45,377 nucleotides of DNA from Nemertoderma westbladi (Eukaryota; Animalia; Xenacoelomorpha): positions 1 through 45,377 of the forward strand of contig JAUCBJ010001510.1 in the NCBI GenBank assembly GCA_032718475.1, read 5' to 3'. A model generated the notes under the pieces. That model ran no database searches. It saw only the letters and a list, made by a program, of their open reading frames with translations, and had not been told where the DNA came from. Positions 1-45,377 of the stretch are shown here, in pieces. A program made the position numbers and the translations under genes. Each line of letters starts with the position of its first letter. The first letter of the stretch is position 1.

Positions 1-2848
1 AGTCACCCTCTCTTACTCAATATTCTAAATATAAAGTTTGTTTTAAAGGACAAAAATATATCAATACACTTCATATTATCGAAAACAAATTTACCGATTT
101 TAACATTTACTATACCAGATTTGGTTATATTTCACCTTCTACACAGCCTTTCCGATATATAATGTAACTTAATTTACCTTATAGGTTTGGAACCCCTAAT
201 GGGAGATTGTGAAATATATTTTTCATAGAGCATACTAGAAAATTATCTGGAGAGCTCTAGCTAATTTTTTATTTGATTGTTGAACTGATTTGGCGGGAAG
301 TTCAAATGCATAAATAAGTCCGGAAATAGCTTAATGTGGTACCGGTATGATACTACTACTACTAGGTCGACCGAACTCGGACAGTGGAAATGAGATCCTT
401 CCAGGCTTCCCGATTCTCCATAGTTGTCGCAATTTCGTTTCTCCCAAGATTCAGTATCCCTTTCAAGTTGATCTATATATGTTATTGCTGGTCATCCACA
501 ACTACGCTTTCCATGAGTTGGATGCCAGAAAAGTAGATCTGGTATGACCTTGTCTTTACTTCGCCAGCAATGCCCACTGAATCTTAATCTGCATTCACGG
601 AGGGTGGTTGATACAGGTGGTATTGTACCATAAAGCTCGGCGTTTGTCATATGTTGTCTCCAGCTGATGTTTAGGGCTGCCCTTAGTAGTCTTGTGCAGC
701 AACCATCAATTCGTTGTTCAAGTGATTTAGTCAGTATCCAGGTCTTACCCACGTATAAAAATACACTTTCCACTGTGGCTCGAAAGAACTTAGTCTTCAG
801 GTGCCTGGAGAGATCTGAATTCCAGATGGTAACCATTTTTGATAGAGCTACCCAAGCTTCTATGTTCTTTTTGCTACTCTCTATCCATGATCCAAGGTAC
901 TGGAAGTCGTCGACCTTCCTTTGTTGATTATTGTCAATGGTTGTCAAGTTTCCATCAACATTAAAGGTCATGAATTCGGTCTTGGTAGCATTTTTATGCA
1001 ATCCAACCGCTTTAGCAGCCATCTCCACTTTATTTAGTAGAAGCTGTGCATCTGCTAGGGTATTAGAGAGCAGGGCGATGTCATCCGCAAAGTCGGTGTC
1101 TGTGACTGTAGTTGCCGGATATCTACTACTTCTGTGTTATTGAAGTGTGAATCCCAGATCTTTACCTCATTGCGTAATCCAGCACAATTACAAATAGTAA
1201 TGGTGCTAATGTGTAACCTTGTAGTACCCAAGCCAGGATTGAGAAAAACTCAGTTTCACCATCTGGTGAGAGTTCCTGCGCTTCTGTGTTACAATATAAC
1301 AATCCAATGCCAGCAACAATTACTTCTGGTATTCAATAAGCTCTTAGGATTTCAAGCATTTTGCATCTATGGATGGAGTCGAATGCCTTCTTGAAGTCCA
1401 CAAAAGTCATGACTGCAGGGCGATTTTTCAACTTAATTCCTTCAATCAGTCTTTATAGTGCAAGTATCTGAGCTATTGTTGATCTACTTGGTCGAAATCC
1501 GTTTTGGTTCTTACGCAGTATTTTCTCTATGTGAGGCCTAATCCTATATAGAATCATTTTATTGTATATTTTGGCAGCTACCACAAGCAGACAGATCCCA
1601 CAATAGTTTGTTGGTATACCGAGGTCTCCTTTCTTGGGGAGAGGCTGTAGTTGACCTTTAGTCCAAATTGCTGGAGGCTTTTCCCCTTTTAACATCTGGT
1701 TGCAAACATTCAGTAATGGTCTGTTTAGCACTCCTGTTTTCCATACCTCCGCTGGGATTTCATATAATCCACTCGCTTTATTATTGGACATGCTTTTAAT
1801 GTTTCTTTGGAGTTCAGCAGGTGTGAAGTCCCCTGTTTCTATAGGTAGTGTCTTGTCATATATTTTCCTTGTAGGGCTGACCTCGATGTTTGGTGGCTGC
1901 CCAAGCAAGTTGCTGAAGTGAATTTTTTCCACTTCCCAACACGTTCTTCAGGACTATTGGCTTTGAGGCGCCCCTTTGCACAACTTTTCCGACCAGATAC
2001 CTCATTTACAGTTTGCCAGGTAAGTCTTGATTGTTGCTGTATGTGAGCAGTTGTAATTGCTTCAATTTTATCCTGTATGTACTTTTCCTGGCTGATGTTG
2101 TAGGCCAATTTAAGATCGTCCTTAGCTTTCTCAACCTTGTTAATGTTTTCTGTTGTTGGTTGTTCGGGTTTAACTTTGTAGGCTATCTTACAATCTTCAC
2201 TCTTACAAGTAACCTCAGAGTTTTGCCATGGCACATACTGTTTTCGTTTGGGTTTCTGGGGGAACTGCCTCTTAGCTGATTCCTTGTAGGCTGTTATTAT
2301 ATTCTGGTATATTGAATCGGTGGACTGGTCTTCATCCATTGACTGAAGTGCTTCAAAGCGGTTTTGAACTTCTTGTAAGCATCCTTTACTGCATTGTCAG
2401 TTCTGAGTTTCTTCCAGTGATAGTTGATTTGCTTGCTTGTCCTGGGTTTGCTGGCTCTCAATTCTGTGGTCCGAACCAATTAGGTTGAACGAGCTGTATG
2501 CCTCGCAGTTGATCATGCTGTTTCTCCACTTTTTGTTTATAAGGATGCAATCCAGTTGTGCTTTGTTTCCATTAGGGTATTGAGTCCATAGTGGCATCAA
2601 TTTTGGTATCAATGTTGGTATCAATTCACATTCATCCATTAGGTCTAAAAGAAAGTATCCATTTCTGTTGGAACTGGTGTTATAGGTGTAACCCTTGATG
2701 TCTTCTGGGCCAATTTGCGCATTCAGTTCACCAGCAATGACATTAACATTGTGTTTCAGAATGTCCTTTATACGGTGGCCCAGAACGGCCAAGAAACTTT
2801 TTAAATGTGAAAGTGTACTTTTCAGTGTGAAAATTATCTTTTCATTGT

Positions 2849-3330
2849 GAAAGTGTAAATTTGAAAGTGCGAAAGTGTAAATTTGAAAGTGCAAAAGTGT
2901 AAATTTGAAAGTGCGAAAGTGTAAATTTGAAAGTGGTAAAGTGTAAATTTGAAAGTGCAAAAGTGTAAATTTGAAAGTGCGAAAGTGTAAATTTGAAAGT
3001 GCAAAAGTGTAAATTTTAAAGTGCGAAAGTGTAAATTTGAAAGTGCGAAAGTGTAAATTTGAAAGTGCGAAAGTGTAAATTTGAAAGTGCGAAAGTGTAA
3101 ATTTGAAAGTGCGAAAGTGTAAATTTTAAAACGAGAAAGTGTAAATTTGAAAGTGGGAAAGTGTAAATTTGAAAGTGCAAAAGTGTAAATTTGAAAGTGC
3201 GAAAGTGTAAATTTGAAAGTGCAAAAGTGTAAATTTGAAAGTGCGAAAGTGTAAATTTGCAAGTGCAAAAGTGTAAATTTGAAAGTGCGAAAGTGTAAAT
3301 TTGAAAGCGAGAAAGTGTTAATTTGAAAGC
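2849..3330 (+). repeat. 22-bp tandem array (AAAGTGTAAATTTGAAAGTGCG, ~22 copies) in the left TIR
   Basis: Directly visible. It is the source of the spurious repetitive ORFs at 2834-3339. Confidence 0.97.
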
Positions 3331-3733
3331 TAGAAACATGGTGGGATTTTTAAATTTAGACTGTTGGACTAGTGATCGACCATGCCCTGTCTGACTGTTG
3401 TGCTGTTCTGTAAATCTACTGCTGCAGTACCCCCGCTGGCGCTGGTATGTATACAGGTATCAGTATTTGCTTTGTCATATCATCATGTAGTCTGCTTGCC
3501 TTTGGCCCTGCGCCCTGGGTGGTGCAGTCAGTCTGTCAGAGCTGTGGCAGCAGAAACGTTCTTTAGCATAACGGTACTGTCAGACTGTACTGTTGTGTAG
3601 TGCTTAAATAGGCCTATGCAATGGGCTGATGGGATAGGCCCAACCGCCCTATATGCTATAACTACCTGCATTACTACCCATACTACTGTAGTACTGAGTT
3701 ATACCGGTAATAATTAAACATTGAAACTGCGGA

Positions 3734-4501
3734 ATGACCTTTTGCTTTACATGTGGGACCAGACTAACTGAAAATGCATCCTTTTGTCATATTTGTGGAT
3801 CAAATGTCACAGAGTCAACTGATCAGGGTCAAAGTACCAGTACAGGGGGATACACGAATTCGCCTCATTCACATTCTCCTTCAATTAAAACTTTCGACGA
3901 ATACTGTGCTGAAAAAAAGAGAGGCCATTTACAGTCACTTCCAGATTCCGCTACCGGTAGTAAATTCCAAAAGAAACTTACGAGCAGGGATTTGGAGCGT
4001 GCTTCTATTGTCATAAAGGCCATGAAGTACCACCGTGACTCTCCTCTATTGTTAAAGAAGGTTTGGGCGAAGAAAGTTATGGTTACAGTCCCCAAGTTAT
4101 CTGACTATGAGGAATTATTACAGGAAGGTGTGGGTGCATTTACAGCATTTCATAGTGATGTGTTCCCTAATTCCCCAAATATTAGTGACTTCTGTCTCCT
4201 GTATGGGGATTATAAGTTAGCAAATAGACTTCCTCGTGGACATGCCGAGTTTATACTGCAAAAATATAGAGAGCAGCTGGGAGAAAATTACCGTAATATG
4301 ACATTTTTCATATGTTTAAAGGCTGATTACCAGGATAGCATTGTAAATCGGGAGTTGGAAGATGATGCAGAGAATGTATCTAAGGAGGAACACCCAGCCG
4401 AAGCAGATCGCAATACTCCTAGTGTTTGTGATTCAGTTGTTTCTGAGGAAGTTGTTGAAATAGACGATGTTCTTGGCAATATGCCATATTTATATATATA
4501 A
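3734..4501 (+). CDS. Second gene of the IS3EU-type element: N-terminal zinc ribbon (CxxC..CxxC) plus a domain of unknown function; probably spliced or truncated at the 3' end
   Basis: ATG-started 255-aa ORF beginning CFTCG..FCHICG, with a globular-looking LLYGDY..LP..EFILQKYREQLG..FFIC segment. It lies inside the TIRs, convergent with the transposase. Confidence 0.7.
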   Translation: MTFCFTCGTRLTENASFCHICGSNVTESTDQGQSTSTGGYTNSPHSHSPSIKTFDEYCAEKKRGHLQSLPDSATGSKFQKKLTSRDLERASIVIKAMKYHRDSPLLLKKVWAKKVMVTVPKLSDYEELLQEGVGAFTAFHSDVFPNSPNISDFCLLYGDYKLANRLPRGHAEFILQKYREQLGENYRNMTFFICLKADYQDSIVNRELEDDAENVSKEEHPAEADRNTPSVCDSVVSEEVVEIDDVLGNMPYLYI

Positions 4502-5394
4502 TATGCAATATTTAAAAACTGTCCAGATAATTGTGGATGCCGCATATCATTTTCTACGTGCGCATTCCAAATGGTTATTCCACGCCATATCAATGACCAG
4601 AGTGAACTGGATAATATAATAATTCGAACCGTAATCGAGTCTGGCAAGGGTTTTAATACTTTATAAATTACATGTAATACAAAGTTTTAATTTCTATTAA
4701 TCAAAATTTTCAACATAATTTCATAGTTTTAGTGTCTTGTGTTTTTGTTTAGTGTTAAATCTTAACTTGTTAAATCATTTAAATATTAAAACAATTCCGT
4801 GTTGTCAATTAAATATCTTACGTTAAACATTATTTAATTGAAGTGATATGTGCTCCTGGATTCCACAGATGGCCCCACAGCAATTCAATTGATCGCCCCA
4901 CAGATGGGCGAGCCACGTTCTACCTTCGTGTAGTGGTCTTGTAGTAGCTTAATGAGAACTGGAGTTTCCTCTGGGGAATAAAGTTCTGGGGGAACCGCAC
5001 TAGAAATAAGTCGTCAGACTTTGTGCGTAATTTTTTTACGTAATTGTGCATAATTTCTGGCCTAGCGACCAAGGAAAATTTTCTTTACTTTACTTTTACA
5101 GATATCATTTATAAAAATATGTCATATATCAGACAGATTAGAGATAGCTAGTTGTTCGCACACGTTACTAAGTCGTTGACACGACTTAGCAAAAAAAATT
5201 ATTTTTAATTCCCCTTTAGGGGCTCCGGGCTCCATAGTTACGGGTGTAACATCGGAATCTGTCCCCCCGCGGATACAGTTCGGGGGGACTAAACTGCTAT
5301 TACAACTGGTATAAATAAAAACATATTACTGAAATTAAGAAATTATTATGATAAAACAAAATAATTATACAGTATAGGTATCAATCAACCGTGG

Positions 5395-6528
5395 TTACCA
5401 GTGGGATTGAATAGAGCGATAAAGTTGTAATGATTCTACCCAAGTTGATGGTTTTCTCAAATGTAAGCAGGTCCGCACATAGTCACAATATTCATACATA
5501 TCTTCATCAGTAGGCCTAGGTACTGGTATTTGATTCAAAGAAGTACGCACAGTTTGGAGCGTATCATTATTGACACGAAGGTTAAGGTTCTCCTCACCGC
5601 CGTTACAGGAAGGATTGAAATAGTTACATACAGGCTTCCCTGATATTGTGTTAAAGCGCGACTTACGAATATAATGATTATTCCAGTCCTCGGCAATATC
5701 ATCAAGTTCTAACTGTATGGTATCATCAAAACAGTACCACATAATAGCTTTATGTCTACTATTATTTGTGTCGTATTCATTACTATCAATTAATTCATTA
5801 AAAAATGTAATCCACCACTGAGTCCAAGACTTCCTCAAGTAGGCCCACCACGATTCTATTCGCTGATTGTGGGGTGAACCGACGATTTTATGGGCCCCCA
5901 ATGATTGACGAAAGAAACATTGAGCCCCGGCCATAACCCCATTCTCAGTGCCCCGATCCGTATCAAGTCTCAGTGGACATCCATGTAATACTACTGTAGG
6001 TAAATAAAATCTGCAAATAACGTTAGGGTCATTATTTGTACGGCAAACCTTCAACCATAATACAAATCGGGACCACCCATCTATACACCCATGTATTGGG
6101 AACCCATATGGTTTCAACTTGTCGTACCCATCCGTATGCCATGCTGCATTCGGACCATGGTTGGAATACATCCTTCGTTTAAGTTTCCGTTTTTGGCGTA
6201 ATGCAGTAGCTTCTGGGTTCAAGAGTTTTAGCAGTAGTTGTACAGTAGAACGCGTTACAGGAAACCCTTTCTTATTAAGATAGCGCCACATATGACGGTA
6301 ACCCCAACTGGACCCCGACCCACGAATAATGTTTCTCATCACTGCTTTGATCTGGTCAATGTCAATGTTACGGTTTCTGCGTACTAAATGTAAGTCTTTA
6401 AGACGCCTTCTTATCGTGCGTGCACTGATTTGGACATTTTCTCTAACCCGCATAATCTTTACAATCTCCACATATGTCAAACCCTGACGGAAATAATTTT
6501 TTAGTTTGATTTCGTCATATCTCGCCAT
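5395..6528 (-). CDS. Intact DDE (IS3/integrase-like) transposase, 377 aa from ATG 6528
   Basis: N-terminal HTH-like region. Catalytic motifs WHTDGYDK, LDTDRGTEN and NQRIESWW (33 residues between the second D and E). No stops or frameshifts. Confidence 0.9.
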   Translation of the reverse strand: MARYDEIKLKNYFRQGLTYVEIVKIMRVRENVQISARTIRRRLKDLHLVRRNRNIDIDQIKAVMRNIIRGSGSSWGYRHMWRYLNKKGFPVTRSTVQLLLKLLNPEATALRQKRKLKRRMYSNHGPNAAWHTDGYDKLKPYGFPIHGCIDGWSRFVLWLKVCRTNNDPNVICRFYLPTVVLHGCPLRLDTDRGTENGVMAGAQCFFRQSLGAHKIVGSPHNQRIESWWAYLRKSWTQWWITFFNELIDSNEYDTNNSRHKAIMWYCFDDTIQLELDDIAEDWNNHYIRKSRFNTISGKPVCNYFNPSCNGGEENLNLRVNNDTLQTVRTSLNQIPVPRPTDEDMYEYCDYVRTCLHLRKPSTWVESLQLYRSIQSHW

Positions 6529-6723
6529 GACAGAATAGACCACACCAGCGCATTAGTACGGATGCATTCTGCCGGATGGATGTCAATAATATTACTGTTT
6601 TATGTTATGTATTTTAGTAACTGCCAAATGTACCGGTACAGTTGATAGGCCTCTCTATGTATACTTTACAGCACATGGTCTGGCTTAACCATCAGAATTT
6701 AAATTTCCCGCCATAATTCGTAT

Positions 6724-7157
6724 TTAAATTTACACTTTCTCACTTTCAAATTTACACTTTCGCACTTTCAAATTTACACTTTCGCACTTTCAAATTTACA
6801 CTTTCTCACTTTCAAATTTACACTTTCTCACTTTCAAATTTACACTTTCGCACTTTCAAATTTACACTTTCGCACTTTCAAATTTACACTTTCTCACTTT
6901 CAAATTTACACTTTCTCACTTTCAAATTTACACTTTCGCACTTTCAAATTTACACCTTCGCACTTTCAAATTTACACTTTCGCACTTTCAAATTTACACT
7001 TTCGCACTTTCAAATTTACACTTTCGCACTTTCAAATTTACACTTTCTCGCTTTCAAATTTACACCTTCGCACTTTCAAATTTACACTTTCGCACTTTCA
7101 AATTTACACTTTCGCACTTTCAAATTTACACTTTCGCACTTTCAGATTTACACTTTG
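6724..7157 (-). repeat. 22-bp tandem array (~20 copies) in the right TIR, inverse of 2849-3330; followed by ~4 copies of a 20-bp unit (7171-7260)
   Basis: CACTTTCAAATTTACACTTTCG repeats, then CATTTTCACACTGAAAAGAT repeats. Confidence 0.97.
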
Positions 7158-8486
7158 ACAATGAAAAGATAATTTTCACACTGAAAAGATCATTTTCACA
7201 CTGAAAAGATCATTTTCACACTAAAAAGAACACTTTAGCACTGAAAAGGACACTTTCACATTTAAAAAGTTGCTTGGCCGTTCTGGGCCACCGTACCTTT
7301 ATAATTCCAGTCAGATCTTCATAAAACTTGACTGCTTGTTCTGGCTCTGAGGCATTGGTTGGACTCTAGCAACATATAACGGTTGTCTTGGGATTCCCAT
7401 CAAATGTTGCAATCATAACCCTGGAATTTATAGATTCGATATTGTTTAGGGTCTTAAGTGCAAATGGGCTTAGCAGAATTCCTACTCCGCCAATTGATGC
7501 ATTGGCCGAGTTTCTTACTGCTGAGCTTGTTACTTACGTCCATCCATTTCCAATGTCATTGTACTTCATGGCAGTGTCTTCATGACAAATCCGATGTTCT
7601 TGGATGCAGATGATGTCGATGTTATATTCCATTGCCAGAGCAACCATGTCACCCTGTTTGCTATATGCTTTCAGCGTGCGTGTGTTAATTGTAGCAATCT
7701 TTAGTGTCGTTTTACATTTCAACAGGTTGGTTCTTGTTTCTTCTCTGTAGCCTGTTCCAGTAGCCAATTTATCGAGCCCAGCCTGGTGTACCACTGAGGG
7801 ACGCGGTCCTTGTTGACCCGGACGACGACCAAGCCGGTATTTCTCCTGGAGGTTTCTCATACTCATATCTTTCAGTTGCGAGAGTAAACCACTTGTGGTC
7901 GCAACTCCTACAAAGTGTCTTCGCAGTAGGTCGCCGTTGGTTTATTGCCTGCCGCCGACCTTGTCAGCATGTCTAGCCTTTGGTTCAAATGCATAAGTCA
8001 GGAAATAGCTTAATGTGGTACTGGTACGATAATTAACTATAAATCTGTCACCAGCCAGCCATATATATATATAGATATTCCTTGTATCATGCGGGCCATA
8101 TGTGTATAACTGCAGTGTCCCATTCGCATTCAAGAAATATATTTTTCAGGCCTATTCGCTACCAAGTGGCCTATTTTATCAAAGGCCATTTTGAATTTTG
8201 GCGGCCTAATTACTGCAAATTGGCCATGGGGCTACATGTATTATGTATGTGAGCTAACTATCAGACAAGGGTTTGAAAAACATTTGCAAAAGATTTCTTA
8301 AAATATTCGCAATCCAAGTACAAAATGTTTATGAAAAGTTACGTATGTAAATGTGAAAATATAGACCAAATTGCAATATTTAGAATTTTCCCAAGATGCT
8401 TTCTATGATATTACTGTATTATGGTATAGGCCTAAATAGGTTTAATGGGCGCTTAATCAATTGGAAACATTTTGTAGTATACAGGA

Positions 8487-9442
8487 TGTACCGGCACGAG
8501 GACGAGAGCAGTAGAGGGGGTCGAAGAGAAACTTCCCGACAGGATATACCTACCGATCGAGAATACGGTAGCCGCGGGGAGGATTATTCGAGAAGGATAA
8601 ACTTTGAACCCGAGCGACACATACAGACTGCAGGACATACTGTAGGCCTTACTGCACATACCATAGGCCATGCTGGGAGAGATAATGTAGGCGATAGAAT
8701 AGCGCGAACAACGGGATTAAACCCGGAAGTCGCGGAGTACATACCGGCAGGTAGGCCAGAAGTGGATAGGCCTATACCGGTACCAGCACAGCAGTATGAC
8801 TACAGCATGCAAGGACATAACATATACCCAGGGGAGGGGAGAATTATTGCAGATAGGTGTATGGGCCCCAATATATTAACATCAACCCCAGTACCAAACA
8901 TACCGGTGGGGGGGGGGGGGGGGGGCAGGGTGACATTCCCCCCATCACAATATCAACAATATACCCCAATAGGAGTAAGAACGTCGAACCCCTTGGACGA
9001 GAATAGATCGTGCGACACAGAAATATGGAGGGGGCCGCTACCCCCTATGATATATCCAAGTCAGAGGAAAGCGGCAGACAGGACGAATGGACCGCACCCA
9101 ACGGGAGAACCTATACAGCACCCATCGAACCCATTGGAAGCGCAAGCAATGGGGATGGCCACGTTAATCGATGCATTAAAGACCAGGATCGAGTTACAAC
9201 CCGTGGAACCATTCAAATTCGATGGAAGTAGGCTGGAAGAATACCTACAGTTTCGGCGCATGTATATTAACGAAATATTAACAAAGAATTTGACGCAGGC
9301 GGAGTGCCTAAAGTATCTGCAAGTATATACAGGGGGCCCAGCATACGACATCGTGAGGCAATACCAGGGCATCGAGGGGGGGTTCACGACGGCATGGCGG
9401 GCGTTAGACAGGGAATACGGGCAAATTTGCCTCCACTTCTGA
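8487..9442 (+). pseudogene. BEL/Pao LTR retrotransposon gag fragment (DUF1759-like), 3'-truncated
   Basis: FDGSRLEEYLQFRRMY..CLKYLQVYTGGPAYDIV..FTTAWRALDREYG matches the Pao gag pattern. Similarity ends near 9425. G18 run at 8908-8925. Confidence 0.8.
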
Positions 9443-10629
9443 TTGCTGTTACAAGGGCACCTCTTGTAACCGCCGCAGCTTCATTATTTTTGTTTACAAT
9501 GTCTCTTTAAAAAATTCAATTTATGTCGAACGGCATACTATTGCAGTGTGTTTAGTGGATGCGGTTCCGACTTTTGTTTGGTTTTTGGGGTATATCTCAA
9601 AAACTACTTCGAGTTAGTGAAAACGGATTTTAGCACTGGATTCAGCATTAAATTCTGCTCTTAATCAGCCAATAAAAAGTTTTTCGACAATTTTGTCAAA
9701 TTATGGTATACCCTCCCCTTAAATCATTAAATTTTTTAGATCTTGGCTCAAAAATTACAATTTTGATGGTATAAGTGTTTTCGAGGTCGCTGATCACGAT
9801 AAAACTTGTTAAAATATTTTCTAGCAATGCAACCATAATATTTGGTTCTATGTTGGTCCCCCGGGACGAAAAGTAGGCCTGCAAGTAAAAAATGTCAAAC
9901 TAAAAAAAATTGTGTTTGGTTTGGTAATTCTGAAGCTAAACTGGTTTTCCAGGTCACAGATCACGATACAACTCATTAAAAATCATTCGTGGTAACGTAA
10001 CTATCATTTTTGGTGCTTGTTTGGTGGGACGAAAAATACAAGTAGCATAATATTTCAAATAGCAAAAAATATAACTTGGTTAGATAATACCAAGTTATAT
10101 TTGAGTGTCATATTCGTGATCAGCGTCCCAGAAAACCCATAATGTCTAAAAATCAGGTTGATTAGGAAATTATTTTTGATTATGAAATTTGTGTTCAGTA
10201 CTTAAATACTGCGTACTGGAGATGGGTGCCCGAAAGGGACCACAGCACGAAAACTAACATAGCCATGTAAATGTCGTTTTCGCTGTTGGATGGCCCATTA
10301 AATTTTAGGGAAAGTCACGAAATCTCGGTTTTCCCAACAAACCTGACTCAAAGATACAGATGAATTACAAACAAATTACAATCATACTGAAATAATACTC
10401 TTGTAAATTTATTTAACACCGTAATTGTAGAGCATTCCATTATGTAGCTCATCGCTGAGTTTACTTAATTTCACTTCGTATTTCACGCCAACTTGAAAAC
10501 ATATAAGTAAAAACAGCGACCAACCCACAAACCACAATAGAAATAACCAACACGTAATAAAACATGTTGAGGTTATCCACGAAATGACATTCCGGTGCCA
10601 ACTTCAGGGCGTTAATTGTTCGTTATAGT

Positions 10630-10700
10630 AAATGGGCAAACGGCATTGAGTGCATTCACATGCAGTTGCAATAATTCTGGTGATGTTGTTACATTACTGG
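10630..10700 (+). pseudogene. Decayed partial copy of the EGF exon
   Basis: CATTGAGTGCATTCACATGCAGTTGCAATAATTCTGGTGATGTTGTTACAT aligns to the 3' half of the 135-nt exons at 27498-28913, with indels. Confidence 0.6.
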
Positions 10701-10890
10701 TATCTTATTATTACGCTTAGAACTTCTCCAAAACTAAATTTAACCCTTGATGAACCACATACTTTCTTCCAAATCCATAATCATAGCCATCATAATCATA
10801 GCCTGACAGCCATCACAAATATATATTATATCAAAATGATTTTGGAAATATTACAGCCAATTATTTATTATTTTTTATATAAAATTTCAG

Positions 10891-10950
10891 ATATTGACGA
10901 ATGCGCTAGTGGATTCGCATGCAGTTGCAATTCTGATGATACATGTACTG
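10891..10950 (+). CDS. Host gene exon: shortened EGF-like module DIDECASGFACSCNSDDTCT
   Basis: tttcag acceptor, gtaagt donor, 60 nt, phase 1-1. Confidence 0.7.
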
Positions 10951-11129
10951 GTAAGTAATTACAATCAGAATATCTCTGGCCAATATGCCTTGCTTAATAA
11001 CCAACATTACGGCTGCTAATACTAGAGGGTAAGTCATAGTCATACATAGCAACTGCTATGATATATATATCAAACGTACATTTCTTGGAACATGGATTGA
11101 CTACTAGGGCCTAATGGAATGTAGATAAA

Positions 11130-11430
11130 AGTAAAGTAAAGTAACAATTAGTAAAGTAACAATAAGTAAACTAAAAATATCGCGAGTATAAAATATTGAG
11201 AGTAAAATATTGAGAGTAAAGATATCGCGATAAAATATTTGCGAGTAAAAATATTGAGAGTATAACATTGAAAGTACGATATCGAGAATAATTTGAGAGT
11301 AAAAATATCGCGAGAAAAATATTTGCGAGTAAAAATGTCGTGAGTTAAAATATATTGCGAGTAAAAATAGTGAGAGTAAAGATATCGCAAATAAAATTAT
11401 TGCGAGTAAATTTATTGAGAGTAAAGATAT
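11130..11430. repeat. Degenerate AT-rich minisatellite (GAGTAAAA..ATTGC, ~14-17-bp units)
   Basis: Repeated GAGTAAAA / ATATCGCGA motifs. Confidence 0.8.
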
Positions 11431-12021
11431 GCGAATTTTCTGTCAGAATGCCCCGCGCCACCACTGCATTTGTTTAAGTGTTCCGGGTTTCCATCCATCC
11501 TTTATTAGTTTATCTCGATGCTGGCTTGTGGGTGCAACCGCACGTCTGGTTGCTGCATCTGCTGCGCTTGCGCGAGACCTCCCATATCTCAATGTATTTC
11601 CTGTGCGCCGTTGGAGAATTGGCGATGTCGGATGGGCGCGCGAGGGCGATTTGCAACCAGAACCCAGTTCATTCTGGCTGCGCTCTTGACACATCGCATT
11701 CAACTTACAGCGCTTCCCAACCGGTTTGTGTATCCTCTCCATCATCGCTCGACCACAACGAGACTCTAACGGACTGCGATGCAACACTGGTCGAAGCTGA
11801 CTCATAACCCATCTCGTTGTTTCTGGAACCCCCAACATCGACCAACCAAAGTCATAGTCCTTTGAGTGGCCCTGCCTCATCCACTACTTTAGTTGGAAAA
11901 TTATCTGCAGGTGAGGCGAGAGTGCGTGCCAGGGGAATTATAAGTCGGGTTAGTGGGACTGTTGATGGGGCCTTGGGTCCCAACCCCCCCCCCCCCCCCC
12001 CCCCCCATCCACAGGGATCGG

Positions 12022-12477
12022 TTTGTCAGCCGGTGTTGGTCAGTCTGGTGTCTGTCATTCCGGTATTGGTCAGTCTAGTGTTGGTCAGTCTGGTGGCAGT
12101 CAGTCTGGGCTCAGTCAATCCGGTGATGCTCAGTCTGATGTAAGTCATTCCGGTGTTGGTCAGTCTAGTGTCATTTATTCCGGTGTTGGTCAGTCTGGTG
12201 TCGGTCAGCCTGGTGTTAGTTAGTTCGGGTCCGGTATTGGTCAGTCTGTTCTCGATCAGTCTGGGGTCAGTAAGTCCAGAGTTGGTCATTCTGGTGTCAG
12301 TCAGTCTGGGCTAAGTCAATCCGGTGTTGGTAATTACGGTGTCAGTCAGTCCAGCGTTGGACAGTCTGGGGTCAGTAATTCCGTTTTCAGACAGCCTGGG
12401 GTCGGTCAGTCAAACCGGAGTTGGTCAGACTGGAGTCAGTCAGCCCAGTGTTGGTCATTCGGTTGTCAGTCAGTCAC
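12022..12477 (+). repeat. 15-bp-period minisatellite (TCYGGTGTYRGTCAG; reads SGVGQ/SGVSQ)
   Basis: About 30 degenerate units directly after the C23 run at 11984-12006. Confidence 0.9.
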
Positions 12478-12929
12478 TTGATTATAATTTAATATATTAA
12501 ATATTATATATTGTATAAATGGTAAAACTCAATTAAATAAATACAACCGCAGGGTGCGTGGTCCGGTTAATTAATAATAATGATAAATGGTGTGTAAATA
12601 AATAATAAAGATAAAAATATCCCGCTGTTATTAAAAAGTGATATTCATCTCGCATTTTCGATTTGGGATTACTCTTAATCTTGCTATTATTGTAGCTAAG
12701 CAATAGTTCCTCCAGATGTGAAGCTTGTCTAAGTATCACAATTAAATATTTACTTTAGGTAGTGTTCTAGGGGTCAATATTCAATATAATTCTAGATGTG
12801 TATTATTTGTGCAATATACTGTGAAAATTTATATTAGCACTAGTAGTATATATTAGTTAGTAGTTATATTATTTATATTATAGTGGTCCTATATTAAGGT
12901 TTTATCGATTTTTGATTGCGATTGTCTAG

Positions 12930-13177
12930 GTGTGAGACAGCTGGATATTGTGAACAGTCCTGTTGGTAGTGACTCATACATTGGTGGATGTACACCTAAC
13001 TTGGCTGTAAATGGCATAAAGAAAGAGGAGTGGGGAGCAGCACCTAATTGCGGATTCCATTCCGATATCACTTCTCCCAACTGGTGGTGGGTGGATCTCT
13101 ATAGTGAGAAAGCTATTGATCACGTTATCATTTACAACAGAAACGATAGATGGTATTATAGGTTAAATGGTGCCAAG
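12930..13177 (+). CDS. Host gene exon: F-type lectin (fucolectin) domain, N-terminal part
   Basis: ctag acceptor, gtaaaa donor, phase 1-0. Contains LAVNG, WWWVDL and an exact H-x26-R-x-D-x4-R fucose-binding motif (HSD..YNRNDRWYYR). Confidence 0.9.
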
Positions 13178-13698
13178 GTAAAAGCTATGTGAATAATAAT
13201 GAATAATATGCCTTTTGTAATTTTAGGCTGATAATGTAATTTTAACAGGTGATGTTGTTGTTCATTTAATTCATATGAGGGGGTGCGTGTCAAAACTTTT
13301 CTCATCCTGTTTGCAAATATAGTGGTCTACTATTGCTTCATATCTTACTTACATTGCACTGCATGCATCCATGCATTTCACTACTTTATCATCCTTTGTC
13401 GCGTAGGCTTACCTGTACTGATTCTGGCAGTATGATGGATGGTAATTAATGTCTATATTAAATTTTCGTTTTGAATATGCATGGTTTGGAATGTTAACTG
13501 AAGCTGTTTTTCAATCTGCGGTATTATATCCTCTATGTAATTTTATATTGGTAGCAACATTTATACACTGTTCTATTCAAAAAAATAAAGAATGCCCCTT
13601 TGTAACATCAGTAAGAATAGGCAGTGTCATTTAAAACTATATTTATGTACTATTTTTCGAGTTTTTTCAAATTATCCAATATAATATTGGATTAAGAT

Positions 13699-13890
13699 TT
13701 TTTTTTAATTCAACATACGCATTACAAAGTTCGTAGATTTTTTATCAAGATTCCAAACTTGAAAATAGTTTAGCAAGATCTATCTTATTTCTCGAGATAC
13801 TGGCTTTCAAATATTTTTTTTAATTCAACATACGCATTACAAAGTTCGTAGATTTTTTTATCAAGATTCCAAACTTGAAAATAGTTTAGC
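13699..13890 (+). repeat. ~75-bp direct duplication
   Basis: TTTTTTAATTCAACATACGCATTACAAAG...GAAAATAGTTTAGC at ~13699-13773 and ~13814-13890. Confidence 0.9.
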
Positions 13891-14186
13891 TTATTATAGC
13901 TGTTTGTCAGTTTTACTGTAGGTCAGTAGGTCTCCAAAACAATAGAAAGCAAGAATACCATCTGTCTAAAAAATGTGAAAACTGACACTAGAAATGAAAT
14001 CTTCGACCAGGAAAACCCATATAGCCAAACTTTTAGCTAGCTATTGAGCCCTTTCTTATATTTTGACAGACAGACTGTAGGACATTCAGATAGACCGACA
14101 GACAGACACACTAGATTTCACTTACAGTGAATTCTGAAATAAAATCAGCGACCCAGAAAAACCCCCATAACAAAAATCTTAGGATG

Positions 14187-16367
14187 CACAGTGGGCCAGA
14201 GTTAGACAAAATACCCCAAAAAAGTGACTTGTTTAATTGTATCTGAAATCTAGCCCGTGGTGAAGAGCGTATTAATTTGAAAACATGGAAAAAATATTTT
14301 CGATATTAAAAATTCGTCTTGTTTCACAAGATATAGATAGATAGGTCCAAAATATCAAAGTTTCGGAAATTTTTTCAAATTCTTATACATGTCGAGCTGA
14401 ATGCGAAAAATGTGGAAAAAAGTGGATCCGATCCAATCAAAGAAATAATAAAAGATTAGCATACGCATAAACCTCATATTGCTATGAAAAAATAATATAT
14501 CAAAATTTGATATGCTGCGCTTTTTTCCCTCGAGAGCCTTCGTCATTTTGTTTCATCAGAATACAATACTATAGCACTTCTAACCTGTAAATTATTAAAA
14601 AGATGCCCTTTTGTGCTAAATGTACACTATTTCAAAATAATTTTGTAAATATTTCGTTTTAGTCAATTAGGGAGTTATTGCTTAGGATGGGTCAAATTTA
14701 AGTTTTTTACGAATTTCAACTTTTCCCTATTAAAAGTTTTTGTAGAACCAAATTTTAGGAGGATTGGTCAAAACTAAATTTTATCAAATTAATTTTTAAC
14801 CCCTGCACATTTAAATTTAACATTTTCGAAATTGCGTAAATATAAAACTTTCCGAAAAAAAATTGTTTGCAATAATTCCATTTTCCCTACATTAGACACC
14901 TTCTAGTCATCGAAAATGATGAAATAAGAATACAAAATATTAAGTAGATTAAGTAGAATGCTATTTAAAAATGTACTTTTTTTCGAAATTTTGGAAAAAC
15001 AGCACTTTTCAACAGTTGTAAACAAAAAAATGAATAAGTTTGGTTGTTTTCCTATTCAAATAATCAAAGCTTTTCAAAACTGAATTTAATTCTTTAATCC
15101 GGTTAACAACCACTGCTAACCCATGCACAAATCACGTCAATGTTAATAATCATTTATTAAGAAAAAAACTTTTGAAACGAAAATCTTCAACAAATAGTTT
15201 AATTATCAACGTCATACTTATAGCTATGGAAGCTATGGGCCTTTCAATACCCTAATTAAAGCAAAGCACACCTGATTTAAATCCTTATAAACAAAATGTG
15301 AAGAAACAGCATGATTAACTGCGAAGCATACAGCTCGTTCAACCTAATTAGTTCGGACCATAGGATCGTGACTTCTGCAGTCATGACATCAGACTCAGTT
15401 TGAGAGCAAGCAAACCCAGGACAAGTAAGCGAAACAACTGTGACTGGGAGAAACTAAGAACTGACAACGCAGTATTTATGCTTACATAGTAAAAGTTAAA
15501 AACAAAAAGTAAAGTTAAAGTAAAGTACAAGTAAAAGTTAAAGTGCAAGTATCTGAGCTATTGTTGATCTACTTGGTCGAAATCCGTTTTGGCTCTTACA
15601 CAGTAGATTCTCTATGTGAGGCCTAACCTATATAGAATCATTTATTGTATATTTTGGCAGCTACCACAAGCAGACAGATCCCACTATAGTTTGTTGGTAT
15701 GCCGAGGTCTCCTTTCTTGGGGAGAGGCTTTAGTTGACCTTTAGTCCAAATTGGTAGTGGCTTTTCCCCTTTTAACATCCGGTTGCAAACATTCAATAAT
15801 GGTCTGTTTAGCACTCCGGTTTTCCATACCTCCGCTGGGATTTCATCTAATCCACTCACTTTATTATTGGACATGCTTTTAATGTTTCTTTGGAGTTCGG
15901 CAGGTGTGAAGTCCCCTGTTTCTATGAGTCATGTCATACCTTCCTTGTAGGGCTGACCTCGATGTTTGGTCGCTGCCCAAACAAGTTTCTGAAGTGATCA
16001 TTCCATTTTCAAACACGTTCTTCAGGACTATCATCTTGCTAAATTCGTGTGCCATGTGCCACATGCCAAAAAGTGACACTTCTGTGCTACTAGAGAATTT
16101 GAAACCATTTGTTAACGCTTCCGCACCCTGCTAAACCTTGTGGAAACGAAATCTGCGCCATTCTGTCTGTGTTTGTTCTGTTTGCCAAATGTCCAAATTT
16201 TGGCACATGCCAGAAATGGCACAAAGGCACCCTTTGAGAATTTGAAACCCATCTCAGAAGATTCGCAGCTATCGAAAACCCGTGTAGGAGAAAATGAGTG
16301 CCCAAACTATGAATATTTTTCGAAATAATGAATTTTGGCCACAAAACAGGGTTTCTGGCCCACTGTG
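14187..16367. mobile_element. Non-autonomous Transib-like element with CACAGTG termini
   Basis: 14-bp perfect TIR CACAGTGGGCCAGA. Flanking 5-mers GGATG/AGATA match 3/5 (possible decayed 5-bp TSD). AT-rich interior with no transposase ORF. Confidence 0.7.
15225..16032. mobile_element. Two convergent RTE family A fragments (+ ~15225-15500, - ~15541-16032)
   Basis: High similarity to ~39700-39980 (inverted) and to 1457-1960. ORF 15638-15874 reads PLPKKGDLGIPTNY. Confidence 0.85.
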
Positions 16368-17143
16368 AGATAGTGGTGTACTTTCCTGTTGCACAACATA
16401 ATAATATTGACAGACATTCTTAAACCATTATTATTCTTATATATTGACAAACAGTTGCGCGGGAAATTTAAACAATAAAGGCAATTATCTCGGATTTTTT
16501 TCGTTTTTTTTTCGCATGTTTGAAGATTAATTTGAAACATAGTAAACTGTATTTGAAACAGTACTTTCCTTGAAAAGTACGAAACAAAAATTCTTTTTTA
16601 CGTAATCGACCATGCTGATTCAAAAACAACAGGTTACAACTCCTGAAAACAAACCAAAACAAAAGAGTAGAATTTTAAGTCAAAAATAAAAAAATAGGGT
16701 CTGACCGCTAAAGGGGCGTCACAAATGAATTTTTTTTTGAAAATATTAAAATCCAATGTAAAAACGCACAAAAAATGTTTCACTTTATTTCTACTAATTC
16801 ACTTTTTGGAGCATTATGCTTTTCAAAAAGTTTACATCCAAGACAGTATCCTCTTCTATTAACTTTAGTTTATGTTAGTTAGAATAACGTACCACTGTAA
16901 CCAGCTCATTTCCCTTAATTAGTTCTAATTAAACATTGAGATGAGATAGTAACTCGCTTGGGCCACCCCCCTGTAGGACCCTGCAGGACGGACATTTTTA
17001 ATAAGGTTCTAATGAAAATTTTCTGTATGTACAGAAGTTAGAAGAAAATTAAATTTGAAGTAATTAGACCCATTAGACCCCCCTTCCCACATAATGAATG
17101 CACAGGTACATAGCAAATTACAAATTAATCTAATGCTTACTAG

Positions 17144-17345
17144 GTTTTGGTTATAAATACAGTTGATGAAGCGTATTTGCGAGCGCTTGGTAGTAACATA
17201 GAAATGCTTTGTGATACAATAACACCCGCTCCGCGAGGTTCCGTCAATGTAGCATGCAGAGGATTGCGTGGACGATTTGTTGTCATCTTCCATGGCGGAA
17301 CCGAAATTATCAACATTGATGAGGTTGAAGTGTTTGAACAAATAG
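17144..17345 (+). CDS. Host gene exon: F-type lectin domain, C-terminal part
   Basis: ctag acceptor, gtaagt donor, phase 0-1. VACRGLRGRFVVI..INIDEVEVF is the typical end of this domain and joins in frame to the 12930-13177 exon. Confidence 0.9.
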
Positions 17346-18099
17346 GTAAGTTGGTGAATTTGGAGAGACAAGACAGTATTTTATTGAACATTACCATACA
17401 TACCGTATATTTGAGTAAGTTCATAAATTGTTAGTGAGTAATGCCAAACCAATAAACGATATAATTAGAAGAGTAATAAAGGGGATGTAACATTGACTAC
17501 AAAGTGAGTAGTGGTGTGGCATGATTAATAAAGCTGTGAAGTGAGGTGTGAACGCATAGTGAGGTCAAACCCAGTCTTAGATATTGCGTATCAACAAACT
17601 GAACAATAATGGTGCAATAAAGTACTGTAGGAGTTGCATTACGATAAGGACAATGTAACCAGTTATTTGTAACAATGAAAGGGACTATTAATAGATTAAT
17701 TAATTTATAATTTATTTATTTTTATTTATAATTAATTTATTCTTAGCATTTACCATTTACCACATTAAATGTCACCTTTCCTATAACTCGCCTATTTAGC
17801 ATTGTACTATATATTATTGTCTTATTGGTATTACGCTTATTCGCACCTTAAGTGCAATAGATTTATTGGTGAGAGATATTAGCTATTGATCCAGTAATGG
17901 CCAATTATATTACAAGTCAAACTGAACCCTCTTATTTATTAAACTGATTCCGGGCTCTTGGGGTCTAATACAAACTACAAATCCTCGACAGGCCCAGGGT
18001 TTACCGACATCAGGTTTCTTGAATAAAACCAGAAGTCAAGTGGGAAGGGTGGTAGGCATTCTACTAGGGAACTGGATGATCACAACGAATCGAATCTAC

Positions 18100-18565
18100 A
18101 ACGACGAGTTGCAGTACGGCGTCATATGAACTATTAGACATTACCAGGATGAGCGTAGCGAGTACAAACTTATATTAACTCTTATTAGTCACTGATCTTT
18201 CGATGGTACGCACTCTTGTTGGTGGTAGAACCTCCCTAATATTACCCATCACATTTTCGGACATGGTCTTCTTCTCCTGGCATAATAAGTTATAGCATGC
18301 TGTGGTAAGCTTTCTGTGTTCGGTAACACGAATGGAGCATCACCCTTGATAGCAGCTACAGCAATGGCGGTGCTCTCCCTTGTTGCCCTGTAAGATTGTC
18401 CTGCTGTGGTAGTTGGGAGTACGGATTGCCAATCCTCCATCATGACTGGAATTGGGAAGATAAAATAAATCTCTTTCACCGGCTGTTAAAGTCCCACCTA
18501 GAACCGCAGGATTGAACTTCTCTGAGAGAGACTCTTCTATGGGTGCATAGATGTCTTGATATTTA
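18100..18565 (-). pseudogene. Decayed non-LTR retrotransposon fragment (CRE-like post-RT region)
   Basis: PIEESLSEKFNPAVLG..ERDLFYLP...GGLAI resembles the LP..GGLGI region after the RT of restriction-like-endonuclease LINEs. Confidence 0.5.
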
Positions 18566-20469
18566 TTATTGTTACTGTTGGACAATACCCATAATTTTAT
18601 GGTGTATTGTTATTGTTTTGATTCTATATAAATATTTAATCTATCAAAGAACATGTTGTATATTGGATGTTTATTAATTCGAACCAATATATCAATATTT
18701 TTAATTTATTTTAGTGTGGGTTTTTTGTAAACCTTTTAAATTTTTTTATTCAGTGAATTACTTTTTTTCATATATATCTCCTGCGTTATTTTTGACATTG
18801 TAATTTTTGGATTTACTATGTTTAAAATAGAAAGCCAGCAAGCTGGCTGGAAGGAGCCCGGGGGAAGAATCCTAGCCAAGACTATTACAAATGAACTATG
18901 TCAGTCAGCTGTAGGCCTAGTAAGTAGGCCTAAACTAAACAATTGTCTAAACTGTAAGGCGTGAGGCTAGCTGACTTTGTCGATCGTCCCACATAATAAA
19001 AAATTAAACTTTGCTACCACTAACAAAAATATAATATGAAGCAAATAATTTCATTATCAAGCACGTTTACAAGATTTAAGATTACCGAATATTTATGAAA
19101 AAATGCCCATGATGCACAACCAGGACACCGAGCGAGTGATGACCCTGAACCCACCATAGAACCACCCTATATTATAAATGCAGACTCCATTTCCATACGA
19201 ATATTACAACACCGGCTGCTAAGGCAATCAACCAATGCTGCATTATAGAACAAAACTAACAATAGAAAGGGGTAGCTATAGTTACTAAAACTAAAACACA
19301 AACAAAGCGCAAATATCCTAGCTGTTCCACATTAGTGTCAGTAGTTCTAGTAAGATAATAATAGTGATAACAGTTTCATTCAATTTTTTGAATAAATACA
19401 AATTATATAATATATTATAGAGCAAATGTATAAACAAAAACTCAACTAATATTATGAAAATTTAAGGTCTAAACAATATGAAACAAAATAATACATTATC
19501 AAAGACAAATTAAATTTTAGCATCACAACAACTATATCCAAGAAATTTAACAAAACCGCAAATCAGTCAAAGTGAAAAGGGGGGACAGTTCCCCCCTTCA
19601 ACCCCCCTTTCAATCAGCACCCCGTCCCAAAAGCAAAGCCGCACCCAGACCCAGTCAAGCAGAATAACCTATGGAGATAGATATTATGACAACACACCCG
19701 GTTCTTTTAAATTTGTGTGATTTGAGTTTTATGTTCGCACCACTATTGAGTTTTATAATATTTGTAAGAAATGTTAAAACTTATCTTATGCCAATGTAGT
19801 AATGGTATTAAAATATAATTAAATTAATTTACACTATTAATGCTTCAGCTAAAAAATGATGCTAATCCTATGTAATAAAAAAAATAAGAATAATATTTTT
19901 AAGAACTTTCTACATATATCCTACACAAAATAATCAGCCCAATGATTCGTAGAATAATAATAATATAATCCTACTGCAGTTGTATATTTTATTTTGTTTA
20001 TTGACAACTCAACTATTTTCTGTCTATCCCTGAGAGCTGATAAAGGATGTGTAGACTCAGCCAGCAGCCAGCAGCAGGAGGGGTGTAGTCAAGAAATTCT
20101 GCCTTGATGGAATTTTTTCTATCTCAGGCAGCCCTAAACTCAACCATTCATACACAGCTAGCTGCTGCAGCAGCTCAGGCAGGAGTTGTTACTTTACCAT
20201 TACTTTTAATTTCGCGACAAAATAATTTCAAAAAAACGAAATATATCGAATACCACACATTGAATTGATCTGATATTTTGTAACGCGATTATGAACCACC
20301 AAAGCAATTTACTTGTGTAAAATTTCAACAAAATCGCCAGGCAGGAAGTGCCTGAACCTAGATAATTATCAGTCAGTCATTCAGTGAGTGTATATATCCT
20401 GAGATTTTTACAGTAATGTATCCCTGAGATTCTTACAGTAAGTATCCCGCCTGTCGAGCGGGCTCCTAA

Positions 20470-20754
20470 TAAAGGGAAATGGCACTAAATCTTATTGAAT
20501 GAGGCAATATTTTAGGCTCGTTGTCATTAAGCCAAGGAATGCCTCTTCACCACCAAGGGTGATCTTCCACAGTAAACCCTTCCACTCAGTTTCCTTGGTT
20601 CCCATTTATCGACCAGTTAAGTATGGAAGCCAGGGTTGGGCTAGGCTGCAGCATTTAAAGCACTCAGCCTAAACAGCACTGCCCCATCTAGGGATCGAAC
20701 CAGGGTTTCCTAATTGGAAGCTCAGTAATGTCACCAACTAGACAAAGCGGCGGC
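20470..20754 (-). mobile_element. tRNA-derived SINE
   Basis: Minus strand: A-box-like TGTCTAGTTGG, B box GGTTCGATCCC, then a CTTCCAT..GGTCGATAAATG SINE-type central segment. Confidence 0.65.
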
Positions 20755-20887
20755 TGTTGCTCTTTATAGCTGCTGCTATAAAGATGTTATTAATAATATT
20801 ATTAATATCGAGTTAGTAAATTTAAATAAATATATTATCAGAATAAATCATCTTGGGAGAGTAGCTTAAAAAATAATAATATTGCAG

Positions 20888-21010
20888 ATGTTGATGAATG
20901 TGCTGAAGGTACAGCCCATTGCCATACCAATGCTGTCTGTATCAATACTGAAGGAAGTTTCTCATGCGAGTGCCAGACAGGTTATACTGGAAATGGCTTC
21001 AATTGCCAAG
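20888..21010 (+). CDS. Host gene exon: calcium-binding EGF ([41 protein letters not shown])
   Basis: tgcag acceptor, gtaagt donor, 123 nt, phase 1-1, six Cys and cbEGF consensus. Confidence 0.93.
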
Positions 21011-21158
21011 GTAAGTTAAGTTATAGAGCTATATCGGTACAGAAAACGGTAGTACTCATTTAGATTCAACTGATAAATCACGTATTTCACATTGCCGAGC
21101 GATCACTTCGCAATATGTACAGTATATATATCATTTATATATTTAATCAAAAATGTCT

Positions 21159-21318
21159 CCAGGTGGAGAGATAGTAGCGGTGTTGAGGGTCTAACCATGG
21201 TTATAAATAATTATTACTTTTTAATTATAATTAAAAAAGTAATAATTATTTATAACCATGGAATAATTATTTATAACCGTGGTTAGACCCTCAACACCCC
21301 TACTATCACTCCGCCTGG
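21159..21318. mobile_element. Short palindromic MITE-like element (~60-bp arms)
   Basis: CCAGGTGGAGAGATAGTAGCGGTGTTGAGGGTCTAACCATGGTTATAAATAATTA has a near-perfect inverse ending at 21318. Confidence 0.75.
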
Positions 21319-21776
21319 GAGAGAGGGCTGTTGCGCTGTCAGTCAGAGAGGTAACAGCCCGTGGGGTAAGGATTTACCTCTGGGACCTGTATTAGGCAAA
21401 ATAGCAGTAGCTGTGTAGGCCCACCAGTACATTGCACGGTACAAGACCCGAAATTTAGCCTACACCTGTAAATAATACACGGTTTCGCGGTACAAGACCA
21501 TATAAATTAGACCACCACCTGTAAAATGCTCGCCTGAGTTCAGGAGTTGCACAGACTGACAGATGTCAGGATGTGCTGATTCTATATCATCCACTAACGG
21601 ATTCTGGCAGCCTGGAACTAGACCACTACAAAAACTGATGCGACAGAGCGAGGTGCCGTTAGGCCTAACATTTCTCGGAGGCTGGTCCGATAACACTCAA
21701 CGCATTGTTTGGTTGGACATTGACATTATTGCATTACAGTGTACATTATTACATACTGATTAGTATGGATTGAGAA

Positions 21777-21917
21777 TCAGTTGAGTACCAGTTAAATAAC
21801 TGGCTGACTGGGAGCAAATCTTGGGATAGGAGTAGCGCCCACCCCTACCCTCGGGTAGCAGCTATCGAAAGAGGAGCCTTCGGGTCGCCTCCGGCTTCGG
21901 CCGACTGTTTGCTTTTG
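21777..21917 (+). mobile_element. 5'-truncated SINE/LINE-tail retroposon with 15-bp TSD
   Basis: Perfect direct repeat AGTATGGATTGAGAA at 21762-21776 and 21918-21932 around a GC-richer, hairpin-forming insert. Confidence 0.75.
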
Positions 21918-23877
21918 AGTATGGATTGAGAAATTGGATATATTTGGACGTCAATGGATGGATAGGTTTGGTTTGAGAAACTAATATCACGTAGGCCTAC
22001 CTAATCATATCTTTGCGATAATTATTACTAGATCCACTGGCCCCCAGCCACCTTCAACAAACCATCATTGCTGGGGGGCACTCAGCTGAGGGGGAGGAGC
22101 GCATTAAAAACTCTAAGTATCGCGCGACCTAATGGACCGGGGCCATTTCTTTCACCCCGTGGCCTTTGAGGCCCCGGTCCAGAGACATCCACCTTCCTCC
22201 GGGAGATCGGGGCTCGTCTCCACGGTGCAACCCACGAACCGCGGTCACACCAGTTTCTGCTCCAGCGCCTGGAGATGGCAATTTGGGTTGGTCATTTGGG
22301 TCAGCCTCAGTCATGGGGACAGCAACCAGGCCGACCATTGGTCTATTCGGGCACTGAAGAGCGGAAACCAATCAAAACTGTCGAAATGGTTGCCAATGGA
22401 GTCACCAACGGGATGACGGCCGAAGATATTCAATATTCAATACTCTATCTTATGCAATCTCAAATATTCAATTCGGTACTGTACCTTCAATTCAATATTC
22501 AATCTTAGTATTATTTCTGTGCTTCGTTATTTAATAATGTGATTAGATAAACAAATAAATTAATGAAATGTTAATTATTACAAAAAACAACCCAAAATTA
22601 TATTAACATTTATATAGTTGTGAATTAAATATTTCGAAATCAACAGTCATTCAATGAACTTATACAGCAGGGTCATATCGCGTATCCCTTGGTTTAATCA
22701 CTATTATTTATTCAAGTATAACTGAATCCTGGCCCGCCGCCTTCACCCTCCACTGATAATTTAAAATCGTAACTCATTCAATCTTTGACTAAATTATACC
22801 AAACTTGGTAAACATGTAATCTTTGTCTATCGGCTAAAATAAACACAACTTGCTAAAGTTTCCCCTATAATGTTTTTTCCTATAGAACAGGATGCAGTTT
22901 TATTTAATTTAGTAGTAAACAAGCTGTTATTTGCATCGATTTTCACCTGGAGAGGGAAGAATATTGACTGCCCCCCCCCCCCCCCCCCCCCCTACCTGCA
23001 GTTAAGTGAAATTATTTCGACACCATTTAATTTTATTATCACGGTCGCGCATCAAGTAGTCTGTCAAAAGATACAATTCAATATAAACATAACAAAATGA
23101 ATTATAATAATTCTAAAAATATAAGGCAGATTATCCTAAAGTTAGCTCTTTAGTCTTTAGCAATCTTATACGTTGACAAGACTTATAAAATAATTGATGT
23201 TGAATAATTATTATTAAGATTAAAATATATTATTAGGAATTCGAAGAAAGCAAATTGTATTGAGTTAGTATTGGCAAGTTAATCTCACAAACCAGTCTAG
23301 TCTAACTTTACAGTAGCCTTGTTCGCATTGTTCCAAGTTTAGGCCAATAGATTCCACCGTCTTCGTTCCAGGTTTAATACTGTAATAGACTCCGTTATCC
23401 GTCTCGATCGCTTCGCTATGCACCATCTTACTGGGTTTTCTCTGTTTTGTAGATTACTTCGACATCGTCTGATCGCTTTGGTTGCGTGTTTAATACTGTA
23501 ATAGACTCCGTCGACAGCCTATCGTTCTGGATACATTGAATAGACTCCATTGTCCATCGCGATCGTTTCATTGTTTACGTTTAATTGACTCCATCGCCTC
23601 CTCGGATTAGGAATCCGGCCGGGTTTCGTAGATTCCGCCATCGTTCAGCAGTTCAGTGTTTTTAATCAAAGCCAGAATTCCGGTACCGGCACCACTGCAC
23701 CACGATCAACGAGTTCGGAAGTAACAGACTCCGTCAACAATACTCGGGGTTTAAAAAATACAACTATCAGGCAACTTGTAACTGGGCGATCATCTATCTG
23801 ATAGTTGAAAAAGACTGTCTGACAGTTGGTATCAGACTATCTGATAGTTAGCGCCCCATGGGTAAATCCTTACCCCA

Positions 23878-25083
23878 TTGGCTGTTACCTCTCTGACTGA
23901 CAGCGCAACAGCCCCTATAGCCGCCTGGAGACATTTTCGATTAATTATGCTCACGCCACGCTCGACGTCGGTTAGAAACATTAAATATATGGATTTAACA
24001 CGGAGGGCCTCCTACGACGTCAACAAATGCTTAAAATTAAACCTCTTAAGAACGCGCACACTATACCAAATCGAATACTACAAGTCTATTAAAGAATCCA
24101 ACTTTCCTCCACAACATATCGTCCCCCGAGTTAGCCAAATTCTAAAATTTTACCCTAAACTATATAACGGACTTTTAAAGCGTATATTTACCACTGAAAT
24201 CCAGAATAGATACACCAGACTACGTAATCTCCAACGCTTCTACAACGAGTCTTACGCTAGACTTCTAAATTACGCAAACACCCGATCCGACACTCGGCCC
24301 CTTGATTACTTGGATTTTTGGATCCCAGTCAACATGGACAGAGAACGAACTGTTACACGCGCCCGGCTCGAATACAGGCATAGTTTCGATTCCGGTTTCG
24401 AGACTATGAATGATTATCTCGACGGTCAACAACCTAACAGGGAACCCGCCAAATTCCGCACCAAACATCTCGACCCATCCCACACCCAATCCACGAACCC
24501 TTTCCCGCAGGCTCAAGCTCCCGTTACCAATCTATCTAACGTTACCCTCAACCAAGAACAACTGGACCTTCTAGGCTTGGGATTCAATTTCATACCATAC
24601 CGAGGCTTAACCGACTCGGACTGTTTCGAAGCCAGTGTCGACATTTCCATGGCGGCCTCCAAACTCCGCTACAGGAATCGCCATATTAACCACATCGAAC
24701 AGAACCGCACCCACAATCCCAGCACCCCACAGAACTCTCGCTGCCCCCACCCCTCCCCAGCCACCAGCGAAACCCAAACCCTCCAGACCAGGCCAGCCAC
24801 CCAGGCGAGTACTTTTCAAAGATCCAACAGACCCCCATAACCAACCTGTCCCTATACCAGACTTTCCACATACATCACCTCTACATCCCTTACCCTCTCG
24901 TAGCGAGCGAAGCACCCCATGCGTTCCTCACTCACCCACCCATCAACACGCAACCCCTATCACTGGTACCCCCTCTACCCGCACCCACTCCAAAACCAAA
25001 GCTATGGCATCCACACACCCCCCGAGCCTAGCTAGCATACCCGAATTGGCACCTGATTCTACCCCCGATACCCACAACCCACA
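23878..25083 (+). pseudogene. Probable Penelope-like element ORF N-terminal region, 3'-truncated (no RT)
   Basis: VTNLSNVTLNQEQLDLLGLGFNFIP matches the pre-RT motif of PLE proteins. A/C-rich sense strand and an overlapping Pro-rich frame at 24635-25243. Confidence 0.55.
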
Positions 25084-25405
25084 CAGACTTCTGTCTCCTC
25101 TGATCAGTGATCATGTATGTTCTGCACATGTCCTTCATAGACTATCACATAACAAAAAAAGTCGCATCACAACAGTCGGTCCAATAGAGGGATCATCATT
25201 CCTACCATTGTGTCTGTCATCTACCATTCCCACTGTCAGTTGAAAGTTGTTGGAAGTATTGGAAATAAATAATATAATACCTGAATATTTATTTTTGATT
25301 TTAAACAATATTAATATCATTTTTGAGACCATAATTGGTAATGATTTCCTAGAAATTGGCCTTAGTAAAACAGCCTTATTGACATTTGTAATTGCATGTA
25401 ATGTA

Positions 25406-27306
25406 CAGGGTGTCCCATAAAATTTGTTACTACTTTGAATTTATATAACTCCCACGTATGTTGGATAAAATATAAGTTTTTTATATCAAATTAAAGCCAA
25501 TATTCTAACTTAGATTTTGGTCCGTGTTTGGAGTCACAACGTTGTTATGGAAACAAAATACAGCCAATTGAACTCAAAAGCCAGATTTTATACATTCGTA
25601 AGTGAAGCTTCGAGGCCGTTTAAATAGGTAATGCGCTATTTGGACGATACATGGTCATGAACATTGCTTGTTTGTTATGAAAGGTTAAAATTCGAGGAAC
25701 GTTGGTCATAAAGTGTATTTATTTTTGGTTATTTATTTTATTACAATTTATTTTGTGCCAATATTCAACATACTAACTAATCTGACAAACAAATAAAGTA
25801 TACAATCAATGCAATACTGTATGTATGCATACACACACTAGCATTAAATAATAAATAATGCCTGTGACGATATAATAAACCTGGAATAATTGTAATGTAC
25901 TTGTAATGTAATTGAATCTAAGAGTTAGATTGATTAGACACTAGAAGTTTAATGCTATTATTGTACCGGTATCTATTTGTAAATCTCTACGTGGCCACCT
26001 CCTATTTCCTGCACTTTTTCTAGTCTACTCATCATTTCTGCAAAGGATCTCTGAAGATGGGCTTTCGGTATTCCGTTGAAGGCTTCAGTAATAGCAGGAC
26101 GAAGTTGGGCCAAGGATTCAATCGGTTGGCTATAAACTAAGTTCTTAATGTGGCCCCATAAATAGAAATCGCAAGGTGTCAGGTCCGGGGAGCGTGGTGG
26201 CCACAGCACTGGTCCATCTCTGCCAATCCAATGTCCGTTAAAATGACAGTCCAAATAATTCCTAACGATAAGCCCCCAGTGTGGCGGTGCACCATCTTGC
26301 TGGAACACAATATCGCTATGATGGATTCCTAACCGAGGAACAAAAAATGAAGATATCAAATCTAAATAACTGGCACTTGTGACAGTTGGTGTATCAAAAA
26401 AGTATGGACCAATTAATCGTGTGCGAGACATAGCTGCCCATACAGTGACCTTTGGTGAGTCGCGAGATTTTTCAGCGATTGAGTGTGGGTTTTCCTTTCC
26501 CCAAATCCGAGAATTCCATCTATTTACTTGTCCATTGACATGAAAGGTAGACTCATCACTAAAGAATACCTTGGATAAGTCCTTAGATTCTAGAAAGTTC
26601 AATATCTGGGCCGCATTATTGACACGTCTGGTGTAGTCGTTTTGTTGAATTGCATGTAGGAGCTGAATTTTGTAAGATTTAAATTTGAGTTTCTTAATAA
26701 CTCTTTGAATACTGCTACGACTGTAGCTTAATGATAGTGATGCCCGCCTCAGTGATGTCTTGGGATTCTGGATAAAATGGGCCTCAATGATTTCTCTTGA
26801 AACACGAATGCGTCTTCCTGACCCCTTTTTTCTGGTGAAACCGAATTCGGATGAAAGTTTTTTCACGAATCTTAAAATTTCAGCGTTTTTAGGAAGACGC
26901 TGATTTGGAAATTTGTGTCCAAATGCACTAGCTGTCAGTTTGGGCGACTTAGTTTCAAAATACGTTTTTACAATAAAAACTTTCTCTTCACCAGAGAACA
27001 TGGTTCCAACTTAAAACACAAGAGTGAACCAAAATGGTAGCTAGTCTTATTTCCATAGCAACACTAACTTTCTCATAAAATAAATACCCGCAAAAGACTA
27101 GAACATGCACCTACGAATGTATAAAATCTGGCTTTTGAATTCAATTGGCTGTATTTTGTTTCCATGACAACGTTGTGATTCCAAACACAGACCAAAATCT
27201 AAGTTAGAATATTGGCTTTAAATTGATATAAAAAACTTATATTTTATCCAACATACGTGGGAGTTATATAAATTCAAAGTAGTAACAAATTTTATGGGAC
27301 ACCCTG
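25406..27306 (-). mobile_element. Complete Tc1/mariner DD41D (rosa/Visitor-type) transposon, 1901 bp
   Basis: TA TSD at 25404-25405 and 27307-27308. ~200-bp TIRs starting CAGGGTGTCCCATAAAATTTG with few mismatches. Confidence 0.95.
25973..27001 (-). CDS. Intact DD41D transposase, 342 aa
   Basis: FSDES, QQDGAPPH and WPPRSPDLTPCDFYLWG, with 41 residues between the second and third Asp. N-terminal HTH region. Confidence 0.95.
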   Translation of the reverse strand: MFSGEEKVFIVKTYFETKSPKLTASAFGHKFPNQRLPKNAEILRFVKKLSSEFGFTRKKGSGRRIRVSREIIEAHFIQNPKTSLRRASLSLSYSRSSIQRVIKKLKFKSYKIQLLHAIQQNDYTRRVNNAAQILNFLESKDLSKVFFSDESTFHVNGQVNRWNSRIWGKENPHSIAEKSRDSPKVTVWAAMSRTRLIGPYFFDTPTVTSASYLDLISSFFVPRLGIHHSDIVFQQDGAPPHWGLIVRNYLDCHFNGHWIGRDGPVLWPPRSPDLTPCDFYLWGHIKNLVYSQPIESLAQLRPAITEAFNGIPKAHLQRSFAEMMSRLEKVQEIGGGHVEIYK

Positions 27307-27497
27307 TATATCCTCTGTATAAGTTGTTGATTACAATTTGTCTCTTGACAACCGATATGTATTACATCTATATGCGGCTAGTCATAACTCTGATCTCGCA
27401 AGATTCCAAACTTGACCCCAATAATAACCAACTACATAGTAATTAGAGACAGGCGACAACTGGCTACAATATATATCATAAACATTAACTATTTTAG

Positions 27498-27632
27498 ATT
27501 TTGATGAATGCGCTGATAATGGTGCAGGAAGCAGCAATGACTGCGATCCAAATGCCAAATGTACAAATACATTGGGTGGATTCACATGCAGTTGCAATAC
27601 TGGGTATTCTGGTGATGGAGTTGCTTGTACCG
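27498..27632 (+). CDS. cbEGF exon, array copy 1 (DFDECADNGAGSSNDCDPNAKCTNTLGGFTCSCNTGYSGDGVACT)
   Basis: ttttag / gttagt, phase 1-1, open. Confidence 0.9.
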
Positions 27633-27753
27633 GTTAGTCATTACTCCGATCTCTCAAGATTCTAAACGTGACCCCAATAATAACCAACTTCATAGTAATT
27701 AGAGACAGGCGACTACTGGCTACAATATATATCATAAACATTAACTATTTTAG

Positions 27754-27888
27754 ATTTTGATGAATGCGCTGATAATGGTGCAGGAAGAAGCAATGACTGC
27801 GATCCAAATGCCAAATGTACAAATACATTGGGTGGATTCACATGCAGTTGCAATACTGGGTATTCTGGTGATGGAGTTACATGTACCG
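27754..27888 (+). CDS. cbEGF exon, array copy 2
   Basis: ttttag / gttagt, 135 nt, open. Confidence 0.9.
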
Positions 27889-28009
27889 GTTAGTCATATC
27901 TCTGATCTCTCAAGATTCAAAACTTAATCCTAAGAATAACCAACTACATAGTAATTAGAGACAGGCGACTACTGGCTATAATATATATCATAAACATGAA
28001 CTATTTTAG

Positions 28010-28144
28010 ATATTGATGAATGCGCTGATAATGGTGCAGGAAGCAGCAATGACTGCAACCCAAATGCCAAATGTACAAATACATTGGGTGGATTCACATG
28101 CAGTTGCAATACTGGGTATTCTGGTGATGGAGTTGCTTGTACCG
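28010..28144 (+). CDS. cbEGF exon, array copy 3
   Basis: ttttag / gttagt, 135 nt, open. Confidence 0.9.
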
Positions 28145-28265
28145 GTTAGTCATTACTCCGATCTCTCAAGATTCTAATCTTGACCCCAATAATAACCAAC
28201 TTCATAGTAATTAGAGACAGGCGACAACTGGCTACAATATATATCATAAACATTAACTATTTTAG

Positions 28266-28400
28266 ATTTTGATGAATGTGCTGATAATGGTGTAGGAAGA
28301 AACAATGACTGCGATCCAAATGCCAAATGTACAAATACATTGGGTGGATTCACATGCAGTTGCAATACTGGGTATTCTGGTGATGGAGTTACATGTACCG
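28266..28400 (+). CDS. cbEGF exon, array copy 4
   Basis: ttttag / gttagt, 135 nt, open (GVGRN variant). Confidence 0.9.
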
Positions 28401-28522
28401 GTTAGTCATATCTCTGATCTCTCAAGATTCAAAACTTAATCTGTAGAATAACCAACTACATAGTAATTAGAGACAGGCGACTACTGGCTACAATATATTT
28501 TCATAAACATTAACTATTTTAG

Positions 28523-28657
28523 ATTTTGATGAATGCGCTGATAATGGTGCAGGAAGAAGCAATGACTGCGATCCAAATGCCAAATGTACAAATACATTGG
28601 GTGGATTCACATGCAGTTGCAATACTGGGTATTCTGGTGATGGAGTTACATGTACCG
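28523..28657 (+). CDS. cbEGF exon, array copy 5
   Basis: ttttag / gttagt, 135 nt, open. Confidence 0.9.
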
Positions 28658-28778
28658 GTTAGTCATATCTCTGATCTCTCATGATTCAAAACTTAATCCT
28701 AAGAATAACCAACTACATAGTAATTAGAGACAGGCAACTACTGGCTATAATATATATCATAAACATTAACTATTTTAG

Positions 28779-28913
28779 ATATTGATGAATGCGCTGATAA
28801 TGGTGCAGGAAGAAGCAATGACTGCGACCCAAATGCCAAATGTACAAATACATTGGGTGGATTCACATGCAGTTGCAATACTGGGTATTCTGGTGATGGA
28901 GCTACATGTGCGG
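28779..28913 (+). CDS. cbEGF exon, array copy 6
   Basis: ttttag / gttggt, 135 nt, open, ends GATCA (aa). Confidence 0.88.
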
Positions 28914-30385
28914 GTTGGTATAACTAAACTTAACCCATTGTTTGTTTCTGCGATAGTAAATATATTCCAGTATTCAACAAAGTCAATATAGTTCAGATTC
29001 CGACTTTTATATTAAAATTGAAGCAATAGGCCTAGGCTCTGCTATTGCAGTATTGCATTACATATTACTTTGCAAAGATCTGTATATTATAATACAGATA
29101 CTATCTCAATCCCCTCCTACTCCCTCCACCAATTTGCATATTCCAAACAGTTAATGTCAGTGTACTTGAAAGCGAGATGGAGTCTTTCGACTGCAGTTAC
29201 TTCTTCATATCACTGTCTCCCACCCTTCACTATCCCTAAATCATCTACACGTTGGTGTAACAAGGCGCTTTTATTGCTTGTCTTGGAGGGGCTCGGTTCC
29301 CTTGTCTGGATCTATATCACCAGTTGTATGTTGGTTATCATAAATTGGACCAACGAAAACGCTGATTGCGCCGAAATATAGCCCCATTGTCCATCAATAC
29401 GTGATAGCTGTGACCCCTTATATCGCCATGTAGCACGGTAACCTCTATAACCCATAAACCCGATTTTGGGTTCTGTAATCTCATCCTGGGTCCTGTACTG
29501 TAGATAATAATGAAAGTTGGATTGAGCCACGGTTGTACGATTTGGCCACTTCCTGCCTATGGACCCTTGTCCTCTCATTAGCTGACATGAGCTCCGAACT
29601 TGATACCTGGTTGTAATTCAAATATGGCAACTTTGTTCCCTTTTGCATGGCTGAATCATCTTTGAGCTGGGCTCAACCCATCCGATCTCAGAGTATTTCA
29701 GTATTCCAAAATTACATCACTAAATTCCTTGCTGCTAACATCGTTCGAAACTTTCAGCAGCAGATTCTTTATGCGGAAACCGCGGATTCTCCATAAGCAT
29801 TTGCCTGGTGGTGGTATGGTGATGATGGATCCGATTTAATGTAATTCGATTTACAATACTCATTAAATCCATTAGTCACAAACTGAGGAGTTCCATTGTT
29901 GTCAATCTCGGAGGCAATCCAAACTACTTGATCCATGCATTAAGACACTTGATCATAGCTGTTGTATCAGGCCAACCTCTACTGCAACCATAGACTTCTA
30001 GCCAACCTGAATACTTGTCGGTAATTTCCAAGTATTTTTTTCCTGAAACTTAAAAAAAAATCAGCTGCTATGGCTTCCTATGGTTTCATTTGTCTTGAAT
30101 TATCGGTTCTCTGCCCTGGGATGGCTTGAATACTTCACACGGATCACAACTTTGTACAACGTTACTTACATCATTTGTTATGCCGGGCCATATACTGGGA
30201 CACATTGTCACATTCGATCATGGCCTTCGGAATTACAACTAACGATCCATATAAGATTATATCATCTTTTGCCATAAGACCTTGTCTGAGACACCAATAT
30301 TGTTTCAGATCGTCACTCAATATTTCTTTATGTTCTGGGAATTCATTATTAACTTCATTCATCCAACACCAAATCGGGTGATGAT

Positions 30386-31113
30386 CAGGGACTGGGATGA
30401 AATCGAAATCGAATCAAATCGAACGAATTTCAATGGGTCGAAAATCGAATCGAAAGCTATTGTTTCAGAAATCGAATCGAATCTAAAAAAAAAGAAATTG
30501 AATCGAAAATCGAAAGAAAATATTCAATCTGATTCGACTTTTTAAATTATATTGATTAATTTAATTGATTGATTGCCTTGATTAATTTAATTAATTATGT
30601 GCTTTAATATAAATAGTGTGATTTAAAATACTGGGGTCAGCATTCATCAATATGGTGAATAATGGTGATGATTGAGTTTTATAAATAATAGATTTGGGGT
30701 AAAGGTTCCCTAAGAACTCAAGACGCACACTAGTCTATAATACAGTCCTACAATTTTGTCCGGTATCCCCCACCCCCCCCCCTGTTCCCCAATGGAATAT
30801 TGTACACTACAACTACTTAACTACTTAAACTATTAAAAAAAGTACTCCTTTTTCTCCCGATTTTGGGGAATATTCGAGCAAAAAAGTAACAATTTAAGAA
30901 TAAAATTGATAATGTATAATATTTAATGACAAATAATTAAGTTAACATGCAAAGGTCGAATAATTGAATCGATAGTCGAAATTTTTTACCTAGTTATGAG
31001 TCGAATCGAAATCGAATCGAAATTGTGCTGAATCGAATTGAAATCGAATCAAAAATTATATGAGAAATCAAAGAAGACAAATTGCTTTCGATTCAATTCA
31101 ATGCCTGTCCCTG
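30386..31113. mobile_element. hAT-type MITE
   Basis: CAGGGAC...GTCCCTG termini, 8-bp TSD GTGATGAT/GTGATAAT, subterminal AATCGA repeats. Confidence 0.88.
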
Positions 31114-31912
31114 GTGATAATATCTTGATTTCAATGATTGCTGATATATCTAAATACTGTGCTATATCCTTGCTTTCTTCTTCATCCTCTCCAGCCAGCT
31201 TTGACACTGGGCTGCGTGATAGTACATCTGGTACACAATGAGCTGAACTTCTTCTCCATTCTGCTGTCATACGCACTGACGAAAATTTGTCCTTTAGCCA
31301 TATGATTCTTTGAGAATCGATTTCGGACAAACCCTTATTGTTGATTATCAGCAATAGTGATTTATGGTCCACTACTAGGTTAAAGTGTGCTCCCTGTAAA
31401 TAAAACTGGTTTCTTTATCGCCCATACTACGGCTAATAACTCTGACTCTGTTGCAGAGTAGCTATATTCCGGTTCTGTCACAGTTCTTGACCCATATTGC
31501 AGCAACTTGTAAACACCAATATCACCCAGCTCTTCCTGCCACAATGCAAATCCGAGCCTCTGAGATGGGGCTGCATAAGTCTCTAACCAGCTTTGCTCCT
31601 GGTCGATATTGGGCCAATATTCTCTGTGAAGTGAGTATATTTATTAGGTCGCTGAATGCACGATCTTGAGGATCCTCCCATATTAATGTGGATCTCGATG
31701 AGTTCAAGGCAGTGAGTGGCTTTATCATTTCAGTAATATCTGGAGAATATATGAAAACTGCTGAACTGCGAGATTTTGGTCAGCTCTCAGCTCTCCGGGC
31801 ATACTGCGAGATTTTGGTACTGGAAAATTGTTCAGTGCTTCAACAAGCAATGTACATTACTGTCAATTGTATATCCATACCAATCAACGTGTGACTTGGA
31901 AAATTCAAGGTA

Positions 31913-32950
31913 GGGTATAACTTTTCGCCGTATCCGTATTCGTATGCATTTACCGTATCCGTATTCGTATGCATTTGCCATATCCGTATGTACATACGCG
32001 TATGTGCCATATTTAATGGATTCCTATTGAGAATAATCCGTATGTGATTTTATAGATTAGGCATTGCGGAGCAGTAAGAAGTGCACATCACACATGCAGA
32101 CTGAAGACAGGTAGGCCTACTTAAAGCTAAGTGATTTAAAGAGTGTGGCTGCCGCTACCTTTTGTCAAATAACAATGCAGGACAGGTCCAGGATGAGTGA
32201 CAGCCGCCAGCCCCAGGATGCGCCAGCAGTGCAGTACCTATTAACCATAACTCTTCTTGACGCCGCTTGGAAATCTAACCAACCGTGATTTATTTTTGAA
32301 CTGTTTTTCCACCAACCTGGCTATAGAATGTTGTTGGTTGCTACAGTATATGGCACTAACATTAACATAGTATAGACTGATAGAAGCAGCAATGAGAATG
32401 CTAAGGGAATAAACATTCGCACAGATATTGAAAGCCGTCGTGCCAGTCTGTCCTTCTTTGTGAATTTATTAACATATATATAATATACCTTTACTTTCGC
32501 TGTTCGGGGCCAGTATTTAGTTAACCATAGGCAACCAAGTTCCAACAAGTCCAACCTAGTGCCAGTTAGTCAAATCACGTGTCAGCGAGTGCAACCGGGT
32601 GCCAGTAATTAATCTACGTCAAACCGGGTGGCCAGGTGTCAGTTAGTACAATAAAACAAGTGCTGTGGCGCATCCTGGGCTGAAGGACATAATCTGTCAC
32701 TCATCCTGGACCTACAATGTTTATTTGCCATTAGCAGCTAGCGCCAGCCGCACTCTTTAAATCATATCGCTTTTAAGTAGGCCTACCTGTCTTCAGTCTG
32801 CATGTGTGCTGTGCACTTCTTACTGGTCCGAAATGCCTAATCTTTAAAATCACATACAGATTATTCTCCATAGGAATCCATTACATACGCGTATGTGCAT
32901 ACGGATACGGCTAATGCATACAGATACCGATACGGCGAAAAGTTATACCC
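31913..32950. mobile_element. Long-TIR (~300 bp) non-autonomous element, Mutator-like
   Basis: GGGTATAACTTTTCGCCGTATC...GATACGGCGAAAAGTTATACCC, with arms alignable to about 32230/32660. Degenerate flanks TCAAGGTA/CCAATGGTA. Confidence 0.8.
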
Positions 32951-33874
32951 CCAATGGTACCTGCCAGTACCCATGTCTGGCATCAAACATGCTGAGATAC
33001 TTTATTCTTGGATTTCTACTGTGGCGTAGGAGATGCCACGATGTACAAATGTACGCACTCCAAAGTGAAGATGGGTTTCATTTTCATCAGTAGATATACA
33101 TTTTGATGTCACATGTCCCATTTTTACCTTGCACATAGTTGGTTGTATAGTTAATATGATGTAAATAGAGTTTCAATAATCCTATGAACTCGAAAGTGGT
33201 ATCATTGGAATCGCAATTGCCAATTTAGTGGGTATAGAATACAATTTTGAAGACACCTGATCAATAGTTTCTCAGCAATACTCTAAAAATTGACGAAGTT
33301 ATCCATATTTTGTTAAAAATTACATATGAAACTGTTCAAATGTGGTTGATAAAAACACATTTCATACCCAGATTGTATGATTTTATCGTAATGTTGTTAA
33401 TAAGTACCGACATTGTGCTATTTACAGCTAATTCACTTTAATATATATTTAATTTTAATAAATTATTTACAAAAATAATGTTGAATAAATATTAACAACG
33501 ACTTTAAGGGGAGAATTGTGCGGTGAGGGATCCCATGTAAAATGCTTTGTGCATCATTGTTTACATAGGTGCATTTTTCGAGAAATGTTTTCATTGGATT
33601 TGCTTGAAATTTGGAACATATGTTTAGATCACCTTATGGTTCAAAACCATGCAACATTGATGCATGACATACTTTATAAGGGATTTGGTAGCAATATAAA
33701 TTAAGATAAACGAAAAAAGACCTAACGTGCACTGAAAATTTGGCTCAAGGTTACATCAAGCTCATAGGCTACCGGTAGCAGTACTGTCTGACTGCCCTAC
33801 TGTCTGACAGCTGTAAAATCTCAAACAGGTACTGCATGCATAGCGTATGCTAGTGTCTAATATATGTCCAAAGC

Positions 33875-34386
33875 ACTACTACTACTAGGATCGGCACGCT
33901 GCATTGCAGCTGCATTATTAAGAATGCTGTGCCAGCTTGTCGACAAAATTGCGCCGCCACAACTCCCTATTATCACCCATGATATTTACTAGATCATCCG
34001 CGTCTTCAAGGCCAGTGTCCTTTAAGATGCGTCTCAAGAAAGTCATGGGCTGTCCACCATGCTTATTCACTCCATGAGGCTGCCAAAGTACAAGATTATG
34101 CACTGGCTGGTCCTCACGGTGAAAGCAATGTCCTGCAAAGCGGAGGCGATTTTGTTCTAGTGTCAAGCTTGGGGGAACCAATGAGACACCTCCAATGTTA
34201 TATAGTGTCTGGTTGGAGATGTGTGCATTATACTTGACACAATGAACTCGAAGTTGCATTCTTGTGAATGTGCCATCCAGAGATTTGGTGTCCTCAGCAG
34301 TTAGAGCCCAGCATGGACACCCATAGAGGAGTACTGGAACTACTGCTGCTCTAAATAATCGGACCTTAAGTTTCCGATTAATTCTC
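33875..34386 (-). mobile_element. RTE LINE family B, 3' end
   Basis: ORF 33918-34259 RLRFAGHCFHREDQPVHNLVLWQP. (TAG)n tail at 33875-33889. Confidence 0.88.
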
Positions 34387-34454
34387 TAAAGCACAATGAG
34401 ATAGTGTGCACAGTATACCAAAAAAATAAAGTAATTAATTCGAAATATTAGGCC

Positions 34455-34532
34455 TATCTAATATCTGTAAATTCTGTATCTGCAAATTCTGTATCTGTAA
34501 ATTCTGTATCTGTAAATTATGTATCTGTAAAT
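34455..34532 (+). repeat. 16-bp tandem repeat (TATCTGTAAATTCTG-like, 4-5 copies)
   Basis: Directly visible. Confidence 0.8.
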
Positions 34533-34860
34533 TGGGTTATATGATCCTAATGAAAAATAAATTGTTGTGTGTTATGTGGATGCTACTGTTACTGTGATTG
34601 TATATGATGTCCCGCATTATAGAACAGTTGTAGAACAAACTTACATTGACAGAATAAGTCACACTCGTAATTCATCATTTCTCCTTCTTAAACTCCTCTT
34701 CGTTAAACCTGGGTAGAACATTTTCATGGACGGATGTGTGTTGGTATCGGTGCTCACATCGAGTACAACGAAGGCCGCTTGCACTTCGTGTGCAGTCGGC
34801 TGCACACTCTTTACGATCTGCGGATGACTTTTGATTTATCTTTATGACTGTTGATTTACC

Positions 34861-36212
34861 AGCAGCCGTTAAAATTACTAGAATCACTATTTCCTGATTG
34901 GTTTTAAACTGGGTACCTAGCAACGCCATCAGCTGGTTTCAAAATGCCATATTTGGCGACAGGAAATAGTGATTCTAGTAATTTTAATGACTATTTTAAG
35001 GGCCTTAAAAATACTAGAGTCACTATTTTGGGAGCCCTTAGAACAACCAGAGGCACTATCCGGTTACACAGGGCCAGTGACAGAACTGACAAGCACCAGT
35101 TAAATTGACTAACACTGTGGGGCAAGCCACGAAAATTAGCGAGCTTAGAATACGGGTACCATTCTCAACCTCAATGTAATGACTTTTATTGTAATGACGT
35201 TTAATATAACTATCTATGACTCATGGCCTGCCCTCATTACATATATTGTAAAAATCTGTATGTCGTTTTCTTACCTAAGCCTAATCTACGGATTCCGGTT
35301 GCTGTAATGCCTTGATACTTGATATTGTGTGTGTATTGTGGTCAATATTCAATACTGCAATATTATACTATTGTGAAAGACGCCTACCTGCCAATGTTTA
35401 ACATGGTGTTTTCTCAACTATTCATTATATTATATGTAGAAACGAGACACCACACTCAAGTCTATCTGTCGGTCTGCCAGGCGGTTGGTCGGTCGGTCCG
35501 TCTAATCTTTGAATGCCAATACAGTAACTCAGAGAATCTTTGTGATGAAATTATACCAAACGTGGTACAAAAGTATAGTAGTACGTCAAAAGTTTAGAAA
35601 GTTTTCAGAATTTTGGCGTCGTGCATTTAAATGGTCCGCCTCTAGGAGGCGCTAAATATAACATCTTCTAAGCTTAATAACTTTTGAACCACTTCATAGA
35701 TTTTGAATAACCTATGGCCCCATGGTTCTCAATTAATTATCACGGTCATTTAAGTAGACCTCTACATTTTCTCCTCCATTTAGACGTATGGGTATGCACC
35801 TTTGTCCTTTACATTACCTGAATATGGTATTTACTATTATGAGTATTCAATGATCTTTTATTTTTATAATGCCTACCGCAACTAATACATGCTTCCATGT
35901 TGATATTATATATTTTGACGCCAACTATTCCACCATTTTGAAACAATTCGTTTGTTAACTGTATTAACTTTAGATTTAATAATATTGTTAATAGTTGTTA
36001 GTTGTAGTTATAGTTGTTTTAAGGGGTCCTGAAATAGTGACTCTACTAATTTTAAGGCCCTTAAAATAGTCATTAAAATTACTAGAATCACAATTTCTTG
36101 TCGCCATATCAGCAATAGGCATATGACATTTTGAAACCAGCTGATGGTGTTGCTAGGTACCCAGTTTTAGACCAATCAGGAAATAGTGATTCTAGTAATT
36201 TAAACGGCTCCT
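34861..36212. mobile_element. Foldback MITE with ~185-bp TIRs
   Basis: AGCAGCCGTT...AACGGCTCCT with direct repeat GATTTACC at 34853-34860 and 36213-36220. An alternative reading is CAG ends with a 6-bp ATTTAC TSD. Confidence 0.85.
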
Positions 36213-37129
36213 GATTTACCGATTAGGCAGTTAAAAGTGAAAGTAATTGATATACCTACGACGATACTGATACCGATGTTGTTAGACCCACCAGCTGCAG
36301 AGGTGTAGATGGAACGGTCTCTAAGACTCCTTCCCCCTCCGCTATCAAAGATATATTATGAGGCTGGAATTCAAACACTTGCCGACTAGATGGCGCCTAC
36401 AGTAGCTAATTATCGGTCATCGACATTATCGGTCTGTCGGTATGTGCATAATATATGGTTTTATATAAAATACAGTATATAGCTACTATGTTGAATTAAT
36501 GGCGTCAAAATAGTCGTAAATGCCAAAAGTGTGTGTAATAAATAAACGAAACTATATTTCTTATGCGACCAACTTGTGTTGGAGATCATTTTTTTCACTT
36601 GCGACCAACTTGAGCCTTATCTGTCAGGGGGTCAAACTATTTTTGTTTCAGATTTCATTTTAAACTAATATTCAATTGAGCTGATTAAACCAAAAATTCA
36701 TTAAGGTTTGTTGAAAAATAAGGAAACTAAATTGGCATGGTACGTGATAAAGAATGGAATGGGTGGTGCAAGCTGCAAGAACAATAATTACACCGACGTT
36801 TCATTTAATAAAAAAATAATAACTTGGAAAGATTGCATAAAATTAAGTATTTTATGTCTTTATGTAATAGCACAGAATAAGGAAATATTTTAAGTAAAAA
36901 ATAGAAGTTCTTTATGCTAAAAAAAACCATGAACAAATTAAGTATATGTTTTACATAATAGTAATAGCACAGATTTGATTTCAATAAGGAAATATTTATA
37001 AAATCTAAAAAGTTTACGTTCAAATTGATAAAACAATAAGTATTTTATGTCGTACACGTAATAGCTGTGTAGTTTTTAAAACAGAGTTATTTACTTAAAA
37101 CTAAAAACTAAAAATATAACTAAAAAACT

Positions 37130-37270
37130 AAAACTCTATTGTCATTACCTCTGTCCAACACTCTATTGTCATTACCTATGTCCAACACTCTATTGTCATT
37201 ACCTATGTCCAACACTCTATTGTCATTACCTCTGTCCAAATCTCTATTGTAACTATCTCTATCGAAATCT
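37130..37270. repeat. 27-bp tandem repeat, ~5 copies
   Basis: AACACTCTATTGTCATTACCT(C/A)TGTCC; reads DRGNDNRVL on the minus strand. Confidence 0.92.
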
Positions 37271-37424
37271 CCAGGATCGCCTCCAAAAGCATGTACAATG
37301 TCATCATCGGAATCGGAATACGCGTTTGTAAGATCCGTTTTATCAACTACAGCATCGGCATAGTGGTTTTCAACGACAGGGAATGCGGGAGAGTTCTTCG
37401 CCTCCTCTATGGGTATAGTATATG

Positions 37425-37611
37425 TGTTATAGCCAAGCGCACGGATATTGTATTTTAGAAATATAAGACTGGCTGCATTTTCCGATTTTAATCGAATCTG
37501 CTTCCCGCTTGTTGTATTCTTGGCGACTTTGAACTCGCACTCCGAGGCTGAGGTACCACACCATATGGTACTAAATATCGACGTGAGAGCAAAAAATTTA
37601 GGGTAAGGAAC
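37425..37611 (-). pseudogene. hAT transposase C-terminal dimerization-domain fragment
   Basis: YPKFFAL..TSASECEFKVA..RLKSENAASLIFLKYN resembles the hATC TSA.SER.FS..RL..E....L.FL..N pattern. Confidence 0.7.
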
Positions 37612-38015
37612 CCATTTAATTGGTTTATTCTTAATATATTGTTTCATCCCAGATTGACCCTTAAATTTGCACATATGTTCGTCTATACTTTGCACTGATT
37701 TAGCCTTCAGAAATGCATCTGATAAATGAGCATAATAGGGCAAATCGTATATCTATGATCAATTGGATTTTTATATAAATCAAATGTCTCTTTGGAATTA
37801 TCAACAAAATGAAGGTTTTGTAGAATATCTTGAAACCTACTACGAGTCATGATATTCTGAATGCCGCTGTTTCCTACAAAGATATTTGTTGACCAGTAAT
37901 CCCCAATGGATGGTACCTTATTGATTGACATCACATAATTAATACCAAGAAATGCATGCTTCATCTGTGATTGTGAATGTATGGCCTTTTTGTTCAGCAT
38001 ATCGTATTGACTCAT
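37612..38015 (-). pseudogene. piggyBac transposase fragment
   Basis: AFLGINYVM..DYWST..MTRSRFQDILQNLHFVDN and SIDEHMCKFKG..QYIKNKPIKW; frameshifted. Confidence 0.88.
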
Positions 38016-38136
38016 TGGTAAATAGTTTTTTTAAGTTCTGGAAGGGTTGCTGCTTTCTCAAAAACCTGATGTGGGGATGGAATGATGGGAAACTTTGTCT
38101 GAACTTGTACTAGGGCCAGATGAAGTGTCTGAGTTG

Positions 38137-40113
38137 TAATTCTTGGTAAGTCTGAGTTGTAATTGCTTCAATTTTATCCTGTATGTAATTTTCCTGGCTG
38201 ATGTTGTAGGCCAATTTAAGATCGTCCTTAGCTTTCTCAACCTTGTTAATGTTTTCGGTTGTTGGTTATTCAGTTTTTGCTTTATAGGCTTTATATCTTA
38301 AAGATCTTCTCTCTTACAAGTAACCTCAGAGTTTTGCCATGTCACGTAATGGCCATGGCCATGTCTTGGTAAGTCTTGGTAGCATTTATATGCAATCCAA
38401 CCTCCATAGCAGCCCTCTCCACTTTATTTAGTACAAGCTGTGCCTCTGCTAGCATATTAGAGAGCAGGGCGATGTCATCCACAAAGTAGGTGTCTGTGAC
38501 TGTAGTTGCCGGATATCAACTACTTCTGTGTTCTTGAAGTGAGAATCCCAGATCTTAACCCTTTGTGGCCATCCTCATTGCGTAATCCAGTACTATTACA
38601 AATAGTAATGGTGGTAATGTGTCACCTTGCAGTAAGCCAGCCAGGATTGGAAAAACTCAGTTTCACCACCTGGTGAGAGTACCTGTGCTTCTGTGTCACA
38701 ATATATCAATCCAATGCCAGCAACAATTACTTCTGGTATTCCATAAGCCCTTAGGATTTCAAGCCTTTTACCTCTATGGATGGAGTCGAATGCCTTCTTG
38801 AAATCCACAAAAGTCATGACTGCGAGGAGATTCTTTGACTTAATTCCTTCAATCAGTCTCCGTAGTGCAAGTACTGAGCTATTGTTGATCTATTTGGTCG
38901 AAATCCATTTTGGCTCTTACGCAGTACTTTCTCTATGTGAGGTCTAATCGTATATAGGATCATTTATTGCATATTTTGGCAGCTACCACAAGCAGACAGA
39001 TCCCATGCTAGTTTGTTGGTATACCGAGGTCTCCTTTCTTGGGGAGATGCTTTAGTTGACCTTTAGTCCAAATTGGTGGTGGCTTTTCCTCCACTGTGAT
39101 TTCATCTAATCCACTTGCTTTATTATTGGACATGCTTTTAATGCTTCTTTGGAGTTCAGCAGGTGTGAACTTCCCTGTTTCTATATGTAGTGTATTGTCA
39201 TATATTTTCCTTGTAGCGCTGACCTTGATGTTTTGTGGCAGCCCAAGCAAGTTGCTGAAGTGATTTTTCCACTTCCCAACATGTTCTTCAGGACTATCTG
39301 TTTTGAGGCACTCCTTTGCACAACTTTTCCGACCAGATACCTAATTTACAGTTTGCCAGGTAAGTCTTGATTGTTGCTGTATGTGAGCAGTTGTAATTGC
39401 TTCAATTTTATCCTGTATGTAATTTTCCTGGCTGATATTGAAGGCCAATTTAAGATCGTCCTTAGCTTTCTCAACCTTATTAATTTTTTCGGTTGTTGGT
39501 TATTCAGTTTTTGCTTTATAGGCTTTATATCTTAAAGATATTCTCTCTTACAAGTAACCTCAGAGTTTTGCCATGGCACATACTGTTTTCGTTTGGGTTT
39601 CTGGAGGATATGCATCTTAACTGATTCCATGTGGGCTTTTATTATATTCAGGTATATTGAATTGGTGGACTGGTCTTCATCCATTGACTGAAGTGCTTCT
39701 AAGTGGTTTTGAACTTCTACTGTGTAAGCATCCTTTACTACATTGTCAGTTCTGAGTTTCTCCCAGTCATAGTTGATTTGCTTGCTTGTCCTGGGTTTGC
39801 TGGCTCTCAAACTGAGTCTGATGTGTCTGCAGTCACAAGTCTGTTTTCCGAACAAATTAGGTTGAATGAGCTGTATGCCTCGCAGTTGATCATGCTGTTT
39901 CTCCACTTTTTGTTTATAAGGATGTAATCCAGTTGTGCTTTGGTTCCATTAGGGTATTGAAAGGTCCATAGCTTCCCCTTACTCTTTTCGAATGTGTTGT
40001 TTGTTGGTATCAATTCACATTCTTCCATTAGGTCTAAAAGTAAGTACCCATTTCTGTTAGAACTGGTGTTATAGGTGTAACCCTTGATTTCTTCTGGGCC
40101 AATTTGCGCATTC
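38137..40113 (-). mobile_element. RTE family A internal copy, rearranged (38137-38345 repeats ~39355-39580)
   Basis: Colinear with ~980-2725. Contains MTFVDFKKAFDSIHR and NGTKAQLDYILINKKW. Both ends are missing. Confidence 0.9.
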
Positions 40114-40248
40114 TCAATCAATCATATATCAATATCAATCATATAAAACTTAGTTATATACTGTAAATTACATTTTTCTATACATTTCATAGTACAATTA
40201 TCAATTTTTATACAATCAAATATTCTATAACTATCAGTTCGAACAAGT

Positions 40249-41340
40249 TTAATAACCTTCAAATTCTTCATACAAAAAATCAATGGTTGGCCGTAGTTCC
40301 TTGTCCAAACCTAACATTGTGCAATATTCATTGCAATTATGCTCCTGAAAAAACTTTCCAATCCCAATTAAGCTGCAATTTCCAGCACAGAACAACATAT
40401 CTCCGGTTTCGTTCTGCGGCATATCAGAGGTGGCTCTCTCGGGATCATATAACAAATACTCAGCACCTTGAATGTCAAGGAGCATAAGCTTTCTCTGGTT
40501 GTAAACATAGCTGAAATGAGCAAGACATTCACTCTTCTTTGTGATTTCCAGGTGATTATTAGAGGCACCTGGAGGTGTCACTACAGAGCCATCATTATTA
40601 ACATATTTAGCAAAGGTCCCTGGAACAAACTCCTCGAGGGTACACACTGATCCATCTTCATCGCCTTTAGCAAACCAAACATTATTATACTTAAGAGTAT
40701 CACTGAAATCGCTATGGTCAGGAATTTTCTTGCACATTGATATTGCGAGATTGCGTGCTACACTGTGGGCTTGTACCTGCTTCCTGGCATGTTGCTCTAT
40801 TCCAGTCCCAAGCTAAGTGATGAAAAGATTTTCCAATTCTTTATGATGCTTCTTTACAACAAATGCCTTGTTAGAATCGCTATTATATGCCATATAAGCA
40901 CTCCGAAATCCTCCTTCTGCAAATTGAGTTGTTGCTATCTTGCATGATTCTGGTTTATCTGGTAACCAGTAACTATTTGCCACATCAAACTCTTCACGAT
41001 ATAGTTTCACAATTTCATATTTATTTCTAGCAACAAGTTTTCCTGCCTTCATTAAGGCACGAAATATCAACAGATTTAGGGTACACTGAGACAATTGGTG
41101 TCGCATGATCAGCCAGATTCGAAAGCGTTGGTTGCTCAGTCCCAATTGTAGGTTGCTTCGATTATACAGTGGAATTGGGTATTTCGTTTGAAACGGTGAG
41201 TTGCACAGTCGAGTTGTTTGTGTTGTTGTCCGGAACTGGAGCAACCCCTATAGAAGCAACACCTATAGAAGGGCATAGAGATTTAACTGGACCTACAAAA
41301 CGCACAAATAATATTTTTTTCACCGCAATCTGATCGATCA
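40249..41340 (-). pseudogene. Intronless alpha-kinase (eEF2K/TRPM6-7 kinase-like) pseudogene
   Basis: FAEGGFRSAY, FVVKK, LEEFVPGTFAKYVNNDG, LAHFSY, LLDIQG..LYDPE, GNC..IGKFFQEHNCNEYC. Split over several frames by at least 3 disruptions. Confidence 0.88.
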
Positions 41341-41549
41341 CCAAACAAATACAGATAAGTTATTTTCGGTAAAATAAACTTATCATTCGAGGTTAAGACC
41401 CCTAGATCCCTATCTATAATAAATGTATAATAACAAACACCTCGAAAAATACAGCTTGCCAACACATTGTTACTATCAATAATAAAACATCAGGGGCAAA
41501 TAAAATGGCAGCTGGCTTTGAAATTAATACTCCATATCTCAAGAACCTG

Positions 41550-41602
41550 TGGCCTAGTGGTTGTAGTCTCGGCTTCTACCTCGAGGTCCCAGGTTCGAAT
41601 CC
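41550..41602 (+). promoter_or_regulatory. tRNA-type internal Pol III promoter (A box + B box)
   Basis: TGGCCTAGTGG at 41550-41560 and GGTTCGAATCC at 41592-41602, at tRNA-like spacing. Confidence 0.85.
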
Positions 41603-41605
41603 GAC

Positions 41606-41648
41606 ACCACGCTGATGAGACCCAGTAAGGTCGAAACGCGTACGTGGT
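41606..41648 (+). ncRNA. Minimal type I hammerhead ribozyme
   Basis: Stem I ACCACG/CGTGGT, core CTGATGA, stem II GACC/GGTC (loop CAGTAA), GAAA, palindromic stem III ACGCGT, GUA triplet with predicted cleavage after 41642. Confidence 0.9.
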
Positions 41649-41802
41649 TTGGAGAGATATGAGATATTAATTTCAAGAAAAATTACGCGATTCCTGAATT
41701 TGTACACTACCCGGTTTAAAAGTACGCATGTGATCGGATTAGTCCTACAATTGCGCCAATAAAAGATAAGTTATTTTCGGTAAAATAAACTTATCATTCG
41801 AG

Positions 41803-42190
41803 ATCCAGAGATTTGGTGTCCTCAGCAGTTAGAGCCCAGCATGGACTCCCGTAGAGGAGTACTGGAACTACTGCTGCTCTAAATAATCGGACCTTAAGTT
41901 TCCGATTAATTCTCGGTGACTTCCAAATCCTGGAAAGCCTATTCAAGGCTGCCCATGCCTTTCCCTTACGTATTCGAAGGTCCTCACCTGACTTCCGGAT
42001 CCATGATCCCAGGTAACAGAAGTCGTCCACATGCTCAAGCATACCATCCTTTGAGCTTATGCTCATCCGATCAGAGACTTGCTGAGGACTTTCAAAGTTA
42101 ACTGTCAGAATTTTGGTCTTTCTGGAGTTAATAAAAAGACCAACACTAGAAGCAGCATGTTCTAATAGGAGTAGGTGACTGCACAACTCA
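41803..42190 (-). mobile_element. RTE LINE family B, upstream continuation of 33875-34386
   Basis: ORF 41794-42186 GLFINSRKTK..VDDFCYLGSWI..LFRAAVVPVLLYG. Its first 112 bp repeat 34275-34386. Confidence 0.88.
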
Positions 42191-42350
42191 TTTGTATGGC
42201 TGGCTGCCTGTTAATACAAGTGACAGTACCCAGAGTACAGTTTTAGTAGGTAAGCCTATAAAAAGTGCGGTCAAATGAACATTTGAATGGACACCTCATT
42301 ATATTCCAATTATCATAATGATTATATATAATTCAACTGATGTATTTTAG

Positions 42351-42479
42351 ATGTAGATGAATGCTATGTCAGAACCGACAACTGTCTCATTGATAAAGCT
42401 ATCTGTGTAAACATTCCTGGCTCGTTTCTGTGTGAATGTAACCCTGGTTATGCTGGCAATGGAGTGACATTATGTGAAA
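42351..42479 (+). CDS. Host gene exon: cbEGF ([43 protein letters not shown])
   Basis: ttttag acceptor, gtaagt donor, 129 nt, phase 1-1. Confidence 0.93.
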
Positions 42480-43129
42480 GTAAGTTTAGTTAATATATTT
42501 ACAAGATGTTTCATAAATTATATTCAGATTTCATTTTGGTAAAACTAAGCTAATTGGTGGGTTTTTCCATCTATCATTAGAAAACTGGAATCCAAAAGCA
42601 TTTTAGGGATTAATATACAATTGTTAGTTTGAAGTTTAGTTTTAATTGTGAAATAGAATTAAGTGAAATTTTACGACAAAATATGGTCCAAGAGCCTAGT
42701 TAAGATGGCTTTCCATATTTTGCATACTCTGGACCTGTTTAAAAATATCAGCACGATGTAAATTAAATCGCACTAAATACTATATGTATATTGTATATAT
42801 TATATTTAATTAATTACTTCTTTACATAATTACATATTTTCTTACCCAGTCACGCCAGCAGCATTGGAGGATGCAATACCATATTATGGGTGAGTCTCAT
42901 ACAGTATTGTATAACAAGTGCTGTATAGAAAAGCCAAGGACCAAGTATATTACAGTAGCTACTAGTGTTGAAACAGAATGTTTTAATTTATCAACTAATC
43001 GTCCTATCCAACACTTGCACTGTCATGTCCTCTTTAGATGAGGAAAATATGTTTTCACAAAACCTATGTTTATATTGTCCTTTTATATATTTTTGATGTA
43101 ATTTTTTTCTGCAAATCTGTGTATGTCTA

Positions 43130-43920
43130 AGTGAGATATCGAAAGTTCAAAAATGTAATGACAGCTATGTCGAGTTTGGATTTATAATAGTGCATCGCGA
43201 TAGTCTGGATTGTGCACAATGTCTACCATGCTCATGCTCAACCATGATGTAGAATGTGTCATTACATCCCTTGAAATTCATAAACCATCACAATTAATTG
43301 CATCCTCAAAGGAAGGGTGATGAAGCTGGTGCTCTGTCTGCCAAACGAGCATGATATGAAGGTGAAGCAATGCTACCCAACTTCAGATTTTGGATGGTGG
43401 AAAAGCCTGCCCTACAAGCCAGCTATGAAGTGGCATATCGAAATGGGAAGTGCAAAAAACTACAAACTATCACGGAGAATCTTATTAAAGCATGTGCTGA
43501 TAAAATGGTGGAATTTATGGATCTTCCTTTTCACCTCTGCTCCAACCAACAAGTTTTGCTCTCAAATGATACCATTCACCGAAGAATTGACGATATGGCC
43601 AGTGATGTATGCCAACAAGTTTGATCTGACATCAAAGAGCATGGTGAAACACATACCTCTATGAAATTCCAATGATGGGGTTACAATTGGAGGGGTTCCT
43701 CTGCTACGAGAAATACAAAAATATGAAGGAAAAGTAATTCTGTGATACCATGCCAACCAAAACAACTGCAGTAGATGTGAAGGCTAACATGGACTCTTTC
43801 TTTGAAGCTAATGGGCTCACGTGTCATAATTTCAAGCACATCTATCTGTAGTGATAGTGGCCCAGCGATGGAGCCCCAGCGAAGCTGGTGCTTCTGTTGA
43901 GCCACAATCATGACCACAAT
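43130..43920 (+). pseudogene. Decayed hAT (Buster/Charlie-type) transposase
   Basis: ALQASYEVAY..ENLIKACA..LSNDTIHRRIDDMASDV; many frameshifts. Confidence 0.8.
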
Positions 43921-43924
43921 CATA

Positions 43925-44460
43925 CGTGGTACACCCCAGATAACCCTGGTAGAGTACGAGTCATATTCGATTATAGATAATTGTTTGAAAGATCATCCTT
44001 AAACAGTGCGCTTATGGATGGCCATAACCCTGGTAGAGTACAAGTCATATTCGATTATAGAGAATTGTTTGAAGGATCATCCTTAAACAGTGCGCTTATG
44101 GATGGCCCTAATTTGAACAATAACTTGATTGGATATTCATGCGATTCCATCAAAGAAGTATAGCCTTCACATGTGATGTGGCAGCTATGTTCTACGAAGT
44201 ATATGCAGTAGAAAGCAAACAGGACAGTATACAACAGAAGACCAATCTGAGCAACCAGTAGTCTATAAGATGACGAGACGGATATCCGGAGGTAGGGACA
44301 TTCTGAACTGTACACCACTATATGTGTTAAAATGACAATAGGCCATAGGACACACTATGGCAAATGTGTGCTTGAGACGGTCCAGAAGGATTTTTATATG
44401 GATGGTAGTCTCAAGAGCGTGGACACATTAGAGGATGCGATAACACTCGTGCATTCTCTA
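43925..44460 (+). pseudogene. BEL/Pao reverse transcriptase fragment with an internal 84-bp tandem duplication (43940-44107)
   Basis: PGRVRVIFD..SLNSALMDGPNLNNNLIG, MRFHQ..CDVAAMFYEV, DFYMDGSLKSVDT. Confidence 0.8.
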
Positions 44461-44649
44461 CAGATTTCGATCCATTAGAGGACATTGTAAATCTGCAAAA
44501 AGTTAATTTTCGATCCATTTGAGGACATTGCAAATCTGAAATTAATTATTAATTAAAATTATCATTAATAAATTTAATCTAAAATTAAAATTATTATTAA
44601 TATCATTAAAATTAATTTTAAAGCTCATCTATCCCATCATAGTAGACAT

Positions 44650-45377
44650 GTACCGAACAACAAGAGTCCCACAAGAAATGAAAACAAATAAGTTGGTGCC
44701 AGTTCCCAAGAAGGGCAACCAACCTAACACTCTATGGTTCTTTTCGGGGAATCTCATTGATATCGATTGCTGCAAAGAAATACAATAGAATTCTATTAAA
44801 TCGCATCAGGGATCCCATTGAGAGACTGCTCCGTGGAAATCAGAATGGGTTCCGTGAAGGTCGTGGGACCATGGAACCAATTTTGGCACTTAGAAGGATA
44901 ATTGAAGAGTTATCAAAAAAGAAAGACAGGCATCTGGCTGTTATCTTTGTTGACTTCTTCAAGGCCTTTGATTCAGTCTCCCGCTCACGTATGTTCAGCA
45001 TACTTTCATTATATGGGATTCCTGATGAAATTATTGCAGCAATCAGATCAGTATACGATGGTTCGACAACATTTGTGTCTACTGTTGATGGTGACACAGA
45101 ACCATTTGATGTGTTATGGGGCGTCCTCCAGGGAGACACACTTGCACCATTCTTGTTCATAATTGTGGTTGACTATGTTCTACGCATGTCCTTAGATCAT
45201 CATAATGATGATGGGGTGATGATAACTCCACCTACTGGCTCCAGAAGTCGAGGAAATCCTGCCAAGTACCTAACTGATGTAGACTTTGCTGATGACTTAG
45301 GAGTACTCTCAGAATCACTAGAGGGAGCCCAACGGCTCCTCAGCTCATTAGAACATGCTGCATCTAGTGTTGGTCTT
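44650..45377 (+). mobile_element. RTE family B RT region, 5'-truncated, runs off the window
   Basis: VPVPKKG, NQNGFREGR, FVDFFKAFDSV, GVLQGDTLAPFLF, DFADDL. The last ~30 bp match the reverse complement of 42137-42168. Confidence 0.9.

Follow-up and report, generated by a model that had tools for sequence, protein, structure and literature searches.

A hammerhead-bearing 411-bp repeat of Nemertoderma westbladi as a probable Pol III-driven retrozyme

Introduction

A hammerhead ribozyme that stands directly behind tRNA-type promoter boxes raises the question of what kind of genetic unit the two motifs belong to. Such a combination occurs in a Nemertoderma westbladi contig that we analysed over a stretch of 45,377 nucleotides (the window). 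A sequence-only reading had taken it for a self-contained 159-bp cassette, boxed by inverted repeats in a layout that it did not recognise, which would release a ~100-nt tRNA-like RNA and could cut the pre-mRNA of a lectin-EGF gene. The analyses below point to a larger unit and to another role for the inverted repeats: the locus would hold a near-intact copy of a young, high-copy, Pol III-driven retrozyme that was likely spread by the enzyme of a Penelope-like retrotransposon, a reading to which we assign a probability of about 0.78.

Materials and methods

Copies were traced in contigs of public sequencing runs, twelve of which were listed, seven containing part of the stretch and none being recorded as RNA. 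Runs X1, X2, X4, X5, X7 and X9 were compared, and contigs of X1, X2, X4 and X5 were mapped over 41150–41899 of the window. Statements attributed to a published source refer to the part of its text that was available.

Results

Promoter boxes of tRNA type precede a type I hammerhead

On re-reading, every coordinate that had been given for the A box (41550–41560), the B box (41592–41602, at a spacing of 31 nt), the hammerhead and the inverted repeats proved correct, the two arms matching at 20 of 23 positions (Table 1). Helix I (41606–41611/41643–41648, 6 bp) and helix II (41619–41622/41629–41632, 4 bp, loop of 6 nt) surround the core at 41612–41618 with GAAA at 41633–41636, and these helix lengths, combined with the core CUGANGA/GAAA/UH, are those of canonical metazoan type I hammerheads. 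Helix I is lengthened by 41600–41604/41649–41653 beyond a 1-nt bulge. Helix III (41636–41641) is a 6-nt palindrome made of one pair and a palindromic tetraloop, which agrees with the short palindromic helix III class named before and, with 1–2 bp under a palindromic loop, is of the dimer type.

To gauge chance matches, the whole window was dinucleotide-shuffled 300 times and scanned on both strands. A strict hammerhead descriptor (helix I at least 6, helix II at least 4) gave no match and a loose type I descriptor two; the strict pair of A and B boxes likewise gave none and the loose A plus B pattern 75, the descriptors having been composed with the real motif in view. The head is of tRNA type, as had been read from the sequence. 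The Infernal check that had been suggested returned a divided answer: in a search of 601 nt, Rfam Hammerhead_HH9 matched with E=2.1e-4, but its 26.6 bits lie below the cut-off of 52, and over the whole window no Rfam match reached the gathering score.

ARAGORN reported 0 tRNAs and Rfam no RF00005 match, and the anticodon-like triplet (41576/41577) is not the same in the window copy, the family majority and a relative in X7. A tRNA gene is ruled out on these grounds, and since the triplet varies among copies we regard the head as a promoter. It is predicted to fold as a rod (41543–41596), not a cloverleaf, and the A-box spacing would place the Pol III start near 41543. At 20700 on the minus strand, a second B-box-like motif is seen in a decayed tRNA-like head with no adjoining hammerhead.

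Table 1. Features of the repeat copy and its surroundings (positions in the window).
Feature	Coordinates	Strand	Remarks
Repeat unit	41353..41763	+	411 bp, 39% GC, non-coding; depth step at 41353 in X1, X2, X4 and X5
39-bp repeat, first copy	41353..41391	+	Hairpin 41354–41384; sole T4 run of the unit at 41363–41366
Internal inverted repeat, left arm	41518..41540	+	Lies ahead of the inferred Pol III start and inside the element
tRNA-derived head	41543..41602	+	A box, anticodon-like arm 41568–41585, B box
Type I hammerhead	41606..41648	+	Canonical metazoan; predicted cut 41642/41643
Internal inverted repeat, right arm	41654..41676	+	Stacks on extended helix I
39-bp repeat, second copy	41764..41802	+	Either the beginning of another unit or a tail of PLE type
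Right flank	41803..42200	-	Abundant LINE-like reverse-transcriptase repeat fragment, cut off at the junction; right end approximate
Downstream host exon	42351..42479	+	Calcium-binding EGF-like module, AG/GT ends

The element extends beyond the inverted repeats

Self-comparison revealed an exact 39-bp direct repeat (41353–41391 = 41764–41802), which we read as marking the true ends of the element, the inverted repeats sitting 165 bp and 87 bp inward from the ends of the unit and the window carrying 1.1 units. No stop-to-stop frame of at least 80 aa is present within the unit. Summed contig depth stands at 10–40 in the left flank versus 3.7–7.9 × 10^5 (X1) and 1.7–5.8 × 10^5 (X2) over 41375–41774, more than 10^4 times the flank depth, summed depth being distinct from copy number and possibly inflated up to ~31-fold by contig overlap. 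Taken broadly, it climbs from ~36 in the flank to 2–8 × 10^5, and it shows no step at the arms of the inverted repeat.

This equal depth inside and outside the arms, across all 411 bp, largely refutes the self-contained cassette, whether conceived as a MITE-like element or as a small-RNA gene yielding a ~100-nt tRNA-like RNA; the 159 bp form the central part of a mobile repeat of 411 bp. Besides its inverted repeat (20/23) and very stable fold, the cassette has on its side contigs matching only ~41561–41680 (records 4 and 5 of X1, the 1831-nt contig of X5) and four X1 contigs with loose ends behind 41675. The partial contigs start within the head, however, and not at the left arm, the loose end of the X5 partial contig runs on in unit-like sequence, no TSD was found beside the arms, and a triplet that varies between the window, the majority and X7, in a head where ARAGORN and Rfam see no tRNA, argues against a tRNA-like product. 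We thus consider the cassette highly improbable. A DNA element of the MITE/TIR type was rejected as well, the arms being internal to the unit and free of a TSD.

Folding predictions offer another role for the arms, in line with the retrozyme reading. The segment 41518–41676 folds with a z-score of -6.35, its left arm is paired with a probability of 0.99, and the arms stack on the extended helix I in folds of 41518–41676, 41353–41802, 41200–41950 and the circular unit. By these models the inverted repeat is an internal RNA structure that extends helix I; of the unfamiliar boxed layout, the arms themselves are real but the box around a cassette is not. Helices I and II pair with probabilities of 0.91 and 0.99 when the inverted repeat is included, and in modelled Pol III transcripts from 41543, which lack the left arm, the values are 0.91/0.99 for an end at 41660, 0.48/0.67 at 41700 and 0.61/0.95 at 41776. 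For the circular unit, the predicted free energy is -106 kcal/mol (z=-4.8, 60 shuffles), and the hammerhead helices are formed. Two helix III palindromes give a 6-bp duplex of -9.5 kcal/mol, and helix III as a monomer costs ~5 kcal/mol.

In X4, a single 441-nt contig (411+30) represents the unit closed on itself, which shows the head-to-tail junction to be the apparent norm of the family; the loop is not evidence of arrays or circles, because, at a word length of 31, a repeat of 39 bp is enough to close the graph. The run contigs showed no tandem array containing two hammerheads. The first possible Pol III stop past the promoter is the T4 at 41774–41777 in the second 39-bp copy, and T4 depletion on the plus strand, an expected sign of Pol III read-through, was not significant (P=0.53). 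No TSD was found at this locus, and as the right flank is moreover a cut-short LINE fragment, the insertion is not clean.

A young and homogeneous family

With contig overlap taken into account, we infer that the family numbers several hundred copies or more. Of its 411 positions, the window copy departs from the majority letter at 8, one of which lies inside 41518–41676. At a threshold of 1%, the X1 contigs vary over 41500–41709 by only three substitutions (41565, 3.7%; 41577, 99.6%, the window copy being the odd one; 41677, 2.4%) and one insertion (5.9%), none of which falls in the A box, the B box or the hammerhead. X5 holds contigs with 0 differences at depths of 1095 (41518–41576) and 1811 (41586–41655), and in X1 and X5 alike the promoter boxes and the hammerhead are retained in other copies, so the combination is not confined to the window; a lack of such copies had been named as a refutation, which the contigs do not bear out. 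Another X5 contig, of depth 401, carries several core changes (41614, 41634, 41641), from which it follows that a dead subfamily has also been amplified. The homogeneity of the family would thus reflect youth as much as selection and is no proof of selection on the ribozyme.

The left junction of the window copy recurs in an X2 contig with 0 differences, and an X1 contig runs along the flank as far as 41348 before departing from the stretch. Together these contigs agree with a presence/absence polymorphism; alternatively, the flank may be paralogous.

The sediment metagenome X7 contains a diverged relative, for which a single run supplies four unphased contigs of low depth. Over 41551–41585, 12 differences are listed, and a separate contig has one difference over 41586–41665. 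The A-box changes of this relative replace a purine by a purine (41551) and a pyrimidine by a pyrimidine (41553), and in the anticodon-like arm, for which there is no phased alignment, one pair is compensated and one broken. These unphased contigs hint faintly that the B box and ribozyme may be under tighter constraint than the remainder of the head. In X4 the unit has a depth of 13.8 and the LINE 112.6, and no flank is present; low-level DNA would look alike, and as the nature of X4 as RNA is a guess only, the run says nothing about expression. X9, from another organism, gave 0 contigs, which is no proof of absence.

Two X5 contigs match the unit in part: one of 600 nt (depth 512) shares only its first 120 bp (41353–41474), mostly with T-to-C differences, and the 1831-nt contig (depth 401) shares only the head and hammerhead part (41567–41675), with a broken core. 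Related families or partner elements are possible sources of both.

A metagenome scan for a B box with a hammerhead of the same helix III returned 0 matches, and of the 120 loci, drawn from 25 of 64 parts, that matched a looser pattern, none satisfied the type I descriptor beside a B box. Among viral contigs, phage tRNA genes have type I hammerhead motifs no more than a few bases downstream (L001:301-359, L019:301-368, L022:301-375, L025:301-349, L026:301-357), 5 of 35 matches to B box plus core satisfying the type I descriptor; in 11 of 12 loci picked by eye, the Rfam tRNA ends just before the motif, and in L022 the adjacent Hammerhead_1 match is below the cut-off (E=1.8e-4). The phage loci presumably recall tRNA-linked theta ribozymes.

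Flanking sequences and the host gene

EGF exons lie on the plus strand at about 10890, 20887, 27497–28900 and 42351–42479, the last one being presumably EGF by its cysteine pattern, and Pfam finds an F5/8-type lectin match at 12884–13189. With exons on both sides, and if these belong to a single gene as seems reasonable, the repeat copy is probably intronic and sense to its host, as had been read from the sequence. Elsewhere in this gene region, 27375–28925 consists of six 256-bp tandem units with an EGF-like exon in each, a recent host exon duplication, and 25401–27311 is a Tc1/mariner-like element whose inverted ends measure 204 bp and which has a DDE frame of 345 aa.

The copy itself sits between a minus-strand alpha-kinase ORF and the minus-strand LINE-like fragment. 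The former (40249–41247, minus strand; Pfam PF02816, E=2.4e-24) is an intronless, frameshifted ORF in the host intron, and the depth of this flank suggests low copy number, possibly hemizygous. The latter, which we take to be a LINE from its motifs, has a 98% match to 34275–34386, an ORF at 41794–42210, only a weak Pfam match (DUF6451) and a depth of 1–2.5 × 10^6 in X1.

Contact with this fragment brings up the idea that a tRNA-headed, SINE-like element was moved by a LINE and not by a PLE, the hammerhead being a passenger or a trimmer of the transcript. Two more joints, with the unit breaking off near 41423 and 41483, fall at the same place of the LINE (41803–41815), and the available Discussion of PMC7229834 leaves LINEs open as partners. 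On the other hand, the LINE fragment is on the opposite strand and cut inside its reading frame, the unit lacks a LINE-like 3' end, an A-rich or microsatellite tail and a TSD, its flat depth speaks against frequent 5' truncation, and its 39-bp terminal repeat is PLE-like. Mobilisation by a LINE is in our view unlikely, and spread by a PLE enzyme is preferred. The two further unit–LINE joints have a depth of ~43 in X1, and 18–26 contigs per run show mixed loose ends behind 41850; the repeated joints possibly mark an insertion hot spot or deletion derivatives of one event.

An intronic ribozyme in sense orientation might also have been domesticated by the host to regulate the lectin-EGF gene through pre-mRNA cutting, and the hammerhead helices are indeed predicted in the pre-mRNA context (0.91 and 0.99 over 41200–41950). 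Such a role is hard to reconcile with a copy that is ~2% away from the family majority and apparently missing from one X1 haplotype, with the ~5 kcal/mol cost of helix III as a monomer, and with the 6% cleavage in 1 h of a like-built axolotl ribozyme as monomer in the available text of PMC7229834. Moreover, 41606–41648 is the sole hammerhead in the 45-kb window, so cutting of the pre-mRNA would need a partner in trans. Domestication thus appears very unlikely. The cutting of the lectin-EGF pre-mRNA as such is possible but probably weak, as monomers with this type of helix III cleave poorly (PMC7229834; PMC4209133, both in part); with a dimer-dependent ribozyme, a lone intronic copy probably cuts its host pre-mRNA poorly.

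The family itself could supply the partner. Its abundant Pol III RNA might pair in trans, through the palindromic helix III, with sense intronic copies and activate pre-mRNA cutting, the inverted repeat serving as a folding clamp only in read-through, circular or host transcripts. Helices I and II pair at 0.91/0.99 with the inverted repeat versus 0.48–0.61/0.67–0.95 in Pol III transcripts running past the right arm. We speculate here, and give the idea only a small chance; were it true, a young polymorphic retrozyme would be a source of allele-specific gene damping.

A model for propagation

For the Pol III-driven retrozyme that we favour, we propose steps borrowed from known systems and fitted to the observed unit, tail, abundance and motifs. 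Pol III would start near 41543 and, in head-to-tail copies, continue past the single T4 into the following unit. Two hammerheads would then pair via their palindromic helix III, and cleavage at 41642/41643 would remove a ~100-nt tRNA-like 5' piece and free a 411-nt monomer, whose two ends the inverted repeat would keep together for circle ligation by a host ligase. A PLE reverse transcriptase copying the circle slightly over once would leave a unit plus 39 bp. The ~100-nt RNA that had been foreseen as the product would accordingly arise, but as a 5' by-product, the cut serving the release of unit-length RNA in the Sm-alpha/retrozyme model.

The lone copy in the window is probably a dead end, because its Pol III transcript would stop near 41777, short of one unit, and only weak cleavage is expected from its single hammerhead. 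As for an autonomous PLE partner, no second match to the end of the unit was found in the window. An ORF of 324 aa at 23866–24840 contains a stretch that we take to resemble the N-terminal motif of Penelope-like proteins; it had no match in Pfam, in a search of longer proteins or in the atlas.

Discussion

Sm-alpha and Sj-alpha of Schistosoma are SINE-like hammerhead retroposons that were reportedly described by Ferbeyre in 1998 and by Laha in 2000. The comparison with Sm-alpha that had been drawn from the sequence was apt, as a tRNA-type promoter followed by the hammerhead is common to both: here as there, a tRNA-derived Pol III promoter precedes a type I hammerhead in a high-copy unit of a few hundred bp, and the A and B boxes upstream of the ribozyme are kept across copies. 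The consulted portions of the schistosome literature give a tRNA-Gln origin, a size and a copy number for Sm-alpha (PMC2770079; PMC8490949), and in the SINE-like layout of Schistosoma, where the promoter is followed by the hammerhead, single copies cannot propagate (PMC6765202). The likeness extends to this point, since cleavage leaves the monomer with its promoter at the 3' end, so that single copies are dead ends. In contrast to the 335 bp of Sm-alpha, however, the present unit has 411 bp, its head appears Gly/Glu-like by its loop rather than Gln-TTG, and it carries a 39-bp hairpin terminal repeat in addition to the 23-bp inverted repeat extending helix I. The likeness described here is one of layout.

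Non-LTR retrozymes measure 150–450 bp with less than 50% GC, and metazoan retrozymes as a rule form self-paired circles in which the ribozyme stays free (Cervera and de la Pena 2020, PMC7229834, in part). The repeat resembles them in size, low GC, lack of coding capacity, type I hammerhead and number of copies, as well as in a predicted self-paired circle whose ribozyme is free to fold. Solo monomers are known there, as the single copy is here, and helix III, one pair plus a palindromic tetraloop, is as in the axolotl HHR_Amex1 and the newt satellite. It differs in that the copy is intronic and sense, whereas Xenopus retrozymes are excluded from introns according to the accessible text of Li, Clavereau and Pollet 2026 (10.64898/2026.07.22.740005), which also argues that animal retrozymes derive from PLEs. 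A term search of the available text of PMC7229834 and of 10.64898/2026.07.22.740005 found no tRNA-type promoter for retrozymes, and the retrozyme papers searched here do not, in those parts, address how animal retrozymes are transcribed.

With the pLTRs of PLEs and with non-autonomous PLEs such as MRC1, the element shares a type I hammerhead with a short palindromic helix III (PMC4209133; PMC8557442, as far as available). PLEs form partial tandems with a tail of 30–40 bp (PMC8557442, in part), and at the one locus analysed here the unit likewise is a partial tandem with an extension at one end, in this case of 39 bp. The differences are that the present element has no ORF and an internal tRNA-type promoter, and that its hammerhead has the canonical 6/4-bp form and not that of the PLE min-HHR; a 6/4/1–2 bp geometry is, in the available part of PMC4209133, the canonical metazoan type I, which needs a second copy.

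A literature search that took in few subscription papers and neither Repbase nor supplements found no such element outside schistosomes. The layout of promoter plus hammerhead is already known from blood flukes, and the family itself is new. Being young and homogeneous, with perfect Pol III boxes, a dimer-type hammerhead and a PLE-sized tail, it provides a clean test case that links Sm-alpha-type SINEs, retrozymes and PLE mobilisation, and it shows the design of the schistosome elements in another animal genome.
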